Notes under the pieces: generated by a model
The model's input: the letters and a program-made list of their open reading frames with translations, nothing else
Databases searched by the model: none
Told to the model about the DNA's origin: nothing
From: a virus
Taxonomy: Duplodnaviria > Caudoviricetes
Reading direction: 5' to 3' (one strand)
Virus record (IMG/VR): IMGVR_UViG_3300032303_003166
Coordinates: 29,584 to 93,583 of that record
Length of the DNA stretch: 64,000 nt
Made by a program: the position numbers and the translations under genes
In this document: positions 1-64,000 of the stretch, piece after piece
Position numbering within the stretch: position 1 is the stretch's first letter
Layout: every line of letters starts with the position of its first letter

Positions 1-2
1 CA

Positions 3-560
3 GCTTATGCCAGATCACTTGCCCTTAAAATAAATAAGGGCAAGGTGTATCTTGCACCGTCCAGAGTTATGGAGATTGCTTACGATTCTACGCTTAAAGT
101 GTTTGATAGATATGATAAAGATCCAGAGTTTAAAGTAGAGACTTCCTTTGCCGGCTGGATTAAGTATCCTATACTTGAACAACTTTATGGTAGCAAGCAA
201 AGAAAGCTTGATAGAATTGTAAGCTTAAATACCATGATTTCATATGATAATGAAATGGAGCTTATTGATATACAAGAGAAGCTAAAGTTTACCTCAATTA
301 GCTCTTCAGACTATGAAAAGAATTCCACAAATGATCTTAATGAAATTATTCAAACTATAATGTCAGTGTTTAATGAGATGAAGACTGAGCTGCCTTATCG
401 TCTTCAAATGCTATTTAAGATTGGTTTGCTACTCTGGATGAGACGTCCTAAGAGTCGTTTCTCTATACCTAGATTTATAAAGACATTCTTTTCTGAACAA
501 GAAGAAATGCTTTTTGAGATTTTTATGCTAGAAGTTCGTAATAGGATACATGAGTCTTGA
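3..560 (+). CDS. 5'-truncated ORF, possible phage sigma-factor-like protein
   Basis: Frame is open from the window edge (AYARSLALKINKGKVYLAP...). EIAYDSTLKVFDRYDKDPEFKVETSFAGWI loosely resembles sigma-70 region 2. Confidence 0.35.
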   Translation, partial: AYARSLALKINKGKVYLAPSRVMEIAYDSTLKVFDRYDKDPEFKVETSFAGWIKYPILEQLYGSKQRKLDRIVSLNTMISYDNEMELIDIQEKLKFTSISSSDYEKNSTNDLNEIIQTIMSVFNEMKTELPYRLQMLFKIGLLLWMRRPKSRFSIPRFIKTFFSEQEEMLFEIFMLEVRNRIHES

Positions 561-591
561 ACTAATTACTTAACTATGTTGAGGTATTTAA

Positions 592-2907
592 ATGACGATT
601 TATGCTAAGCAATTTATTCAAGAAGCATTTGGAAAAGGTACAAACCTTCATAGTACTCATGCTGAAGATTTGGTTCATTTGGGTGGAAAGTTTGGTGTAA
701 ATTGGCTATTAGAAACGCTAAAAAACATATTCTCTGATTTGCAATCAGAGAGTCAATCTAGTATTACAAAATCTGTAAAAATTGATGGTGCACCAGCTGC
801 CATGTGTTTTATGAGTTTTCCAGGTCTTGAGGGGCCTGGAGTTGCTACCAAAGGCCTATTTGCTAAAAATCCCAAGTATGCTAGAACTCCTGAAGATTGT
901 CAAGTTCTTTATGGCCACGCTCCAGATCTTGTTAGAAAAATGCAAAAACTTTTGCTATCAATTCCTAATATGGGTATACCTGAGGGTGAAGTTTGGCAGG
1001 GTGATTTTCTTTATGATAGTGAATCATTAAGCACTGAGATGATTGGCGGAGAAGAGTGCTTGACTTTTCAGCCTAACACAATTATATACGCTGTTCCATT
1101 AGACTCTGCACTAGCAGATGAAATAGCTAATTCTGATATTGGAATTGCATTTCATACGCGATACACTGGAACTATTGATAACGCTAAAGCAAATTATAAC
1201 GCTAAAGTATCTGAATTAAACCCTACGCCTGGCGTGTTTATGACAGATCCTTACATACCATCTCTTTCTGGAAAAGTTAAATTCTCTTTTGAAGAATCCA
1301 ACTATATCAATGAGCAATTATCAGTTTGTGAAGAGATTATTAATTCATTAGATATTGAAGATATTGTACAAAATGAAAACTTTACTATGTTATTTAGCAC
1401 TTATCAGAATACTCTTGTACGTCAAGGAACTCAAGTTGTTGATCCAAAAGAATTCTATAATGGATTTAATTCTTGGCTAAATAATAGAGTACAAAAAGAA
1501 ATAGATTCTAAAAAAACAGAAAAAGGAAAAATAGACACTCAACAAAAATTTGATTCCTATCTGTCTTTAGCTCAAGATACAAGAATAGTTATGATTGTAG
1601 AGCTAATAAATATTCTTACCAATCTTAAATCTAAGTTTATAGAAAAGTTAAACTATTTAGGTCAATTTAAAACGTATTTAAAAACTTTAGACGGAAATAT
1701 CATGACAACCAATCAAGAGGGTTTCATGATCTCTGATCAAGAAGGCAATGCTGTTAAGCTTGTGGATAGAGGAGAATTTAGTAAGATGAATTTTGATCCT
1801 AATATTTTAAAAGGCTGGCAAAAGAATGCAGAAGCTACTATATCAGAATCTGTTAAAGAGTTTTTAGAAGTGTATAGCTTTGATGACTTAAAAAATGTTG
1901 TTAATGATAAAGGTCTTCCAATAAGAACACAAACTTCAAAGTCTTTGACCGTTGAAGTGCCAAAGCCAGAAAGAACCACTATCACAAAAGATCTTGCATC
2001 TGAATTAATTTCAAATGACACTCCTCCAGAATCAGAGATTTCTTTATTAAGAAAAGATAAAGATATTAAGATAGATAAGTTTACAATTGCAACCAAACCG
2101 TTAGGATCTCTAGAAGGAAATAAAGGACATACTTTTGAAGATAATGTTTTAGATGTTTTAAAACTAAAAGAGTTTTCAGAATATTCACAAGAGCCATGGG
2201 CTCAAGAGCTATTACATCTTTTAACAGTTTCTGAGTTAGACTACACTGAAGAAGATGTTGAAAAAGTTGGTGGATTAAATGTAAGAAGACCTATTAACTG
2301 GTTATCAGAAAATCTTGTTCCGCTACCAGAGGGTGCTAAGTTTGGAGACTTTATTGCAATTGGAAGAGCCTTATCTGACATTAACATTTATGGCGATGGT
2401 GGTCCAGAAGATATTCTACCTATCTCTGTAAAATACGGATCTAGTTTGGCATTTTTAAATTGTGGTTTTGGATCAGTTAAAGGAAATTCTGATATATGGA
2501 AAAATAATTTTAGAAAATTTTTCTCAATTATTTCGCCTGATATTAATATAGATAGAGCTCTTCAAGCATTTGATACCAATAACGCGGTGACATTATCAAA
2601 AGAAATAGACAATGAAGTAGTTTTAACCAATCCACCATTTGTTACAGATTTTATAAATCATGCCATTGGTGAAGGATATCTTTACGTACATAATAAGCAT
2701 GTATTTTTTATGAGCACAGAAAAAAGAATGCTCTTGTCTGCAAATCCAAGAATTAAGTATGTAATTTATCCTGTTGCGCCAAGCGATGGATTTGAAATCG
2801 CACTTGAAACTGATGGTATGACAGTTTCAATTAAAGTAAGAGATAAAGTTGGAAGACCTGGTGGTGCTCCAGCAATGATGTTGGAAAAATACAAATTTAA
2901 AGAATAA
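592..2907 (+). CDS. DUF6267-like ligase/nucleotidyltransferase-fold protein fused to a C-terminal PD-(D/E)xK-like domain
   Basis: Ligase-type motifs SVKIDGAP, WQGDFL, QEGFMI, AVKLVDR. C-terminal GHTFE...LSDINI...PISVKY. GAGGT RBS. Confidence 0.55.
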   Translation: MTIYAKQFIQEAFGKGTNLHSTHAEDLVHLGGKFGVNWLLETLKNIFSDLQSESQSSITKSVKIDGAPAAMCFMSFPGLEGPGVATKGLFAKNPKYARTPEDCQVLYGHAPDLVRKMQKLLLSIPNMGIPEGEVWQGDFLYDSESLSTEMIGGEECLTFQPNTIIYAVPLDSALADEIANSDIGIAFHTRYTGTIDNAKANYNAKVSELNPTPGVFMTDPYIPSLSGKVKFSFEESNYINEQLSVCEEIINSLDIEDIVQNENFTMLFSTYQNTLVRQGTQVVDPKEFYNGFNSWLNNRVQKEIDSKKTEKGKIDTQQKFDSYLSLAQDTRIVMIVELINILTNLKSKFIEKLNYLGQFKTYLKTLDGNIMTTNQEGFMISDQEGNAVKLVDRGEFSKMNFDPNILKGWQKNAEATISESVKEFLEVYSFDDLKNVVNDKGLPIRTQTSKSLTVEVPKPERTTITKDLASELISNDTPPESEISLLRKDKDIKIDKFTIATKPLGSLEGNKGHTFEDNVLDVLKLKEFSEYSQEPWAQELLHLLTVSELDYTEEDVEKVGGLNVRRPINWLSENLVPLPEGAKFGDFIAIGRALSDINIYGDGGPEDILPISVKYGSSLAFLNCGFGSVKGNSDIWKNNFRKFFSIISPDINIDRALQAFDTNNAVTLSKEIDNEVVLTNPPFVTDFINHAIGEGYLYVHNKHVFFMSTEKRMLLSANPRIKYVIYPVAPSDGFEIALETDGMTVSIKVRDKVGRPGGAPAMMLEKYKFKE

Positions 2908-2932
2908 AAAAGGAGCCTCGCGGCTCCTTTTT
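2906..2932. terminator. bidirectional intrinsic terminator
   Basis: AAAAAAGGAGCC-TCGC-GGCTCCTTTTT between convergent genes. Confidence 0.85.
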
Positions 2933-2948
2933 GATTTACTAAGCTATC

Positions 2949-3641
2949 TTAGTTCATCTTTTCAATTTGAACATAGACATTAGTGTTTTCAACACCAATC
3001 AAATCGCTGTGTACATAATAGGTACGAGCGGTTCCACCTGCGGCAACTCCCCACTTTCCACCAGTTACTACAGCTGATGTGTAGTTTTTGAGTGTGTGAG
3101 CAGCGTAGGCTCCCATTGTGGTTCGAGCCATTACATCTACAGGAAGAACTCCGGTTGTGAGGTTTGTTCTTGTAATGGTCTGACCGGTGAGGCTGGTTGT
3201 TACTACAGCAGGAAGATCACTTGTGTTAGCAGGATTGCTCTTCCAGTTAATAATACCAGTTGCAGTGCTATAATCAGTAAGAACAATACCAGCAGTTGCA
3301 GCAAGTTCAGCAGCCTTGGCTCCACCGGGTCCAAACTCATTCCAGATATGCAAAACAGTTTCTGCAACAGTAGCAGTGGCACTGATTTGAGTAACTGCAG
3401 CAACTCCACCAAGGGAGAATACAGTGGAAACGTGAGTTGATGTTCCGGAGACAGTAAACTTACCAAGCTGATTAATAGCGGGGGTTGTGCTGATTGACAC
3501 TGCATTGGCTGAAACTGTAGCAGCAATCTGTTCAGCAATTACGCTAACAATATAATAGCCAGGCTTTACAGTAAATGAGTCATTCTGAGCAAGATTAGTG
3601 ATTACAAATCTTGATTTTCCATCTTTTTTTGCTTGTACCAT
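2949..3641 (-). CDS. putative virion structural protein (Thr/Ala/Val-rich)
   Basis: 230-aa ORF with an AAGG RBS, beta-rich composition, downstream of head-core-like genes. Confidence 0.5.
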   Translation of the reverse strand: MVQAKKDGKSRFVITNLAQNDSFTVKPGYYIVSVIAEQIAATVSANAVSISTTPAINQLGKFTVSGTSTHVSTVFSLGGVAAVTQISATATVAETVLHIWNEFGPGGAKAAELAATAGIVLTDYSTATGIINWKSNPANTSDLPAVVTTSLTGQTITRTNLTTGVLPVDVMARTTMGAYAAHTLKNYTSAVVTGGKWGVAAGGTARTYYVHSDLIGVENTNVYVQIEKMN

Positions 3642-3677
3642 AATTTATTACCTTTTTTTAGGTTTAAACAGTGTTGT

Positions 3678-3710
3678 AATAAAGGAGAAAAGCAATTTTC
3701 TCCTTTATTT
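3678..3710 (-). terminator. hairpin/terminator after the core-like gene
   Basis: AATAAAGGAGAAAA-GCAA-TTTTCTCCTTTATT inverted repeat. Confidence 0.6.
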
Positions 3711-3720
3711 ACATTATGAA

Positions 3721-5220
3721 TTAACCTAAAATTCCTTTCTTAAGAAGATTTTCAAAGTCAAGCTTTTCAGTAAGACCTTTCTTTGAAGGCTTGCTGTTGT
3801 CAGGATAACCAGCGGGCTTTGAGGCTAGTGAGCTAGCACCAAGTGAATCAGCACCAGGCATTCCTTCCTGATTGTGCTTTACCTTATGACCGTCACCAGC
3901 TTCTTTTCCCCAAATAGCTCCTGATCCGTTCTGAGCACCCTTAACTTTCCAAGCCATTACTTCAGCTTCTCTCTTGCTCTTGGCAATCTTGGCCTTGATG
4001 GCTTCAACTTTCTTGCTGCGATCAGACTTGGTAGCTTCAGTCTTGGAAATAGTGTCATCATCTTCACCAATAAGACCAGCAACATTCAACCAGCCAACAT
4101 AAGGACCCTGGTTGTCAACATGCAAATCAGCCATGGGAGTAGAATCATCCTCGTTCATGCTCTTGCGAAGATTGGCAAGCTTCTCTCTGCGTGAGAGAAC
4201 TTTTTGGCGAACTGATTCAAGAATTTGATCAAGATCTTCATCTTCCATTTCGTCTTCAACAGCAGCACCAGCAAGCTGATCAGCTGCGCCCTGAAGAGCG
4301 TCAACAAGATCACCAACAGTGGCAGGCTCTGCAAGTCCCTTGCCCTCTTCGTCTTCCATATCTTCATCATCTTCCATGGCTTCCTCTTTGGAGGTTTCGC
4401 CCATCTCATGATCAGCAAGATCTTCTTCTTTAAGATTTCTAAGTTGAGCAATCTTTTCCTTGATGGCCTTGATACGAGCAGCCTTGCTCTCTGGCATAAT
4501 GGCAGCTTCAATATCAGCAGCAAATCCAACATCGCTCATTTCTTCATTAGGAACTTCTTGAGGAGCACCAGGCATCTTACCAGCTCCGGTAGGTCCTTCC
4601 ATTCCAATTGATCCATCTTCATTCTCAAACTGGCGCTTGAGGTTTCTCTTAAGAACGGCAAGTTGTACTCGGTCCTTGAGAGCAAGTTTCTTACCGGCCT
4701 TGGTGGCGCGGGCTTCTTTCAACATTAGAGCTTCGAGTAGATCTAGCTCTTGTTCTGTTAGTGTATTCATACTGTTTCCTCTATTTGATACTTTTTTATT
4801 CTTAGTTTTTGATTCTTTGATACCAAGCATTTCGTCAGAGTCTGCAAAAATTGAACTTGGCTCAGATCTATTAGGAATAAAGTTGCCCTTGTAATCGTTC
4901 AGAATTTGCTTTGCAACCTGCTCAGAGCAGTAGATATTTTGGTATCTTTCCCATTCTTCCATTGCTTGCTCAGAAAAAGTAATATCGTACAAAGAAGGCC
5001 AATCATTGTATTCTTCTTCAGGAACCTTTCTAAGTTTGCCTAAAATCTTTTCGTGGTCATTTTCGTCTAATTTAGCAACGGTAATAAATGACGAGATTTT
5101 CTTATGATCCCACCCAGAATCACTCTGATGATTATACTCAAAATAGTAGGTCTCATCGCCATCTCTAAAATAAGCTTCTTGTTGTGTTTTCATACTGTTT
5201 CCTTTGTTTGATTCATTCAT
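3721..5220 (-). CDS. acidic coiled-coil protein, putative prohead core/scaffold; additional starts likely at 5193 and 4770
   Basis: Very acidic and helical, with many [LIM]xE sites. ATGA coupling to the upstream gene at 5220. Duplicated RBS+ATG (AGGAAACAGTATGAA) at 5193 and 4770. Confidence 0.5.
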   Translation of the reverse strand: MNESNKGNSMKTQQEAYFRDGDETYYFEYNHQSDSGWDHKKISSFITVAKLDENDHEKILGKLRKVPEEEYNDWPSLYDITFSEQAMEEWERYQNIYCSEQVAKQILNDYKGNFIPNRSEPSSIFADSDEMLGIKESKTKNKKVSNRGNSMNTLTEQELDLLEALMLKEARATKAGKKLALKDRVQLAVLKRNLKRQFENEDGSIGMEGPTGAGKMPGAPQEVPNEEMSDVGFAADIEAAIMPESKAARIKAIKEKIAQLRNLKEEDLADHEMGETSKEEAMEDDEDMEDEEGKGLAEPATVGDLVDALQGAADQLAGAAVEDEMEDEDLDQILESVRQKVLSRREKLANLRKSMNEDDSTPMADLHVDNQGPYVGWLNVAGLIGEDDDTISKTEATKSDRSKKVEAIKAKIAKSKREAEVMAWKVKGAQNGSGAIWGKEAGDGHKVKHNQEGMPGADSLGASSLASKPAGYPDNSKPSKKGLTEKLDFENLLKKGILG

Positions 5221-5810
5221 AGCATTTTTTCTCCACAATGTTTACAAACCTTATCTTTCATTCCTAAAGGTTTTCCACAGGATGGGCATGTGCTAGAGCC
5301 AAACATTTCATTTTCTTCATCAACAAGGCTATCTTCATCATAGGCTTCGTTTATCTGTTTGTAAAGATTCTTGGCTTTTTCGTTTATTTTGTTTTTCTTC
5401 CAAGCCCTGAATGCTTCAATTACTTGTTGTTCTTCAGCATTTTGAGGCATAGCCCCAATTCCTTGAACGCCATTTCCAGCGCCCGGACCAACTCCACCAG
5501 TCACCTGAGGAGGAGCTCCAGTTAGATTGGAGTTTACATCATTTCCCACTCCGCCGTCGTACATATTTCCGCCCATTGCCTGCTGAAGAGCTTCAATAGG
5601 AACATAGAGAGGAACCATGCCAGGAGGAACTTGAGGAGATGCACCCATATCATCACCGGGTGGTGCCATTTCAGACTCACCTTCAGGAGCGGAAGCAGCA
5701 GGACCACCACCAGCCACGTCTTGTGGAGGCATAGCCATTGCGCTAGGATCTTCTTCAGTCAAAAGCTGTTCATATAAATACAGAGCTTTTGCTTTGCTAG
5801 ATACTTTCAT
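5217..5810 (-). CDS. low-complexity putative head protein with C-terminal zinc ribbon
   Basis: CPSC...CKHC, LTE/INE motifs, late-type motif upstream. Confidence 0.5.
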   Translation of the reverse strand: MKVSSKAKALYLYEQLLTEEDPSAMAMPPQDVAGGGPAASAPEGESEMAPPGDDMGASPQVPPGMVPLYVPIEALQQAMGGNMYDGGVGNDVNSNLTGAPPQVTGGVGPGAGNGVQGIGAMPQNAEEQQVIEAFRAWKKNKINEKAKNLYKQINEAYDEDSLVDEENEMFGSSTCPSCGKPLGMKDKVCKHCGEKML

Positions 5811-5909
5811 TTAATATCCTTTATAAATTTTTTCGCATCTCAAAGCCAAGAGATTACTAGGCTTCTTTCCAAGACACTCATATTAATATATAGTTAGTTA
5901 TTAGACAAC

Positions 5910-5930
5910 AAAAGGACCCTCACGGGTCCT
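5910..5930 (-). terminator. intrinsic terminator of the transporter gene
   Basis: AGGACCC-GTGA-GGGTCCT followed by TTTG on the minus strand. Confidence 0.7.
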
Positions 5931-5976
5931 AATGTATTATACAAGTTACATTTAAGAGTTAACTGTAATTTATATG

Positions 5977-6558
5977 TTACAGTTGTACTTTTGTAAGTTT
6001 TTTTACTCCAACCAAAGATAAGTAATAAGCTCCAAAAAGAACAGCTGAATAAACAGTATCACTCATTATAGTATTCTTAAAGAAAGGAATTGCTGCCACA
6101 TAGCATTGCATTAAACCGTCCCATGTCATGGCGTACATGCTAGGCCATGCAGGAATTAAATTAATCCAGGTCACAAAATTAGATATGATAAAAAATGTTA
6201 ATGAAGCTGCAGGAATTGTTGCAAGAGTAACCAATGGATTCTTAGATTTATTCATGAAGCCATAAAGAATAATTGGTAAAAATGCCAAATATACCGCTGG
6301 GCTTCCTGAAAGATATTGATACACACTTAGGCCATATGTATTGGTTAGCGCAAGAATTACATCGCTAAGCGCCAGACCTGCAAAAGGTATAAACCATCGT
6401 GAATTTCCTGCTAGCATTGTTCCAGCAAAAAGAGCAATTGCGCCTATTGGAGAAAAGTTGTCTGCCACATGAAATATCCTGGCAACTATAGCCAGGAAAA
6501 TAAGAGATAAAGATATTACCACAGTCACATTGGACTGCTTAGAGAAAAATGATTGCAC
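5977..6558 (-). CDS. DUF6580-type membrane transporter (S-component-like, probably cobalamin)
   Basis: About six hydrophobic segments. NFSPIGAIALFAG and FFIISNF...MY...GL..CY.AAIPFFKNT..SD motifs. GGAGG lies 5 nt before the GTG at 6558; riboswitch upstream. Confidence 0.7.
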   Translation of the reverse strand: MQSFFSKQSNVTVVISLSLIFLAIVARIFHVADNFSPIGAIALFAGTMLAGNSRWFIPFAGLALSDVILALTNTYGLSVYQYLSGSPAVYLAFLPIILYGFMNKSKNPLVTLATIPAASLTFFIISNFVTWINLIPAWPSMYAMTWDGLMQCYVAAIPFFKNTIMSDTVYSAVLFGAYYLSLVGVKKLTKVQL

Positions 6559-6648
6559 GTCGACCTCCACATCGATTAGTGATTTTTCAGGTCTGACTTT
6601 TTATGACAGTCGGCGGAGGCCGGCGCTGAATTCCACAGCTTTCTGATT
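6559..6648 (-). promoter_or_regulatory. compact cobalamin riboswitch (class II-like)
   Basis: P3 TCAG/CTGA; GAAAG; P4 GCTG-TGGAATT-CAGC; P5 CGG-CCTCCG-CCG; P6 ACT/AGT; B12-box-like AGTCAGACCTG. P13 TCGA-TGTGGAGG-TCGA has a loop (the SD) complementary to L5 CCTCC. Confidence 0.85.
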
Positions 6649-6692
6649 AATAGTTAGTAAGCTACTATTTAGATAGGAATATAACATAAGCC

Positions 6693-8735
6693 ATGTCAGA
6701 CATTAAAATTGTTCAAAATACTTCAGTGATTCTTGATGATCTCATGGCCGGAGACATGTCCACTCTTTCCAGAGAGCAGCTTAAAAACTTTGATTTTAAT
6801 AAAATTCAACTGGCGCTAGACTATCTGGTAAATAATGAAAATCTTTCAGAGGCCAAAAAGCTTCACTATATTGGAAATTCTTGGAAAATCTTTTATAAGC
6901 GTAAACCACCAACTCCTGAAGAGTTTATGACTGAAGAGTGGATAGGTCCACTTGCAGAGCATACTTATCCACGAGTAAAACAAACATTCTTGGATTTTAT
7001 GAATCCTACAACGCCTTATCGCAATCTAATTCTATACCCGCATATGGGATGGGGAAAAACGTACGCTGCTATGTTTATGTCACTCTATTGTGATACGCAT
7101 ATTGCGTTAATGAGAAACGCTAAAAGATATCTAGGCTTGAACCCCGCATCTCCAATAGCCCGAGCATTTTTATCATTTTCAATTGAAAAAGTCCAAGAAA
7201 CGTTACTTGAGCCATTTCTTCTTGCTCTTGAAAATAGTCCAATGTATGAGAAGGTTCATACACGAGACGGCATGGCCAAAAGAGAAGCAGAACAAGCTCA
7301 TAACAATCAGATAGATAAAATATTCTGGACCACAGCTTCTCCTAGCTCTCATATTCACATATCCAATGGAACTCAAATTAAAATTGTTTCTAGCTTACAC
7401 AGACTTCTAGGTCTAAATCTGGTGGGTGGTGCAGTTACAGAGCTCTCTCACTTTAGAGAGGCCGGAATGACAGACGACTATATCATGGATACATTTTGGG
7501 AACTTAGAAACCGCGTTCAGGTTCGTACCATGAAAGGTAATTATTGGGGAAGAATTATCCTAGACTCGTCTCCTGATGATATAAGCGGAGCTGTTGATCA
7601 GTATATAAATGGTAACGCAAAAGAAGATCACACCAATATGATAGTACGTGGATCCATGTGGGAGTGGTCGCCAGAAAATCATGACATGAATAATTTATTT
7701 CCTATTTATAGAGGTGGAGCAGGGCGTCCTCCTCAAATACTAGAAGACTCAGAAATAAATAATTTTGATGTTAGTCAGGTTCTTTGGGTTCCTGGAGACT
7801 TAAAAAACTCATTTAAGAATAATCCAGTAAAATCCCTAAGAGACCTGGCTGGGCTACCATCTGGTAGTCAGGCTCGTTTATTTATGAATTATGAAAGCAT
7901 TGATAGCTGTTTTTCAACCAAATTAAAAAATCTTTATACCTATATTACTGCATCAACCAAAGATGATCCAAAAGATCTCATATGGAATAAAGTGCACTCT
8001 CAATTCTTTAAAAATGATGGGCTAAAAGTTTCTTTCTATTATAAGCCGCATCTTCCACGAGCAATACACATTGACTCTAGTACAACAGGAGACATAACTG
8101 GTATTGCAGCTACTCATGTGGAAAAGAATGCAGATACCGGTGAGATAATGTTTATAACTGACTTCAGTATTGCAATTGCTCCTGATGGAGGAAGAATAAG
8201 TCTTGATGCTGTAAAATTCTTTATTGAAGATTTAAGAAATAAAGGTCATATGAATATTGCTCAAGTCTCATATGACACATTTCAATCAGAGGCATCAGTT
8301 CAATATCTTGAAAGTCGTGGCTTTAATATTGCCAAGCTATCAGTAGACAGATCAACTGAACCGTATTATCACCTATACTCTATGGTAGAGTCTGGGAGAT
8401 TTAAGATGGGAAGAAACATATTCTTTAAGAATAATTTAAAATCTTTAGAAATTGTAAAAAGAAATAAAACAGGATCTCCTAAAGTAGATCATACCAACGG
8501 TCCAATACCTGATCCACATGGCGATTCTGCTTGGGAAACCAGCATTATTGGAATGAATGCAAAAGACGTATCTGACGCTGTATGCGGATCAGTATACGCA
8601 GCAAACATGATTTTGGCTCCACTAGGAGCTCCTGAGATCTGGAATGAAAGCCATGAAGGAATTCTTAGTAAAGATCTTGCAAAACAAAATTTGCAAGATT
8701 TTATGGACAAAATGGGAATAGGAATAGCTATGTAG
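6693..8735 (+). CDS. terL: terminase large subunit
   Basis: Walker A PHMGWGKT, Walker B-like AVTEL, coupling motif LDSSP, nuclease HIDSSTTGD and KDVSDA. Confidence 0.85.
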   Translation: MSDIKIVQNTSVILDDLMAGDMSTLSREQLKNFDFNKIQLALDYLVNNENLSEAKKLHYIGNSWKIFYKRKPPTPEEFMTEEWIGPLAEHTYPRVKQTFLDFMNPTTPYRNLILYPHMGWGKTYAAMFMSLYCDTHIALMRNAKRYLGLNPASPIARAFLSFSIEKVQETLLEPFLLALENSPMYEKVHTRDGMAKREAEQAHNNQIDKIFWTTASPSSHIHISNGTQIKIVSSLHRLLGLNLVGGAVTELSHFREAGMTDDYIMDTFWELRNRVQVRTMKGNYWGRIILDSSPDDISGAVDQYINGNAKEDHTNMIVRGSMWEWSPENHDMNNLFPIYRGGAGRPPQILEDSEINNFDVSQVLWVPGDLKNSFKNNPVKSLRDLAGLPSGSQARLFMNYESIDSCFSTKLKNLYTYITASTKDDPKDLIWNKVHSQFFKNDGLKVSFYYKPHLPRAIHIDSSTTGDITGIAATHVEKNADTGEIMFITDFSIAIAPDGGRISLDAVKFFIEDLRNKGHMNIAQVSYDTFQSEASVQYLESRGFNIAKLSVDRSTEPYYHLYSMVESGRFKMGRNIFFKNNLKSLEIVKRNKTGSPKVDHTNGPIPDPHGDSAWETSIIGMNAKDVSDAVCGSVYAANMILAPLGAPEIWNESHEGILSKDLAKQNLQDFMDKMGIGIAM

Positions 8736-9549
8736 CTGCGCTTTTATTGGTGTATACCAGGCCACGTACTTTATGAAAGCCACGAGCTAGAGATGCAGAG
8801 CAATAATCAGCATGGCCTTGAAAGATACAAAACTGACAAGCGTAGCTAACAGTCGGCTTCCATTCAGTTTCTTCAGCAATAGAATCAATAGTTTGAAGAA
8901 TAGAATCTTTGCTAATATCCACATCAGAGAACTTAAGCTTAATAGACTTAAGAGTCTCAAGTGGAGAAGATTTGTACTTGGCATAAGGATAGTAAATATA
9001 CACAGTAATCTTTTGCAAGAAGTCTTTGATAGGAACCTGAGGAGCATATTTGGCATGAACAGCCATGATATAAACTGAAAGCTGCAGGTCATGATCACCA
9101 GTGCCAGACTTGGCAGTCTTGTAATCAAGAACAATGTATTCATCGCCACGAATAAGAACCAGGTCTAGTACACCTTGAAAGCTTGCACCATCCAGGGAGA
9201 ATTCAACTTTTTCTTCAGTATGAATCTGATCAAAGTTTCCACCCACAACAAATTCTTTCCAGAATACTTTAAAATTGCCAAAAGCAGCCTCAAGCTCAGG
9301 CAGATTGATAGAGTCAATATCAAGCTTTTTACCATAATTTTCATATTCACGAAGCTTGGTAACCCACTGGTCAAAAGATAAAGATTCATTATCACGATAA
9401 TGTTCAGCAATATAATGAAACGCAGAGCCTTTGGTAGTATGAGGACTGGCCCAATCAGCTTTAACACCAACATTATAGTTGAGATTGTATTCATTTTTGC
9501 ATTGGTGAAACTTTTTAATACGTGATGCTGACCAGACAATATTTTTCAT
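8728..9549 (-). CDS. PD-(D/E)xK RecB/Cas4-like exonuclease
   Basis: WSASRI...C, GVLDLV...DYKT, QL..Y, C-terminal CxxC-x7-C cysteine cluster. Confidence 0.85.
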   Translation of the reverse strand: MKNIVWSASRIKKFHQCKNEYNLNYNVGVKADWASPHTTKGSAFHYIAEHYRDNESLSFDQWVTKLREYENYGKKLDIDSINLPELEAAFGNFKVFWKEFVVGGNFDQIHTEEKVEFSLDGASFQGVLDLVLIRGDEYIVLDYKTAKSGTGDHDLQLSVYIMAVHAKYAPQVPIKDFLQKITVYIYYPYAKYKSSPLETLKSIKLKFSDVDISKDSILQTIDSIAEETEWKPTVSYACQFCIFQGHADYCSASLARGFHKVRGLVYTNKSAAT

Positions 9550-9555
9550 AAGTCT

Positions 9556-9584
9556 AATATAACAGGAGCCAAAGAGAATGTAAA
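9556..9584 (-). promoter_or_regulatory. sigma70-like promoter (leaderless start)
   Basis: TTTACA-17nt-TATATT, with ATG 6 nt downstream. Confidence 0.7.
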
Positions 9585-9622
9585 AAAGTTATCTAACTTT
9601 TTTACTAGAATGACAAAACAAC

Positions 9623-9646
9623 AAAAAAGGAGCATTTCTGCTCCTT
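9623..9646 (-). terminator. intrinsic terminator
   Basis: AAGGAGCA-GAAA-TGCTCCTT followed by TTTT. Confidence 0.8.
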
Positions 9647-9732
9647 CTAAGTTGTTGTCTGGTATATACTTATTTTTGATCAAACTGACGAAACCGCGCA
9701 GGATGATGAAATCAAGCTAACGCCGTATGGTA

Positions 9733-10689
9733 CTACAGCCCTAGGCTTTCTGTGAGGTCTGAGAGCTCTTGGTACATAATTGTAGCAACTTTCTTTTCAC
9801 TAAGACCACTAAAACCACTATGTGACTCATAAATGTCTTTAAGAACTGAAGTTAATTCACTCTTGTCTACAACCTCAAGCAACTCACCATTGCAATTGTC
9901 ATTTACCATTTCAATAACTGAATTCCAGGTTTTAACCACTGTTTCTTTAGCAATGTGTCTGGCCTTTGAAGAGGTAACTTTTACTGGATCACCATGATAA
10001 TTCTTAGGATCTAGTCCATCAACTCCAGAGTCTGCAGGATTTCCTTTTCTGCCATAAGTTTCTGCTTTTTGATGAGCTTCTTTTTCGCCTACTCCATGAT
10101 CATATTCAAGATCTATGCCAGGATATTTATCTTCATAGTCTTCAGATGTCATTGGATCATCATAATCTTGTTCATCAGAGACATGATCAGGCATTAGGCC
10201 TGGTTCATCATATGCAGTGTTTGGATCATCATATAGTCCTTCTTGAAGAGCACGTTTAGCCTGCTCAAAAATACTAAGACTGTTTTTTTGTGAAGAAGCT
10301 TTATCCCTATTAAGTTGAGTTCCAGCTACAAGAAGATCTGCTTTTGTTTCTGAGGGTAGATTTTTCATATCACTCATACTTAAATCTGCTTCGTCTGCTG
10401 CCACTTTCATAGGATCTTTTTCCATTTCAAAAAGAGCATCTCTTACGGCTTCTCTAATCAAAGCTTTTAATTCACTTTTGGAAATAGAAATAGAATCATT
10501 GTTTCTTGATTCTAAAATTTTATTGGATGAAACAGGAGCCATGATCTCATCAATTGATGGAGAAGTGTCTTTTTTCATAAGCTTTAGAATTGAAGAGGTA
10601 TCTACTCCACCAGGATCTCTACCAAAGGTAGATTCTAGAAGACCAAATCCACCACCTTGAACATCATTCATTACTTCTGCTATTCCCAT
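9733..10689 (-). CDS. acidic putative head/internal protein
   Basis: 318 aa, acidic, many LLE/IRE/LQE sites. Confidence 0.45.
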   Translation of the reverse strand: MGIAEVMNDVQGGGFGLLESTFGRDPGGVDTSSILKLMKKDTSPSIDEIMAPVSSNKILESRNNDSISISKSELKALIREAVRDALFEMEKDPMKVAADEADLSMSDMKNLPSETKADLLVAGTQLNRDKASSQKNSLSIFEQAKRALQEGLYDDPNTAYDEPGLMPDHVSDEQDYDDPMTSEDYEDKYPGIDLEYDHGVGEKEAHQKAETYGRKGNPADSGVDGLDPKNYHGDPVKVTSSKARHIAKETVVKTWNSVIEMVNDNCNGELLEVVDKSELTSVLKDIYESHSGFSGLSEKKVATIMYQELSDLTESLGL

Positions 10690-10694
10690 GCTAT

Positions 10695-11060
10695 TTAACC
10701 TTTAAAATATTGCTTGCCATTCTCTGCGCGCACATATCCCTGTTGTAGTTGTTCTTGTGGAGCGCTCTGTTCTAGAGGAGCAGGAGCTTCACCTAAGGAG
10801 TTATTATTAACTGTTGCTTCGGCATTTTCTCCAACTTTACCAAGATTATATATGGTATCAGAAAGAGTCATGATTGCTTGTTCAATTTCATTGATATATT
10901 CAATTGCAGGATTGGTCTCTAAAGGAATTCTTCTTTGCATTTCACCATCAAAATTTGAGCTATCAGCAATAACTTGAGCCAGACTTGCTTTTGCTTCACC
11001 GAGCTTCTTTCGTGCATCTTCAACAAGTTTTAATAGTGATGTATAATTTTTTCCAGCCAC
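10695..11060 (-). CDS. hypothetical coiled-coil protein
   Basis: AAGGA RBS, GTG start, late motif AACTAATT upstream. Confidence 0.6.
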   Translation of the reverse strand: MAGKNYTSLLKLVEDARKKLGEAKASLAQVIADSSNFDGEMQRRIPLETNPAIEYINEIEQAIMTLSDTIYNLGKVGENAEATVNNNSLGEAPAPLEQSAPQEQLQQGYVRAENGKQYFKG

Positions 11061-11101
11061 TTTATTATCCTTTTTTTAATTAGTTCTTTTTGTCACAATA
11101 T

Positions 11102-13561
11102 CTAGTGTCTTACAGCTATGACTATGTGAGCGTATCTTTCATCAAGCCAGGTGATTCCAGACGATCCATAAATAGAAGTTAATATATTTCTTGTAGTTAT
11201 GTCACAAGAACAGCTATCATGCGATACAAGAATGAGTATATCTCCTGCTTCTACACTTTCTAGAGTTGAGTTAAGTGAGGCTATTCCAGGAGGATTTTGG
11301 TAAGTGTTAAAACTAACAGTGGCCTTGGTTGATCCATTTGTATGGTCTATTATGGCAAGAGTATGACCTACTATCATAGGATGACCAATTCCAATAGACG
11401 AATCAGATGCTATTGTAGTTCCATTCACATTGATGTAGCTACCAACAGGTGGATCACCATTTGTAATAGATACAGCCTCAATAACTTGGTCAAATAATGT
11501 TCTAGTTGCAGTTCGTGGTCCAAACATTAGATAATCTTCATATGTAGGATATAGGTCAAACGGATTAAAAGGATCGGTGGTGGTGCCATTCCATAGAGTC
11601 AAGTCAAACTCATTTGGTGAACTGTCTTTAAGACCTTGAAGAGCATTTTCACCTGGAACAGTATATAACATAAGTTGAGTTCCATCAATAACTGGGAGTG
11701 GTTTACTTATTGCACCGTTTTCTCCATAAGCATATTCACTTATTCCGTCTATAATTCTTACGTTGGAAACATACCCATAAAACCTAGCCATGTCAGCATA
11801 TTGACCAAAAACGATATAACTAGATATTCCATCTCTATCTGTAAGTAGTGGAGAATTTTGTAATGGATCATACGCAGATGTTCCTTCAACCACTCCATTA
11901 ACATAAAGATTGAGAACTCCATCATTTGCTGTTACTGCAATGTGGTACCATTTATTGATGTCTAATATTGTGGTACCACATATGTACTTTAATCCTGAAT
12001 TGTACCAATAAAAAGATAGACGTCTATCCGCCAGTGGGCCAAAGGACCAGGTAAGTCCAGAATATGGTGGAAGTGCACCATAAGAAATTGCTGAAGGAAC
12101 GTCAATATCATTTGTTACTGGGTTACTTGTCATACAAATCCAAGCTTCAACGGTAAATGTGTTTTGAGTGTTAGAAAATAACACCTGACTTCCAGTATTA
12201 ACGGAAGCAAAGTCTGATCCAGTTCCTCCCATTTGTAGTCTAAGACTTCCATATGGATATGGAACAGGATGAGAATCTTCCCAAACAACATCGTGATTGA
12301 TAACTGTTTTATGAGAGGGAGATGCATCATGATATGGATAAGTTTGAAGAGCTTGTAAAACAAGTATAGGTTGAGTGAAAATTGATTCGGATATAAGTCG
12401 GGTACGGGCCCATGGATTAAACTCATATAGATATCTAGCAGATTTGCATATTTTGATTCCGGTCAAAAGACCATCATAAAGACCAATAGAACTAGCTGGA
12501 TCAGCAAGATTAACCTGCTCTACACCAATATACAAGGGTCCGGTAGAATTAGAAGGCGTCCATGATGTTGACCCCCAGGTCCCAGCAATGGAGCCATTGT
12601 AAAAAATAGTTAAGTTTCCATTATATTTGACTATTGCTACGTGTATCCATTTTTGAGCAGGAGGAGCAGTTATAGTAATGGTGCCACCTATTATTAGAAG
12701 TCCAGACAAAGAAGAATAGGTTACGCTAATATCATCAATTGGATTTGCAGTCACTTGACTCAGTATACCATGAGTTGTTTCAAAGCCAGGGTTTATCCAC
12801 ATCCAAAATTCAATTGTAAAATCTCCAGGAAGTGAAAAGTCATTGCTTGCGGGAATTGATAAGTAATCACCAATAGTAGGTTCACCTGTTACAAAGCGGT
12901 AACTGCCCCACACAGGGCTTGTGTCCTCAATTCGCACTCTTTTGGTTCTTACTACCTCTCCAGATTTACTTACAGTATGTAACTCTATTTCAAAAGATTG
13001 TGGTCCCTCAGTTAGTATGTCGTCTTTTACCAGGATGTCAAAAGTGCCTGTATTAGAATTGATCTTGAAAGAGCCAGATGTCTTTCCAAAGTCTCGTTCT
13101 TGTGTTGTAAGATGATTTAGTGTCCAGTAAAGAGTTGTGTCATCTGGAACATTGCGAGTATGAACCGTGTAGGTGGTTGTGGTGTCTTCATTTATGATTG
13201 AATGACCAGCAATTCTATAGGGAGATGGCGGAGTAGATGATTGAATGAGAGGCTGATGATTTCCGGAAAAATAGATAAAGTTACGTCTTTCAGTTACAGT
13301 AAGAATCTGATCTTGCATAAGATTATCCACAAATTCTTTTGCAGTCTCTTCTTTATTGAAGGCAGCAACAAAATCCTTAGGTCCAATGTCTGTTTGTTCA
13401 AGCAAATCATTTAAGGTATAATCATACTCTGAACGAGAATAAACTGCAATTTTACTTAAAAATTCTTTTAGCTTAGGAGGAGGAGACATAATTTGATCAA
13501 CTCTGTCTATGAGTTGATTGACCATTGCCTCTGTTTGTGTATTCTCTCGTAGATTCATCAT
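11102..13561 (-). CDS. multidomain lectin-like protein: Calx-beta-like + 2x LamG/concanavalin + C-terminal ILEI/PANDER-like domain
   Basis: DDILTEGPQSFEIEL. Two LamG-type units (DFTIEFW..WIHVAIV..; TFTVEAW..WYHIAVT..LYVNG). C-terminal SFNTY..LESVEAGDILILVSHD. Confidence 0.7.
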   Translation of the reverse strand: MMNLRENTQTEAMVNQLIDRVDQIMSPPPKLKEFLSKIAVYSRSEYDYTLNDLLEQTDIGPKDFVAAFNKEETAKEFVDNLMQDQILTVTERRNFIYFSGNHQPLIQSSTPPSPYRIAGHSIINEDTTTTYTVHTRNVPDDTTLYWTLNHLTTQERDFGKTSGSFKINSNTGTFDILVKDDILTEGPQSFEIELHTVSKSGEVVRTKRVRIEDTSPVWGSYRFVTGEPTIGDYLSIPASNDFSLPGDFTIEFWMWINPGFETTHGILSQVTANPIDDISVTYSSLSGLLIIGGTITITAPPAQKWIHVAIVKYNGNLTIFYNGSIAGTWGSTSWTPSNSTGPLYIGVEQVNLADPASSIGLYDGLLTGIKICKSARYLYEFNPWARTRLISESIFTQPILVLQALQTYPYHDASPSHKTVINHDVVWEDSHPVPYPYGSLRLQMGGTGSDFASVNTGSQVLFSNTQNTFTVEAWICMTSNPVTNDIDVPSAISYGALPPYSGLTWSFGPLADRRLSFYWYNSGLKYICGTTILDINKWYHIAVTANDGVLNLYVNGVVEGTSAYDPLQNSPLLTDRDGISSYIVFGQYADMARFYGYVSNVRIIDGISEYAYGENGAISKPLPVIDGTQLMLYTVPGENALQGLKDSSPNEFDLTLWNGTTTDPFNPFDLYPTYEDYLMFGPRTATRTLFDQVIEAVSITNGDPPVGSYINVNGTTIASDSSIGIGHPMIVGHTLAIIDHTNGSTKATVSFNTYQNPPGIASLNSTLESVEAGDILILVSHDSCSCDITTRNILTSIYGSSGITWLDERYAHIVIAVRH

Positions 13562-13575
13562 AGCTTAATTAGTCA

Positions 13576-13956
13576 TTATTCTGATTCTAATGAAGAAAAT
13601 ATAGTACTATCAATTTTTTCTTGAATTAGTTCATCAATAACTGTGGATATATCAGACGGCAAGTCATCAATAATACGTGATAACGTGGATTTTAGATTTT
13701 GTGATAGTGAGATAAATGTATTAAAGTTGGTTTTGACCGATCCGTCAGACTGCTCTTCATCATCAGAATACTTAATGTATAGATCTCCTATAAGAGGAAG
13801 TCTTATGGTCATTGCTTTTTCAGGATCTCTTGAAAATTTCTCAACAATATTAATAAAAGTAAATTCATAAACCTCTTGTATAACGCTCTTATTTATTCCA
13901 GTAAGCGCGGAAACTTCTTCAATAGAATGCTTGTCCTCTAGTGTAAAATCAATCAT
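13576..13956 (-). CDS. HU/IHF-like DNA-binding protein
   Basis: IEEVSALTGINKSVIQEV...TIRLPLIGDL matches the HU helix-turn-helix plus beta-arm pattern. Confidence 0.5.
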   Translation of the reverse strand: MIDFTLEDKHSIEEVSALTGINKSVIQEVYEFTFINIVEKFSRDPEKAMTIRLPLIGDLYIKYSDDEEQSDGSVKTNFNTFISLSQNLKSTLSRIIDDLPSDISTVIDELIQEKIDSTIFSSLESE

Positions 13957-15316
13957 TTTTTTCTCCTAATTCTTCAGTCATATAAGAAATTATATATTCT
14001 TTTGTGTAGTTAGCTTTATAATATAACACGTTATCGGATTCCATTTTTTGAATTAAAGGTAAATCAGATCCGCCTTTAATGCTTAAAAGCCAAGAAATAA
14101 AAGCTGTTGCATAGGTTTCTGAAACTCCAGAGGCGCTTTGAGCCTGGTCCTTTGAAGCCAAGTTGTTGTCTTTTCCTAGTAAGAATAGTGAAGAAATAAA
14201 CTTTTCAAGAGACTTTACTTGAGAGGTTGTCATTATTCCGGCGCGATATCTTTTTTTCTCTACCTTGGGCCTGGCTTTCATTGTGCTAGTTGGATGATTT
14301 TCCACAACAATTTCAGGTTCTTTTTCTTCTGAAATTGGTTCAGACTCCAAAATTGGTTCAGTTTCTTCTATTTGAAGAGGCTCTTCTAAAACTTCACTTA
14401 TCTTTTCTTTTTTAGGCGTACTTTTGGCTACTCTTTTTTTAGGCGCTGCTAGCACTTCTTCTTCATCTCCATACAGTTTTCTACGTATCTTACTAATTTT
14501 TTCAGGAGTAAAATCTTCTCCTAAGAAATGAATAAGATGCTCTCTATCAATTTTAATTGATGGAGATGTTATAATAATGCCTAATTCTATTAGAACAGAG
14601 ATTAGCGTAAGCAAGAATAGTCTTAGAGTGTTCTCTGTTATAAATGAGAAAATAGTGTTCTTAAGAGTATTTGCCATTAACTGAAAGACGTTAGAAGTGC
14701 TCTTGGTGGTTTCTTTTTCTTTTATTTGTTGTAGTTTTAGCGTGCCAACTTCATCATTGTACTTGGAAATTGCATCTTGTTTTTCTGTTATTTTTGTTTC
14801 ATAGGACACAATTTGATCAGAAAGTTTATTGAAAGAGGAGGTGTAGCCTTGAGGCAAACTTTTTTGTTGTGTTTGAAGAGTGGCAATTCTTTCTTTGTAA
14901 GAGAGCACATCTGCTTCATAGGTTGAAATGCTTTCTATTTTTTGTTGAAGTACAATGGCTGTGGGAGAGCTCTGGGCTTGTTCATAAGACCGGTCTAGTA
15001 CGTTAAGAGTAAATGCAAAACTGGCAATGATGCTTACAAGTATGGATCCAATATAGATTCCATAATTAAGCCAGGCTTCATATTTTAGCTCCAGATGCAA
15101 TAGTGTGTTTGCCTTTATAAGCAAATAGACTTTTAGTAACTCAAGAGTTACAGCAAATGTAAGCATGACAAGCTGGTCAAACGGATCAGATGCTGTGTGT
15201 AAGAACAAATTTACACTAATAAAAGAACTAAGAGCCACAAAAAGAATGAATGCAATGTATTTGACCGCAACGAAAACTTTTGAAGATGAAATTTCTTTTT
15301 TGTCTTTTTTCGCCAA
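13949..15316 (-). CDS. membrane protein, 3 TM + coiled coil + TM (DUF4407-like topology)
   Basis: Hydrophobicity pattern; GAGG RBS with TTG start. Confidence 0.55.
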   Translation of the reverse strand: MAKKDKKEISSSKVFVAVKYIAFILFVALSSFISVNLFLHTASDPFDQLVMLTFAVTLELLKVYLLIKANTLLHLELKYEAWLNYGIYIGSILVSIIASFAFTLNVLDRSYEQAQSSPTAIVLQQKIESISTYEADVLSYKERIATLQTQQKSLPQGYTSSFNKLSDQIVSYETKITEKQDAISKYNDEVGTLKLQQIKEKETTKSTSNVFQLMANTLKNTIFSFITENTLRLFLLTLISVLIELGIIITSPSIKIDREHLIHFLGEDFTPEKISKIRRKLYGDEEEVLAAPKKRVAKSTPKKEKISEVLEEPLQIEETEPILESEPISEEKEPEIVVENHPTSTMKARPKVEKKRYRAGIMTTSQVKSLEKFISSLFLLGKDNNLASKDQAQSASGVSETYATAFISWLLSIKGGSDLPLIQKMESDNVLYYKANYTKEYIISYMTEELGEKND

Positions 15317-15369
15317 TGTACACCTCTAAAATAATATAACCCATTTAATTAGTCCTATACTAAATAGAT

Positions 15370-15789
15370 ATGGACACAAAAACATCAAATTTTGAACGTG
15401 GAACATTCTCTTGGTGGGAAAAACTTCTAGGACCCAATGGAGTTGGAAACCAAATAATTTCGTTTGTTAATAAGAATCTTATTCCCACAATTGATACCAT
15501 AATGACCCGCGCTTTTGGTAAAAACTATAGTTATGAAAAAGTTGGAGCAGATCTAACTCCTATTATTCAAGGAAAAATTCTTTCAGGCTTTGAATTTAAA
15601 ACCGTATTTTATGTAGAAATAATTGAAAACTTTGATGGTAACACTCAAGATGTAGATGATGATACAGAATTTTTCTATGACTCTCTTAGAAAATTAAGAG
15701 GAATTCAGGTAAATGAAGATTCAGTAAAAATTGACACTCAAAGTGGTAGAATTACACTTACCATGAAAATTCCTTTACAGGCAGTATAA
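15370..15789 (+). CDS. hypothetical late protein
   Basis: ORF begins 4 nt after ACTAAAT. Confidence 0.6.
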   Translation: MDTKTSNFERGTFSWWEKLLGPNGVGNQIISFVNKNLIPTIDTIMTRAFGKNYSYEKVGADLTPIIQGKILSGFEFKTVFYVEIIENFDGNTQDVDDDTEFFYDSLRKLRGIQVNEDSVKIDTQSGRITLTMKIPLQAV

Positions 15790-15792
15790 CAC

Positions 15793-16917
15793 ATGGCAGA
15801 TATTTTCAATACCTTAAAAGGTTATACTGACATTCAAAAAAGAGACACCTGGTCTCTCACCGGTCAAAACTATATTACCTCAACAAGCACCGTATACACC
15901 AAAGGAACTCTTTATAAGATTAACTTTCCCACTTCAGTTATTCATGGCGGGCTTGTTCTTGCTCTTGATACTTTTTCCAGTTCAACTCTTTTAACCTGGC
16001 AAACCATTGAGATTATAGATTCAACAGCCGGATATATTTCTTTTTCACAACATGTTATCAATCCCTATTTTTCATTAATACTTACTCCTGCAAAAGTAAC
16101 CGCCATAAGCGCAATTCCAGTCAACACTAGCTTTATTCCTTATGAAATACCTGCCTATTCAGTGGTGGTGCCAGATGATGAGCTTGATAGAATTCTTCTT
16201 GAAGTAGGAGTTCCATTTGTAGAACTCGAAGAGTTGGAATTCACAAAAGAACAGATTTTATCTTTAATGATAAAGCCGGCGCTTGACCTATATTTTAAAT
16301 GGTTTCCTAAAATTAAATCTCAGGTTTATCCTATGTCATCAATTTCTTTTGATGTTCCTGTGCCAGTAGGAGCATATGACGCTCATAGAGTTTTTGTAAT
16401 TCAAGGAAATCCTGCTACTGTTCCCACCAACGGCCCTGCTAACCCGCTATTGAGATATTTTGATGAAGGTATTTTCTCAATGATGAATGGACTGACCAAA
16501 AGGTCCAAGTCTCAGATTGGTAGAACCATGGGAAATAACTATGCAACCATGTCAGCAAATAGAGCTGTACTTCAAGGCATGACCAACTATATGCAACGCA
16601 TATACTTTAAGACAGAAAAAGACGATCTTGGAGTCAAGCACGTTACTGGTTATAGTTTAAAGATGGGTTATTTACAGATTGAATGGGCTTACTCTTCTAA
16701 CAATTGGTCAGATGTAGAATTTAGACTCATACAGGATGTACGTGAGCTTGCTGCAGCTAAAGTGTTACGAGCAGTTGGTCAATTAAGAGGCCAGGTTAAA
16801 AGTGATATTCCTGGAACAGTAGATTATGACGCTTTTGTAAGCAGAGCTAGTGATCTGGAAGATAAAATTATTGGCAAGTGGGAAGAGTGGACAAAAGTTG
16901 CAATTGTTCGTTCTTAA
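15793..16917 (+). CDS. neck/head-completion protein (T4 gp13-like)
   Basis: ILLEVGVPFVELEELEFTKEQI..MIKPALDLY resembles the gp13 N-terminal motif. Confidence 0.6.
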   Translation: MADIFNTLKGYTDIQKRDTWSLTGQNYITSTSTVYTKGTLYKINFPTSVIHGGLVLALDTFSSSTLLTWQTIEIIDSTAGYISFSQHVINPYFSLILTPAKVTAISAIPVNTSFIPYEIPAYSVVVPDDELDRILLEVGVPFVELEELEFTKEQILSLMIKPALDLYFKWFPKIKSQVYPMSSISFDVPVPVGAYDAHRVFVIQGNPATVPTNGPANPLLRYFDEGIFSMMNGLTKRSKSQIGRTMGNNYATMSANRAVLQGMTNYMQRIYFKTEKDDLGVKHVTGYSLKMGYLQIEWAYSSNNWSDVEFRLIQDVRELAAAKVLRAVGQLRGQVKSDIPGTVDYDAFVSRASDLEDKIIGKWEEWTKVAIVRS

Positions 16918-16932
16918 TGATGGTATTAAAAC

Positions 16933-16959
16933 AAAAAAGAGCCTAAAGGCTCTTTTTTT
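16933..16959. terminator. bidirectional intrinsic terminator
   Basis: AAAAAAGAGCC-TAAA-GGCTCTTTTTT. Confidence 0.85.
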
Positions 16960-16973
16960 ATTATAAAATGTTA

Positions 16974-19028
16974 TTAAGCTATTTGTGACTGATAAGCTAC
17001 TTGAGAAACACCATCAATTGACTCTGCTGCTGCTTGAAGATCTGAAAAAGACTTAATTGTTCTCCATTTTGGATCAGTTCCAATTCTATAAGACACTGGA
17101 GCAGCACTAAGAGATCTATTAATTGATTGTGCTCTGTCATTCTGTGTTCCTAAGAATCCAGACTTGGCTTTTCCACTTATATTCTGGCCAGTTTGAGCTA
17201 TGTTATATAGATACATACCAAGAATTTTTTTAGAAAGATCTGCTGGAAGAGGCTGAACTTGTTGTTGGCCAGTTGCTTTTTGTTGTGGTTGATTTCCTTT
17301 TTTACCCCACCAACCAAAATTTTTTCCAGCGTTGTATATTTTCCAAACGCTACCAGCCATTGCTAATGTTACTCCAATTGGTACTAAGAATGGAGAGGCT
17401 GCTACTCCTAATGCCACCAATGATCCTCCAACAATCTTAGCTGCTGCAGACCCTATGTCTATTGCATTAGAGATTAAATCATCTCCTCCTACAGCGTTTA
17501 CAACATCACCTACACCTCCACCTCCACCCGTAAAATCATAATTACCAGTATAACCTTGTAATCCAGAATTAGGCCCATGAATGAAATGATCTACAGGTTC
17601 TCCTGTTCCACCTGTGGCAGTACCAGCTGCAGTGTCTTCTGGTTGATGAGATGTGTCGGCTATCATTGCTTGTTCATCTGTATAATCCTTTGTTATATCA
17701 TTGCCATTAATATCGTAAACGCCTATTACGTTTCCATTAGGATCTTTCATAATGCTAGTTGAACCAACACGCTCTATAGAGCTTCCATCTGGCTGAGGCT
17801 CAGGTGCGGCAGCTGGAGTAGGTGCAGCTGCAGGTGTGGCTGTACCAGTAGAATCCTCTTTATATAATTGATCTGGGGCCATAACTTCTATTAATTGATT
17901 TTCAAGAAACACAGTAGAAAGAGCTCTATTTAGAATGGACATTCCTTGAACTTCTGTTAACGATGATTTAGTTTTAATAGTGCTATTACCAAATCGTCTG
18001 GCTTTATTTTTATTTAGAGCGCGAGTTACATTTTTCTTATGTAAATCATTGTTAGATGAGGAAAGTTGTTCAATTGGAGCTTTATTAGCTGGCTCTTTGT
18101 TGGTTATTTTATTAACCGCGCTTATTAACGCATCAATAGCTTTTACGTTTGCTCTTGATAGCGATACTTCTATCTCAGGATTTTGAATGTTAAGCTGAGA
18201 CAAGAGTTGATGAGCTTTGGCTTTTACTCTTTGTTTTACTTCAGAAGGACGATTATCCACATTTGCTGATGTAGGTGTTTGTTGTGGCTGTGCTGCATAT
18301 GCTGCAGATTGAGTTTGTGCAGCTGTGGCAGTTGAGGTTGAAACAGAGGGCTCTCCAATTGGTTTTGTTGGCTGTTGTTTCTCTACTTCATTATTTGCTT
18401 TAGCTATTTGAGGGTTTTGTTTAACATATTGTTGAATTTCATTTTGAAGCTGTTTAGGATTAATTTTAGAATAAGGAGTAAGTTTATCTAGCACAAGCTT
18501 AATTTGATTATCATCAACTTTTTTGTCGTTACCAAATCCAAGAATTCCTTCATTTAAATTATTTAATTCTTTTTCATATAGTTCAAGTGCTTCTTTTTCA
18601 GTAATAAATCCATGCTTTAATGAAAGTTCAATATATTCTACATATTTATAATCTGGTTTTACTTGGTTTTCTTTTATTATAATTTTTTTTTCAAACAATT
18701 CATGCTTATCATTTAGATAGTTATGTTTACCAACTTTTATTTTATTAGAAAATGGATCAATGTTATAAGTCCAACCATTAAGCACAATATGCTTATCATA
18801 GTCTGGTTCACCATTAGCTTTAGGAAATAATTCTGCGTTATCTATTTGATGATCATGTTCTGCAACAGTAAAATAGTTTATGAAAGCTTCCCAAGCACCA
18901 GGATCTTTTTTATGAATAACAAAGTCTGTGTCTGAATAATAATCAATCCTAAACATGTTTTCATTAGCCCATTCATGCTGCTTAATAAAATCATCTAGAG
19001 CTGGAACTCCAGTACGGTGTTTATCCAT
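16974..19028 (-). CDS. large low-complexity putative internal virion protein with one hydrophobic segment
   Basis: GGAG RBS, late motif upstream, many LNE/LTE/IKE sites. Confidence 0.5.
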   Translation of the reverse strand: MDKHRTGVPALDDFIKQHEWANENMFRIDYYSDTDFVIHKKDPGAWEAFINYFTVAEHDHQIDNAELFPKANGEPDYDKHIVLNGWTYNIDPFSNKIKVGKHNYLNDKHELFEKKIIIKENQVKPDYKYVEYIELSLKHGFITEKEALELYEKELNNLNEGILGFGNDKKVDDNQIKLVLDKLTPYSKINPKQLQNEIQQYVKQNPQIAKANNEVEKQQPTKPIGEPSVSTSTATAAQTQSAAYAAQPQQTPTSANVDNRPSEVKQRVKAKAHQLLSQLNIQNPEIEVSLSRANVKAIDALISAVNKITNKEPANKAPIEQLSSSNNDLHKKNVTRALNKNKARRFGNSTIKTKSSLTEVQGMSILNRALSTVFLENQLIEVMAPDQLYKEDSTGTATPAAAPTPAAAPEPQPDGSSIERVGSTSIMKDPNGNVIGVYDINGNDITKDYTDEQAMIADTSHQPEDTAAGTATGGTGEPVDHFIHGPNSGLQGYTGNYDFTGGGGGVGDVVNAVGGDDLISNAIDIGSAAAKIVGGSLVALGVAASPFLVPIGVTLAMAGSVWKIYNAGKNFGWWGKKGNQPQQKATGQQQVQPLPADLSKKILGMYLYNIAQTGQNISGKAKSGFLGTQNDRAQSINRSLSAAPVSYRIGTDPKWRTIKSFSDLQAAAESIDGVSQVAYQSQIA

Positions 19029-19072
19029 CTTAAATTACTCCTAAAGTTAATTAGTAACCAAAGATAAATATA

Positions 19073-19384
19073 TTATTTTTTGTCATCATTCCATTTTAAA
19101 AATAAAGCATTACACATTATATGTGATAAGTGATTCATTCCGGATTCAGGATCAATTTTTTCACCGGACATGTATGAAACAGCATGTCTCATAAGAGCAT
19201 TTTCATAACGCTCTCTACTTACTTTTTTCCAATTATCAATCGCATATTTTTCAGCGCCATGCATAAGAACCTTAACAGTTTCTTCAAGCTGAGCCCAAGG
19301 AAGCAGTCTCCAATCCAGCTTGTCCTGATCAAACTTAATGCCCTCTAAGCTATCTAGGGCATGCTCTTCTCTATTTTGTGACAT
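19073..19384 (-). CDS. dATP/dGTP diphosphohydrolase-domain (DUF5664-like) protein
   Basis: GIKFDQDKLDWRLLP...HGAEKY..DNWKK...LMRH...DPESGMNHLSH; start moved to MSQN. Confidence 0.8.
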   Translation of the reverse strand: MSQNREEHALDSLEGIKFDQDKLDWRLLPWAQLEETVKVLMHGAEKYAIDNWKKVSRERYENALMRHAVSYMSGEKIDPESGMNHLSHIMCNALFLKWNDDKK

Positions 19385-20150
19385 ACATTTTTTCCTTAAG
19401 AACACGAATATCACGTTCAGTATAATTTTTAAAGTCATAAGCGCTAATGGCTTCAGAGATCATTTTAAGTTCATTTCCACTAAAAGTTTTTGCATCAAAG
19501 ACTCGATTCTTCCAAGCGGCTATGGTCACTGGAAAAAGAGGCTGAACCAGATCATACATATCTGCGGCTAGCCAGCGAATTTCCTGTTGAGCATGTTCAT
19601 CAAGACGCAGTTCTAGAAAATGAAGTAGATTATGTAGATCTACACCAGCCACAAATGTGGTCATTTGAGAAACAGGCAGCACTCCACGAGCCATTTCATT
19701 GGCAACATCAAGCGATTGAATAAACTCATATGAGTGAACAGATCTTTCAATGGCTTCACGATAGTGCTTTTCTACAAGATCATTTTTTTCTAGCTCAAGA
19801 TCACGTCCACTGCCTTGCTTTTTATTTGAAGCAACAGATCTAAACGCATTAGGAACATAATATTCATTTGTAGCATTTACGTAGCGTAAAGATACCTCAT
19901 TATATGACCAGGTGCGATGGCGCATAAATTGACGAGCAACAAAGATTGGAGCCTGAATCTTAAACTGAATAAATGACATCTCAAATGGAGTAGTGTGCGC
20001 ATTACGAATAAGATACTCAATAAGCTTGGCATCGTCATCTGTAAACTCTTTTGACTCATTATTGAATGAGGTTCGTGCTGCATTTACAAAGTTTAAATCT
20101 GAGCCGTAGTGTCCAATGAGCTCAACAGTGCATCTTGACTTCTCTATCAT
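19371..20150 (-). CDS. thyX: FAD-dependent thymidylate synthase
   Basis: HTTPFE, RQFMRHRTWSYNEVSLRY, AQQEIR. Confidence 0.95.
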   Translation of the reverse strand: MIEKSRCTVELIGHYGSDLNFVNAARTSFNNESKEFTDDDAKLIEYLIRNAHTTPFEMSFIQFKIQAPIFVARQFMRHRTWSYNEVSLRYVNATNEYYVPNAFRSVASNKKQGSGRDLELEKNDLVEKHYREAIERSVHSYEFIQSLDVANEMARGVLPVSQMTTFVAGVDLHNLLHFLELRLDEHAQQEIRWLAADMYDLVQPLFPVTIAAWKNRVFDAKTFSGNELKMISEAISAYDFKNYTERDIRVLKEKMYVTK

Positions 20151-20233
20151 GTGTGGTCTCCATGTAAGAAGATATAACCTGGATTCTAGACGTTTCTTAT
20201 ATTTTTACTAATTCTATTATAGGGGTTTAACAC

Positions 20234-20659
20234 ATGGCCGCAACCGTAGAAGTTCATAAGGGTGGACGTTTAAGACTACATGTTAAAGATATATCTAACG
20301 TTAATAATACTTTTAAAATACCTGCTAACTTTAGAATTGAATTTGTATACGCAATCATAATCACAGAAATAATAGAGAGCACAAATCTTCATGGCATTGA
20401 AATGAAAAACTCCACTCCTTTGTCTATTTTAAAATCTTCTCCTCATTACATAAGTGGACCAGTAGGAACTTTTATTGATTTATCCCCAAGAATTAATAGA
20501 CAGCTTCTTGCTTATAGTGAGACTAGTCCCGCAGACAATGAGATAACAATAAGTCATTATGTAGTAACAAAGACCACTGGAGGCGGATACAATACAGCAG
20601 TTTCTTCTAGTTGGACTGCAAGCTATAAGCTTATTATTGGTCTTGAGTCAATAATTTAA
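20234..20659 (+). CDS. hypothetical late protein
   Basis: ORF with upstream TACTAATT and AGGGG RBS. Confidence 0.55.
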   Translation: MAATVEVHKGGRLRLHVKDISNVNNTFKIPANFRIEFVYAIIITEIIESTNLHGIEMKNSTPLSILKSSPHYISGPVGTFIDLSPRINRQLLAYSETSPADNEITISHYVVTKTTGGGYNTAVSSSWTASYKLIIGLESII

Positions 20660-20688
20660 CTAATTGTATATACTGGAGATTAATTTAA

Positions 20689-21414
20689 ATGGGTAAGAAA
20701 TTTAGAGAAGATAACAATCTAATTGATGATGTTTACAAAGAAGATGAAGATCGTGTTGAAAATCCTTTAGATTTCTTTTCAAATTTTAGCATTGAAAAGC
20801 CCATGGGTTATGATGATGACTCCAGTGAAGACACCGCTTCAGAAAATGAAACGTCTGCTCATCGTGCGCAATTAAGCTCTGTAAATCACAATCCTGCAGC
20901 CTCTCTTGATGGAGTTGAAGATGATTTGCGTGATGCAATGAAAAGCTTTCCCAAGCAAGATGATGAAGAACATGAGTTTGAAGTAGAGGTTACTGCTATT
21001 GAAACTCCTAAAAATCCTATTATCATGGATCCTTATCTTATGGGAGAAAAAGATATGCTGGAAAGCGGTGTTGTATTAAAGCAAGATACTTGGATTAATG
21101 AAAGAATTGTTAAGAAAGGATCAAGAGTTAGATTGATAAAAGAATATAATGATGATGCAGAAGTTTATGGTGCTTTAAACCGCCATGCTAAAGAAACTGA
21201 TTGGAAAACTAATCATCCTGAGGCTTATAATGCTTGGCAAAAAAGAAAAGAAACTCCAGCAGAAAAGATTGAAGGCTATTTGGAATTAAAAAAAGAATTG
21301 GATGATTTAAAAAAGAATGATCCTGATTCCAATAGAAGATGGGATATTGTAAATGCTATGGGTAAGTTACAACACAAGCATATGCAATTTGATCCAGAAA
21401 ACACTTCCTATTAA
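20689..21414 (+). CDS. acidic hypothetical (putative head) protein
   Basis: GGAG RBS, upstream AACTAATT. Confidence 0.55.
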   Translation: MGKKFREDNNLIDDVYKEDEDRVENPLDFFSNFSIEKPMGYDDDSSEDTASENETSAHRAQLSSVNHNPAASLDGVEDDLRDAMKSFPKQDDEEHEFEVEVTAIETPKNPIIMDPYLMGEKDMLESGVVLKQDTWINERIVKKGSRVRLIKEYNDDAEVYGALNRHAKETDWKTNHPEAYNAWQKRKETPAEKIEGYLELKKELDDLKKNDPDSNRRWDIVNAMGKLQHKHMQFDPENTSY

Positions 21415-21422
21415 TAAAATAT

Positions 21423-21869
21423 ATGAAAGTAAATACCAAAGATATTGACACTCTTAGGAACAATCTCACCAGATATGTTCAAGAGGTAAAAGATGTCAAT
21501 ATCTCTTTGCATGATTCTTTACAAAATGTAGAAGAAATGTTAATTGCTTTGCAAGAAACACAAAATGAATATGTGAATCTAATAAAAACTTATAGATATG
21601 ATACTTCCTCAGATTATTATGCTTCATTTACCGGTAATGTTCAACCAAAAACAAAACAGCATGACCTAGCAGCAGACGCGGAATTAAATAAGACACTTAG
21701 AAAAGATATAGAAGACTTAGAGAATGGAATTGCACTAGAGCTAGGAAACTTTAAAAAATCTTTTAAAGAATTTTCTACCTATATACAAGATGCAACAGAA
21801 GCTTATGCCCATCATAAAGAATTGTGGGCACAACTTATAAAAGAAATAGAAAAAGCTCCTAAAAGCTAA
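21423..21869 (+). CDS. hypothetical helical protein
   Basis: 148-aa ORF in operon. Confidence 0.55.
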   Translation: MKVNTKDIDTLRNNLTRYVQEVKDVNISLHDSLQNVEEMLIALQETQNEYVNLIKTYRYDTSSDYYASFTGNVQPKTKQHDLAADAELNKTLRKDIEDLENGIALELGNFKKSFKEFSTYIQDATEAYAHHKELWAQLIKEIEKAPKS

Positions 21870-23866
21870 GCTTCAAGTACAATATCATCCCCGGTTTGTA
21901 GCTGATTGGCCTCAATAACATGAATTACATTTTGTCTTTTAACAGACACTTTGTCTTTTTCCTGAAAGATATGTTCATGCCCAGATTCATCTTTAACTCT
22001 TAAAAACTTTTTGTCTTTGGCAAAGATTGGCCAAGCTGTTGAGCTGTGAAAATCTTTTTCCTTGGAATTATAAATCTTTCTAAGAGTTTCATCCTCTGCA
22101 TCAATTCCTGCAAGACGAACCTGAAGTGAAGCATAGTCCAGACTAAAAATAACATAATCATCTGATGGAACATCAATAATAGCAGGAATTGTTTCATCAT
22201 TTGCTGGAATCTGTTGAAGATTAGGATCCTTACATTTGCTACGGCCAGTGTCAGCTAACATATGAGCATAATTGGCACACATGCGATAACTTCCATCCGA
22301 ATAAGGATTAATGTTTTTTCCCCAACCCTCATCATCTGTCTTTCCAATAAAAGTATTAAGAAGAGTATTGGTGGTTCTAAGTTCTTGAAGAAGCTCGGCC
22401 TCTCTATGACCCATCTGCTTCCATCGCTCAAGCTGATCTTCTCCAGTGAGATAGTCACCAGCTTTTGATACTCCAAGATTAGGCCAACCGAGAGCCTTTA
22501 TCTTGGTTCCTAAAACCTTAAGTGAATTAAAGTCAAAATTTCCCACAATATTCATTGCTACACGCAATTCTTCTTCAATTTTCTTGATCTTTTCTTGAAA
22601 CATGGTTCTTGCACTATGAAGACGATCCATGGATACATATAGTCCATCATACTCCATTTGAGCAAATGCACGTAAGCTACGCATCATAATATCTTCATAG
22701 TATGAGGTCATGGTATACCACTTATTCTTTTCATTGGGAAAAGTTGCATCCATCCAGGCCAAATGCTCTCTTTGCTTTTTCCAAACCTGATATGTTACAA
22801 TAGCGTCCATGGTAGCATACTTGGCCAAAGTTGAAAATGGAATCTTAGTATAATCATTTTCTCCAGTGTTCTCAATAAATTCATCCAACTCTTGTTCATA
22901 ACCACCGTGCTTGGTATAAAAATATGAATTGGTCTTGAGGCTATTACTACGTAGCTCATTTAACACATGTCCTAGCTGAACAATGTCTTCATGAATTGCA
23001 GCATTAGGAATTCCATTACGCCATAAGAATTTACAGTCAAATTTTAAGTTAGCACCTATTTGAGTTTTCTTTCCAAGACATTCATTAAGAACTACCTTAT
23101 CAACCAGATTCCATGGACAAATATAGCCATTTATTCCATCAAAAGAAAAAGTTATAACACCAATCTTGGCTCTTACATGAGAGAAGCCACTTGTTTCCAA
23201 GTCCCAAGCCATGTGTGAATATCTAGAGTGTTGTTTGATAACTCTTATAAACTCTTCAGTGCTTTCAATCTTGTGAAGAATCACTTCATCCAATTCTTGA
23301 TCTGCTGACAGCTCAGCATATTTCTTTTCAGCAGTGTCCAGCTGCCAACGAGCAAAGTTCATCTTATAAGTGTCATAATACGGAGATAGTGATTGACCAA
23401 ATGTCAATATTTGACTAAATGAGTCAATTGGAAATACATAACGACGAGTATGTTGATCAAAGAAATAGGTTTTGGGATTGGTAATAACATCATAAAGATA
23501 ATTTACCTGTAAATCATCTCGAGACACAGCATAGAGTGCAGAGCCAGAGGTAATGATAACTCCACGATCCTCAACGTATTGAGAAAACGGAGTCTTGTTC
23601 TTCTTGTAGAAGTTGGTTATACCGCCCTTGATATTTTCTTCAGTGGGTGCAATATATGATGCTAGTACAATACGATACGAATCAAAATACTTTTTAACAA
23701 GAGTGGATATTGCTTTAACCTTTCTTGTATCATAATGCTTGTCCACAAGCACAAGAGCATAAGGTTCATTCTCAATAAAATTGTCTGCAAGAAGTATCTC
23801 TGTGTTTATTTCATCTTTCAACTTTTTGGATGAAGTTACAGAAATATTTCCAAAAGCAAATGCCAT
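21866..23866 (-). CDS. polA: DNA polymerase family A, N-terminal fragment (UDG-like domain, 3'-5' exonuclease, thumb, motif A) ending in an intein-like tail
   Basis: WDLETSG, NLKFD, YATMD, TGRSKCKDPNLQQIP, DYASLQVR, DFHSSTA; stops before motif B. Confidence 0.9.
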   Translation of the reverse strand: MAFAFGNISVTSSKKLKDEINTEILLADNFIENEPYALVLVDKHYDTRKVKAISTLVKKYFDSYRIVLASYIAPTEENIKGGITNFYKKNKTPFSQYVEDRGVIITSGSALYAVSRDDLQVNYLYDVITNPKTYFFDQHTRRYVFPIDSFSQILTFGQSLSPYYDTYKMNFARWQLDTAEKKYAELSADQELDEVILHKIESTEEFIRVIKQHSRYSHMAWDLETSGFSHVRAKIGVITFSFDGINGYICPWNLVDKVVLNECLGKKTQIGANLKFDCKFLWRNGIPNAAIHEDIVQLGHVLNELRSNSLKTNSYFYTKHGGYEQELDEFIENTGENDYTKIPFSTLAKYATMDAIVTYQVWKKQREHLAWMDATFPNEKNKWYTMTSYYEDIMMRSLRAFAQMEYDGLYVSMDRLHSARTMFQEKIKKIEEELRVAMNIVGNFDFNSLKVLGTKIKALGWPNLGVSKAGDYLTGEDQLERWKQMGHREAELLQELRTTNTLLNTFIGKTDDEGWGKNINPYSDGSYRMCANYAHMLADTGRSKCKDPNLQQIPANDETIPAIIDVPSDDYVIFSLDYASLQVRLAGIDAEDETLRKIYNSKEKDFHSSTAWPIFAKDKKFLRVKDESGHEHIFQEKDKVSVKRQNVIHVIEANQLQTGDDIVLEA

Positions 23867-23898
23867 AAGGCCTCCAAGTATTCTTGGATAGTATAACC

Positions 23899-24381
23899 TT
23901 ACTTTTGCCAGTTACTCAAATTCTTAAGAAAGCTTTGAAAAGAGTTATCTGCTTCTTGTGATATTTTTTTTGAATTCCAAAATCTAAGCTTGAGTGCTTC
24001 TTCTGTTTTGTTAGTGCGACTTTTACCCTCTTGATTAGATCCTATATTTAGGAGATAGCTGACGCTCTCTTGTTTACTTTCTAGATCAACTGCATTTTTT
24101 GCACCACTAAGAGCTTCCATTACAGAAACGCCGTCTTTGGTTTTTAATGCAGAAAGAAGTCCAATATTTCCAGTAGTAAAATCCAATAGATACATGCTAT
24201 AACTTCCTAGAACAATAGAGTTTATTTGTCCTACCATCTCATGCATATTCTTTTCTCTGAGAACACCATATAGATTTTCTGGTGCTATCATTTCTTTTCT
24301 GTCTGATCCATTGATCCATAGATTGATGTAACGGCCGTTGGCGGTGCGTTGCGCAATTGCGAAATACAAATTACTTTCCAT
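23899..24381 (-). CDS. hypothetical protein
   Basis: ATG 4 nt after ACTAAGT. Confidence 0.6.
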   Translation of the reverse strand: MESNLYFAIAQRTANGRYINLWINGSDRKEMIAPENLYGVLREKNMHEMVGQINSIVLGSYSMYLLDFTTGNIGLLSALKTKDGVSVMEALSGAKNAVDLESKQESVSYLLNIGSNQEGKSRTNKTEEALKLRFWNSKKISQEADNSFQSFLKNLSNWQK

Positions 24382-24535
24382 TTCTACTTAGTAAAATTCT
24401 TCAAAATCAAACATAATCTGCGGAGACAGCGTCTCCTAAGAAAAATAGATACTATATTTATTCTATTATAGATATTATATAGCTGCCATAAAATGGCAGT
24501 ATGCAATATGCCATTATTGAGCAGTCTAGAAAAAG

Positions 24536-24564
24536 TTTACAGACCCGGAATGTTTTGTTATATT
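24536..24564 (+). promoter_or_regulatory. sigma70-like promoter
   Basis: TTTACA-17nt-TATATT. Confidence 0.7.
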
Positions 24565-24589
24565 ATATTTATAAAATTGGAGGCAGACT

Positions 24590-24754
24590 ATGGGAGACTT
24601 ATCTACTGATCTGGTTGAAGTTATTGACAAGATGAAAGCCTCTGGCTGGGGATCTGGCGATATACTCTCTTTTGTAAAAACAGTATTACAAAATAGAGAA
24701 GAGGATGATCCAAAAGAAAAAGATATGGGTAGGCAGGAGATTTTTGATGACTGA
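24590..24754 (+). CDS. 54-aa hypothetical protein (not in ORF track)
   Basis: GGAGG RBS; MGDLSTDLVEVIDKMKASGW... Confidence 0.6.
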   Translation: MGDLSTDLVEVIDKMKASGWGSGDILSFVKTVLQNREEDDPKEKDMGRQEIFDD

Positions 24755-24929
24755 AAATGATGAGAATAAAATTCTAGAAAACTATACATTTCTGACCTCT
24801 CGTACAAGCGACGGATTATATAGGACAGAAACACCGCAAATTCCTGGACTTTTTGAAGTGGCAGAAGATCCTGCACAAGCTGTAGAAAAAATGAAAAACA
24901 TGGTTATACTGAAATCAAGAGGTGCATAA
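24747..24929 (+). CDS. HicB-like (antitoxin N-terminal fold) small protein
   Basis: DGLYRTETPQIPGLFEVAEDPAQAVEKMKNMV; AGGAG RBS. Confidence 0.55.
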   Translation: MTENDENKILENYTFLTSRTSDGLYRTETPQIPGLFEVAEDPAQAVEKMKNMVILKSRGA

Positions 24930-25352
24930 ATGGCAATTGTTCTACGTGATATTACATTTCAAAATGAAGATAATATCAAACGTCAAAATTTCTGGACAGA
25001 AAAAGGTCTATGGACTCCTGTAGGCTTTATGACAGAAGAGCGTGCTCAATATTTTGAGCTTGTGGATGAGCTAAAAAATAGCGAAAAGTATTTGGGAGCT
25101 ATTGGATTTTTTGTGAATGATGACTCACAAAGAGTATTCTCTTCTGTATATGTTCTACCAGAGCACAGAAAAAAAGGACATGCAAAAACTCTTTATAAGA
25201 AAACATTATCCAAATATAAGACCTGTGGAGTATGGGCGTATATAGATGAAAAGAATACTCCCTCCATAAATCTTCACAAGACCATTGGTTTTAGTGTTAA
25301 GTCATCCTCCACTAATCAAAAGACACATATGTTTTACAAGGAAACAAAATGA
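24930..25352 (+). CDS. GNAT-family acetyltransferase
   Basis: VYVLPEHRKKGHA and NTPSINLHKTIGF motifs. Confidence 0.85.
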   Translation: MAIVLRDITFQNEDNIKRQNFWTEKGLWTPVGFMTEERAQYFELVDELKNSEKYLGAIGFFVNDDSQRVFSSVYVLPEHRKKGHAKTLYKKTLSKYKTCGVWAYIDEKNTPSINLHKTIGFSVKSSSTNQKTHMFYKETK

Positions 25353-25906
25353 GCGATACTCCTAGACTAACCAAAGAGCAAAGACTTCTTATAAAAAAAG
25401 AAAAAGATCTTAAAAAACAATTGAAAGTTCAGGAGAAGCAAACTCGTGAAAGACTTAAAAAAGAAAAAATACAGGCAAAAGAAAACATTAGACTTGAGCG
25501 TCTCCGTAAGAAAGCGGCGGCTGAACAGAAAAAGGTTGCTCGAGCGTTTAAGGCAGAACAGGCAATTATTAGAAAAACACGGCTCTTTGATGACGTTACT
25601 ATTAAAACCATTAAGAACGCTGCAAAGTCTGCTAAAAAAGAACTTCCCAATGGATCTTTCTGGCTTGGAAAAGAGTGTATAAATTTCCTAGTAACTCATC
25701 CAGATAATCCAGATGTAGCAGTACTTCGTGTAGATGATGGAGTAAGAACTTCTTGGAGAAATACCACTTGGTTCTATGACTTTGATAATAAGATTCAAAT
25801 GAAGTTTGAAAAAGATCTACATAAGCCAGAGCATGGAGACAAATCTATTCGCTGGGAAATGTTTGATAAGTATGTTGCAGGTCAATTGAAAAAGGTAGAA
25901 GCATGA
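25349..25906 (+). CDS. basic coiled-coil hypothetical protein
   Basis: Coupled ORF. Confidence 0.55.
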   Translation: MSDTPRLTKEQRLLIKKEKDLKKQLKVQEKQTRERLKKEKIQAKENIRLERLRKKAAAEQKKVARAFKAEQAIIRKTRLFDDVTIKTIKNAAKSAKKELPNGSFWLGKECINFLVTHPDNPDVAVLRVDDGVRTSWRNTTWFYDFDNKIQMKFEKDLHKPEHGDKSIRWEMFDKYVAGQLKKVEA

Positions 25907-26448
25907 ATTATACTGGCGTAACTCAAAGAGTAATAATTCTAGAAGGTCCGGATAGATGTTCTAAATCCACTCAAGCAAAGCTTTTATGGAAATGGCTTGC
26001 TAAAAATCAACCATACAACCCGCTAGTTCAGCTTCATTATAGTGGTTATCCTACACAAGATCAAGGCGTTCTAAACTTTAATCATATGTTTGAGATTATT
26101 GAAGACTCTCCTTGGACAAATTTTATTCTTGACAGATCTCATATTGGAGAAATGGTATATGCTCCTAAGTATCGTGGCTATAGTGGAGATTATGTTCTAG
26201 ATATAGAAGAGAGATATAGCCTTAAAGATTTCTTTTTGTTTACTTTTATTGATGACGTAGATAATTTACTTGCTAGAGATGATGGTGATTCTCTTTCATC
26301 CACTAAAGAAGATCTAGAAGAGGAAATTGCGGCATTTAAAAATGCCACACTGCTGTCAAATATTCCTAGGAAGCTTATGATTAATATCTCTGGAAAAACA
26401 CCAGAACAAGTACATGACATTATCATAGAGAACTTATCAACTAATTAG
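25903..26448 (+). CDS. thymidylate/dNMP kinase-like protein
   Basis: IILEGPDRCSKST P-loop variant, ILDRS. Confidence 0.8.
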   Translation: MNYTGVTQRVIILEGPDRCSKSTQAKLLWKWLAKNQPYNPLVQLHYSGYPTQDQGVLNFNHMFEIIEDSPWTNFILDRSHIGEMVYAPKYRGYSGDYVLDIEERYSLKDFFLFTFIDDVDNLLARDDGDSLSSTKEDLEEEIAAFKNATLLSNIPRKLMINISGKTPEQVHDIIIENLSTN

Positions 26449-26450
26449 AT

Positions 26451-27284
26451 ATGGACTATAAGCAACTTCTCGTTACTCTTAATGAAATTAAAATTTCTGA
26501 TTTCTCAAATGGAAAAGGAATTTCAAATCTAACATCAGGGTTTATGAATGACCGAGAACGAGAAGTTGGTCCATCCCGCCGCACTGACATTTGTCAACGT
26601 GCTGGGTTTGCTGACAATTATGATGACATTGTATTTGAGTTTATAACTCCTGCAGGGTCAGACGGTGATATCACTGTTAATGCAAAAACATTTAAACATG
26701 AAACAAATCGCACTGGTCATTATAGTCTTTGGATTTTGGTAGTTGGCGCTTTAACTGCTCTTAAAGAAATACGTGGAGATAAAGACCAAGAATTAAAAAC
26801 AGATAAAAATATTCAACGCATTACAAAAAACATTGAAGAACCAACAACAGATATTAATGATCGTGATTTTCATGACGCAGGTCCGGTTGAAGGGCAAGAA
26901 GAGGAAGAAACCATAGATGATGAATCTCCTCTTGAGGGCACAAGAAAGAAGGAATCACGTCTTAAAGAAGACATTGGTGATAATTTTGAAATCACAAACA
27001 AAGAAATGAAAGCGCTCTTGAATAATTGTGATATACGCGTGTGGTCTAATTCTCCAGCATTCTATGATCAAGGCCTGGCATATAATCTTTCCAAAAAAAA
27101 TGGTGTAATATACCCTAACAATATTGTTCCTAAGAAATGGAATGCTCCCAATCTGCATGCAGGTGTTGGACTACTTGATAAACATCTTGCTCTTCTTATC
27201 AAAGACATTCCTTATTTCTATGGCCAAATGGCTGAAAGAGTTAAAGAGCTCTTGTCCAAATCCAAAGGAAAGATAGACTTTTAA
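26451..27284 (+). CDS. hypothetical late protein
   Basis: ATG 4 nt after ACTAATT; LNE/LKE sites. Confidence 0.55.
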   Translation: MDYKQLLVTLNEIKISDFSNGKGISNLTSGFMNDREREVGPSRRTDICQRAGFADNYDDIVFEFITPAGSDGDITVNAKTFKHETNRTGHYSLWILVVGALTALKEIRGDKDQELKTDKNIQRITKNIEEPTTDINDRDFHDAGPVEGQEEEETIDDESPLEGTRKKESRLKEDIGDNFEITNKEMKALLNNCDIRVWSNSPAFYDQGLAYNLSKKNGVIYPNNIVPKKWNAPNLHAGVGLLDKHLALLIKDIPYFYGQMAERVKELLSKSKGKIDF

Positions 27285-27303
27285 GAGTTATATTACTCTT
27301 GTC

Positions 27304-28299
27304 ATGTCATATTTTACAAAAGAAGAAAACTTTAAAGTCTTAACTTTTCTGATTGCAAGTCTAGGACTAAAAACCAAAAAGCATTTGTCTGAATCTGATC
27401 CTCAAATATTTATTACCTGCCCTGCACATTCTGACAAAACTCCGTCATGTTCTGTAAATGTGGAAAGAGGAATTGCTCATTGCTTTAGTTGTGGTGGTTC
27501 CTGGACGCTAAATCAACTCTCAAAAGAGCATCTTGGAAAATCTGCATTTAAAATACTAGGCAAGCATTTTGACGAAGATACTGAATTTTTAAATTTCTTA
27601 AATAAAGCCAAAGAACCTGAAGATCATAAAAAATTACCACAAGTACAAATATCATTTGATGGTCCTATGATCAGACTTAATGATCTTTGCGTAACCTATC
27701 TATTAAATCGTGGAATAACCCTAGAGATTGCACGAGAGTTTAAAATGAGATATATGGAAAAAGGATTTATAAATGGCACTCCTTTTTCCAAAAGATTGCT
27801 AATACCTGTGATTGAACAAACTCATACTCTAGCGTATGAAGGCCGGGATGTTACAGGATTATCACTTAAAAAAGTTCTCTATCCGGCTGGCTCATCAGTA
27901 AATACTCTATATGATATTGATAATCTAAAACGAGATGAACCGCTATATGTGGTTGAAGGCCTTATGGACCTGGCTATCTTACGACAAGACCCATATTTTA
28001 AAAATAGCACTTCTCTGTTTGGGTCAAATCCTACACGTAGAAAAGCCGCGTTATTATCAGACTTTAAACAAATAGTCTGGATACCAGACAATGATAAAGC
28101 TGGATATGATTCTGTAACAGGATATTCTGAAATGATTGATCTTACTAAAACAAAGATCTCTATTTTGCGTGTTCCGTCATTTTGTAAAGACGTTGGAGAC
28201 TTTCCTAAAAACAAATTCAACATCTCAGAAAAAAAAGATCAGTGGATTTCCAATATTGTATCACTCCAATCATTTAAGACTAACTTAATATCAAAATGA
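27304..28299 (+). CDS. DNA primase (CHC2 zinc finger + TOPRIM)
   Basis: CPAHSDKTPS...HCFSC, VVEGLMD, PDNDKAG, KDVGD. Confidence 0.92.
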   Translation: MSYFTKEENFKVLTFLIASLGLKTKKHLSESDPQIFITCPAHSDKTPSCSVNVERGIAHCFSCGGSWTLNQLSKEHLGKSAFKILGKHFDEDTEFLNFLNKAKEPEDHKKLPQVQISFDGPMIRLNDLCVTYLLNRGITLEIAREFKMRYMEKGFINGTPFSKRLLIPVIEQTHTLAYEGRDVTGLSLKKVLYPAGSSVNTLYDIDNLKRDEPLYVVEGLMDLAILRQDPYFKNSTSLFGSNPTRRKAALLSDFKQIVWIPDNDKAGYDSVTGYSEMIDLTKTKISILRVPSFCKDVGDFPKNKFNISEKKDQWISNIVSLQSFKTNLISK

Positions 28300-28312
28300 A
28301 GGAGGAGCTTAA

Positions 28313-28870
28313 ATGCTTCATCAAAAGATCGAATCCGGTCAATATATTTCTGAATTCAAGGAAAAGTTCACTAATTTTATAAACAAGGCTCCAATACTTG
28401 CAAGTTACGTTGTCACCCAACAAGGAGTTGATGTAATTCATGAGAACTCAAAAGCTGTATATCATTATGATTGGGACTTTACCAAGCATGTCAAAACCTT
28501 TATCCATGACATTAAAATGGAAATCATTAAACATTATCCGCGCCTTAAAGAAGTTACAACTGTTGAAAAACAACTCACTCCAGAACAACAGGCTAATCTA
28601 ATAGAGAATGATGGAATTTCTCCTAAAGATGTTCCATCATCACGTATGGAAACAGTGTCTCGTCTTTGGAGAATAGACAAAGTTATTATTATACGAGATT
28701 CTTTTATTCTGGTTGATGAAGACACAGCTGAATCTTTCAGATATAAAATGAATCGCTCATGTGTATACTTCTTAACAAAATATAGAAGCGGTGAATTTAA
28801 GTCTTTAGAAGACGCAGCAAACTATTTCTTTAAAAATTCTACGCTGGTAAATAAAATAGAAAAGATTTGA
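28313..28870 (+). CDS. hypothetical protein
   Basis: Strong AGGAGG RBS. Confidence 0.6.
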   Translation: MLHQKIESGQYISEFKEKFTNFINKAPILASYVVTQQGVDVIHENSKAVYHYDWDFTKHVKTFIHDIKMEIIKHYPRLKEVTTVEKQLTPEQQANLIENDGISPKDVPSSRMETVSRLWRIDKVIIIRDSFILVDEDTAESFRYKMNRSCVYFLTKYRSGEFKSLEDAANYFFKNSTLVNKIEKI

Positions 28871-29235
28871 TAATGTCTCGTCGTGATAAAAATGATTTAG
28901 AATGGCAAAAAGTCAAAGCAGAAGTATCTTTGAGAGATAAGAATGTGTGTCGTCTTATGAGAGTTTTGACTCCACAAGAGGCTTACCTGCTTATAAATAA
29001 AGCAGGATCTCTTTTAAATAGACTAACTCCTGCACATGTTTTTCCAGTGTCAACAGATCCTAAGCTGTGTTATTGCGCAGACAACATAATGACTCTGAAT
29101 CAATATAGTCATAGCTTGCTAGAAGAATGCAAACATCCACTTACTGGTGAAAAAATAAGTAAAGAAGATGAAAAAAACTGGTGGATTCGAATCTTAGGTA
29201 ACAATGCTTTTACTAAATTAGAAAGAATGAGATAA
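28867..29235 (+). CDS. HNH-like endonuclease
   Basis: RDKNVC...AHVFP...DNIMTLN..SH. Confidence 0.55.
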   Translation: MIMSRRDKNDLEWQKVKAEVSLRDKNVCRLMRVLTPQEAYLLINKAGSLLNRLTPAHVFPVSTDPKLCYCADNIMTLNQYSHSLLEECKHPLTGEKISKEDEKNWWIRILGNNAFTKLERMR

Positions 29236-29264
29236 CTTGTTATATTAATTAAAGGAGTTTAATT

Positions 29265-29414
29265 ATGGAAGAGACAGTCAAACTTGACGAGGTAAAAATA
29301 ACTAAAACTGAACTAACAGAAAAGCTTATTGAAATAAATGACAAGCCTACCGGAAAGAAAATAGTTGAAGTTGCTCCTGGCGTTTGGAAGACTTTAACTC
29401 GTCTTCAAGGCTAA
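29265..29414 (+). CDS. 49-aa hypothetical protein (not in ORF track)
   Basis: AAGGAG RBS after GTTATATT; MEETVKLDEV...RLQG. Confidence 0.6.
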   Translation: MEETVKLDEVKITKTELTEKLIEINDKPTGKKIVEVAPGVWKTLTRLQG

Positions 29415-29438
29415 GATTTAAAATTAAAGGTAAGGAAT

Positions 29439-30425
29439 ATGCTTCCATTTGATGCTATACTCGTAGATGTACTTAATGTGGCTTATAGAGTCTTAGAAGA
29501 TCGCTATAAAAAGTCGCGCTTTCAACAAAAAAGCGTATATACAGACCTTTTTTCTAATTTTGTAAATACCATTAGAGAGATTGAATCTAAGTATCTTTCC
29601 ACCACCGGAAATGTATATTTGTTATTTGATAACTCTGACTCAAAACAAGATTTGCAAGATTCATTCTATAATGTAAGACGTAAAAATATTTATCCCGAAT
29701 ACAAAGTTCATAGAAAGAAAGACAACAAAGATTTTTATCAAACAATTGACCTCTTAAAATATTATTATATGGTCAATACTGAAAAGTATGTTTGTATTCA
29801 AATATCCAATTTAGAGGCTGATGATCTTGTAAAGCCAGTACTAAGTCATTACATAAAGCCAGAGGAAAGAGCTCTATTTATTACAAATGATTCTGATTGG
29901 GCACGATATATTTCAAATCGTAATTTTATTCTGGATAATTTTGTAGAAGATCCCTCTTCAATTGATGATTATAGCAAGAAATTAGGCTTTCCAATTACAG
30001 AGAGCAATATTGTTCTTTATAAGTCTTTTTTTGGTGATGCTGCTGATGAGATTCCTCAAATTATTCCCAAGACAGAAAAAAACTTAGAAATGTTTTATGA
30101 TATAATTAAAAGAAAAAATGAAAATCTAAATGAGCTTGTATTAGAAGCTCGTAAAGGCGATCATCCTATTTTTAAATTGCCAGAATTTAAAACACAAATA
30201 AGAAATTCAGATGGAAAAATAGAAAAAGATTCTCTTTATAAGCTGGATCAATTTATTATAAATCTACGTTTAGTTTCATCTATTAGCATTGATAAAACAC
30301 ATCTTCTTGCAGCAACAGTTATGGGTCGTAATTCAATTAAGCTAAAAGAAGCTGTAGAAAAAGCCATGGGATTGCTTTCTTCTCAAAAGAAATTTACATT
30401 TGGATACAAGAGGCCACGAGTTTGA
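29439..30425 (+). CDS. 5'-3' exonuclease / T4 RNase H-like flap endonuclease
   Basis: LVDVLN, RKNIYPEYK, EADD, TNDSDW, GDAADEI. Confidence 0.9.
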   Translation: MLPFDAILVDVLNVAYRVLEDRYKKSRFQQKSVYTDLFSNFVNTIREIESKYLSTTGNVYLLFDNSDSKQDLQDSFYNVRRKNIYPEYKVHRKKDNKDFYQTIDLLKYYYMVNTEKYVCIQISNLEADDLVKPVLSHYIKPEERALFITNDSDWARYISNRNFILDNFVEDPSSIDDYSKKLGFPITESNIVLYKSFFGDAADEIPQIIPKTEKNLEMFYDIIKRKNENLNELVLEARKGDHPIFKLPEFKTQIRNSDGKIEKDSLYKLDQFIINLRLVSSISIDKTHLLAATVMGRNSIKLKEAVEKAMGLLSSQKKFTFGYKRPRV

Positions 30426-31414
30426 TTTGTTTTTTTGGAGACGTACACTTTACAGACCAACGAGAGTATTTATATGAAGCTGGAAATGAGTTTTTAAGTT
30501 TTTATAAAAATTTATCACAAAATAATTCTCAAAATATTGCTGTTTTCCTAGGTGATTTGGTTGAAACATTTATAAACAGTGGAAGAGTTTTTGAGCAACT
30601 TCACTTATTACTAGAATACTCAAAGTTTAAACATATTTATGTACTTGTAGGCAATCATGATTTGCGTAAGAGTAAGGGTAGAGAGCATCTTGCTTTTGAA
30701 TTTATTCGTAATATGCAAAATGTTACCATTCTTGAAAAACCTTTTGAAGAAATCACAATTGAAGGCTATTCTTGTCTTTCACTTCCTCATTATAATCATA
30801 TTGAGGGTTTGCCTCCTATGTATGATCATTACAATAGCATTCCCAAAGAATTTACTAGCAAAACTTATGATTTTGTACTAGGTCATTTGACTGACAATAC
30901 AATAAACGCTTTTGGAAAAGTAGCAGACCTATCTGCAATAAAAACAAAGAAATTAATTCTAGGACATATACATACCAGATCAAATTCCAGCTATATTGGA
31001 TCTATTTATCCACTAAATCCTCTGCAGAGTGATGAAACCAGAGCTATCTGGTGCTTGGATAAATATGACTGGTCAGAAATTTCTCTTCCAAAAATGCTAG
31101 GCTATTATGAAGTTGAATTTCCTGAATCTCTTCCAGCTGTTGATCATAAAATCTCTTCTTGGACCGTCTATAATTGCTATGACGTGTCTTTACTAAAGCA
31201 AAAATATGGAAATATTCATATTAGACAGGTAAACTCTAAACCTAAAAATTTAAATAAATCTGTCTTAAAGAAAGAGCATTTTCGTCTTTCGTTCTCTGAT
31301 TCCCAATCTTCTAAACCAATAGATCTACTTAATGAGTTAATCAAGTCCTCAAGTACATCATATGATCGTGGAGCTGTTTCTATTTTAAAGAAACTATTAT
31401 CTTCTCCTGCTTAA
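30422..31414 (+). CDS. Mre11/SbcD/gp47-like metallophosphoesterase nuclease
   Basis: GDVH, LGDL, GNHD, GHIH. Confidence 0.85.
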   Translation: MICFFGDVHFTDQREYLYEAGNEFLSFYKNLSQNNSQNIAVFLGDLVETFINSGRVFEQLHLLLEYSKFKHIYVLVGNHDLRKSKGREHLAFEFIRNMQNVTILEKPFEEITIEGYSCLSLPHYNHIEGLPPMYDHYNSIPKEFTSKTYDFVLGHLTDNTINAFGKVADLSAIKTKKLILGHIHTRSNSSYIGSIYPLNPLQSDETRAIWCLDKYDWSEISLPKMLGYYEVEFPESLPAVDHKISSWTVYNCYDVSLLKQKYGNIHIRQVNSKPKNLNKSVLKKEHFRLSFSDSQSSKPIDLLNELIKSSSTSYDRGAVSILKKLLSSPA

Positions 31415-31433
31415 AAAATTGTACTAATTTAAT

Positions 31434-32579
31434 ATGGGACAAGAATTTCAATATGAATCATTTTATGACACTAAAAAATATGGAATGTCATACTACTCAG
31501 TTCAGATCGCTTTAGAGCGATTTATTGCTGAAAAAATATTACGTGGTGATCTTTCAAGGATTCTTTTTACCGCTGATTCTTTCGTATTTCGCGCTAGAAT
31601 GGAGCAACAAGATCGTAGTACAGCCTATCAAGCAGCTTCTTCATTAAAATTTCCTTTTTCAAATTATTGGTATGAAGGTTTTTGGGAAAGAGATGACAGA
31701 ATAGCATCTAATCAAGCATCACAACAGCTATCAGGAATAAACTTAGGTGGAGACTTTTATATAAGATCTCGCGCAGTTATGACCACTATTCCGTTTACTT
31801 TTTATTTTAACTCAGACAATGATGCGCGAATAGCTTATGAAAAACTACAATGGACATTTAATCCAAGAAGTGCTGTACTTTCAACAACTGTTAAATACAA
31901 AGAACATATTATAGATATTCCAGTAATCGTGTCATTAGAAGATCTAGTATATAATCCTGATTACACTGAAAAAGAATGGTTAAGTCAAAATAGAATTATT
32001 CCTATTAGAGCAAATTTTAAAATAAGAACGTATACTCTTGGTCCTAATGTTCAAACACCAGTTCCTGGTGGTCTTGACACAACAGATACTGAAGATGAAA
32101 TTATATCTATCACAGAAACTGCATTACTACAATTTTTTCAAAGTAAAAATTTGTATACAACTTTAACAATAGATGATATAGAGCCTTTAGATGAGGTTGA
32201 ATTAGCGGTCAATGCTTATTTTGATCCAACATATGATGTTGTTATAAACTCTATTACTAGTAGTAACATTACTTATAGCTCTGTAAAAATTAGTTGGAAT
32301 CTTGATATTCCACCAATATCTGATCCTACCTCAATTGAAAGCATAATCATAAGTACTAAAGGAAAAGAGTCTGTGACTATAAATAATCCAGCTCTTATTG
32401 ATGACTATGTGTTCACTGGTCTTAATGAATTATCCACCTATAAGTTTCAATTATATATTAAATTAAAATCAGGAAAGATAAAAATTCAAACAATAACTAT
32501 TACTACAGCAAACAATCCAGCAGTTCCAGACATTGGGGGACTAGCTGGTCTTAAATCTTTAAGAGGAGTAACTTTCTAA
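31434..32579 (+). CDS. tail terminator/sheath stabiliser (gp15-like) with C-terminal FN3-like domain
   Basis: DIPVIVSLED..YNPDY..NRII..NF.IRTY; SVKISW...FTGLNELSTYKF; directly upstream of the sheath. Confidence 0.55.
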   Translation: MGQEFQYESFYDTKKYGMSYYSVQIALERFIAEKILRGDLSRILFTADSFVFRARMEQQDRSTAYQAASSLKFPFSNYWYEGFWERDDRIASNQASQQLSGINLGGDFYIRSRAVMTTIPFTFYFNSDNDARIAYEKLQWTFNPRSAVLSTTVKYKEHIIDIPVIVSLEDLVYNPDYTEKEWLSQNRIIPIRANFKIRTYTLGPNVQTPVPGGLDTTDTEDEIISITETALLQFFQSKNLYTTLTIDDIEPLDEVELAVNAYFDPTYDVVINSITSSNITYSSVKISWNLDIPPISDPTSIESIIISTKGKESVTINNPALIDDYVFTGLNELSTYKFQLYIKLKSGKIKIQTITITTANNPAVPDIGGLAGLKSLRGVTF

Positions 32580-32659
32580 TTTAAGATACTAATTATTATG
32601 TGGTGGATACTAATAGATTTTGCGCTCCACTTTACGGATTCAAAGGAGTAACACACTAA

Positions 32660-34957
32660 ATGGCAGGAAATTTTAGACTTTCATTCAATGATATTGACAC
32701 AAGCCAAGCTCTTGGAGTAGTAGACTCATTTATAAGAGGATACATGGTTTTAAAAGCACCTAAAGGAAATGCACTTCCAACATATTTTCCAAGAGGATCA
32801 GCTAATAAAATAATTTCTCTTATAGGTGTTCCTTCAGTTACATATCCTAATATACAAGACGCTCTTGACTTTAACGCCCAATATGGCCTTTACATATCAT
32901 CACCAGCATCAGGATCCTTAGGATATGCTTCATACTATGGCGGAGTTTACTTAACAGAGTATGGTTTGTTTAATTTTGATAGAGTAAGTGACATAACTTC
33001 TCCTAATTATAAGGTTGCTCTTACTATAGGTGGTGAAGTTGCAAAAAATGGTTTAGCATCAGTAAATTCAAATCTATCTTGGAATTCAGGTTCTGGTATA
33101 ATAATAGGAGATGGTGAAGGAAGTGCATATATTCCAGATTGGGTATATGATAAACTTAGTGGAATAAGACTTACATACAATGGAAATAATCTTGGAAGTG
33201 AAGATTTAAAAGGAAAAGTAATTGACATTACTGTTGATAAATCTGCTAATCCAGCTAAGTTAAAGTATGAAGGAACCGAGATTGGAAATATAACCACTAC
33301 CAATGGGACACATATTGCAACTTTAGCTGGTACTCTGGATACTAGTCCCACTAGTCCAGAAATTCTATGGGGTGAAGATAGTCTAACTATAGCCTATTTC
33401 ACATCTTATTTTAATAGCAATGGAATTACAAAAGAGTGGATTCTAGATTTAGCTGATGATACTTATTTTTATCTAAATCAACGATCTCCTAGTGAGATTC
33501 CAACAAATCTTACTATTTCTAAAATAGGATATTTTAGATCTATATCCAGTATTTCTACTAGTGACGCTTCAACATGTGTTTTTACTTGTAAGAATCACTC
33601 TTTAACAAACTTATCTACCATTTCATTCTCCCAGATTGGATCTCTTAGTATTCTTGGCCACACTGCAACACGAAAATATTATGTTCATTATATTAATGCT
33701 GATACTTTTAGTATATCCATATTGCCTACTAGTACTCCTTTAGTATATGAATCAACTCCTGGCACTCCTACAAGTTCACAGATTATAGGGACAATAGGCG
33801 CTGGTGTTACTTACACAGAAACCAAGTGGTCAACCAATCAAATTTCATTCTCATTTACTGAGGCAGGAGCTCCTGGAAAGCAAGTGGTTGGTGGAACATT
33901 TATTGGAAATCTTGTCAGCACTTCAAAAGATTCTTATAACTCAAACAATTATATAGAAAATCTTCTTATGGATACAGACAATAATTTTCTTCAAATAAGA
34001 GTTGTAAAACCATTTACGGGTTCAACACTATATAGCGTTCCTGCTGCTACAACAGTCTCTATAACTGGAAAAAGATATGCAGCTCAAGCAGATGCAGACC
34101 TGGCAGTTATCCTTAGTGAAGGATGGGAATTTGCCACTGAAGACGAATATGATGTTGTAGACCTCTTTATGGAGCCTAGTGGAGAACCTTCCATTAAAGA
34201 TTCTTTGGTTTCACTAAGGTCTGTTCATCAGCTATCAACCATAATTGCTCCTATTCTTGGTACAACTGTTGATGAAATACATGATGCTCATGCCGGTGCT
34301 CCAAGCTCAAAAGGCCTTGCATATTATGCAAATCAGTTTATGATTAAAGAAAACTATGCAGGAACTCAATTCTGGAGCAATTGTATAGGCGCAATAGGAA
34401 CCAAACTTGCCACAATAATGCTAGCACGTTATGGTGGATGGGCTCCTATGTTTGTGGATTACAACGGCCTTGGCGGATCTTTACCAGTGTCTGTCATCAA
34501 GCAAAAAGTTAAGTTTAGTAATGAGAATCAACAACTAATGGATCAGCTAGGAATCAATGTCATAATTCAAGATCCGTATCATGGACCTCTTATCTTAGGT
34601 CAAAAAACATCAATTGCTACTGGAGAAATTAGCGATTGGAGTTATCTTGCTCATAGCATGGCATTTGACTCATTTAAAAGAGAGATCAGAGATCTGGTAA
34701 TGATTCCTCAATTAGGTAAGCCAATTGACACTGAATTTCAGAATCTAAGACAATTTCAAGCTCAAGCAATTCTAGACAAGAGAACATTAGGACCAAACAG
34801 AATATGGGAAGCCGGTATTGTGGATGCTTATGTTGGAAATGACGCTGCAGCAAAAGCAGCACGAACATTTAAACTATTGGTTCGAGTAAAAGTAACAGTG
34901 TTCTCAGAATTTGTAGAACTTACTCTTGAGAATGTTGGTCAAAATGTTACATTATAA
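32660..34957 (+). CDS. tail sheath protein
   Basis: Sheath-like C-terminus (GWAP, GINVI..GPLILGQKT, VKVTVFSEFVELTL); followed by tube genes. Confidence 0.8.
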   Translation: MAGNFRLSFNDIDTSQALGVVDSFIRGYMVLKAPKGNALPTYFPRGSANKIISLIGVPSVTYPNIQDALDFNAQYGLYISSPASGSLGYASYYGGVYLTEYGLFNFDRVSDITSPNYKVALTIGGEVAKNGLASVNSNLSWNSGSGIIIGDGEGSAYIPDWVYDKLSGIRLTYNGNNLGSEDLKGKVIDITVDKSANPAKLKYEGTEIGNITTTNGTHIATLAGTLDTSPTSPEILWGEDSLTIAYFTSYFNSNGITKEWILDLADDTYFYLNQRSPSEIPTNLTISKIGYFRSISSISTSDASTCVFTCKNHSLTNLSTISFSQIGSLSILGHTATRKYYVHYINADTFSISILPTSTPLVYESTPGTPTSSQIIGTIGAGVTYTETKWSTNQISFSFTEAGAPGKQVVGGTFIGNLVSTSKDSYNSNNYIENLLMDTDNNFLQIRVVKPFTGSTLYSVPAATTVSITGKRYAAQADADLAVILSEGWEFATEDEYDVVDLFMEPSGEPSIKDSLVSLRSVHQLSTIIAPILGTTVDEIHDAHAGAPSSKGLAYYANQFMIKENYAGTQFWSNCIGAIGTKLATIMLARYGGWAPMFVDYNGLGGSLPVSVIKQKVKFSNENQQLMDQLGINVIIQDPYHGPLILGQKTSIATGEISDWSYLAHSMAFDSFKREIRDLVMIPQLGKPIDTEFQNLRQFQAQAILDKRTLGPNRIWEAGIVDAYVGNDAAAKAARTFKLLVRVKVTVFSEFVELTLENVGQNVTL

Positions 34958-34982
34958 GAGAATAAAGAAGGAAATATAATAT

Positions 34983-35549
34983 ATGGCAGCACTACTAGAC
35001 AATACCAATCACACAATAGAGCTTATTACAGCTGGCACCGATGCCATGTCTAATATGTTTGAAGTGAAGATAACTCTTCCTGCCGGGGTTGTGGGCTCAG
35101 CTACTCCTACAACTCTAAGAATAAGAGCAGAGGGTTTTTCTCCTCCAGTTTTAAACCAAGGGGTATATGCTGTAAAATACAAAACAGCCACTCTTAATAG
35201 ACCTAATGCAGCAATTGAGGGAGAAAGAACTTTTGATATAACATTTAGATTGGATGCTTACTATACGGTGTATAAGACACTAAAAGACTGGCAAAAAACT
35301 TATGTTAACGTTTATACTGGAAAAGCTTCAACAAATCTTGACTCAATTGGAACTGTAGAAGTTAAGTCTTTTGCTGATACTGCTGTAGCAAGTAATGTAT
35401 CCGGCAAAGCATCCTCTATAATATGGACATTTAGTAAGGTTTGGATTCAAAAAATAACTGAACCAGAGTTTACTACTGAAAATTCAGATGCACAAAAAAT
35501 AACAGTTACATTCTATTATGCTTATGCAACTAACCCATCAGATCAATAA
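34983..35549 (+). CDS. tail tube protein
   Basis: NMFEV, FDITFRLD, W, PEF pattern (gp19-like); position after the sheath. Confidence 0.7.
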   Translation: MAALLDNTNHTIELITAGTDAMSNMFEVKITLPAGVVGSATPTTLRIRAEGFSPPVLNQGVYAVKYKTATLNRPNAAIEGERTFDITFRLDAYYTVYKTLKDWQKTYVNVYTGKASTNLDSIGTVEVKSFADTAVASNVSGKASSIIWTFSKVWIQKITEPEFTTENSDAQKITVTFYYAYATNPSDQ

Positions 35550-35554
35550 TTAAA

Positions 35555-35580
35555 ACTTAGAGATCATGTGATCTCTAAGT
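35555..35580. repeat. 12-bp perfect inverted repeat
   Basis: ACTTAGAGATCA-TG-TGATCTCTAAGT. Confidence 0.85.
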
Positions 35581-35607
35581 AGCAATAATTAGATAAGGAT
35601 TCATAAT

Positions 35608-36678
35608 ATGGCTTTTTACAATCCTATCTCTTCATCAAGATATGATAATACTACTGATGCTAAAGAAGCTGCTGCAGCTGCAGCGGCAACCGCAAGTGCA
35701 GCCGCAAGTGCAGCCGCAAGTGCAGCCCCAACTGCATTCTACGATACTGGTGCAGATCGTCAAGCTAAACAAGACCAACAAGACAGAAGTGACGCCAGAG
35801 CACAAAACGCAATTGACGCCGCAAGTACAGCCAACCGTGCAGCCCCAACTGCAGCTTATGGAAGCGCTGCAGCTTCTCAAGCATCAGCAGATGCTGCTGC
35901 TAAAGCATCAGCAGATGCTGCTAAAGCATCAGCAGATGCTGCTAAAGCATCAGCAGATGCTGATCAAGCATCAGCAGAGGCTGCAAGAAATACTCTAGGT
36001 AATACCAATAGCACCACCTATCTTATTGCAGCTGGTGCTGATGCACTGAGCAATATGTTTGAAGTGCATATTACTATTCCTCCTAGCGCTGGCGGAAGTG
36101 CAGATGAGCAGCCATTTAAAATGAGAGCAACTGCTTTTTCTCCAACTGTAATATCTCATTCTACTTATGAGTTTCATTATAAGTCATTATCAATACTAAA
36201 ACCAACATCCAAAATGGAAGGGCCTAGAACTTTTGATATAACATTTAGATTGGATGAAAATTACTATATCTATTCTTCTTTAAAAGCCTGGCAAAATACC
36301 ATATTTAATTCTTCATCTGGATACGCATCTACAGGTTTAACAAATGAATATCTTGGAAACATTAAAGTAATAGCTAAAGCCAATTATACAAATATTGGCG
36401 TTTATGATGAAGATTTTGTAGATAACTCAGGTAGTAACCAAATATGGAACTATGGCGGAGTTTGGATTTCTAAGATAACAGAACCAGAGCTTAATTATGC
36501 ATCATCAGATGCTTTACAAATAACTGCTACATTTAACTTTGCCAATGTAGAAGTACCATCAAATACATATGCTAATGGAACCACTACAGAACAACACATA
36601 GCAGAAGAGCGTAAGACTCCTACTCCTTTAACTACCCCTAGCACCACTCCCACCACTTCAAACAAATATTATAACTAG
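35608..36678 (+). CDS. tail tube paralog with Ala-rich repetitive N-terminal extension
   Basis: C-terminal ~200 aa aligns by eye with 34983..35549. Confidence 0.7.
   Translation: MAFYNPISSSRYDNTTDAKEAAAAAAATASAAASAAASAAPTAFYDTGADRQAKQDQQDRSDARAQNAIDAASTANRAAPTAAYGSAAASQASADAAAKASADAAKASADAAKASADADQASAEAARNTLGNTNSTTYLIAAGADALSNMFEVHITIPPSAGGSADEQPFKMRATAFSPTVISHSTYEFHYKSLSILKPTSKMEGPRTFDITFRLDENYYIYSSLKAWQNTIFNSSSGYASTGLTNEYLGNIKVIAKANYTNIGVYDEDFVDNSGSNQIWNYGGVWISKITEPELNYASSDALQITATFNFANVEVPSNTYANGTTTEQHIAEERKTPTPLTTPSTTPTTSNKYYN
35690..35980 (+). repeat. coding tandem repeats (12-bp GCAAGTGCAGCC x3; ~21-bp GCATCAGCAGATGCTGCTAAA x4)
   Basis: Directly visible; encodes ASAA and ASADAAK repeats. 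Confidence 0.85.
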
Positions 36679-36717
36679 ATCCTTTTTTTAGTTATAGTTT
36701 CTTTTACTAATTAATGT

Positions 36718-37266
36718 ATGGCAACCAATATAGCAGAGACAATAAAGAGTCTTCAAACCTGGAAAGATTTCTCACCCAATCTTTTTGAAGCAACTGCCGT
36801 TTTAACTCCAAATGAAAATACTACTGCTGGTGGTGGTATGTATACTGATGGAAATATAGTGCTAAGCGTAACCGCGTTAAGCTTTGAAACAGGATCTTTA
36901 GAAGCAGAGCGCCATCCTCTTCTTAGAAAATTTGTAGTAAAAAATTATCAGTGGGAAAATACTGTATCTATAACCTGGAAAGAGGATTCCAATTTAACAG
37001 TTTGGAAGTATCATAAAGACTGGCTAAACAACTTTTACAATAAAACAAACGATACGTATAAAACCACATCTAACGGTAAGAAAAAAAATGTTACCATAGT
37101 TATTCAAAAAAATGATGGAACGCTGGCGACACTAGGAACATTAAGTTTCATTGGAATGATTCCTTCCTCTCCAATTGAGTTGGCTTTGGGATGGGAAATG
37201 AGCTCTGAAACTGCTTCTACAAGACAGATCTCTTATAATTATGATTATTGGAGCTATAGTCCATAA
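36718..37266 (+). CDS. tube-like baseplate/tail-tube initiator protein
   Basis: PNLFE, VSITWKED, DW, YDYW tube-fold pattern. Confidence 0.55.
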   Translation: MATNIAETIKSLQTWKDFSPNLFEATAVLTPNENTTAGGGMYTDGNIVLSVTALSFETGSLEAERHPLLRKFVVKNYQWENTVSITWKEDSNLTVWKYHKDWLNNFYNKTNDTYKTTSNGKKKNVTIVIQKNDGTLATLGTLSFIGMIPSSPIELALGWEMSSETASTRQISYNYDYWSYSP

Positions 37267-37706
37267 TGGCAACAAATCAATTACTTAGAAAAAGAGCAGA
37301 AGAATTAACCAAGAAATTCTTAGATCAATATAATTATGTTGATCTACATGCGCTAGGTCCATACTATAATAAAACAAGTGAGACCAACGAGATAGCTGTT
37401 TTTAAAGATGAAGCGCTGATAAATACTGTAAGAATGTGGATGTTGTCCAAGTCTGGAGATTATTATAGAGAGCCACAACGTGGTGGAGTAATTGATCTAC
37501 TTCTAGGAGCCCCAATGAATCAAACCAACATAGACTCTATAAAAAATAGCGTTCTGTCTAAGTTTAAAGCAGAGTTTACTCTAGTGGAAATTATTCAATT
37601 ACAAATAAATGCTGACACTATCAACAAAGTTTGGAAAGTTGCTTTTCAGGTTCTTGACATAATTAATAAGAAATTAGTAAACTTTAGTATAAATGTGCAG
37701 GTATAA
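37266..37706 (+). CDS. baseplate wedge / sheath initiator (gp25-like)
   Basis: ALINTVRMWMLSKSGDYYREPQRGG pattern. Confidence 0.7.
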   Translation: MATNQLLRKRAEELTKKFLDQYNYVDLHALGPYYNKTSETNEIAVFKDEALINTVRMWMLSKSGDYYREPQRGGVIDLLLGAPMNQTNIDSIKNSVLSKFKAEFTLVEIIQLQINADTINKVWKVAFQVLDIINKKLVNFSINVQV

Positions 37707-37709
37707 ACA

Positions 37710-40118
37710 ATGAAACAATTTGATGCAAACTCCATATATCAAAGGCTAAGAGCAAGATTAAGAACAAATGGAGATTTTTCTTTAGTAGCAGAAGATTCAA
37801 CCATAAATGCATTATTAAAAACAACAGCAGACATTAACTCAGAGTTAGCAAGATATATGGAATATCTTCTTGGCGAAAAAAAGTGGGATACTGCTCAAAA
37901 TACAAGTTCTATTTTTTCATTATGCAAGATGATTGGTTATAAACCTCATAGAAAAATATCAGCCATAGGAGAGGTTATTGTATCTCATGATCCCAGGCTT
38001 AGTAATTATCTTACAAAATTCTTTGAGTTAAACGCTACTTCAGAACAAGACGCAACCCCAGGAGCAATTACAACAAATCCCTCTTTAACCATGCAAGACA
38101 ATTTAAGGCCATGGAGTCCTTTAATGAATAACGCTACAGGAAGCGTTGATACTGTACCGGTATGGAAGATAAACGCAGGAGATATATTTAAAACATCCAA
38201 TGGTTTATCATATATTGCATTAGATACAAAAGAAATAAAAAGATATAGCACAGCTTTTTCTATTGCAGATTATACAAATCCAAATTTTACATGGGAAGGT
38301 TATAAATACGTAAGAGTCCCAGTTATTCAAGGAGAAATGAAATCCACCAGCATTACTCTTGCACTAAACACGCCCGTAATAGACTTTCTATCCATGACTA
38401 TAGAGTCTTCAAATATTGAAAATGCCGGAACAAATATTTCTTCTCAATTTTTTAAAGTAATTGTTTCAACTTTTACAAATGAATCTCCAGAAGAATGGAC
38501 AAAGGTAGATTCCATAATATCATCAGGTCCTTATGATAAAAATTATGAAGTATCTTCTTCTAGTGATTTCACTAAAGTTTATGTACAATTTGGAGATAAT
38601 AAAACCGGTCTAAAGCCTGCTCCAGGTTCAATAATAACTGTTCAATATCTATCAACCGCTGGAAGTGGCGGTAATCTTACTACAAGATCAAAAATAAGTT
38701 CACTAGTCTCACTTGTAAATGCTGATACAGGTTTTAATGGAATTTACGGCACTGGAACAGCAATAACCACACTTTATTGTACAAATGACACCTCTATTCT
38801 CGGAGGAAAAGATGTTGAAACAATAGATGAAATAAAAAAATATGCTCCTCTAGATTATTTAAGAAGTTATACCATAAGTACAGCAGACTCTTATGAAACA
38901 CAAATAAAATCCTATATTTCAAATGTGGATAAACTTATAGCGTTCTCTGGCCAATATACCAATCTTACAACCAATCTTACAAAAGACGTAGTATATCTTT
39001 CAGCCACAAACACGAGAGGTTTTCCTATTAAAGGAGATGAGGCCGCCACTTTTCTTTTAGATAGCCTAGAACTAATTGGTAAGAAAAAATCTCCTACAGA
39101 TACTATTCTTTATAAAGATCCAGAAGTAGTAAAACTTAGAATAAATTCCAAGGTTACTCTTTCTAACAAAAGCGTTTCTGAAACGGTCACTAAAGCAAAT
39201 ATATATTCACAATTATTTTCAAAATACTCTGTATTTTCTCAAGATTTTTCAACTCCAGTATATTTGGCCGACATAAATCAAACTATAAACTCAGATCCAA
39301 GTGTTTTACATTCAAATAATTCTATAGAAGCTGTTCAACAAATAGATTTTACTGATCTTAGCAAATGTTCTTATAACTATTCAACCAGAATGTTTACTTT
39401 TGATTTTAATTTTAGTAAACTTTTTGCAAATACTCCCTCTTTGACCGGCTTTAAGACAAAAAAGGATGGTAATGTAACATTCTTATTAAGGGTAGAAGTT
39501 CGTTGGCAAGAGGCTAATCATCCTAATAGAACTTTTTTCTTGTATGACACCAATGACTCATTAAGAGAACTTGGAACTACAATTGGATTACGTATTGCAC
39601 AATTTCAGTATATACCAGACACCATATTTGATAATACCACCATGGCCTCAAAAATAATTCCACCTAATCTTAATAAAGAATTATTTTATTATAATGTAAA
39701 TGCACAAGGCGTAGAAATTGGCAATTCCCCTATAACCGATAAGAACACATTATTTATTGGTGGCCAAAATGCAATGATATCACCATTTACCAGAACAGCA
39801 GCATATCCTTCACAAGCAGTCTCCATAAGCTTTTCAGAAAATCATGACACATCTGATACCACTTATGAAAGTGGAATAATCTCTTTTCCAGATAGAGATC
39901 CTGCAAATCCAACAGGTCATTATCAACCTATGTTTGATTTTGGTGGCGATAGTGCTGATCCTGCAGCTTTAATTTCATATTTTAATAATCTTAAAAATAG
40001 AGTTACTATAAAAGTATATGCTCAGCCAAAAATTACTGATATTTTGCCTTATTTAGACAATACAATTATATTTGTAGATGATGATGATATTATTATTGAA
40101 AGTCAAGGAAGTACGTAA
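37710..40118 (+). CDS. baseplate wedge subunit (gp6/J-like)
   Basis: DTAQ, IGYKP, VQFGDNKTG, YLSTAGSGGN, GGKDVETIDEIK. Confidence 0.85.
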   Translation: MKQFDANSIYQRLRARLRTNGDFSLVAEDSTINALLKTTADINSELARYMEYLLGEKKWDTAQNTSSIFSLCKMIGYKPHRKISAIGEVIVSHDPRLSNYLTKFFELNATSEQDATPGAITTNPSLTMQDNLRPWSPLMNNATGSVDTVPVWKINAGDIFKTSNGLSYIALDTKEIKRYSTAFSIADYTNPNFTWEGYKYVRVPVIQGEMKSTSITLALNTPVIDFLSMTIESSNIENAGTNISSQFFKVIVSTFTNESPEEWTKVDSIISSGPYDKNYEVSSSSDFTKVYVQFGDNKTGLKPAPGSIITVQYLSTAGSGGNLTTRSKISSLVSLVNADTGFNGIYGTGTAITTLYCTNDTSILGGKDVETIDEIKKYAPLDYLRSYTISTADSYETQIKSYISNVDKLIAFSGQYTNLTTNLTKDVVYLSATNTRGFPIKGDEAATFLLDSLELIGKKKSPTDTILYKDPEVVKLRINSKVTLSNKSVSETVTKANIYSQLFSKYSVFSQDFSTPVYLADINQTINSDPSVLHSNNSIEAVQQIDFTDLSKCSYNYSTRMFTFDFNFSKLFANTPSLTGFKTKKDGNVTFLLRVEVRWQEANHPNRTFFLYDTNDSLRELGTTIGLRIAQFQYIPDTIFDNTTMASKIIPPNLNKELFYYNVNAQGVEIGNSPITDKNTLFIGGQNAMISPFTRTAAYPSQAVSISFSENHDTSDTTYESGIISFPDRDPANPTGHYQPMFDFGGDSADPAALISYFNNLKNRVTIKVYAQPKITDILPYLDNTIIFVDDDDIIIESQGST

Positions 40119-40121
40119 TTT

Positions 40122-43100
40122 ATGTCTGATCCAATCTATATCACAGACACTAGTACACAAAGTTTTACTACATTAAGAGCATCCGGAGATGGTAAAACCG
40201 CCACCTTAGAATTTACACCTCAAACATATTCTCCATTTATTATAGGAGATAGCATAGTTGTATCATCAATAACTCCAATTGGCTATCAGGGTACTTATTC
40301 AGTAACAGATTGCACTACTTCATCAGTTAGTTATAATAATATAACCAGAGGTGATCAAATAAGTGCTGGCACTATAACTTCTTCTATGATTCTTACCTCA
40401 GAAGATATGCCTATACCAGATCTAGAACAAACTTTGCCATCATTTTTAACTGAATTTACTTGGGGATCTTTTTTAAAATCACTTTATGACCAAGAAAATG
40501 CAGACTTTTTATTTGAAATATATAGGTTATTAGAAAATTTATACCCAGACAAAACATATTTCTCTGATATTTTAACAAGTGATGAAATTGATAATATTTT
40601 TTCAGGATCCTCTAAAATTATTGGTCATAATCCAAGCTATAAATTCTTGGTGGAATGGTCACAATCTTTAAATTTAACAGAAAGAGAACGAAAAAAATTA
40701 TCTTGGAGAATTAAAGATCTAGAAACTATAGCGTACAGAAGAAAATATTATGGATCTTTAATAGGATATGAAATGATCTTTTCTTCATTAGAAAGAAGCG
40801 GATCTGTTTATCTGGTTGGAGAATACCCAACAACTTTTGATACAAACTTTAAAAGACAATTTAGACTGGTAGATAAAACAAATAATTATAAATTCTTACC
40901 AACAAGTGATGTTATTTTATCATATGTCAATGGTAAATCATCATATCCATATTCTGGATACTCAAGTGGATTTATAAATGTTTCAGACTATGAAAGTGAA
41001 TATCCTTCATCATCTATTTCCTGGGATGGATTTACTAATCTTACTCCATTATTTTCAAATAAAACCATTGTATTGGACCTGTCTCTTGATACTGTACTTA
41101 CTCACTTTAACACACTTCACACCTATTCTTCTTTATTAGACATAACCTGGCTAAATTATATTAATAAAAATGCTATTTCTTCAAAAAGAATAACTGAAAA
41201 TATAAAAATTGGATCTCAATTAAACATAGTAGTAGATAATTCAGGATTTTACACAAAAGTTACAGGATCAAATTATACGCATCCAGACACTCAAGTAAAG
41301 GCATTTGTATTCAATAGTAACTATTTAGAAAATTCTCAAATTAGCAAGATAAGATTAGGAACGGCTGGAATATCAAAAGTTAGAAATGGTTGGTTTAAAT
41401 CTATTGATGATGTAAAACCATTGCCTCTTTTTGGACAATCAACTTATGATTATACTACATATGTAGACTTAACTCAAGTAAATAATAACAATATAGCCAC
41501 ACCTGCGCCTGACGCTTCTGGATACAATGTAGAATCTGAAATTTTTGAATCTTATATTGACACATTAGAATATAAATCAAACATTTATGATGATTATGAT
41601 TACGTAAATGCAATGGTATATTCTGAAAAAATAAAAGATTTAATAAGTCCGTCAACATCTTTAAAAATTGTTCCTATGTTTAAAGATAGCACAACTATAA
41701 ATAATGGTCAGAGCTCAAGTGAAGCTGGCAGTGTAACATATGATTTTACGTCTGCTATTCTTGATCGTAAAGAAATATTTACAACTGATATGATTAATGA
41801 TTCTAGTTATGTAATATCCACACTTGGTAATAACTTCCCGGCATTTACCACATTGGGATCAGATGATAACACAGTTGGAACAATATTTACTTATAATGGA
41901 AATTCTACAGCTGGACACACAGGTACTGTCTATACTTTGTCAGAGGACGGCAATCTAACTCAAAAACGTATCAATGCTATTACCTCTACAATAGATTTTA
42001 AAAGAAGAAGACTTACTCCTGGTTCAATTGATTGCACATTTATTTTATCTCCTAATTTTATAGAAGCATCTACTAAAATTACCAAAATAACTCAAACCAA
42101 CAATCCAAATAATAATTATACTTTCAATTATGGCATCACTACTATAGGACCTGTCATAAATGCAACCAGTGTTGTTGCTGGCAGAACATACAAAATTCTA
42201 ACTGTAGGAACCACCAATTACACAACATTTGGATCAAATAACAATGATATAGGAACAATTTTTACAGCTTATTTTCCTATGGTGACAATTATTGCGTCAT
42301 CTGTAACCGCATCAATAGCAACTTTAACATTTAGCCTTCGTCTAACAAATCCTTTTCCTGTAGGATCAACAATAACTGTATCTGGCGTAGGATCTGGATC
42401 TGGATCGAGCTCATATAACGGAACAAAAACAGTTACAGCTTCAACAAAATATTCAGTTTCTTTTGCTAGCACTGCAACTGGATCTTATAACACAGGAACA
42501 GCTGTTCTTTCTGAAGCTTTTGGAAATGGATCTGTTTATGATATTGGTGTTCATAATATTGTTGCTGGAAAAGTTTATAAAATTATTCAAGTGGGAACAA
42601 GCTCATTTACAGGGGTAGGAGCCGTTAGTAATCTAGCAGGTCAGATTTTTAAAGCAACCCAGAATGCAAGTGGACACATTCTCGGTAGTGGAGCTATTGA
42701 AGACTTGGGAACTCCACTAGTAATTTCAGATGTTACTTCATTTGAAGAAAACTTTTGGATTGATGGTGTGGCTGATGAAGTAAATCCACTATGGCAATAT
42801 CTTATTGTTAAGGACTTTTATAATACAGATACTTTTACATGGGAACAGCGTGTTAGAATTGTAAAAAAGAAAAAAATTAATTTACAACTTCAAGACTCAT
42901 ATTATGATTGGGAAGACATCACAAACACAGATGAAGCTCTAATAAGAATAGAAAAGCCTTTAATTTACACCCCATCAACTTCAACTGTTTTTAGATCAGT
43001 TTCTAAAAATAGTACTCATATAAATCATAATGATGGACTATTAAGTTTTATTGCTATCAATAATTTATCAAATGATAACTATGCAGATTATTTGCTACCT

Positions 43101-43961
43101 CTTAATAACATAATCTCTTCTTCTAATTGCATGTATCTTACATACGTAGGAAAAACAAATACATCTAGTATTATTAGAACTTTCTCTATAAAGGTTACTT
43201 TACCAACCAGTCTGAATAGCAATAATCATTTTACTTATCTTACTCCTATAAGTGTTATTTCAAGCATTGATAGTGTAACTTCAGAAGACTTTATAATTAA
43301 TGATATGTATCAAATCCTGATAATAGGAAATACAAACTTTGGCTCAATAGGAGCAACAACTGTAACATCTGGATCTTTTGAAACAGGCACGGAATATGCA
43401 ATAACCGCGCTAGGTGATACAGCTACTCCTTTTGAAGATATTGGAGCAAGTTTAGTAAATGTAGGTTCTTTTATAATAGGAGCAGAGTACATAATAAAGA
43501 CCCCAGGTGATTCTGATTGGATATCAATAGGAGCTGAAGACGGTAACGCAGGAAATAGATTCATAGCAAATAACACCGGAGCTGATTACCTAGGAATTGG
43601 AACAATAGGAACTGCGTATAAAGTACTTTTTACTTCAACTGGCGCAGGAACCGGAACTGGAACAGCATATAAAACGATATTTACTGCATCTGCAACTGGA
43701 AATGGAACTGGGTCAGCTTCTAGAGTTATAACATCATGGGCTAACCCAGCAGCTTATACCTTTATGAACAATTGCACCAAAAATCTAGCAGATCCAATTA
43801 ATGACGCTGATTCAAGCATTGTTGGAATAACAGAAATGGCTCTTTTTAATAAAAATAATGATATTGTTTTTTATTCATACTTTCCACCAGTTATTTATGA
43901 TTCTGAAAAAAATCATATGTCTTTCAATGTTTTTATAAAGAAGAGCTCTATTACGGTATAG
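40122..43961 (+). CDS. large baseplate/tail-fibre attachment protein with internal repeats
   Basis: C-terminal ITEMALFN..Y.YFPP.; repeated G..YkI...GtT.f..iG modules. Confidence 0.65.
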   Translation: MSDPIYITDTSTQSFTTLRASGDGKTATLEFTPQTYSPFIIGDSIVVSSITPIGYQGTYSVTDCTTSSVSYNNITRGDQISAGTITSSMILTSEDMPIPDLEQTLPSFLTEFTWGSFLKSLYDQENADFLFEIYRLLENLYPDKTYFSDILTSDEIDNIFSGSSKIIGHNPSYKFLVEWSQSLNLTERERKKLSWRIKDLETIAYRRKYYGSLIGYEMIFSSLERSGSVYLVGEYPTTFDTNFKRQFRLVDKTNNYKFLPTSDVILSYVNGKSSYPYSGYSSGFINVSDYESEYPSSSISWDGFTNLTPLFSNKTIVLDLSLDTVLTHFNTLHTYSSLLDITWLNYINKNAISSKRITENIKIGSQLNIVVDNSGFYTKVTGSNYTHPDTQVKAFVFNSNYLENSQISKIRLGTAGISKVRNGWFKSIDDVKPLPLFGQSTYDYTTYVDLTQVNNNNIATPAPDASGYNVESEIFESYIDTLEYKSNIYDDYDYVNAMVYSEKIKDLISPSTSLKIVPMFKDSTTINNGQSSSEAGSVTYDFTSAILDRKEIFTTDMINDSSYVISTLGNNFPAFTTLGSDDNTVGTIFTYNGNSTAGHTGTVYTLSEDGNLTQKRINAITSTIDFKRRRLTPGSIDCTFILSPNFIEASTKITKITQTNNPNNNYTFNYGITTIGPVINATSVVAGRTYKILTVGTTNYTTFGSNNNDIGTIFTAYFPMVTIIASSVTASIATLTFSLRLTNPFPVGSTITVSGVGSGSGSSSYNGTKTVTASTKYSVSFASTATGSYNTGTAVLSEAFGNGSVYDIGVHNIVAGKVYKIIQVGTSSFTGVGAVSNLAGQIFKATQNASGHILGSGAIEDLGTPLVISDVTSFEENFWIDGVADEVNPLWQYLIVKDFYNTDTFTWEQRVRIVKKKKINLQLQDSYYDWEDITNTDEALIRIEKPLIYTPSTSTVFRSVSKNSTHINHNDGLLSFIAINNLSNDNYADYLLPLNNIISSSNCMYLTYVGKTNTSSIIRTFSIKVTLPTSLNSNNHFTYLTPISVISSIDSVTSEDFIINDMYQILIIGNTNFGSIGATTVTSGSFETGTEYAITALGDTATPFEDIGASLVNVGSFIIGAEYIIKTPGDSDWISIGAEDGNAGNRFIANNTGADYLGIGTIGTAYKVLFTSTGAGTGTGTAYKTIFTASATGNGTGSASRVITSWANPAAYTFMNNCTKNLADPINDADSSIVGITEMALFNKNNDIVFYSYFPPVIYDSEKNHMSFNVFIKKSSITV

Positions 43962-44017
43962 TTTTGCATAATTACTAATTACTTGTAGTACTTTGTGACA
44001 GATAAGGATGTAAAGTA

Positions 44018-46774
44018 ATGGGACAATTTGATAAAGATAAGCTACCCTCATGGGTTACACATTGCTACAGATCCATAGATAATAGAGGTACTTGGGTTGA
44101 AGATAAGACATGGAAATTATCTTTTGACGCCGCTCCTACAATATTTTATAGATTACGTTTATTAAAAAATAGATTTCTTAGTGGTGCTATAAATGTTTTA
44201 GACACTCCAATTCCTGGAGCAAACTATCTAAATCATGATCTTATTAGAGTAACTCAGGAAGACAATGGTGCTGGCCATAGTTCAAGCGCTATCTCTTCAG
44301 TGGTTGTTTGGAAATCAAGCGATTCAGATATGACAATTGCGTGCACTAATGCAAATCTTGGTGATGTTGGTTATGGATCTATTCCAAATGACACTTATAG
44401 TATTTTCGTTCAAAACCCAGATGCTGCAGTAACTTCTCAATTAGATTCAGGAGTAGGAACGGCTTATAAAAAAATAGAAATAACAAAATCAGCAGATTTT
44501 GCTGGCTTAGATTATTTTTGGGTAGAAGTAACTTTCATAGGTGACTTCATATCTCCAGCTTCATTCAATCAAAATCTTAATTTAACTTCAAGAGTAGAAC
44601 ATGATAGTCAGATTGTAAATAAACTAAATGTAGTTACTTCATTAGCCACAAAAAATACCTATTCAATGGGTATGAACATAGCGGGATCTTTAAGCATAGC
44701 TATTACTGGAGCTTCTGGTACCGGATCTATAGCAACTTTAACATTTGCTACTCAAAATTATATTCCTTTTACTGTAGGACAATCTATAACAGTTACTGGT
44801 GTTTCTCCAGCTGGATATAACACTGCATCAGCTATAGTAACGTCTTGTACAAATTCAGCTGCAGAAGGATATACAGTAAGCTATTCAAACTCTACAATCA
44901 CTGCATACTCTTCTGGAGGCACTGTTGCTCTAACTACTCCAGTTTTAGCATCAATTTCAGGAGATCTATTAGAAACCACTCAAGGATCTGCTACTGGATA
45001 TTTAAACTTACAAAGTCTTCCAATTATTGCTAGAAGCATATCGTCTGGAGATGGTGAAGTATATTTTAACCAGCCAATGACATTTAATGCAATGAATAAA
45101 GTTAGTGTGCAAAGTTCTCTTCCAAGAGCGGTTACAGGACAAGGAATTATTGCAGACAACACAATTGCTTGGAATGCATGGAAAGATACTGCTTATCGTT
45201 TTGCTATTCAAAATAAAAAAGTAGGTTTCTCTCAAGCAGCCAATAATCCCATAACTTATGATGATACCTCTTCCTCCGCCTACAATATTAAATACGCTTC
45301 AACACTTCAGTTTAATCCGTATGATAGCACTTGGCAAGCTGGTTTAGTTTCTGAAAAAACATCATTTGCTGGAGATGAAGCTACAGCACAATCTGGATAT
45401 GGTGGCCCAACTCTTGTAGGAAATCTTCCTTTCTTGGTGAGATCCGCTGATAGAAAATCAGTAATGAATGCTGATCCTGGAAGAGTAGCTTTCTTCAATC
45501 TTACTAACACAAAAGGAGATCAGTTACAAACTGATATTTCTTTTAAGATATCTGGAACAGAATTAACTACTTCATTTAATGCTCCTAAAATAACCATATC
45601 TAATTTATTTAGAACCGATAATGGTCAAACTATTTATCAGGAATTATCAAATAACAATCACTTTCTTGGACTTACTTCATCGCCAGCCACCATGCTTACT
45701 GACACAGGAAGTGTCATTGCTCTTCATGAAAAAACCACTAAGTCAGCAACAGCTAAATTCTCAGCACTTAGACTAAGTTTATTTAATGAAATAGCGAGTC
45801 TTTCAGTTAAGAGACCAAGCACATCTTATTCTGCAGTTGATAAAGATACTTCTCTTATTAATATTCTTTCATACTCCTTGGACCGCTCAGCAACCTCTGA
45901 CGTATTAAACATTGGTGATTCTGCTGTTACAAACTTAACTACAAATATTACATCAGATACATTGTACTCAAAAATAACTACAAATCATTATGGATATGTT
46001 GGTTCATCTTCCTCCATGACAGCAACACATAATTTTTATGGTGATGTAGGAATGTTTATAGATTCTGGAACCACTGTAGCTGAAGGATCATCTACAAAAT
46101 ATAAGTTAACTTTAAGAGCAACTGCAACAACAACAGACACAACTAATAAGCCGCTAATTGCAGATGGTGGATCTGAATATGAAAGATTGTCCACAAATGG
46201 ATTAATAAGATCTCCTTCAATTGATAAAATTTGGGATTATTTTAGACGAATTGTGGGTTGGAGTGGTGGAACAGCATTAGTAAATGAAAGTGATTCAAAA
46301 TGGAATGTTATTCCTGTTGCTTATAATTTTGCATTATACACAGAAGTATCCAATATTGTTTCTTACACAAACGCAATAACCTACTATAAGCCATTTGCTT
46401 GGGTAACAACTGCAAATGATAATCTTATTGCAGGTTATGAATCTGGAACACTATTAAAAGGCACAAATCCTAAATCTTTAAGACAACTGGAAGTAGAGCT
46501 ATTAAGAGAAAGATTTAATACTATTACTGTAACCAATTATATAAAAGATAGAAAAGTTGACAAAGGTATTTCTGGAAATGATGGAACTGCTGAAACAGAT
46601 TATGGCTCATTATGGCAATTATCCAAGGCTGAAACAGATTATGTAGATGGAACTTACAAATGGTCAGACACATCAACCAACGTTACTAGAGATAGAGTAT
46701 TCCTTGCTGCAGACGGAACTTTTCAACCAGCAAATTCTACCTCTGTGTTTTATTTACCTCTAGTAAGTGCTTAA
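44018..46774 (+). CDS. putative tail fibre/structural protein
   Basis: Ser/Thr-rich 918 aa in the tail block. Confidence 0.55.
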   Translation: MGQFDKDKLPSWVTHCYRSIDNRGTWVEDKTWKLSFDAAPTIFYRLRLLKNRFLSGAINVLDTPIPGANYLNHDLIRVTQEDNGAGHSSSAISSVVVWKSSDSDMTIACTNANLGDVGYGSIPNDTYSIFVQNPDAAVTSQLDSGVGTAYKKIEITKSADFAGLDYFWVEVTFIGDFISPASFNQNLNLTSRVEHDSQIVNKLNVVTSLATKNTYSMGMNIAGSLSIAITGASGTGSIATLTFATQNYIPFTVGQSITVTGVSPAGYNTASAIVTSCTNSAAEGYTVSYSNSTITAYSSGGTVALTTPVLASISGDLLETTQGSATGYLNLQSLPIIARSISSGDGEVYFNQPMTFNAMNKVSVQSSLPRAVTGQGIIADNTIAWNAWKDTAYRFAIQNKKVGFSQAANNPITYDDTSSSAYNIKYASTLQFNPYDSTWQAGLVSEKTSFAGDEATAQSGYGGPTLVGNLPFLVRSADRKSVMNADPGRVAFFNLTNTKGDQLQTDISFKISGTELTTSFNAPKITISNLFRTDNGQTIYQELSNNNHFLGLTSSPATMLTDTGSVIALHEKTTKSATAKFSALRLSLFNEIASLSVKRPSTSYSAVDKDTSLINILSYSLDRSATSDVLNIGDSAVTNLTTNITSDTLYSKITTNHYGYVGSSSSMTATHNFYGDVGMFIDSGTTVAEGSSTKYKLTLRATATTTDTTNKPLIADGGSEYERLSTNGLIRSPSIDKIWDYFRRIVGWSGGTALVNESDSKWNVIPVAYNFALYTEVSNIVSYTNAITYYKPFAWVTTANDNLIAGYESGTLLKGTNPKSLRQLEVELLRERFNTITVTNYIKDRKVDKGISGNDGTAETDYGSLWQLSKAETDYVDGTYKWSDTSTNVTRDRVFLAADGTFQPANSTSVFYLPLVSA

Positions 46775-46811
46775 TGCCACTAACTAATTTGATATAAAGG
46801 AACTTTAAGTA

Positions 46812-49343
46812 ATGGCGCAAAATACAAATGGTGAAATGTGGATAAATCCCACAACAGAGACTGTAAGATTTCATACTGGAAATAAGAAAAGAACTATAAT
46901 TCCAGAGCCATTTTATGTGGCAGGTTCTACAATAAGCAATGGAATGCCTCTTTCGATAAACTCGTTTGGAAAAGCCGTACCACTAAGCGCTCTATCTTAT
47001 ACGAAATGTATAGGAATAGCGAACTCAGACGCCACGTCAGATGCAAATGTAGAAGTAATAACCACTGGTAAAATAACAATTCCTTATGTACTATTTTCAA
47101 CTCAAGACCCGGTGCTAGATTCACTAGGAGCTGAAGACATAGGAAAAGTAGTCTATGCTTCACAAGAACTAGGAAAATATACTTTAAGTAGAGAAACAGC
47201 TGTTCTAAACAGTAGAAATGTAATTGAATTGGGAACTCTTATATCCTACTCTACTGGAGTATCATTTACTATTCAAATTCAACTAAATGGTGATGGTCGT
47301 GGCCCTGTTGGTATAACTCAAGTAGAATATATCATGTCTGATGCACAAATGCTTACTAACCAGTCTGGAGCTTATGCTCCTAGGCTTTATGCTATAGGAA
47401 GTGAAAATACTGGCTCAGCATTTAGTGAGACATTTAGATTTTATAAAAATCTAACATTGTCTGGTTTAAATCAACAATATATCATTTTTTATACTGGACT
47501 ATATGCAATAGGATTTTATTTTACTACAACTGGAAGCTCTACAACAGCTCCAAACTCTCTTGATACAAAATTAAACACGTTAGTTCCTGCCGCTAACAGA
47601 TCTGTTCATGAAATTTTTTATACTGGTGCTAATTTTGTATCAACTACAAGTGTGTATACCACTTCTATTCCAACTTCTTATCTTTCTACTACAAATGGCG
47701 GTCCTCTGGTAGCCAGTCTTATAAAATCACTTCTCGATACAGTACTAACAGCCGTATATAATCAAGCGCTTCTTGGTCTTTCTGGATCAACATCAGCATT
47801 GGCATTAACTGGTGGAGTCATCACAATAAATGACTCTACAAATACAGTTGATTTAACTCTTGCTGGTACATCTAATTCTCCTATTTACACTTTTCTTTCA
47901 GGAGCCAATAACGATCTTAATGGCTTTATTGATAAGAATAATACTTTTATAACTCAAATAGGTAATTCTGCAAATAGTGGAAAAGCTATTATTGCTGATA
48001 ATAGATTTATTGCAACAAGTAATCTTATTGGTTTTCTTGTAAGTGATACTACACAAACCACTCTTACAGCTGGATCAAGCGCATTATTTCAGAAAATTGG
48101 ACAAATTTCTGGGTTTACAGGTTTGACTCCAGGACTTCCAGTGTACCTAGGTCAAAATGGAGAGGTATCACAAAGTGCATCTCAATACGCTGGTTTAAAT
48201 ACTGTTCAAGTAGGACTTGCTCTTTCTTCCACCACAATTGATGCAAGTCTTTCACCAATCTTGGAAAGTCCTGAATTAGATTTTCCAACCGGTGCTGTTC
48301 TTAAGTTGGCAACCGGAATAACAACTGCAAATTATGGTTATAGGCTATGTAATGGCGATACTATTAGTAAAGTTTCAAACACAGAATATACTGAAGTAGT
48401 TGATTATATAAATAAAATAAATGGATCGTCCGGCAATACAGCCACATTACCAAATTTAAACTCTGGTGGAAATTATTATCAAATAAAGGTTTTACGTTTA
48501 GGCGGTACTCCTAAATATCCTTCAGCTTTTCAATATTCTGTAAGTAAAACAAAATCAGAAATTGCTGCTCTTACTGGATCCTGGACAATTGATTATACAA
48601 CATCTTTAGGATCTCTTGCAGATTTTCAATCAGCCAATCTAAGTAAAATTCTTCTTAAGTTTTTCTTAAAGAATGCAGCTGGAACATCTATGGTTGAACT
48701 TCAGCCGGGTATTTTTACTGGTGGAAGCTCACCAACCACTTATGGTTTTACTGTAACAGATGCATTTGTTGATTCTCCTAGAGCATATAAAGTAAAACTT
48801 GACTTCTATGGAGCAGGAACTCCAGTGTTTGGTTATGTTTCAGCAGCTGGAACTTTTACTCCTGCGGCTTCAACAGATATTCTGATTGTTCAAATGTATC
48901 GAGCAGAAAATTATGAATACTTTGCTGGAGCTGAATTAATAAGCTTAAGAGCAAACTCTCATAGTCATGGTAATAAAGCATTCTTAGACACTATTAATCA
49001 AAATATGTCTTTAAGCTCTAATGTCACATTTCCTCAAATAACTGGCGGAACTGCTAGTGGTTCTTCATTAATTTTACGCTCAACCTCAGCATCTGGAACT
49101 ACTGATGCAATTGTGTTTAAGACTGGTAATAGCTCTGAAGCAATGAGAATTACAAATGCTGGTACGCTAGCACTTGGCGCTAATAGCATAACAATGACCG
49201 GATCCCTGGGCGCAATCGGTGCACGAGTTACAAAAGGGTGGTTTACTGATTTAGATGCAACATCTATTACTGGACAGGTTACAATTGCTGGAGGTCTTAC
49301 ACTTCCGTCAGTTCAAGGTTCTGGAAATATTTGGATAGTATAA
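46812..49343 (+). CDS. tail fibre protein with tail-collar domain
   Basis: FPTGAV...GYRLCNGDTISK..EY...LPNL. Confidence 0.7.
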   Translation: MAQNTNGEMWINPTTETVRFHTGNKKRTIIPEPFYVAGSTISNGMPLSINSFGKAVPLSALSYTKCIGIANSDATSDANVEVITTGKITIPYVLFSTQDPVLDSLGAEDIGKVVYASQELGKYTLSRETAVLNSRNVIELGTLISYSTGVSFTIQIQLNGDGRGPVGITQVEYIMSDAQMLTNQSGAYAPRLYAIGSENTGSAFSETFRFYKNLTLSGLNQQYIIFYTGLYAIGFYFTTTGSSTTAPNSLDTKLNTLVPAANRSVHEIFYTGANFVSTTSVYTTSIPTSYLSTTNGGPLVASLIKSLLDTVLTAVYNQALLGLSGSTSALALTGGVITINDSTNTVDLTLAGTSNSPIYTFLSGANNDLNGFIDKNNTFITQIGNSANSGKAIIADNRFIATSNLIGFLVSDTTQTTLTAGSSALFQKIGQISGFTGLTPGLPVYLGQNGEVSQSASQYAGLNTVQVGLALSSTTIDASLSPILESPELDFPTGAVLKLATGITTANYGYRLCNGDTISKVSNTEYTEVVDYINKINGSSGNTATLPNLNSGGNYYQIKVLRLGGTPKYPSAFQYSVSKTKSEIAALTGSWTIDYTTSLGSLADFQSANLSKILLKFFLKNAAGTSMVELQPGIFTGGSSPTTYGFTVTDAFVDSPRAYKVKLDFYGAGTPVFGYVSAAGTFTPAASTDILIVQMYRAENYEYFAGAELISLRANSHSHGNKAFLDTINQNMSLSSNVTFPQITGGTASGSSLILRSTSASGTTDAIVFKTGNSSEAMRITNAGTLALGANSITMTGSLGAIGARVTKGWFTDLDATSITGQVTIAGGLTLPSVQGSGNIWIV

Positions 49344-49359
49344 AGGATAAAAGGGAGAA

Positions 49360-49777
49360 TATGATGAAACTGATTACAATTGGAGATAGTTTTGTACTAT
49401 CTGAACATCGAAGAGATGTTGAAAGAAACAGCGATAGAATGTTTGTTACCTATGGCCTGGCTCTTAAATATGGTGTAGCAATGACCAAAGAGCTGTCTCA
49501 AATAGTGAGACCATATATGTTTGGTTTTGAGGCATCAATTGATCCAATTAAGTGGAAAAAATATAAAGATTACACTAGAGATCAGCTAACTCAAGACGTC
49601 TATGAAGAATTAAAGACTGTGGTTGACGCAGTTTATTCGCAAGATGATGTTAAGATTGCAGCTACATTAAATACTGATCTTAATTTTGGTAGTTTGACTA
49701 CTGGTCTAGCCTATTTTATGTTTCATACTGCATTACTAAAAGATCTACCTATTAGGCTAATTGAAATTAAAGAATAG
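49360..49777 (+). CDS. hypothetical protein (possible fibre chaperone)
   Basis: AGGGAG RBS before MMKL. Confidence 0.5.
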
Positions 49778-49779
49778 TC

Positions 49780-50901
49780 ATGGCTATAAAAATAAAGAAT
49801 TCTTCAGGAGTAGAAGAGATTATTACTCTTTATGCTACAACAGCAGAAATGAATGGAACAGGAATATCCACATCTCATTGGCTTCCTGTATCAAAAAGTA
49901 GTGTAACTTATTACGCAGGACTTATACCAGAGTCTCTTAGTACTCCACCAGAGGTGGTGGCTATGAAATCTAGCCTTAAAGTGTCTATTGGGGGAGTTAC
50001 TTATGCTGTGGCTTTTGCCTCTAAGCAGGCAACAACTAGCACCAACGGGGCCGTTATTCCAGCAACAGCAGACAATAGAGGATTTTTATTGCAGTATTCT
50101 ATTACTGGTGCAAGAGGAGCCGGTGCTGCTGGAGCACAGGGTGGTGGAGGAACAGTAGCAGCTAGCAATCCAGTATCTGTTCCTAACCTATGGTATGGAG
50201 TAGCAATAGCGGGAGGCTCTGGCTCAGCTGGAGCAAACTCAGCTGTTCCTACAACATCCTCTCGAGCTCTTACTGCTCTAACTACATCAGAAGCCAATCA
50301 GTGGATTGGTAGCACGGTTACTTTGTCTTCAGGTGCAGCAACTGCTGCTACAAGTGGAGCTGCAAACTACTCTACTCAAGGGCTTTTGTTTACATACAAG
50401 CTTGCATCAGCTCCTGGTAATACTAGATATAGTGTAGGACCGGGAGCTGCGGCAAAAGACAGCGCACCAGGAGCAGGAGGGTCTTCTTCTTCTTTGACTA
50501 CATCTGGAGGTTACACTGCAACTGGATCAGGAACATCTGGAGGTAGTGGGACTTCAAATCAGAGCGGTACTCAAGTCGGTCTTGAAGATAGATGGGTTCT
50601 TTATGTTACAGGTTCTCGCGGTGGCGCAGGAGGAGGCCCAGTAGGAGGTGACGGACAATTTGCACAATTTACTGTCAACCCTGGTGTCAATTTTCCCTAT
50701 ACACAAAAAAATGCTGGTTCGCAAGGCGTTTCCACTGGCAATGGTGGAACAGGTGGTGCTGGAGGGAATGTTACGTACTATAGTATTAGTAATGCGCTAA
50801 CTTTAAGTGGAACTGGTGGTAGCTCTGGAAGTAATGGAGCAGCTGGAGATGCTGGATCAGCTTCTTACACTGCTACCTATTGGATAAAAGGAGCTTATTA
50901 A
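49780..50901 (+). CDS. glycine-rich tail-tip/adhesin-like protein
   Basis: Multiple GGxGG tracts. Confidence 0.55.
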   Translation: MAIKIKNSSGVEEIITLYATTAEMNGTGISTSHWLPVSKSSVTYYAGLIPESLSTPPEVVAMKSSLKVSIGGVTYAVAFASKQATTSTNGAVIPATADNRGFLLQYSITGARGAGAAGAQGGGGTVAASNPVSVPNLWYGVAIAGGSGSAGANSAVPTTSSRALTALTTSEANQWIGSTVTLSSGAATAATSGAANYSTQGLLFTYKLASAPGNTRYSVGPGAAAKDSAPGAGGSSSSLTTSGGYTATGSGTSGGSGTSNQSGTQVGLEDRWVLYVTGSRGGAGGGPVGGDGQFAQFTVNPGVNFPYTQKNAGSQGVSTGNGGTGGAGGNVTYYSISNALTLSGTGGSSGSNGAAGDAGSASYTATYWIKGAY

Positions 50902-50906
50902 AAACT

Positions 50907-51449
50907 ATGAATATTATTGTCAAAAGAAAACGGTCATCTTACAACTATAAAGCCAATGGAGACGCCTCACCAGACGATTGGCATAATAATGATCACAATA
51001 ACAGCATGGATACCATTGAGCTCTGGGACGCTGGAGCACTGCTTCATGCAACACGAGTACAAACTGTGGCTAACATGCCTGGCGCACGTTTTAAAGATAC
51101 CATCAAGCCCGGGCCATTTGGCATCAAACTGTTTGTTGAGCCACGAGCTTTTCGTGGACGTATTCATGGTATTGTAAACACAACAGACTTTGATGGTCAA
51201 GAGATTGATGGCCGATCTATACAACCCGTTCCAGGAAAAGATGGTGGTCCAGTAAATGTTGAACGCTGGTTATTTCATGATACTCAAAAGCATGCTCCTG
51301 CACCCGTTGGTGAGGTTACACGAGTAGCCTGGTCAGCCGGATGTTTTATTGTGGCTCCTGTAGATCTTGAGATTTTTGGAAATCTTTTTACGTCTCATGG
51401 ATTGAAAGCTGGAGATATTGTGCCTGGAGAACTGGTGGAAATAGAATGA
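50907..51449 (+). CDS. putative cell-wall enzyme, YkuD/L,D-transpeptidase-like (DUF5675-like)
   Basis: RWLFHD...WSAGCF His/Cys motif; adjacent to a holin-like gene. Confidence 0.55.
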   Translation: MNIIVKRKRSSYNYKANGDASPDDWHNNDHNNSMDTIELWDAGALLHATRVQTVANMPGARFKDTIKPGPFGIKLFVEPRAFRGRIHGIVNTTDFDGQEIDGRSIQPVPGKDGGPVNVERWLFHDTQKHAPAPVGEVTRVAWSAGCFIVAPVDLEIFGNLFTSHGLKAGDIVPGELVEIE

Positions 51450-51883
51450 AAAAGAAATTCAAATTAGGAACAGTGTGGGCGGTGTGGGCCTATTTTGTGC
51501 TATTCTTTTTGCTGCTAATATTGCAAGCTATTGACACAGTTCTTATTCCTATGGAAATGGCCATTTATTCTCTTATGATGATCGTGGGGTCCTATATAGG
51601 ACTGGACCAGGCTGCCACTTTTGTATCCTCTATGAAAATGCCTGAAGGCATAAAATATGAAGGATCAAAAGAGAAGCTACGTAACATAGCCATTGCCATG
51701 GTACTTGTACTAGCAGAGGGCCTCATTGTTCAATACATAATCAAGCCTAGAATTCTACCCTTAGATCAGCTTTTCTTTGCTACCGGACTAATACTGAGTA
51801 TCTATGTTGGTGGTAACAAAGCTGCCAATATTGCTGCTAATATAAGCCCTAAAAAAGACGAAAAAGAGCAGAAAAACCAATAA
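51446..51883 (+). CDS. holin-like 4-TM protein (internally duplicated)
   Basis: Two 2-TM halves ending YIG/YVG; basic C-terminus. Confidence 0.55.
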   Translation: MKKKFKLGTVWAVWAYFVLFFLLLILQAIDTVLIPMEMAIYSLMMIVGSYIGLDQAATFVSSMKMPEGIKYEGSKEKLRNIAIAMVLVLAEGLIVQYIIKPRILPLDQLFFATGLILSIYVGGNKAANIAANISPKKDEKEQKNQ

Positions 51884-51912
51884 TTAACTAAGTTAATTAG
51901 AGAGGTTAGAAC

Positions 51913-52311
51913 ATGACGTATAATGATGTTGAGTACTTGAATGCACTCATAACTGCAATTTCTGTTGATCAGCAAGGTCAAGAAAGAGATCTTGGTATTA
52001 AAATAAAGGTTAAATTTCTAAAGATTGCAGCAGCAATTGAATCAGAAGTATCTGCAATTTTAAAGCTAAAGAACGGTCTTTATCAAAAGTATGGTGAGAC
52101 GCTAGAAGATGGTCAAACCATACAGGTAAAAGAAGAAAATAAAGATGCATTCTTTAAAGACCTTAAGGACCTTTATGATACGCCTTCAGATGTAGAGATT
52201 GCGGCTAAATTTGATGAAGATACTTTTATTGATACCTGTGAAAAACTAAAGATAAACCTATCATTTAAAGATATTCAATTCTTACAAAATACTTTATTTG
52301 AGACTGTATGA
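51913..52311 (+). CDS. hypothetical protein (DUF1617-like)
   Basis: LYQKYGE...ENKDAFFKDLKDL pattern. Confidence 0.45.
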   Translation: MTYNDVEYLNALITAISVDQQGQERDLGIKIKVKFLKIAAAIESEVSAILKLKNGLYQKYGETLEDGQTIQVKEENKDAFFKDLKDLYDTPSDVEIAAKFDEDTFIDTCEKLKINLSFKDIQFLQNTLFETV

Positions 52312-52730
52312 TAAAATCTCCTAAGTCAGTTTTTCAACAAAAGCTAAAAGAAAACTTAAGATCACAAAACTCCAAGTCCATAGTCCAAGATTTGATTAAA
52401 TTACATCTTTTCAAGAACGCAGACAAAGATCCTGATCAGTTGATTTTGGTGGAGTTGTATAACTACTTGGGAATAGAGAAGTTCATGGATTTCATGAATA
52501 CTTTTCAAGGCAAAAAGATAATTATGCCTTCCAAAGAAGATTTTAAAGATACTCTTGTTATTTCACTATGCTATTACTATAGAGATGTAGAAAAAAAGTC
52601 ATGGGAGGATGTAAAGTCATTACTTAACCTCCCAGACTTATCTTCTATAAAATATGGAGTGAAGCTTGGCCAACTAAGTGACTTCATTCAGAAGCAATGC
52701 ACTATTTTGGCAAAGAAAGAAGAGGAATAG
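52308..52730 (+). CDS. Mor/C-like transcription regulator
   Basis: ELYNYLGIEKFMDFMNTFQGKKIIMPS followed by an HTH-like segment. Confidence 0.5.
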   Translation: MIKSPKSVFQQKLKENLRSQNSKSIVQDLIKLHLFKNADKDPDQLILVELYNYLGIEKFMDFMNTFQGKKIIMPSKEDFKDTLVISLCYYYRDVEKKSWEDVKSLLNLPDLSSIKYGVKLGQLSDFIQKQCTILAKKEEE

Positions 52731-52733
52731 AAA

Positions 52734-53219
52734 ATGACATCCAAAGAACTTAACGAAATGAAGAAAATTCATGACGTATTAGCTGTGGGAGACGATGAAC
52801 TAGAAGAATTACGCATTAAAAAGTTTAATCCGCATGAAGACATTGAAACCACTCTAACTGACTTTTTAAAGACTCGTCTTAAGAAGCTGGAGTCTGATCA
52901 AATGTTTGAGTTAGCGGTAAAGAATAATATAATGACCAGAATCTCTGAAGCTAACATTCCTCAGCTTATTCAGCTGCTGGATATTACACAAAAGAATCAG
53001 AATTCTGGAACAATGACACTTCTCAGTCCTTTTATCTCACAAGCTGGTGAAAAAACGCTGCTAGACAGACAAAAAATAATTGATCAAGGTCAAGGACCAA
53101 CAGAAGAGCAGCTGTTTACTGGTGCAGGCCGCGATGTTCTACAAGGTTTAGATCAATTGAAGAGCTTATTAACAGTAATTGATGAAAATAATAAAGGTAA
53201 GTTAAAAACACCTGAATAA
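52734..53219 (+). CDS. hypothetical helical protein
   Basis: GAGG RBS, 161 aa. Confidence 0.55.
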   Translation: MTSKELNEMKKIHDVLAVGDDELEELRIKKFNPHEDIETTLTDFLKTRLKKLESDQMFELAVKNNIMTRISEANIPQLIQLLDITQKNQNSGTMTLLSPFISQAGEKTLLDRQKIIDQGQGPTEEQLFTGAGRDVLQGLDQLKSLLTVIDENNKGKLKTPE

Positions 53220-53287
53220 TGAATAGGAAAGGAAGGAATAATATTCCAGCCTTTCTCAACCTGTTTTAGGTCTATCCTATCCACTTA

Positions 53288-55129
53288 TTAATTAGTGATG
53301 AAAGAGTATTCATCTTCTTCATCCGCTTTAAAGATACTTTTCCATTCTTCTGTACTTAGAGTGTCCTTAGACAGCAGCTTTTCATTAAGCATACCCTTGG
53401 TTTCTAGGTTTTTATCCATATACACATCCAAAGAGCCAGAATAAAGCAATACATAGGTACTTACATTACGAGTTTGCCCAATTCTGTGAATTCTGGCCAT
53501 AGATTGACTAAAAGTGATATAATCAAAGGTTCTTTCAACATAAACCTGACACGTAGCCTCAGTTACAGTGACTGAAGTGTTTAGAACTTGAATTCCAGCT
53601 ATAAGAATTCTATTTTTCTTGTTATTTTTGAATTTTTCAACAAGATCTCTCTTCATTTCATCACGAGTCATGCCTGCAGGTATTTCTGTTTCACCATTTA
53701 TCACAATAGGGTCATGCTTGAGGTATTTTTGTCTTAAGATCTCAGCAGTCTTAGGATGAGAGGTCCACAAGATCATTTTTTCTTCATTTTCTACTACATG
53801 TTCGTCAATCAAGCCATCTAGGACTGCATATTTTTCCAAATTTTCAACTTTAAAACGTTGAATAGCCCTGTTGACATCACTTGGGAGCTTTTCTTCATGA
53901 CTTTCAAGGAATTTTGGGTTTTCCAAGCTCAACATGAGGTATTGGAACTTATTTTGAATCATTCTCATGTCAGAAAACTGCTGCATTTCATGTTTTATGA
54001 ATTTTTCATACACTTCTCTATGAGTATCTGACATTCTAACGTATATTTTCTTCATAAAATTCTCTGGAAGAACAATATGATCTTCAACTCGCCTATGAGA
54101 CGCATAAGTTTTACGAATATTGTCCATCAGAGCATCAATTTTGTCTTTTTTAAAATAATTTATAGCATACGCAGAAAAACGATTGCCAATTGACGCATAC
54201 TCTGCTAGCCAATCTGTAAAATTATAGTTGTGAACCAGGCCAGGATCAAGAATGTTTAATTGACTGTATATTTTTTCTACTTTATCAACAAAAGTTCCAG
54301 TGCTGAGGTAACGAAAATAGAATTGATCAGCAATAAGCTTAATAGTAGCATATCTACGTGATTGCGGATTGCCAACACAATGAGACTCGTCAAGAATAAG
54401 ACAGGCTTTTTTATCTCCAATCCATTTGGCGATTGGTAGCGGAGATGAACGATATTTAACACCGCTTTTTTTATTCTTGATTTTATAATTTTTATCAGAG
54501 ATAAGTCTAAAAGTATCAAAGTCTGTTATAACAATTCGCTTATTTGATTCAAACACATCAACACTATCTTTATTGGCTATTACCATGTCTTCTTCTAAGA
54601 AGTGAGTAAACTTTAGAAGCTCATGATAGAAGTTATAAGTGCCGCTTCTGGTGGTAAGAATTAATATTTTACCTAGGTCATCTAGCTTTGTTAGATGAGA
54701 CAGAACACCAGATAAGATATAGCTCTTACCAAGTCCCATTTCAAGATCAAAAAGATATCTATTGCGACTTATACCTTTGATGATGTCTTGTTTTTGATAG
54801 TCTTCATTAGGAGAGATTCCTTTTACTGGAGATTTCTTAAGAAGTGATTGATCAAAGCTTCTACGCTCTGGAAAAATTTCTTGTTGCTTACCTACAGTTA
54901 ACAACAACTCATTAAGTTTCTTTTCATTCACAAAAGAAATTGAGATAATGTCCAATTCAGAAAGCTTTTCTCTTATAGATTCATATTTAGGTAAGCTTAT
55001 TGTCCAATCTTTTTCATCAGGATTAAAAGTGCAGTGTTGAGATTTTAAAAATAGAATCACATCAGAGAAAGCTTTGCTTCCTGGAAAATTAACAACAACT
55101 TTGGAGTCTCTAACTGAGAATTCAATCAC
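53288..55129 (-). CDS. SNF2-family helicase
   Basis: LEMGLGKS, ILDESH, STGT, QSMARIHRIGQ. Confidence 0.92.
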   Translation of the reverse strand: MIEFSVRDSKVVVNFPGSKAFSDVILFLKSQHCTFNPDEKDWTISLPKYESIREKLSELDIISISFVNEKKLNELLLTVGKQQEIFPERRSFDQSLLKKSPVKGISPNEDYQKQDIIKGISRNRYLFDLEMGLGKSYILSGVLSHLTKLDDLGKILILTTRSGTYNFYHELLKFTHFLEEDMVIANKDSVDVFESNKRIVITDFDTFRLISDKNYKIKNKKSGVKYRSSPLPIAKWIGDKKACLILDESHCVGNPQSRRYATIKLIADQFYFRYLSTGTFVDKVEKIYSQLNILDPGLVHNYNFTDWLAEYASIGNRFSAYAINYFKKDKIDALMDNIRKTYASHRRVEDHIVLPENFMKKIYVRMSDTHREVYEKFIKHEMQQFSDMRMIQNKFQYLMLSLENPKFLESHEEKLPSDVNRAIQRFKVENLEKYAVLDGLIDEHVVENEEKMILWTSHPKTAEILRQKYLKHDPIVINGETEIPAGMTRDEMKRDLVEKFKNNKKNRILIAGIQVLNTSVTVTEATCQVYVERTFDYITFSQSMARIHRIGQTRNVSTYVLLYSGSLDVYMDKNLETKGMLNEKLLSKDTLSTEEWKSIFKADEEDEYSFITN

Positions 55130-55929
55130 TTCTTGGCGACCAGTTTCTTATACTTATCATAAGAGACTCCGCTTTTATAAAAGCCACCTAGCTTGGGATC
55201 ACAGATCTTTTCTTCAATCTCAAGAGGAATTTCCCATTGTTCCGGATAGCGTCTTTCAAATTCTTCTTTGATCTTGTTATACATTATATCTAACTCGTCA
55301 CGATGAACATAGAAGTCTACAGCGTCATGTACCTGATCAATAATTCTACTTTTCATTTTGTTTTCAATAAGCCACTCATGTATAATAGCAATAGGACGAT
55401 TAATAGATCCACTCTCAAAGTTTTGAATATCACTATTTGTAGCAATGTTATTTAAGTTGGCAAATTCCTCACCATATTCTTTCTGATCATCCTTTCCAGA
55501 AAGAAATAGCTGTGGAACTCTACGAAGAGAACCAAATACAGAGCGAATATATCCGTGTTCTTTTGCAAAAGCACGATTCTTTTGTACTCTATCAAGAAGT
55601 CCTGGATAGGTCTTAAAGAAATTGTTTCTAATAAAGCTTGCGCATGCAACCAGCTTTGCTTGGCGTAGAGTAAGATCTTTCTTTTTCTCAAAAATGCCAT
55701 GAACATGATCATTAAGCTTATTGTCTTCAAGAAAGTTGTCAATCTCATCATCAGTCCAAGAAATATCCAGATCTTTTAATGCGAATGACTGAGCACCACG
55801 AGCAAAAATAAAGGCAAGACCTACTTTTTTTCCTTGGTCTCTATAGCCTTTAAATAGCTTAGTCTTCTTTAAATTCACAAAGTCATTTACAGACCTGACT
55901 TCAAATTCTTCAATGGATGCAATTTTCAT
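55126..55929 (-). CDS. polA: DNA polymerase family A, C-terminal fragment (motifs B and C) with IntC-like N-terminus
   Basis: YRDQGKKVGLAFIF, FFKTYPG, GYIRSVFGSLRR, NSDIQ, QVHDA. Confidence 0.9.
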   Translation of the reverse strand: MKIASIEEFEVRSVNDFVNLKKTKLFKGYRDQGKKVGLAFIFARGAQSFALKDLDISWTDDEIDNFLEDNKLNDHVHGIFEKKKDLTLRQAKLVACASFIRNNFFKTYPGLLDRVQKNRAFAKEHGYIRSVFGSLRRVPQLFLSGKDDQKEYGEEFANLNNIATNSDIQNFESGSINRPIAIIHEWLIENKMKSRIIDQVHDAVDFYVHRDELDIMYNKIKEEFERRYPEQWEIPLEIEEKICDPKLGGFYKSGVSYDKYKKLVAKK

Positions 55930-55948
55930 ATAGATAATATAACCTTAT

Positions 55949-56503
55949 TTAGGCAGGACAATGAATAAGAGAAATTCCGGAGGAATCAAATAGTTTTCTA
56001 GTGTCATCACCAGAATGAATATACTTTTCAATGTAGTATACATTACTTGGCCGTAAGCTTACTAGGAGTTTAGCGCAATTTATACACGGCTCTAGTGTGC
56101 AATAGATGTCGCATCCGGCCAATGAGGTTCCGGTTCGTGCTGCTTCAGCAATAAGGTTCTGTTCAGCGTGTAATTCATGGGTATTTGACCACTCATGATG
56201 AATATGTTTCCACTCTTTGGTAGAAATCCATTCTTGATATAATTCAATCTCTAAAACATTTTTAGCTTTATTAGAAAACCAACCGCTTGTTTCATATGCT
56301 TTTCTAAAATCTGAAATTAAATACTCTTCCTTCCAGTGATCTACACAATTTGTAGATCCTTTAGGTGTACCGTTAATTCCAGTCTGAACAATATGACCAT
56401 CTTTAATAGCTAAAGCACAAACTTTTACAGATTCACAATGAGATTCTTGAGCAAATCTTTTTGCAATATCCATAAATAGAGCATGCTTTCTATCAGAATT
56501 CAC
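55949..56503 (-). CDS. dCMP deaminase
   Basis: GINGTP, HAEQN, PCINC. Confidence 0.92.
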   Translation of the reverse strand: MNSDRKHALFMDIAKRFAQESHCESVKVCALAIKDGHIVQTGINGTPKGSTNCVDHWKEEYLISDFRKAYETSGWFSNKAKNVLEIELYQEWISTKEWKHIHHEWSNTHELHAEQNLIAEAARTGTSLAGCDIYCTLEPCINCAKLLVSLRPSNVYYIEKYIHSGDDTRKLFDSSGISLIHCPA

Positions 56504-56703
56504 GAAAAGATTCCTCTAATATAAATGCATTCTTGTCTAATAGATTTAAGATTGCTTGTTCTAAGAGCATCTTCAATTCTTGCAATAGCTTCTAAAACCT
56601 CTTGCTTTTTTTGAACTAAAGTCATTGTGGATTCTAGTGATGAATTTATTTTTTTATTATCTATATTTCCAATCACTATGTTTGTCATTCTATTTCTAAC
56701 CAC
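56500..56703 (-). CDS. small hypothetical protein
   Basis: Coupled ORF; true start uncertain. Confidence 0.45.
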   Translation of the reverse strand: MVRNRMTNIVIGNIDNKKINSSLESTMTLVQKKQEVLEAIARIEDALRTSNLKSIRQECIYIRGIFS

Positions 56704-57512
56704 TCATTAAGACTGCCAGAGATATCTTCTAGAGGCTTATTATATTGATCAGTCAGCTTATGATTAGGAACTCCATTCTTATCTATTAAGCTTTCTTTAA
56801 GAATCATTTTATTATAAGAGATAGGGCTAGTAGACATTTTTTCTAAGAGTTCCCAATCATTCTCATATGCATGAAGACTATTTGTAAAAAAGTTTAACAA
56901 GCCAACTTTAAGACCTGGATAATCCTCTAAAAGTAATAAATACATAGATTGAAGAAGTGAACTAAAGAAAGGAATGTCAAATGCAATTCCCATTTTAATA
57001 TCACTACTTCTCATATTAATAGAGAAATCCAATACGCTATTTCTAATAGAAAAAAGACCATAAACAGTGCATGGAAAATCTTTGTTTCCAAAGTGCCTAT
57101 GGGAAATGTTGTTGAAGTGAAGAATGGCTTGACGAGTATCTTTATCTGCTTTAAGAGATTCATAGGCCCATACCCATCCGGAAACCCCATGCTCATTGGG
57201 CTTCATAATAAGATCACCGTAATTTGAATTAATTAGTCCAGCTTCATCTGCTAATCTCTCCCAAAACTTAGAATATTGAGTGATCCATTTAACTGATCTG
57301 TCCCCACTTAAATACCAAATCATTTCTGCAGCAAAATACTTTAGCGGAGTTGATCTATGTTCATTCTCATATAATGGAAAAAATGGATCAATAGAGTATT
57401 GAACATTTCTATTCTCTCTAATTTTCATTCCACGAGGAGATGTTTCATATTTATAAAAAAAACATGTGTCAGAGATCATCTCTGCAAACCAATTGTGTGC
57501 TTTACTTTCCAT
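56685..57512 (-). CDS. thymidylate-synthase-fold dCMP (hydroxy)methylase, T4 gp42-like
   Basis: INSNYG, DFPCT, NMRSSD...GIAFD (Asp at the ThyA Asn177 position), SLHAY. Confidence 0.75.
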   Translation of the reverse strand: MESKAHNWFAEMISDTCFFYKYETSPRGMKIRENRNVQYSIDPFFPLYENEHRSTPLKYFAAEMIWYLSGDRSVKWITQYSKFWERLADEAGLINSNYGDLIMKPNEHGVSGWVWAYESLKADKDTRQAILHFNNISHRHFGNKDFPCTVYGLFSIRNSVLDFSINMRSSDIKMGIAFDIPFFSSLLQSMYLLLLEDYPGLKVGLLNFFTNSLHAYENDWELLEKMSTSPISYNKMILKESLIDKNGVPNHKLTDQYNKPLEDISGSLNEWLEIE

Positions 57513-57535
57513 ATGTAAAATATAACCTCTCTTCT

Positions 57536-57805
57536 TCAATTATCACAATAGAGCTCGCCACCCTTGAAAGTCCAATCTTGGCATCCTTGGCATAGACCGC
57601 TCGACAAGTATTCTCTGTATGCAAATTTTGTTCTAAAGCCGCGCGCTTTATTTCCACAAGACGGACAAAGGTCAAGCTGCATATTCATGATAGATCTTTC
57701 AAATGGACCCTCTTGATCCATAGTCATATGAAACATATCTTTAAAAACTTGATTTGCTTCAACCATCATCCTAAGTTGCTGATCTTTGTCATTCATCATT
57801 CCCAA
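57536..57805 (-). CDS. small zinc-ribbon protein
   Basis: CPSC...EY..SGLCQGCQD. Confidence 0.6.
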   Translation of the reverse strand: MGMMNDKDQQLRMMVEANQVFKDMFHMTMDQEGPFERSIMNMQLDLCPSCGNKARGFRTKFAYREYLSSGLCQGCQDWTFKGGELYCDN

Positions 57806-58113
57806 GTCCTATCAATATTAAATGGAGAGTCCTTGATGTTAAGAGGTATGCCTTTTCTGCCTGCATCATAAACCGCTGCTAACACTCCCACTATAGAGGC
57901 AAGATCTCGTGCATCAACATGATTTGCTCCCATCTGATGCATAAGATATATCATTTCTTCAACAACATCACAATCATAAGGATAAGCGTTTTGATTATCT
58001 CTTAGTGGAAAAGTTGTAAATAGTTGAGCATCATTAATCATGAACTTGGCTTTGTTCATGGACTTATTAAGTACTTTCTTAAGTGTTAATTTTATAGGCT
58101 CTTTATCATCCAT
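57796..58113 (-). CDS. hypothetical protein
   Basis: GTTATATT motif and AGGA RBS upstream. Confidence 0.55.
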   Translation of the reverse strand: MDDKEPIKLTLKKVLNKSMNKAKFMINDAQLFTTFPLRDNQNAYPYDCDVVEEMIYLMHQMGANHVDARDLASIVGVLAAVYDAGRKGIPLNIKDSPFNIDRTWE

Positions 58114-58143
58114 TAATTTCCTACCTTGTTAAAATATAACCAG

Positions 58144-58515
58144 TTATTGAGGCTTAGGTAAGAAATAAGCTCCAACAGCTATTATCTCTGATAGCTTTGT
58201 TGGATCTTGAACAGGAAGATGATATCTATATCCGCCGTGGTACATTAATTCAGCAATTGGTGGATATTGTTTTCTTACCACATCTACTCTATCACGCAAC
58301 TTAACGTATTCATCTTTGGCTTCTTCAAAGTCTTTATCTTTTTGCTTAATAAGTTCTATTGCACTTTTAAGAGCTTTTTCTAGTTGACGTATTCGCTGCT
58401 CTTTCTCTATAACAGCGTTTCTAAAAGTTCTAGCGCGATAACGCTGCTCAGTTAATTGAACTTCATATTCTTCTAGAGTGTCATAATGTAATTCAATCTT
58501 TTCTTCTTCTGACAT
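58144..58515 (-). CDS. coiled-coil hypothetical protein
   Basis: Begins 7 nt after the tmRNA-like RNA. Confidence 0.55.
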   Translation of the reverse strand: MSEEEKIELHYDTLEEYEVQLTEQRYRARTFRNAVIEKEQRIRQLEKALKSAIELIKQKDKDFEEAKDEYVKLRDRVDVVRKQYPPIAELMYHGGYRYHLPVQDPTKLSEIIAVGAYFLPKPQ

Positions 58516-58521
58516 ATCTTA

Positions 58522-58637
58522 TGGACCTGTTGGCTTTGCAGCCAAGTCTTTCATCTTCCTTGACCTTTCATTCTTGTAGGCGTTTTGTCGGTCTTCTCTT
58601 TCGAATGGCGTGATGAAATCGAAACTATTGCAGGCCC
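58522..58637 (-). ncRNA. miniature tmRNA-like RNA (tRNA-like domain only, 116 nt)
   Basis: Acceptor GGGCCTG/CAGGTCC-A with G3.U70. Unpaired D-loop ending TTCGA. P2a TTTCATC/GATGAAA, GAC linker, T-arm TTGGC-TGCAAA-GCCAA. Confidence 0.75.
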
Positions 58638-58641
58638 TGAA

Positions 58642-58713
58642 TTGCAGTCTCAGGATTTGAACCTGAAATGTCACGGCTTATGGGGCCGGATAGTCACCTC
58701 TTCTCTGACTGCT
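58642..58713 (-). tRNA. degenerate tRNA-Met(CAT)-like gene
   Basis: Acceptor GCAGTC/GACTGC with A1.A72 mismatch; T-arm TCAGG-TTCAAAT-CCTGA; anticodon arm CGGC-CCCATAA-GCCG; poor D-arm; no encoded CCA. Confidence 0.7.
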
Positions 58714-58718
58714 ATTTT

Positions 58719-58725
58719 ACTTAGT
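58719..58725 (-). promoter_or_regulatory. late-type promoter ACTAAGT driving the RNA pair
   Basis: Recurrent ACTAAnT motif 5 nt upstream of tRNA position 1. Confidence 0.55.
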
Positions 58726-58900
58726 AATCATCCCAATTGGCGTATTCATCTTCTACGTCGTCTTCGTCTTCTTCATCATCGCTATATTCTTCATCATCAA
58801 TATTGTCTTCATAATCATCTTCATAGTCATCGTCTATGCCATCATCGTCAAAATCATTATCATCAATTAGGTCTTCATCTTCAAGATCTTCATCAATCAT
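58721..58900 (-). CDS. 59-aa hyper-acidic peptide (not in ORF track)
   Basis: GGAGGT RBS; 38 of 59 residues Asp/Glu, no Lys/Arg. Confidence 0.7.
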   Translation of the reverse strand: MIDEDLEDEDLIDDNDFDDDGIDDDYEDDYEDNIDDEEYSDDEEDEDDVEDEYANWDDY

Positions 58901-58913
58901 TTAACACCTCCAA

Positions 58914-59108
58914 TTATTTTTTTAGTTGAATTTCTTTCAAATTAGTTTCAGAATGAGAATCCATAGGCGTATCACTATTAACAAATTCGTTTAATTGCTT
59001 GGTAAGAGCATTAACCTTAATGTCTAACGCTCTATATGAAAGAACAGCAACGCCAAATAAAAAGAAAATGGCTATTGACATAGCCATAACAGCCTGTTCA
59101 AGTTTCAC
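58914..59108 (-). CDS. small membrane-anchored protein
   Basis: N-terminal TM; GAGG RBS. Confidence 0.5.
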   Translation of the reverse strand: MKLEQAVMAMSIAIFFLFGVAVLSYRALDIKVNALTKQLNEFVNSDTPMDSHSETNLKEIQLKK

Positions 59109-59326
59109 TTATTAAACCTCACATCAAACTGCTCCCAGCATTCACGATGTAGAGTTCTCAACTCTTCATACACCGCGATCTGGTCTTCAGACTTATGTTC
59201 ATTATATTTGATGATGGATCTGAGCTTGTTATCAAACTCAGCTGCTGCTGCCGCCATGGCCCAAGCTTTCATTGCTTGAACTGCCTCATCGTGTTCTTCT
59301 TCAGAAAAAACTAAAGTTGTAGTCAT
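59105..59326 (-). CDS. hypothetical early protein
   Basis: AAGGAGG RBS, sigma70-like promoter upstream. Confidence 0.6.
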   Translation of the reverse strand: MTTTLVFSEEEHDEAVQAMKAWAMAAAAAEFDNKLRSIIKYNEHKSEDQIAVYEELRTLHRECWEQFDVRFNK

Positions 59327-59371
59327 TTAGGGCCCTCCTTAAAATCTAGCCAGGTAACTAATACTATAGTT

Positions 59372-59399
59372 AATATAACTAGAAAAAGAAAACTGTAAA
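59372..59399 (-). promoter_or_regulatory. sigma70-like promoter
   Basis: TTTACA-16nt-TATATT. Confidence 0.6.
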
Positions 59400-59425
59400 T
59401 AATAATTTGTCCAGTTAACAAGAAA

Positions 59426-60073
59426 TTAATCCCATAAATTTCTATAATACTTTACAAATAACTCCATGCCATCATTATATTTTTTTTCGCATTCTGCTTG
59501 AAAGTCATATGAATTATAATTTTTTGGTGGGTTATTTGACATGCGTCCACTTATTCTATTCTTATACACAAACTTCATTTCATAAAGATCTTCATCTTTT
59601 TCTTTTATTTTCTCTATTGAGATGTCATAATCACAATGCTCATCAGAGATCATGTTCTTAAAGAATCTCCAGGACAGAAAATCTCTACACCAGGGATAGA
59701 CTTTACGAGTCCAGATCCAGAAATAAAATCTTTCGTCTTGACTTTCAATCATCCAGGCATTGAAAATTTCTTCTTGAAGAACCCAAAAATGAGCAAATCT
59801 AATTTTGGAAATTATGTCTCGCCATTCTTCTATTGTGGAAATATTTGAAGGATATCCGTTTGTTTTTTTACCAAACTCATAACTCATTATAAGAAATTTT
59901 CTAGATAGCGCTGAGTCCATGGACCAACTATCACTGTATCTAACACCATCATTTAATAAGAAAGTATAAAGCTTTTTAAGTCCATTATGAAAAATAAAAT
60001 CTGTAAAAGCTCTCCATAGAGCTCCTGGTCTATATTTTAACCACCATTGCAAATATCCTAAACTAAACTTCAT
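59426..60073 (-). CDS. hypothetical protein
   Basis: 215 aa; WSMD...GYP...GMELFVKYYRNLWD resembles common phage hypotheticals. Confidence 0.6.
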   Translation of the reverse strand: MKFSLGYLQWWLKYRPGALWRAFTDFIFHNGLKKLYTFLLNDGVRYSDSWSMDSALSRKFLIMSYEFGKKTNGYPSNISTIEEWRDIISKIRFAHFWVLQEEIFNAWMIESQDERFYFWIWTRKVYPWCRDFLSWRFFKNMISDEHCDYDISIEKIKEKDEDLYEMKFVYKNRISGRMSNNPPKNYNSYDFQAECEKKYNDGMELFVKYYRNLWD

Positions 60074-60074
60074 A

Positions 60075-60251
60075 TTAACTCTTTTGTATATTAAAATACA
60101 TGTCTTCTATTGCTTGTTGAAAACCTTTCATATATTCATACCAGTCATGATTGGCTGGCATATCCATATATGCAGCGTCATATCCTGATTCAAATGTGTC
60201 ATCATAACCTTCATCAATCAATTGCTGTAGGTATTCTTTTTTTATCTTCAT
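60075..60251 (-). CDS. 58-aa hypothetical protein (not in ORF track)
   Basis: MKIKKEYLQQLIDEGY... fills the gap between neighbouring genes. Confidence 0.5.
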   Translation of the reverse strand: MKIKKEYLQQLIDEGYDDTFESGYDAAYMDMPANHDWYEYMKGFQQAIEDMYFNIQKS

Positions 60252-60599
60252 TTAAAGAATTTCTTTGCCAGTTGGAATCTTTGCAAGTGGGTCTTTATCT
60301 CCATAAAAACCAATATAAAAATCTAGATACATATAGTTATACTTGTCCTCTATGGTGTTCCAGGCTTCAGCCATTGTTCCACCCCAGGATCTCATGCTGG
60401 CTTGCCACACTTTTCCATCGTTAAATAGCGGAACGCCATGCTCATGCTGTTGATGAGTATTACCATCAAATCTATATTTGTTTTTTACAATACAATCAAT
60501 GACTGCATCTTCATATTCTCGTGTTTGATCTCGATATATGGCCTCATCAGACCATTTAATCCAATCAACCACCTGAATCTTCTCGTCACTCTTTTCCAT
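60252..60599 (-). CDS. hypothetical protein
   Basis: Start moved to MEKS, downstream of the terminator and GTTATATT motif. Confidence 0.55.
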   Translation of the reverse strand: MEKSDEKIQVVDWIKWSDEAIYRDQTREYEDAVIDCIVKNKYRFDGNTHQQHEHGVPLFNDGKVWQASMRSWGGTMAEAWNTIEDKYNYMYLDFYIGFYGDKDPLAKIPTGKEIL

Positions 60600-60631
60600 A
60601 TGGCGCCGCCCTGCTTGCTTTATAATATAAC

Positions 60632-60659
60632 AAAAAAGGACTGGTTTCACCCAGTCCTT
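60632..60659 (-). terminator. intrinsic terminator
   Basis: AAGGACTGG-GTGAAA-CCAGTCCTT followed by TTTT. Confidence 0.75.
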
Positions 60660-60681
60660 AAAACTTTTTTAAATAAATCTT

Positions 60682-60978
60682 TTAATCGTTATTGTCATCT
60701 TCTTCGTTATTTTCATCTTCTTCGTTATCATTATACTTCAAATAGGATTTGATAGTTTCCATAGCCTCATGAGCTAGAGCAATCTTTTCTACAACCCATG
60801 CTTCAACACCGTTATCAACATTAATTTCTCCGCTAAGCATCATGTCCAATACTTCTTGAGTGTTGTCACAAAGAGCGTTAAGATTTCCTAGGACCATTCC
60901 TACTTCTTCTTCAACATGCTCTCTGGGAGTTTGCTCTTCTTGTAGTCTTCTTACCTGATTAAAATTTAAACTTTTCAT
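60682..60978 (-). CDS. acidic putative head protein
   Basis: Late motif upstream, LQE site, EAWVVEKIALA. Confidence 0.5.
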   Translation of the reverse strand: MKSLNFNQVRRLQEEQTPREHVEEEVGMVLGNLNALCDNTQEVLDMMLSGEINVDNGVEAWVVEKIALAHEAMETIKSYLKYNDNEEDENNEEDDNND

Positions 60979-61039
60979 AGTTATACCCTCTATATTGTAT
61001 ATTTAGTAACGATTGTATTATTTTGTCTACTAATTAAGT

Positions 61040-61597
61040 ATGATCCGGCTTATAATGCTGCAGATCTTGGCAGTGTTATTTGTGCTATACACAGCAGAAG
61101 CCCAAGATTTGCCATACCCGCTCAAAAAACCCTCTCCAGTTACTTCACCGTTTGGTGATAGAAAGAATCCACTAGGAAGTGGAGCCGGTTTTCATAGCGG
61201 TATAGATCTAGGAGTGCCAACTGGAACTAGTGTTTTTGCTGTTGGCAATGGAACAGTTGTTTCATGTTATCCACCACCAAGTAAGCGATTTAAAGGTGAT
61301 CTTGTATTTGGTGGAATGCTGGTTCTTAAAACTAAATATCGCGGAATTAACGTCTACGTCCTTTATGGTCATTTAAGTGGTGTGTATGTGCATGAGGGTC
61401 AGAGTGTAAACTCTGGACAGATCATTGGAAGTACAGGAAAAACCGGTGAAGCAACCGGTCCACATTTGCATTTTCAGATCATGCTAGATCCAATTGAAGC
61501 ACTTGACTTCTATAGCAATCTGCTGGATACTCCCGGAGTACGAGACTTCACAGGTATTCCACCAGTTCCTAAGATTCCTAACGCTTCCTTAAAATGA
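61040..61597 (+). CDS. M23-family peptidase with N-terminal signal peptide
   Basis: HSGID, YGHL, TGPHLHF; hydrophobic N-terminus ending AEA. Confidence 0.9.
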   Translation: MIRLIMLQILAVLFVLYTAEAQDLPYPLKKPSPVTSPFGDRKNPLGSGAGFHSGIDLGVPTGTSVFAVGNGTVVSCYPPPSKRFKGDLVFGGMLVLKTKYRGINVYVLYGHLSGVYVHEGQSVNSGQIIGSTGKTGEATGPHLHFQIMLDPIEALDFYSNLLDTPGVRDFTGIPPVPKIPNASLK

Positions 61598-61710
61598 AAA
61601 CACAAGTGGTCTTTTTAATAGATTGAAAAAATAAAACTTATAGGCTTTTGTTCCAGCTTTGCTGGAAACAATAAGATAACTAGGCTTCATTATAAATTAG
61701 TTTATGACGT

Positions 61711-61929
61711 CTACCACTGGTCTGAGTCGTTTCTTTCTCTAACAAATTTAGATTTAATATCCTCGGCCTGCTCTAGCATAGCCTTTAGAACCTCAGCAGC
61801 TCTTTTAGGCGGATACTTTTGATCTGTTAAAAGTATGTGTAAAACCTCTTCTGCTGTAATCTTTTTGGCCGCCAACTTCTTAACTAACGCATCTCGTGTC
61901 TTGGCCTCTGACAAATAGTTCTTCATCAT
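61711..61929 (-). CDS. hypothetical protein
   Basis: Small-gene cluster. Confidence 0.45.
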   Translation of the reverse strand: MMKNYLSEAKTRDALVKKLAAKKITAEEVLHILLTDQKYPPKRAAEVLKAMLEQAEDIKSKFVRERNDSDQW

Positions 61930-61936
61930 TTGGGTT

Positions 61937-62206
61937 TTACCACTCTGTTCTTACATAGACTTCAACGCCGTATCGCTCTGCTAATTTATCATAAACAAAC
62001 TCGCATAGGTGATATGCGTCTGGAGAAGCCTCGTCAATAATGACTTCTATGCTTTTATCTTCTTCGGGATAAATGGTAGAAATATGTCTCACCTCATTGC
62101 ATTTAAGGTCACCCCAATTAATAGCGTCCATGCTAAAGTCCTCTTTATAAAGGGATGCTTCCTTGAGTATGCTGTTCACTGCGTCAGCTATTTCTTGTCC
62201 TGTCAT
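61937..62206 (-). CDS. hypothetical protein
   Basis: GGAGG RBS, ATGA coupling. Confidence 0.55.
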   Translation of the reverse strand: MTGQEIADAVNSILKEASLYKEDFSMDAINWGDLKCNEVRHISTIYPEEDKSIEVIIDEASPDAYHLCEFVYDKLAERYGVEVYVRTEW

Positions 62207-62562
62207 TTTGGTTCTGCCTCCTTGGCTTTCACTATCTTGCGAGCCATGTCCCAGGTGTTGATGAGATTTAAATGATTGACTGGATTGTTTACACAGTAAC
62301 CATTAATGATAGCAATAGCAATGCTATCTACAAGATTTTCTTCACGCAATCCTTCTTGTCGTCTATACATCTCTAGCATCTCATCAATGTTATCTTTGGG
62401 GTTGTACGGAGCAACTGGAGCATCAGTTACACTGGCAATAGCGCCCTCAAAATACTTGGTGACAGACTCAAAGTCTTTCATACGGCCACCCATAAACAGG
62501 TTCTCAGTGTCTGCCTTTAGAGCGATTAGCGACTCCTCAGTAATCCATAATCCACGACTCAT
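62203..62562 (-). CDS. hypothetical protein
   Basis: AAGGAG RBS. Confidence 0.55.
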   Translation of the reverse strand: MSRGLWITEESLIALKADTENLFMGGRMKDFESVTKYFEGAIASVTDAPVAPYNPKDNIDEMLEMYRRQEGLREENLVDSIAIAIINGYCVNNPVNHLNLINTWDMARKIVKAKEAEPK

Positions 62563-62725
62563 TTGGTTTCTCCTTTAACTTTTTCCCGCCCATATACTGG
62601 TATCCAATACTTTAATAGTCTTTCTGTATATTTCATAGGTTTGGATACCTGCCAGCCATTTGCGTAGTAGAACTCTTGAATTTCTAAATCTTCATCGTCA
62701 GTCAACATGTTCCATTCTGCGTATA

Positions 62726-63070
62726 TCATACAACCACCGTACCAACCTTTCCCTTTCGGATATCACTTGCAAGCTTTTCCATACCAGCAACAATCTGTGC
62801 TGGTGTTACTTGTTCCCAAGAGAGGTTACCTTGACCAATCTGGTACTCTTTCATCCGTGTCTCTTGAACAATATTTAAAAGGTCACTGAAAGGTTCTCTA
62901 CGAAAATCTATGCTTCTGCCATGACGAGCAACATTACCGCACTGAAGTTCTCCATCATCTCCATAAATATGGCACTTACCATTATCTTCATGGTTGATAG
63001 CCAGATATACTCTGGCATTCCATTGTTCTAGTTCTGTAAGAGGTGGTGGTGTATCTTTATGCATTTTCAA
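62726..63070 (-). CDS. hypothetical protein
   Basis: H....IYGDDGELQC motif; part of the small-gene cluster. Confidence 0.5.
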   Translation of the reverse strand: MKMHKDTPPPLTELEQWNARVYLAINHEDNGKCHIYGDDGELQCGNVARHGRSIDFRREPFSDLLNIVQETRMKEYQIGQGNLSWEQVTPAQIVAGMEKLASDIRKGKVGTVVV

Positions 63071-63211
63071 CAGTTTCTCTCAGTTGTCTAACCATTTCTG
63101 TTGCGTCATTCAGATGAGTCCACATATACTCTGAATCATCACCCATTGCTGAGGATAGGCTATACAGTGTCTTTTCAATTTCACACAACTTATCATAGAT
63201 AAAATCTTGGT

Positions 63212-63628
63212 TCATTTTCCTTCCCATCCTTTTAATATAACCTCAAGCTCCCTGTATACCCAACCAGCAACTTCTACATCGGGACGAATACGTTCCATAA
63301 GACGGCGTAGCTGGTTGCTGGGCGAGTCTTGCTGCAATGCCTCCAGCTCGCCTGTACTGGGTTCGTACATCCAGTGAGTAAGCTGAATACCCATATCATT
63401 AGTGTAGCTTTCATCTAGCGGTTCATATTCACCACCGCTAAACTGAATGAACAAGAAGACAGGCTTTAGACTGGTAGCATGCTCACCATACAATCCATGG
63501 TCCACATGGTAACCACCCTGCCCGTTGTTAAAATCAAATCGGTCAAACATGGCACCAATGACTGGGACTGCGTGTTTCCCCTCAGGAATCTCAGGCAGGT
63601 CTTCTTTCACGGATATCCATTCACTCAT
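63212..63628 (-). CDS. DUF551-like protein
   Basis: MSEWISVKEDLP...THWM. Confidence 0.65.
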   Translation of the reverse strand: MSEWISVKEDLPEIPEGKHAVPVIGAMFDRFDFNNGQGGYHVDHGLYGEHATSLKPVFLFIQFSGGEYEPLDESYTNDMGIQLTHWMYEPSTGELEALQQDSPSNQLRRLMERIRPDVEVAGWVYRELEVILKGWEGK

Positions 63629-63816
63629 TTTGTTTCATCCAACTTGCCCAACTTTTCTTTCAAGCTCTCACGAGCATGAATCATGCTAGGACCTTGACCT
63701 ACAGGAAACTCTTTGTCTACTAAACCAGTATTCCCAACAGAGAAGTGATTATAAGTCATTGCTTTCCAGTTATCTCCTTCCTGCCATAGTACATAAATCT
63801 CATTTGGATTAATCAT
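63625..63816 (-). CDS. hypothetical protein
   Basis: AAGGA RBS, ATGA coupling. Confidence 0.5.
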   Translation of the reverse strand: MINPNEIYVLWQEGDNWKAMTYNHFSVGNTGLVDKEFPVGQGPSMIHARESLKEKLGKLDETK

Positions 63817-64000
63817 TTTTCTACTTCCTTTACCAGTGACGTATCACACCCAATATGATTGTTATGTTGGTAATAATATAACACAAAACGATGAGAGTTC
63901 TAAATACTCCAATAATATCACTCTCGCGATCTGAGTCTCCGGCTTTCTGACCTAGAGCCAGAGCCCAGAGTCTCCAGAGCTTTTTCAACTTCATTGCAAC

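Follow-up and report, generated by a model that had tools for sequence, protein, structure and literature searches.

A phage leader RNA with a covarying fold, probably a reduced AdoCbl-II-like cobalamin riboswitch, upstream of a gene for a predicted BtuM-like importer

We analysed a 64 kb stretch of phage DNA (hereafter the window; positions 29584-93583 of a viral record of 93.6 kb in total, with a CheckV completeness of ~31%, from which a full genome of about 300 kb would be expected) and found a structured leader directly upstream of a DUF6580 gene on its minus strand. The fold of this leader, and its covariation, are shown across four divergent phage leaders, as are the similarity of the fold to cobalamin aptamers and a connection of the DUF6580 family with B12. 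The leader is probably a miniaturised AdoCbl-II-like (class-II-type) cobalamin riboswitch that would control translation of a phage-encoded BtuM-like importer. We take AdoCbl-II to be Rfam family RF01689, formerly named AdoCbl-variant, and the env8 HyCbl riboswitch to be a member of class II.

The 134-nt intergenic region that holds the leader separates the DUF6580 gene (minus strand) from a divergent plus-strand gene, which starts at 6693 and whose 680-aa product has a weak likeness to the terminase large subunit (phrog_2699, E 2.8e-5). An earlier note on this DNA had described a minus-strand junction core of the cobalamin-riboswitch type, an L5 loop complementary to a GGAGG displayed in a P13 loop 5 nt before a GTG, and a downstream DUF6580 gene with a terminator of its own. 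All the sequence features that it describes were found in place, with P3, P4, P5 and P6 as given in Table 1; the L5 complementarity was confirmed in the sequence, and the gene, which matches PF20221 with 136.3 bits (cut-off 27, E 1.5e-39) over profile positions 2-155 of 162, is followed by a terminator at 5930-5913. P6 and its loop include AAGUCAGA, which is B12 box-like, and a single C separates the 3' end of P13 from GTG 6558. The ORF listing opens the DUF6580 frame at an earlier GTG, 6570, within the P13 loop; GTG 6558 is the likely start because homologs are 193 aa long and the spacing to the Shine-Dalgarno sequence fits. A search of the 93.6 kb record for a further copy of the element was negative.

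Table 1. Features of the DUF6580 leader and transcription unit, in window coordinates and in order of transcription.
Feature	Position	Strand	Remark
Promoter-like motif GTTATATT, extended -10-like, candidate for a longer transcript	6678..6685	minus	over-represented in the window
Promoter-like motif TACTAACTA	6651..6659	minus	ends 4 nt 5' of P3; contains ACTAACT 6658-6652
Candidate aptamer core, 60 nt	6587..6646	minus	sub-threshold AdoCbl-II match, four-helix covariation, reciprocal model R2 matches
P3, UCAG with CUGA	6646-6643 with 6590-6587	minus	3-4 bp, closes the junction
J3/4, AAA	between P3 and P4	minus	read from the sequence
P4, GCUG/CAGC, loop UGGAAUU	6639-6636 with 6628-6625 (P4/L4 6639-6625)	minus	
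P5, CGG/CCG, with L5 CCUCCG 6619-6614	6622-6620 with 6613-6611	minus	
P6, CUG/CAG, loop UCAUAAAAAGU	6609-6607 with 6595-6593 (P6/L6 6609-6593)	minus	
J6/3, AC	between P6 and P3	minus	
Single-stranded linker AAAAUCACUAA, 11 nt, no G, counterpart of J1/13	6576..6586	minus	read from the sequence
P13 hairpin, UCGA 6575-6572 with UCGA 6563-6560, loop UGUGGAGG	6560..6575	minus	
Shine-Dalgarno sequence GGAGG inside the P13 loop	6568-6564	minus	5 nt 5' of GTG 6558
DUF6580 gene, 193 aa from GTG 6558	5977..6558	minus	PF20221
Intrinsic terminator of the DUF6580 unit, 7-bp stem with 5 G-C pairs, then TTTTGTTGT	5913..5930	minus	

The fold rests on comparison with related phage loci. A search of 5.8 billion proteins returned only three other clusters close to the DUF6580 protein (P0002 to P0004, 54-63% identity), all of them on phage-like contigs, and their leaders show the same helices in different sequences. 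Further searches for members of this phage-type subfamily, in IMG/VR by protein and by protein alignment and in JGI metagenomes, found only near-identical copies or ~30% homologs, and the comparison therefore covers four distinct leaders. We built a covariance model (R1) on the proposed structure from the window leader and the L004 leader only, and ran it against 322 kb of mixed loci. R1 matched L006 (79.9 bits, E 2.8e-13) and, with a lower score, L007/L008 (34.8 bits, E 2.7e-4); the matches sit exactly upstream of DUF6580 starts, and none occurs elsewhere in the 322 kb.

In a model-fitted alignment of the four distinct leaders (A5), which comprises 18 pairs, 98.6% of the cells are paired, 10 of the 18 pairs have two-sided changes, one-sided changes are absent, and not one of 500 shuffles attains these values, statistics that overstate the number of independent events because the alignment is model-fitted and most of the double changes come from the L007 lineage. 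When the 3' partners are slid by 1-3 columns, pairing falls to 25-45%. The exchanges include A-U to G-C in P3, C-G, G-C and A-U at P5 across three lineages, U-A to C-G in P6 of L006, and two-sided changes in three of the four pairs of the P13 stem in L007. A5 replaced a MAFFT alignment (A1), in which the 3' strand of P4 in L007 and the 3' strands of P6 and P3 in L006 were one column off. RNAalifold independently predicts the same five helices and adds a pairing of CAC 6581-6579 with the GUG start, which extends P13.

Standard covariance models score the leader below their thresholds. Rfam at gathering score gave no match in the whole 64 kb window, whereas a permissive scan of 5900-6760 (861 nt) placed AdoCbl-II at 6654-6582 with 17.5 bits (E 0.57, cut-off 36.5), a score similar to those that other, spurious families reach in the same scan. 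In this alignment P4, P5, P6 and the AAAAGUCAGA segment fit well, P3 is deleted and P1 is poor. AdoCbl-II is likewise the top Rfam match of the L006 leader (17.4 bits, E 0.13, sub-threshold). The L007 leader is matched by RF00174 at 10 bits, and its GGAAUAGGGUGCGAAUCCCU...CCACUGUA agrees nearly letter for letter with the consensus. Each of the divergent leaders (window, L006, L007) has a cobalamin-clan family among its best sub-threshold matches. The near-identical records G050 and G051 gave no AdoCbl-II match at E <=0.05. A permissive Rfam scan of seven related loci pooled returned nothing because its search space is larger, and cobalamin matches appear in narrow scans only. The search with the Rfam cobalamin models, whose failure the earlier note had itself named as counting towards refutation, came out negative at gathering score, and we judge the comparative evidence to outweigh it.

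Were the resemblance to a cobalamin riboswitch a matter of chance, the region would be a promoter and ribosome-binding spacer with incidental hairpins. The Rfam E-value of 0.57, with spurious families scoring alike, would agree with this, but the covariation of five helices, a leader far more conserved than the coding sequence, reciprocal model matches and a family-wide link to B12 switches (both below) make it highly improbable.

Compared helix by helix, the junction with P4, P5 and P6 closed by P3 is present and all four helices covary, with a P3 of only 3-4 bp. The enclosing P1 helix of AdoCbl-II is absent. The GAA of J3/4, the L4 loop and the AC.GU..AGYC.GACC segment are kept in the four leaders and align to the consensus, while J3/4 and J6/3 are each ~2 nt short (3 nt against ~5, and 2 nt against ~4). 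These lengths differ from those of every canonical sequence examined here, and in solved class II structures the two strands line the ligand pocket. Given the missing P1 and the two shortened junction strands, we treat the leader as a variant rather than as a scored member of the family.

The leader has changed more slowly than the gene behind it. Identity of leader and coding sequence is 0.91 vs 0.63 between the window and L004, and 0.78 vs 0.59 between the window and L006. Third codon positions are identical at 47% (window/L004), 35% (window/L006) and 24% (window/L007), the last being the random level, and the fold persists in L007 despite this. Conservation of the leader over saturated third codon positions speaks against chance and against a decaying relic. 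Taken as a single sequence, the fold of the leader is unexceptional (z -1.5 to -1.75). The unconstrained minimum-free-energy (MFE) structure holds a 10-bp helix in which the P5/L5 strand pairs with the Shine-Dalgarno sequence and the 3' strand of P13, so the Shine-Dalgarno sequence could be shut without any ligand, unless P5 and P13 fold during transcription and thereby block this helix.

This helix is part of the case for a former cobalamin switch that has lost its ligand, in which the L5 pairing or the 10-bp helix would constitutively limit synthesis of a potentially toxic membrane protein, or couple it to temperature or to transcription kinetics. The loss of P1, the minimal P3, the shortening of both junction strands and the uniformly sub-threshold Rfam scores all fit such a history. 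We nevertheless regard it as unlikely: the unpaired aptamer nucleotides (GAA of J3/4, the L4 loop, AC.GU...AG.C.GACC) have been kept while third codon positions became saturated, a mere anti-Shine-Dalgarno hairpin would not need covariation in P4, P6 and P3, and L007 keeps the six kissing pairs between L5 and the P13 loop and not the 10-bp helix.

In the window, L5 (CCUCCG) is complementary over six pairs to UGGAGG of the P13 loop. All six pairs are kept in four of the four distinct leaders, with three double changes in L007 (L5 CUCCUG, loop UAGGAG) and one change from G-U to A-U in L006 (L5 CCU(A)CCA, loop UGGAGG). Pairing as a pseudoknot amounts to 100%, vs 42-67% when the partners are slid. 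The env8 HyCbl riboswitch was reportedly studied by Johnson et al. 2012. It was also studied by Polaski et al. 2016 (PMC5028336); in this class II RNA cobalamin is contacted on one face by the four-way junction and on the other by the L5-L13 kissing loop. At physiological Mg2+ the kissing loop, which hides the ribosome-binding site in L13, needs cobalamin to form (PMC5028336). The J1/13 linker of env8 functions over lengths of 5-25 nt and is intolerant of G (PMC5028336). At 11 nt and free of G, the linker of the phage leader falls inside this working range.

Sequence upstream of P3 bears on where the RNA would begin. The earlier note had pointed to a late-type ACTAACT motif as a possible start of an RNA that begins at the core without P1, and to GTTATATT at 6678-6685 as the origin of a longer one. 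ACTAACT is indeed present 4-5 nt 5' of P3, but the 7-mer is not enriched in the window (8 found vs 11.3 expected), whereas the longer TACTAANTA is (10 found vs 4.4 expected, a count reached by 0 of 100 shuffles). Although 94% of the window is coding, nine of the ten copies of TACTAANTA fall between genes, 12-89 nt 5' of a start on the same strand. In the window and in L004, 4 nt separate the end of the TACTAACTA-type motif from P3; in L006 this distance is 7 nt, and the 96-nt spacer there holds no other candidate promoter. GTTATATT turned out to be a real over-represented motif as well (16 found vs 4.6 expected, 0 of 100 shuffles), with most copies lying 5' of same-strand genes. The idea of an RNA without P1 gains from these data, as the enriched promoter-like motif leaves P1 no room; a transcript from the TACTAANTA motif that starts at or just before P3 would explain why P1 is absent. 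No conserved P1 partner was found in the extra 5' sequence of a GTTATATT transcript. A P1 formed by pairing of the 5' flank with the linker, examined by eye and by MFE, was rejected: the candidate pairs are weak (2 mismatches in 6), one of them is broken without compensation in L004, the position of the UAGUAG/CACUA pairing is inconsistent in L004, and L006 lacks such a flank.

The gene probably encodes an inner-membrane importer of B12 with the predicted fold of an ECF S-component. The AlphaFold (AF2) model of the window protein (pLDDT 74.8) shows the six-helix ECF S-component fold, and its closest counterpart is BtuM with cobalamin (8C7P), to which VIA-align assigns Z 14.0 with an rmsd of 3.3 A over 166 of 179 residues. 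Other ECF S-components reach Z 8-11.6. Foldseek gave TM-scores of 0.64-0.70 to BtuM. phmmer and profile searches against PDB chains found no match at E <=10, BtuM included, and structure-based identity is 10-11%. Given a BtuM-like fold and context and no sequence similarity, the protein resembles BtuM but lies outside the BtuM family. DUF6580 proteins have a nearly invariant cysteine (C152, within a CYVAAIPF motif); in BtuM, Cys80 ligates the cobalt. No INPHARED phage was matched in a blastn search. Among cellular DUF6580 proteins the closest are no more than 42% identical and come from many different phyla, and our literature search found no paper mentioning DUF6580.

More distant members of the family are linked to B12 as well. 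We checked 50 IMG/VR records of viral contigs that carry DUF6580 homologs ~30% identical to the window protein. AdoCbl-II lies upstream of DUF6580 in eight of them (58-85 bits) and RF00174 has a match in six; all of these matches fall within ~120 nt upstream of the DUF6580 gene. At least three of these records (G032, G036 and G048) carry T4-type gp23 capsid genes (266-281 bits) and therefore represent real phages. Among 20 bacterial DUF6580 loci with 500-nt flanks, RF00174 scores above its cut-off in six, three times directly upstream on the same strand. A second model built from the phage leaders (R2) matches 8/8 canonical AdoCbl-II aptamers in the right place and on the right strand (best E 0.04-0.14), its best matches spanning model positions 12-54, which correspond to P4 to P6. 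In 80 bacterial DUF6580 loci, R2 has five matches at E <=1, all on cobalamin riboswitch cores; three of these five loci were also scanned with Rfam, and there the R2 matches overlap RF00174 matches.

Gene neighbourhoods of the close relatives point the same way. L007 is a T4-like phage with adjacent rIIA and rIIB genes, and its leader precedes DUF6580, a 584-aa TonB-dependent receptor of BtuB size whose alignment with the TonB-B12 model TIGR01779 is weak but covers the full length, and a protein with a TonB C-terminal domain. A second contig of the P0003 relative has a PduO-type cobalamin adenosyltransferase 3 kb upstream. The proposal that the element controls a putative B12 transporter is strengthened by a family that sits behind B12 riboswitches and has a BtuM-like predicted fold. 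Riboswitches are described as rare in phages (PMC9004378), and the earlier note had called them uncommon in lytic phages, but the occurrence of AdoCbl-II before DUF6580 in 8 of the 50 IMG/VR records qualifies this. A literature search found no paper describing a phage cobalamin riboswitch.

A B12-dependent enzyme, for example a class II ribonucleotide reductase (nrdJ), had been suggested as a possible user of imported B12 elsewhere in the genome by the earlier note, and none was found in the record, from which about two thirds of the genome are missing. Ribonucleotide reductase (PF02867, classes I and II), the B12-binding domain PF02310, cobalamin adenosyltransferase PF01923 and TonB-dependent receptor PF00593 are all absent from these 93.6 kb (~31% complete) in searches whose positive controls worked. 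The 15 kb around the L007 relative likewise gave no B12-dependent or B12-handling enzyme.

We infer the ligand, the OFF logic and the transcription start of the proposed riboswitch, translational OFF control following from the env8-like layout together with the 11-nt G-free linker. The RNA would start a few nucleotides before P3, from the phage TACTAANTA promoter, and would hence lack P1. P4, P5 and P6 would radiate from a junction closed by the 3-4 bp of P3 alone. A corrinoid bound in this junction would stabilise the six-pair kissing contact between L5 (CCUCCG) and the P13 loop (UGGAGG), which would bury the Shine-Dalgarno sequence, possibly together with the start codon through the CAC/GUG pairing, and synthesis of the importer would stop. 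At low B12 the contact would be transient, leaving the Shine-Dalgarno sequence in the P13 loop free and the importer translated. The net effect would be negative feedback on a phage-encoded importer. Class II switches without a P6 extension favour HyCbl or MeCbl, and the lack of this extension in the phage leader suggests a preference for the same small upper ligands.

A working riboswitch of the same fold could instead bind another ligand, for instance cobinamide or a further incomplete corrinoid, a cobamide whose lower base differs, or a different tetrapyrrole. The junction of cobalamin switches touches both the upper ligand and the face of the corrin (PMC5028336), and in the phage leaders the J3/4 and J6/3 lengths are unlike those of all canonical sequences examined, which would be in line with a changed ligand. 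The gene family and its neighbours (BtuB-like receptor, TonB, cobalamin adenosyltransferase) nevertheless indicate cobalamin, and positive evidence for another ligand is lacking; we consider this quite unlikely. The chances are slightly better than even that the phage leaders form a distinct natural subclass of cobalamin riboswitch outside current models, with a corrinoid-binding aptamer of ~60 nt, no P1, a closing helix of 3-4 bp, short J3/4 and J6/3 strands, gating of translation by the kissing of L5 with the Shine-Dalgarno sequence, and a phage-specific promoter from which the RNA would begin at the aptamer.

If this is true, the leader would contain the smallest known natural B12 aptamer, and these phages would adjust their import of B12 to the B12 status of the cell they infect. 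An RNA that binds B12 with no P1, a 3-bp closing helix and trimmed junction strands would mark a lower limit for cobalamin aptamers and would be useful for structural work and for compact sensors. It would also mean that scans with standard Rfam models overlook genuine riboswitch variants of viral origin. Regulated vitamin uptake would join the phage-borne functions, here with the importer alone and in a relative with an outer-membrane receptor and TonB. Control of an importer by a metabolite sensor would imply that B12 supply limits these infections. For DUF6580, the data offer independent genomic support as an unrecognised B12 importer family.

Cobalamin riboswitches, the kissing-loop mechanism and BtuM are already known. 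What is new is the reduced architecture (no P1, a P3 of 3-4 bp, short J3/4 and J6/3, the Shine-Dalgarno sequence in P13), which stays below Rfam thresholds and covaries in four divergent phages. With AdoCbl-II and env8 the phage leader shares P4, P5 and P6 around a junction, the lack of a P6 extension, an L5 that pairs with a downstream P13 loop containing the Shine-Dalgarno sequence, a linker length in range and a B12 transport gene (here a probable one) downstream; its L4 loop and its ...AC.GU(A)nAGUC.GA segment agree with the consensus. It differs from AdoCbl-II in having no P1, a P3 of 3-4 bp instead of at least 5, J3/4 and J6/3 strands shorter by ~2 nt, a score of 17.5 against 36.5 bits, and a predicted RNA start at the aptamer from a phage promoter. 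The canonical AdoCbl-II and DUF6580 units of marine T4-like phages (L095-L102; G032, G036, G048) have the same gene family and aptamer class and are phage-borne too, and in L095-L102 L5 is also complementary to a downstream loop (CCAGG/CCUGG or CCUG/CAGG). Unlike the window leader, the L095-L102 units have full P1 and P3 helices, score 58-85 bits and encode proteins ~30% identical to that of the window; they also have a conserved platform of ~70-100 nt between aptamer and start, whereas in the window leader the Shine-Dalgarno sequence lies directly in P13.

BtuM of Thiobacillus denitrificans (PDB 8C7P, 8OVV) is a solitary S-component-like B12 transporter (PMC6072759). Like BtuM, the DUF6580 product is a membrane protein of ~190 aa, and BtuM genes occur next to BtuB-type receptors as DUF6580 does in L007, but the two have 10-11% identity and belong to separate Pfam families. 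The leader of E. coli btuB (RF00174) would be a functional parallel, in that both would repress translation of an uptake gene in response to B12 by occluding its ribosome-binding site; the btuB leader differs in its class I aptamer, its peripheral extensions, its length of ~200 nt and its selectivity for AdoCbl.

For the window's mini-riboswitch, the cobalamin-riboswitch-like leader of the DUF6580 gene (encoding a probable B12 importer), we considered the unconstrained minimum-free-energy (MFE) fold. This fold contains a 10-bp helix in which CGGCCUCCGC, comprising the 5' strand of P5 and its loop L5, pairs with GUGGAGGUCG, comprising L13 and the 3' strand of P13. The helix is conserved in the related phage loci L004 and L006 (with one bulge) and is absent from a third, L007. 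The predicted pairing may represent a tighter, alternative OFF state.

The L007 leader is 257 nt long and carries two additional strong hairpins 5' of the aptamer. Downstream of its mini-riboswitch lies a complete-looking B12 uptake operon, also found in L109. The L007 phage is T4-like, with rIIA adjoining rIIB and peptide deformylase close by. In L006, a tmRNA model match (47.4 bits, E 8.5e-16) occurs 1.2 kb downstream of the DUF6580 gene. The match is limited to the tRNA-like ends, with ~19 nt where the model has a 274-nt body, and it is a miniature tmRNA-like gene of the related phage.

On the downstream side of the window's DUF6580 unit, the 9-mer ACTAACTAT (CTAACTAT plus flank), also found upstream of the riboswitch, recurs 87 nt upstream of the next gene, whose 197-aa product has a C-terminal zinc ribbon and stretches of low complexity. 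Two motifs in the window probably mark different promoter classes. GTTATATT, similar in sequence to an extended -10 element, is over-represented in the window (16 observed versus 4.6 expected), lies on the minus strand in 13 of the 16 copies and frequently starts 14-27 nt upstream of a start codon. TACTAANTA is a phage-specific upstream motif with 10 sites in the window. At several of these its start is just 12-13 nt upstream of the ATG with no intervening Shine-Dalgarno. This arrangement points to mRNAs that are leaderless or carry a very short leader, or to a transcription start site unusually near the motif.

Feature coordinates (window positions unless a locus is named)
Feature	Position	Strand	Remark
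MFE helix region	6556-6650	minus	
ACTAACTAT	5890-5898	minus	another copy, directly past DUF6580 terminator
Next gene	5810-5217		
GTTATATT example sites	9563, 15340, 55943, 58140	minus	
TACTAANTA example sites	15358+, 24393-, 36705+, 61028+, 61008-	both	
L007 hairpins	~3847-3875, ~3873-3895		
L007 operon	4001-6705		DUF6580; BtuB-sized TonB-dependent receptor, 584 aa; TonB C-terminal domain protein
L006 tmRNA-like match	2880-2990		

In the bacterial loci L123, L124 and L131, cobalamin riboswitches flank the DUF6580 gene directly upstream and directly downstream; DUF6580 thus forms a riboswitch unit of one gene, and a second unit under B12 control comes after it. The canonical phage switches (L095-L101) have in common a long platform, AGUCCGCUGUCGAAUGAAGGCCUGGGAAAGUCUAGUUCUACAAUG...AACAGUGGC, that is conserved ~70-100 nt downstream of their AdoCbl-II aptamers. 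L5 (CCAGG or CCUG) covaries with the CCUGG or CCAGG of this platform. The expression platform is structured and goes beyond a simple P13 in complexity.

What the first reader, a model, noticed from the sequence alone, without database searches (positions are those of the whole stretch)
21866..22021. Catalytically dead half-intein apparently reused to join a split DNA polymerase
Seen: right after DFHSSTAWPIF, the PolA N-fragment ends with 51 non-polymerase residues (FLRVKDESGHEHIFQEKDKVSVKRQNVIHVIEANQLQTGDDIV). These match the second half of an N-intein (v.i.t.sG..i..T..H......w.eA.eL..GD.i). The C-fragment (55929 start) begins MKIASIEE, the typical first strand of a C-intein. All splicing residues are missing: no block A Cys/Ser, TxxH replaced by QEKD, and no block F/G His-Asn. 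Known: the Hint fold is pseudo-two-fold, and in split DnaE inteins the distal IntN half and the first IntC strand are the parts that associate first. Inference: only this capture lobe was retained, giving a non-splicing heterodimerisation module for a two-chain polymerase. I do not know of a described example.
Basis: partly seen in the sequence, partly recalled or inferred. Interest (0 to 1): 0.9.

Follow-up and report, generated by a model that had tools for sequence, protein, structure and literature searches.

The report
Split PolA with dead half-intein clasp
This large phage makes its family A DNA polymerase as two proteins from genes 31 kb apart, and the broken ends carry the middle part of a split intein with no splicing residues, which most likely only clips the two halves together; in other phages the same clip travels with a putative homing endonuclease and splits many replication genes.

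Summary
Confirmed. PolA is split between helix N and the O-helix into a 666-aa N-piece (21866-23866, -) and a 267-aa C-piece (55126-55929, -). The 51-aa tail is homologous to the distal lobe of split N-inteins (HHalign 96%, E 2.5e-9; QEKD sits on TPDH). In natural single-chain relatives, tail plus head strand folds as one beta-domain (pLDDT 91), and its 24 best structural matches are all Hint domains, covering distal IntN plus the first IntC strand only. Block A, TxxH and blocks F/G are missing in all 102 tails, so splicing is very unlikely. The tail is under purifying selection (pN/pS about 0.05). It sits at three PolA sites and in UvsW, PolB, DnaE, RNA ligase and ribonucleotide reductases, in several cases flanking a putative homing endonuclease. 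One recent insertion lies between flanks 98-99% identical to a relative unbroken at that site. Nearest published cases: Aeh1 NrdA tails and split-intein 'fractured genes'; neither describes this module. The scan noted it earlier on other DNA (DnaE, UvsW).

The parts
21866..23866 (-). PolA N-piece, 666 aa: N-terminal domain, 3'-5' exonuclease, thumb, motif A, helix N, then the half-Hint tail
22115..22138 (-). Motif A with catalytic Asp577 (DYASLQVR)
   Evidence: D577 invariant in 58 relatives
22022..22054 (-). Helix N (residues 605-615), the last polymerase element of the N-piece
21866..22021 (-). 51-aa tail: distal (second) lobe of an N-intein without block A or block B catalytic residues
21953..21964 (-). 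QEKD at the position of intein block B TxxH
   Evidence: HHalign register against six true N-inteins; hmmsearch alignment
55126..55929 (-). PolA C-piece, 267 aa: head strand, O-helix (motif B), fingers, motif C
55897..55929 (-). Head strand (residues 1-11), equivalent to the first beta-strand of a C-intein; no block F/G follows
55804..55842 (-). Motif B / O-helix (R30 to F42), with Leu at the Phe762 position and Phe at the Tyr766 position of E. coli Pol I
   Evidence: E. coli numbering from own knowledge
55318..55335 (-). Motif C with catalytic His201-Asp202
   Evidence: invariant in 9 C-pieces

Best explanation
The phage encodes a two-chain family A DNA polymerase. The N-piece ends in a small all-beta lobe derived from the distal half of a split N-intein, and the C-piece begins with the strand that completes this lobe. 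The two chains are translated separately, the head strand zips onto the tail (the beta3/beta6 pairing used for capture by split inteins), and this holds helix N next to the O-helix so that motif A (N-piece) and motifs B and C (C-piece) form one active site. No splicing occurs and the module stays on the enzyme. The module arose from a phage split intein by loss of the proximal N-lobe and blocks F/G. It spreads as a cassette (tail, stop, putative homing endonuclease gene, start, head) that breaks host genes in surface loops and supplies its own non-covalent repair. In this lineage the endonuclease is gone and the two genes have moved 31 kb apart. Shown: homology, extent, missing catalytic residues, selection, occurrence at many sites, endonuclease-like ORFs between halves in relatives, one recent insertion. 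Inferred: binding in trans, its necessity for activity, endonuclease activity and homing.
For: Profile homology to true split N-inteins with QEKD/LGGE on TPDH (NrdJ-1 intein second hit in PDB at a weak E 0.074). AF2 model of a natural contiguous module: pLDDT 91, all beta; its 24 best VIA matches are Hint domains (best Z 7.6, rmsd 4.5, 63 aligned; gp41-1 residues 38-106, NrdJ-1 54-128; first non-Hint Z 3.5), and Foldseek ranks the same way though with E above 0.001. In a 610-aa model of a fused relative the module (blocks of pLDDT 93-98) lies between helix N and the helix before the O-helix of an intact PolA fold. 0 of 102 tails have TxxH. Selection: 10 synonymous against 2 non-synonymous changes in the tail between the window and L004; similar in L006/L007 and L003/L030. 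About 95 relatives end in the same tail, and every C-piece found keeps a head strand even when far from the N-gene. Mobility: L030 carries tail, DUF7487 ORF, head inside the exonuclease domain while the flanking protein is 98-99% identical to L003, which is unbroken there; L016 has N-piece, 195-aa ORF, C-piece and is sister (support 100) to module-free P0106; UvsW in L166 is cut twice by such cassettes; the same tail ends PolB, DnaE, RNA ligase, NrdD and other pieces. Precedent that mobile-element tails are essential for a split enzyme: PMC3045599.
Against: No experiment and no complex model of the window's two chains. The window's head is short (about 11 residues) and has no statistical match of its own; its identity rests on fused relatives. 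The two polymerase pieces share a large palm/fingers interface and may assemble without the module. Structural Z-scores are under 8 with rmsd 3-5 A. A Ser/Thr lies just after the head at this site, so decay in place of an intein once inserted here is not excluded for this site.
Confidence: 0.75

Rival explanations
1. The module is Hint-derived and dead, but it is a tolerated passenger or has another job (solubility, capping of the broken ends, or binding DNA or a partner on the fingers). The polymerase halves assemble mainly through their own interface, as in other intein-free split polymerases.
For: The module is kept in single-chain forms, where no docking is needed (P0051, P0055, L093, L036). 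Intein-free split gp43A/B of phage 44RR has no such module (cited in PMC2677866). Some C-heads in the family are only 6-8 residues.
Against: Fused forms are nested among split forms in at least five places on the tree, so they look like re-fusions. The module recurs at the breaks of unrelated host proteins, which fits a generic joining role better than a host-specific one. The tail is under purifying selection.
Confidence: 0.13
2. The clasp works as described, but at this site it arose by decay in place of a true split intein, not by arrival of an already dead cassette.
For: A Ser/Thr follows the head in most C-pieces and in module-free relatives. True split inteins occur about 25 residues downstream in motif B of relatives (L023, L037, G010). 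DnaB piece P0191 keeps Cys1 and a few block A residues directly before a dead lobe, which looks like an intermediate of such decay.
Against: No relative among about 130 has a complete intein at this site. The Ser/Thr is also the N-cap of the next helix. Other sites (PolA exonuclease loop, UvsW, RNA ligase) have no Cys/Ser/Thr after the head, and L030 shows a dead cassette in near-identical flanks.
Confidence: 0.08
3. The halves are joined covalently after all, by non-canonical protein splicing or by RNA trans-splicing that fuses tail and head.
For: Contiguous genes with the module exist, so a joined product would be viable.
Against: The proximal lobe (about 55-60 residues with residue 1) and blocks F/G are physically absent, so no class 1, 2 or 3 active site can form. 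No Rfam intron match in the window or in four cassette loci. Both pieces have their own start and stop codons, and gene order and distance vary freely among relatives.
Confidence: 0.02
4. The resemblance to inteins is convergent, or the module is an independent small beta-domain, possibly a relic of the half-domain from which the Hint fold arose.
For: The single window tail finds no Pfam or NCBIfam Hint family; structural scores are moderate.
Against: Sequence profiles match phage split inteins specifically and in register over 38 columns, and about 55 true inteins appear among 115 hits in 1.84 billion proteins. The break lies at the canonical intein split site.
Confidence: 0.02

Closest known systems
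Aeromonas phage Aeh1 nrdA-a / mobE / nrdA-b with essential C- and N-terminal tails (Crona et al., PMC3045599)
   Same: A homing endonuclease splits an essential gene; tails brought by the element are needed to assemble an active enzyme without splicing. The authors speculated that the tails might be remnants of a degenerate split intein.
   Different: The Aeh1 tails are short, unique and not matched by the module profile; no Hint homology was shown, and they act on the higher oligomer. Here the tails form a conserved Hint subdomain shared by many host genes.
'Fractured genes' with split inteins and a free-standing endonuclease (Dassa et al., PMC2677866), e.g. gp41-1, NrdJ-1
   Same: Same gene layout in relatives (N-gene, endonuclease-like ORF, C-gene), same split point in the Hint fold, closest sequence and structure matches; loss of the endonuclease and uncoupling of the halves (their steps III and IV) describes the window.
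   Different: Those inteins keep Cys1, TxxH and His-Asn and splice. This module has about half the fold, no catalytic residue, and inserts in surface loops without a +1 nucleophile.
Cyanobacterial split DnaE and Nanoarchaeum split PolB inteins (as cited in PMC2677866)
   Same: Replicative polymerase encoded at two distant loci with intein-derived ends.
   Different: They trans-splice to one chain; family C or B, not A.
Intein-free split polymerases: gp43A/gp43B of Aeromonas phages 44RR and 25, Methanothermobacter PolB (as cited in PMC2677866, PMC3045599)
   Same: Two-chain polymerase assembled without splicing.
   Different: No Hint-derived module at the 44RR break.

Membership tests
Family A DNA polymerase | Pfam DNA_pol_A and exonuclease domains with motifs A, B, C and catalytic aspartates | tested here: met
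   fused relative matches Bacillus Pol I at E 5e-18
Hint superfamily (subdomain) | Sequence-profile homology to inteins | tested here: met
   HHalign 96%, E 2.5e-9
Hint superfamily (subdomain) | Hint-type beta fold | tested here: met
   Model of a natural fused relative, not the window's own chains: top 24 matches all Hint, Z up to 7.6, rmsd 3-5 A, 59-66 aligned; covers about half the fold
Split intein (splicing-competent) | Block A with Cys/Ser/Ala at position 1 and the proximal N-lobe | tested here: not met
   The tail aligns to residues 64-101 of a 105-aa IntN and joins helix N after about 5 residues
Split intein (splicing-competent) | Block B TxxH | tested here: not met
   QEKD in the window; 0 of 102 tails
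Split intein (splicing-competent) | Blocks F/G with terminal Asn/Gln before Cys/Ser/Thr | tested here: not met
   The head runs into polymerase sequence after about 11 residues; true IntC pieces in relatives are 33-44 aa
Split intein (splicing-competent) | Protein trans-splicing activity | not testable with these tools
   needs co-expression
Fractured gene (Dassa et al.) | Free-standing endonuclease gene between adjacent halves | tested here: not met
   In the window the halves are 31,260 bp apart with no such ORF next to either; present in relatives L030, L016, L166
Aeh1-type tail-assembled split enzyme | Element-derived tails on both pieces | tested here: met
   Tail and head are absent from uninterrupted relatives such as P0106-P0120
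Aeh1-type tail-assembled split enzyme | Sequence homology to the Aeh1 NrdA tails | tested here: inconclusive
   No profile match; the tails are short, so distant homology is not excluded
Aeh1-type tail-assembled split enzyme | Tails essential for assembly and activity | not testable with these tools
   needs deletion mutants

The most novel reading that the evidence does not exclude
A widespread, undescribed class of mobile element in large phages: a homing endonuclease flanked by a split half-Hint adaptor that neutralises gene breakage by non-covalent docking, with no RNA or protein splicing. Because it needs no +1 nucleophile, it can enter any surface loop, and it is later domesticated as an obligatory subunit clasp, as in this two-chain PolA.
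Probability: 0.6. Interest if true: 0.88.

Novelty: new variant of a known kind. Interest (0 to 1): 0.78.

Why it matters
It would add a third way, beside introns and inteins, for homing endonucleases to sit inside essential genes, and it turns the speculation of Crona et al. (tails as degenerate intein remnants) into a testable family with a defined fold. It explains many 'broken' phage replication genes that annotation treats as fragments. It shows that about half of the Hint fold can form a domain by itself, which bears on Hint evolution and on how split inteins associate. Naturally diversified tail/head pairs of about 50 + 11 residues, with both junctions predicted close together, could be loop-friendly heterodimer tags.

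Tried and rejected
Pfam and NCBIfam scans of single tails found no Hint family. The Atlas search gave only low-score leads. Foldseek gave no match at E up to 0.001 for the 66-aa model. tblastn of a UvsW tail against cultured phages found nothing, and the PolA has no close cultured relative (best 24-27% identity). Aeh1, 44RR, phiYS40 and A511 gave no match to the module; the CP220 hit is a true NrdA intein. No second module was found in the 93.6-kb own fragment, which is about 31% complete. No Rfam match; promoter scan upstream of the C-gene at chance level. Seven literature searches on split genes and intein remnants found no description of the module; Shah et al. 2013 was not held, so the lobe-level capture claim rests on secondary accounts and own knowledge. 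Caveats: the tree is FastTree only, and row P0054 is mislabelled there as module-free (it is split). In one search the rows 'core L036/L037' and 'tail L007/L009' are not reliably in register and were not used. The 'polA' flag is unreliable because that profile included the tail; hosts were read from the sequences and Pfam. The profiles came from hits to an alignment that contained the window tail, so they are not independent.

Full report
Observation. The window is a 64-kb part of a 93.6-kb fragment of a large tailed phage (baseplate, terminase and primase families). ORF 21866..23866 (-) encodes 666 aa with a 3'-5' exonuclease and the first half of Pfam DNA_pol_A, ending 51 residues after helix N. 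ORF 55126..55929 (-) encodes 267 aa with the rest, motifs B and C included. The genes are 31,260 bp apart, the C-gene lies upstream in the direction of transcription, and neither has an endonuclease-like neighbour. Catalytic aspartates of motifs A and C are intact.

The tail is a family trait. Of 120 homologues of the N-piece, about 95 end in a related tail of some 50 residues, seven are single-chain proteins that carry tail and head as a contiguous insert of about 60 residues, and about ten are single-chain without any insert. C-pieces found in the same genomes all begin with a short beta-type head such as MKI-x-S-I, MKITHR or MRVKKI. Comparison with insert-free relatives places the insert between helix N and the short helix before the O-helix.

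The tail is the distal lobe of a split N-intein. A profile built only from 102 PolA tails, run on 13,837 ORFs of the fetched loci, finds after the PolA tails the ends of true split N-inteins in neighbouring ribonucleotide reductase genes (E 1e-8 to 3e-3), three of which were confirmed as Pfam Intein_splicing. Profile-profile alignment gives probability 96%, E 2.5e-9, over residues 64-101 of a 105-aa N-intein, with QEKD on TPDH; reversed controls score near zero. A search of 1.84 billion representatives with 17 tails returned 115 proteins, about 55 of them true intein lobes. An AlphaFold2 model of the contiguous module of relative L089 has pLDDT 91 and five beta-strands. Against 48,161 solved chains its 24 best matches are all Hint domains, aligned to gp41-1 residues 38-106, NrdJ-1 54-128 and Npu DnaB 48-118; best Z is 7.6 and the first non-Hint row has 3.5. 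These Z values are moderate, but the ranking is uniform. The aligned range runs from the beta3 region of IntN to beta6, the first IntC strand; these two strands form the charge zipper of gp41-1 (10.1101/546465). In the window the first tail strand is net +2 and the head net -2, the polarity reported for gp41-1, while the ligase and PolB pairs are -4/+6; this is a weak hint only. In a 610-aa model of the same fused relative (pLDDT 91, pTM 0.87) the module sits between helix N and the O-helix region of a normal PolA fold.

It cannot plausibly splice. The proximal lobe with residue 1 is absent, none of 102 tails has TxxH, and the head passes into polymerase sequence after about 11 residues, whereas true C-inteins in the same loci are 33-44 residues and end in Asn or Gln before Cys/Ser. 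No intron RNA was found. Yet the tail is conserved by selection: 10 synonymous against 2 non-synonymous differences to the near-identical phage L004 (pS 0.34, pN 0.017), with similar ratios in two other close pairs.

The module is mobile. In relative L030 the PolA is broken a second time inside the exonuclease domain by a 1.5-kb cassette: a dead tail, a stop, a 387-aa DUF7487 ORF with a PD-(D/E)xK-like end (read by eye), and a new start with a head strand. The flanking protein is 98-99% identical to L003, which is unbroken there. L036, L037 and L043 carry the module at a third site just before motif A. At the window's site, L016 has N-gene, 195-aa ORF, C-gene and is sister to module-free P0106 with support 100. 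G010 encodes PolA in three distant genes, one joint made by the dead module and the other by a true split intein in motif B. Outside PolA the same dead tail ends pieces of UvsW, PolB, DnaE, T4-type RNA ligase, NrdD, other ribonucleotide reductases, a probable radical SAM protein and a DnaB-like helicase. Where DNA was fetched and the next piece was present, it began with a head strand: UvsW in L166 is cut twice, each time with an HNH- or NUMOD3-type ORF between tail and head; the ligase and PolB pieces are adjacent. For the DnaE locus the partner was not on the short contig. On the PolA tree the split state dominates a clade of 103 rows that includes the window (support 98), and fused forms are nested in at least five places, which suggests re-fusion (FastTree, one row mislabelled).

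Mechanism. Most likely the head strand completes the tail lobe in trans and so ties helix N to the O-helix region, giving a two-chain polymerase with a composite active site. The cassette form explains the origin: an endonuclease breaks a gene in a surface loop and supplies the clasp; later the endonuclease is lost and the halves move apart, as in the late steps of the model of Dassa et al. (PMC2677866). Binding, necessity and homing are inferred. The main rival is that the halves assemble unaided and the module is a passenger or has another role. Decay in place at this one site also remains possible, since a Ser/Thr follows the head.

Comparison with known systems. It is not a member of the splicing-competent split inteins (three defining features not met), but it shares their fold fragment, split point and gene layout. 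It works like the Aeh1 NrdA tails, which are essential for a non-spliced split enzyme and were speculated to be intein remnants (PMC3045599), but those tails do not match this module. No paper describing the module was found in the searchable library, which lacks most subscription journals. After reaching this reading I looked up the scan's own notes: the same kind of module was reported on other DNA, mostly in DnaE and UvsW. These are unchecked AI notes and are not used as support. What this window adds is the family A case, fixation across a large clade with distant genes, natural re-fusions, and a recent insertion caught in near-identical flanks.

Verdict. Observation confirmed, interpretation supported and widened. 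Novelty: new variant of a known kind (gene breakage by endonuclease cassettes with non-covalent rescue), with an undescribed Hint-derived adaptor. Interest 0.78.

Noticed in passing
window 22115-22138 and 55804-55842: Motif A has Gln at the Glu710 position (a trait of the whole family, insert-free members included); motif B has Leu at the Phe762 position only in the window's close clade (P0121-P0127), and Phe at Tyr766. Not linked to the split.
   Followed up: partly
window 19073-19438, 19371-20150, 55949-56503, 56685-57539: The phage carries a dATP/dGTP diphosphohydrolase-like gene (PF18909), both ThyX and a ThyA-like gene, and a dCMP deaminase; with the unusual polymerase residues this may point to an altered nucleotide pool or base modification.
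   Followed up: no
L010:12903-16286, L011:13322-16063, L006:14080-16284, L009:14106-15248: Ribonucleotide reductase genes of relatives are broken by true split inteins, some with an endonuclease-like ORF between the halves: new fractured-gene loci close to NrdJ-1.
   Followed up: partly
L023:4359-8728, L037:12054-13791, L036:12137-13717, L181:1438-1863 with L088: True inteins (split in L023, L037, G010; contiguous in L036) in motif B of this PolA family; L025/L026 lack the intein and keep only a short hairpin at the window's split site.
   Followed up: partly
P0191: DnaB-like piece with Cys1 and a few block A residues at the P-loop site followed directly by a dead lobe: a possible intermediate in the shrinking of an intein.
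   Followed up: no
P0225, P0157: Ribonucleotide reductase pieces with a true intein end and, about 20 residues later, a dead module; this is the same region between the catalytic cysteines where Aeh1 nrdA is split.
   Followed up: no
L165:2021-2110: PolB C-piece starts with a head strand but has an in-frame stop inside motif C that looks like a short duplication; may be an assembly error.
   Followed up: no
L166:7590-9339: UvsW is in three pieces; the second tail is a more diverged module followed by a NUMOD3-type ORF.
   Followed up: partly

Follow-up and report, generated by a model that had tools for sequence, protein, structure and literature searches.

The window, by which we mean the whole 64,000-nucleotide stretch that was analysed, comes from a 93.6-kb record of a large freshwater Caudoviricetes phage that is estimated to be 31% complete and that carries phage genes for thymidylate synthase, dCMP deaminase, a helicase, and a polymerase. 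The minus strand carries a 116-nt gene (58522-58637, from G1 to the discriminator A73) that we refer to as a mini-tmRNA; the frames that flank it, one acidic with 59 codons and the other with 123, leave a gap of 205 nt. The RNA would measure 119 nt if CCA, which is not encoded, is added. The same phage species is present in at least nine other contigs, and the element is identical in 8/9 of these conspecific contigs, which are about 98-100% alike.

The element is a one-piece tRNA-like domain (TLD) of tmRNA, in standard order and without a tag frame. All seven bases of the acceptor 5' strand, with G1, G2, and G3 (58631-58637), pair with 58523-58529, which gives a 7-bp stem with G1-C72, G2-C71, and G3·U70; sequence reading and alignment place the 3' strand, with U70 and A73, at 58522-58529. 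Then come a stemless, tmRNA-type D loop of 12 nt, recognized by its UUCGA end and by covariation (AGUUUCGA at its end; 58619-58630), the 5' strand of P2 (58612-58618, 7 bp with 58549-58555), the 3' strand of P2 with the GAC linker (58546-58555, from the alignment), and a T arm of 5 bp with a 6-nt loop, UGCAAA, that has G at position 55 (58530-58545, from pairing and D-loop covariation). P2 encloses 56 nt, and the PK1-PK4 pseudoknot ring is absent. The first-pass annotation, made from the sequence alone, had listed the acceptor, G3·U70, A73, a stemless D loop ending TTCGA, P2a, GAC, and the T arm on the minus strand, and each is where it had been read.

A strict TLD descriptor matched this element alone in the 93.6-kb contig, and no match arose in 150 Markov-3 copies of that contig, which argues that the element is not a chance occurrence. 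Its folding is moderately better than that of shuffled sequences (z −2.1), which is modest evidence alone. The Infernal and ARAGORN searches proposed in the first-pass annotation gave no match for the window copy: neither the Rfam tmRNA and mt-tmRNA models nor any other Rfam family hit it, the RF00023 gathering score was not reached, and ARAGORN was negative, although relatives of the element pass RF00023. Other identities were rejected. A tRNA-Ala gene, with or without intron, does not fit since there is no D stem, U8, or NGC anticodon arm and ARAGORN is negative; an mt-tmRNA (RF02544) is organellar, and its covariance model gave no match. A 51-codon GTG frame across the element and a 20-codon frame starting at the Ala codon described below are by-products, both unconserved in the family.

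A tRNA(CAU)-like gene of 72 nt (58642-58713, minus strand), reported by ARAGORN at a relaxed score only and missed at default, ends 4 nt upstream of the mini-tmRNA and is separate from it. It has an A1·A72 mismatch, C at position 33, and a weak D stem. It is kept, with a compensatory T-stem change, beside a close relative of the element (L170), and it is missing from the equivalent site in a more distant one (L010). The two genes are probably part of the same precursor. The sequence TACTAA(G/A)TA, a possible phage promoter, occurs at 58718-58726 (minus strand) and at 12 other sites in the contig, mostly outside long frames; its count is below expectation, and its stop codons are part of the explanation for the pattern. 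Outside the window, the phage also encodes a Bmp-family ABC substrate-binding lipoprotein (G000 9661-10734; L328:1662-2735) that is ~69% identical to cellular proteins.

A tmRNA-derived family

A homologue at the same place in another contig (L010:1877-1986) was located via a neighbouring 105-residue protein (77% identical) and is, since it was found in this way, free of RNA-pattern bias. It is 110 nt long and 61% identical to the window element, keeps G3·U70, A73, and GAC, shows compensatory changes in the acceptor, P2, the T stem, and an inner GACC/GGUC helix, and matches RF00023 with an E value of 7e-7. Pattern scans covering viral, metagenome, and genome collections yielded 37 distinct members, 101-130 nt in length; most lie in phage or metagenome contigs and two in Chloroflexota genomes. 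The scans themselves imposed G3·U70, GAC, and part of each loop on the members that they found. Relatives score 48-71 bits with RF00023, and 10/12 viral relatives pass its cut-off, which identifies the family as tmRNA-derived and the window copy as divergent within it. An exact-end pattern scan returned chance matches only, a thymidylate-synthase search of viral contigs revealed no relative, and no member of the window element's subfamily turned up among cultured phages by blastn.

Pairing is conserved throughout the family. Across the 37 members, 258/259 cells are paired in the acceptor stem and 185/185 in the T arm, while P2 shows double changes at 6/7 pairs (alignment A3). Among the six closest members, 99% of cells are paired and 11/20 pairs are double-changed, which exceeds 500/500 shuffles and all slid controls. 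L170 differs from the window element by only 2 changes in 116 nt, while the flanking alignment is 84% identical. The first-pass annotation had made its claim depend on conservation of G3·U70, P2a, and the T arm and had suggested looking for covariation. All three features are kept in L010 (G3·U70 having been imposed on the scan members), and compensatory changes are present in every helix of L010 and the family. Covariation and the family thus support the original view of a phage-encoded, tag-less TLD under selection.

The T loop of the window element, whose oddity had gone unflagged, is atypical, since a 6-nt T loop is found in only 1/167 full tmRNAs. It is compensated by the D loop, which has an A where a G usually contacts T-loop position 55. 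In the family, G55 pairs with a facing D-loop A in 6/6 members, and U55 with G in the other 31/31 (P = 4e-7). Full tmRNAs show the same split, 118 G·U versus 8 A·G, with one exception. The six A·G members do not form one clade, at least three independent changes being forced (AU p 0.001). The odd T loop is therefore part of a compensatory exchange between the D and T loops, in which A·G replaces G·U; this indicates a selected tRNA-like elbow rather than decay. Separately, three permuted two-piece phage tmRNAs (L103, L042, and L081) have an acceptor stem and an A·G elbow nearly the same as those of the window element.

The interior of P2

Members fall into two classes by what P2 encloses. In class 1, P2 is extended up to 11 bp and is followed by a 3-4-nt bulge and then, in tandem, G·A and one of A·G, A·U, or A·A; inward of this bend lie P3 of 3-4 bp, an internal loop (GA/AAA), P4 of 2 bp, and a terminal loop. 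Judged against the kink-turn sequence rule (PMC4316175), class-1 relatives have a C stem, a 3-4-nt bulge, and G·A, with A at 1n in 16/16 and A at 2b in 16/16, but the window copy has A at 1b and a GNRA hairpin for the bulge. We describe the class-1 interior as a predicted kink-turn-type bend plus two short helices, a putative three-dimensional fold read from sequence and alignment. Class 2, read by eye, mostly has a GUA/GAA loop-E-like bulge in place of this bend. Three TLD-only genes of 112-117 nt (L165:2416-2529, L172:139-255, and L082:1684-1795) have interiors that match neither class.

In the window copy, the 5' side of the bend module (58594-58608, from sequence and alignment) comprises a 2-bp C stem, the GNRA-capped hairpin (58596-58605), and then AA. 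The hairpin replaces the kink-turn bulge in the window copy, L170, and L176, with a double change in L176 that retains the GNRA. A classical k-junction has its extra helix on the non-bulged strand (PMC10573300), a definition that the position of this helix contradicts, and we rejected that label. P3 is formed by GACC (58590-58593) and GGUC (58562-58565), a helix that covaries and has a pair probability of 0.92. It is followed by the GA/AAA internal loop, the 2-bp P4, and a 15-nt terminal loop (58566-58589, from the alignment). P4 is CA/UG in the window copy and CG/CG in relatives; it is paired in 19/19 class-1 members, with G-C replaced by A-U in the window lineage.

The first-pass annotation had proposed a single H-type pseudoknot here, from GACC/GGTC and CATTC/GAATG. 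The first helix stands as P3, whereas the second falls for the family as a whole, and the bend with two helices is the better description of the interior. CAUUC/GAAUG has 5-6 bp in the window copy, L170, and L176 (with one double change), 4-5 bp in L173 and L179, and 1-3 contiguous pairs elsewhere. We rejected it family-wide because it excludes P4 (paired in 19/19) and the GNRA hairpin and is short in other members; judging by its base pairing, it could still form in the subgroup of the window copy, L170, and L176.

The terminal loop carries a motif resembling a tmRNA resume site, which alignment and a matrix score place at 58577-58585: AAAC, the Ala codon GCC (58579-58581), and a pyrimidine. 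In the family, this motif reads A(-4) (33/37), A(-3) (35/37), A(-2), N, GC (36/37), a variable third base, and then a pyrimidine. In tmRNA, positions -6 to +1 determine, by way of SmpB, the codon at which reading resumes (PMC3929946), and A(-4) and G(+1) are invariant at the resume site of 166 full tmRNAs. In ~25/37 members, the best match to a matrix of canonical sites falls within 2 nt of the loop site, and seven members score like true resume sites. The family averages 4.1, against 3.0 ± 0.5 for shuffles and 9.2 for canonical sites; at 2.2 bits the window copy scores weakly, and it has A at -5 instead of U/C. Positions -5, -1, and +4 of the inner loop are unlike those of canonical resume sites. 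Since this motif is kept, the family is more than the TLD plus filler, a feature that the first-pass annotation had missed.

Its claim that the 56 nt within P2 hold no ssrA-like tag ending in a stop holds good. From the Ala codon, the frame of the window copy is open to the 3' end of the RNA with no stop, no reading frame or stop is conserved among the 37 members, and nothing downstream of the Ala codon bears a likeness to tags. In 4/37 members, from two lineages, the Ala codon is directly followed by TAA, TGA, or TAG, and the other 33/37 have no such stop.

Known relatives and genomic company

The closest precedent, which the first-pass annotation had overlooked, is the TLD-only tmRNA of mycobacteriophage DS6A (JN698994.1:28478-28557), reported by Mao et al. 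in 2009 and described in passages of PMC4131195 and PMC11915505. According to the same passages, a DS6A-like TLD inhibits tmRNA in E. coli whether chargeable or not, perhaps by titrating SmpB. Like the window element, the DS6A RNA is phage-encoded, in one piece, and in standard order, with G3·U70 and A73, no tag frame, and an A-rich stretch before an Ala codon inside P2. In contrast to the 116 nt of the window element, it measures 80 nt, has no kink-turn/P3/P4 module, and has its Ala codon in a hairpin; a model built from the window subfamily does not find it. Very short TLD-only genes in viral contigs (61-81 nt; L060, L062, L093, L107, L114, L129, and L130) form a class of their own that is nearer to DS6A in size.

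With standard one-piece tmRNA (ssrA, RF00023) the element shares the acceptor, D loop, P2, GAC, T arm, and the G·U / A·G elbow covariation, but it is ~250 nt shorter, lacks the PK1-PK4 ring as well as a tag frame or stop, and has a T loop of 6 nt. Tag-less organellar tmRNAs, which comprise mt-tmRNA (RF02544) and ~65-nt plastid forms in Mallomonadaceae, are thought to help rescue with SmpB (PMC11915505). They too are TLDs without a tag frame, but they are organellar and mostly permuted, and no inner module is described for them. Fermentibacterota tmRNAs encode a natural 2-residue Ala-Ala tag (PMC11915505), which recalls the four family members that read Ala-stop in the loop, but the Fermentibacterota genes are chromosomal house-keeping genes, and the window copy and 32 other members are without such a stop. 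The window element thus resembles a truncated tmRNA but, having no tag frame, lies outside tmRNA proper, as a longer variant of the DS6A kind. Our literature search found no paper on the longer family (101-130 nt), nor the term "mini-tmRNA," and its inner module seems undescribed so far.

Members are often found within tRNA clusters (L159, L162, L176, and L179), and no recurrent neighbour gene was found. In L176, a long near-perfect hairpin (1980-2040, minus strand), possibly another small RNA, has a tRNA-Glu gene on one side and the mini-tmRNA on the other. SmpB or a full tmRNA was found in 0/12 carrier phages; this absence of SmpB is uninformative, since phages with a full tmRNA also have SmpB in 0/15 cases. 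Large carrier phages with complete genomes encode the peptidyl-tRNA hydrolase Pth2 in 3/3 cases, and in one more carrier it lies 3.5 kb from the mini gene; with 5/25 controls positive, this is no more than a hint of an association, two of the Pth2 carriers having related mini genes. Neither Pth2 nor SmpB was found in the window phage's contig. One Lactococcus phage match was rejected as a mini-tmRNA since it is a full tmRNA: phage phiL47 (KF926093.1, L327:1501-1847) has an unannotated full-length tmRNA with a short tag ending, as read by eye, in AVA, and its 5' end is common to 949-group Lactococcus phages.

The two Chloroflexota assemblies (L228:7741-7842 and L269:2561-2679) have a mini copy plus a full tmRNA, although mis-binning is possible. 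The mini copies sit among ordinary cellular genes (uvrA, kinase, and oxidoreductase). The mini form is rare in Anaerolineae, with only the seed, out of 151 genomes, among the matches listed.

Possible functions on and off the ribosome

Our leading reading, which we hold tentatively and at a little under an even chance, is that the mini-tmRNA is a tag-less tmRNA that, charged and bound by SmpB, would enter non-stop ribosomes and take over the nascent chain, adding no degradation tag. It would be cut from its precursor by host RNase P and 3' nucleases, CCA would be added, host AlaRS would charge it, and host SmpB and EF-Tu would bind it. In the non-stop ribosome, the nascent chain would move onto the alanine, and the bend would return the loop towards SmpB, which would limit reading to one or a few codons. 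The chain might then be freed by drop-off and peptidyl-tRNA hydrolase or by a back-up release factor, or alternatively, in 4/37 members, at the stop right after the Ala codon. The net effect would be that ribosomes are freed, the product escapes the host degradation tag, and host tagging falls.

Several observations argue for ribosome entry: the compensatory changes in all helices, the unbiased L010 homologue, the D/T-loop covariation, the match of the loop motif to the invariant resume positions, and the Ala-stop members. Natural Ala-Ala tags and tag-less organellar tmRNAs (PMC11915505) point the same way, as do the chromosomal mini copies beside a full tmRNA and, weakly, the co-occurrence of Pth2. 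Against it, the family exceeds shuffles by little in its resume score and the window copy scores weakly, and 33/37 members are without Ala-stop. A 15-nt loop is presumably too small to pass around the 30S beak, unlike the normal ring (PMC3929946), Pth2 is missing from the window contig and two of its carriers have related mini genes, and since, in the passages cited above, a DS6A-like RNA inhibits whether charged or not (PMC4131195), ribosome entry would be unnecessary for the effect. A bolder form of the same reading, which we consider unlikely, would make the RNA a minimal trans-translation machine, in which a kink-turn replaces the 250-nt ring and presents a single resume codon without threading of the mRNA channel. 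Chains would get one or two alanines and be freed, in some cases with a phage Pth2, and some bacteria would keep a second, non-destructive rescue RNA.

A close rival, only somewhat less likely, is that the RNA is a sponge for SmpB, with or without EF-Tu: it would bind scarce host SmpB off the ribosome and block trans-translation, with the tRNA shape serving processing and stability and the loop a second SmpB contact. This fits what those passages report of the DS6A-like TLD, which inhibits tmRNA chargeable or not (PMC4131195 and PMC11915505), the protection by SmpB of the -5 base of free tmRNA, which bridges the TLD and the resume region (PMC3929946), and the lack of a conserved reading frame. 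That carriers have neither SmpB nor a full tmRNA (0/12) also agrees with it, but the SmpB part is uninformative given the 0/15 among phages with a full tmRNA. It leaves unexplained why the third base of the Ala codon varies, why some members read Ala-stop, and why there are chromosomal copies in Chloroflexota. Ribosome entry and SmpB binding overlap in outcome, which is less host tagging.

The remaining explanations fare worse. Spare phage tRNAs in tRNA clusters counter RNA-cutting defences, and the frequent location of members in such clusters would suit a decoy or spare part that soaks up tRNA/tmRNA nucleases or replaces a cleaved host TLD; we regard this as improbable, since there is no recurrent neighbour gene and the conserved inner bend and loop would be superfluous. 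Lower still we place an alanine carrier for non-ribosomal use, or an inner-module ligand for another protein. The retained alanine identity and elbow, and a loop unlike the canonical one at -5, -1, and +4, would agree with it, but the tmRNA-specific D loop and GAC linker are kept rather than a tRNA D stem, and no aminoacyl-transferase recurs as a neighbour. It is very unlikely that the element is half of a two-piece tmRNA whose coding RNA lies at another phage locus. In aquatic phages, permuted tmRNAs are frequent (PMC9004378), some share the acceptor and A·G elbow of the window element (L103), and the contig is 31% complete, but the parts of the element follow the standard order and its P2 closes on itself, four complete carriers have no second RF00023 match, and the 93.6-kb contig revealed no tag-coding piece, the separate coding piece that the first-pass annotation had named as what would overturn its reading. 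That the element is a decayed ssrA or a functionless integration scar, as its blank Rfam and ARAGORN results might suggest, is largely refuted by the compensatory and tertiary covariation, by its near identity to L170 amid more divergent surroundings, and by its identity in 8/9 conspecific contigs.

Standard annotation misses mini-tmRNA genes, and the family is largely unannotated. Phage control of ribosome rescue has been little studied, the tested tag-less phage tmRNA being an isolated case. The natural variation within the family, with Ala-stop or without and with a kink-turn-type or a loop-E-like bend, is test material for the role that tag-less tmRNAs, including mitochondrial ones, play on the ribosome, and the family bears on how much of a tmRNA suffices to place the resume codon.
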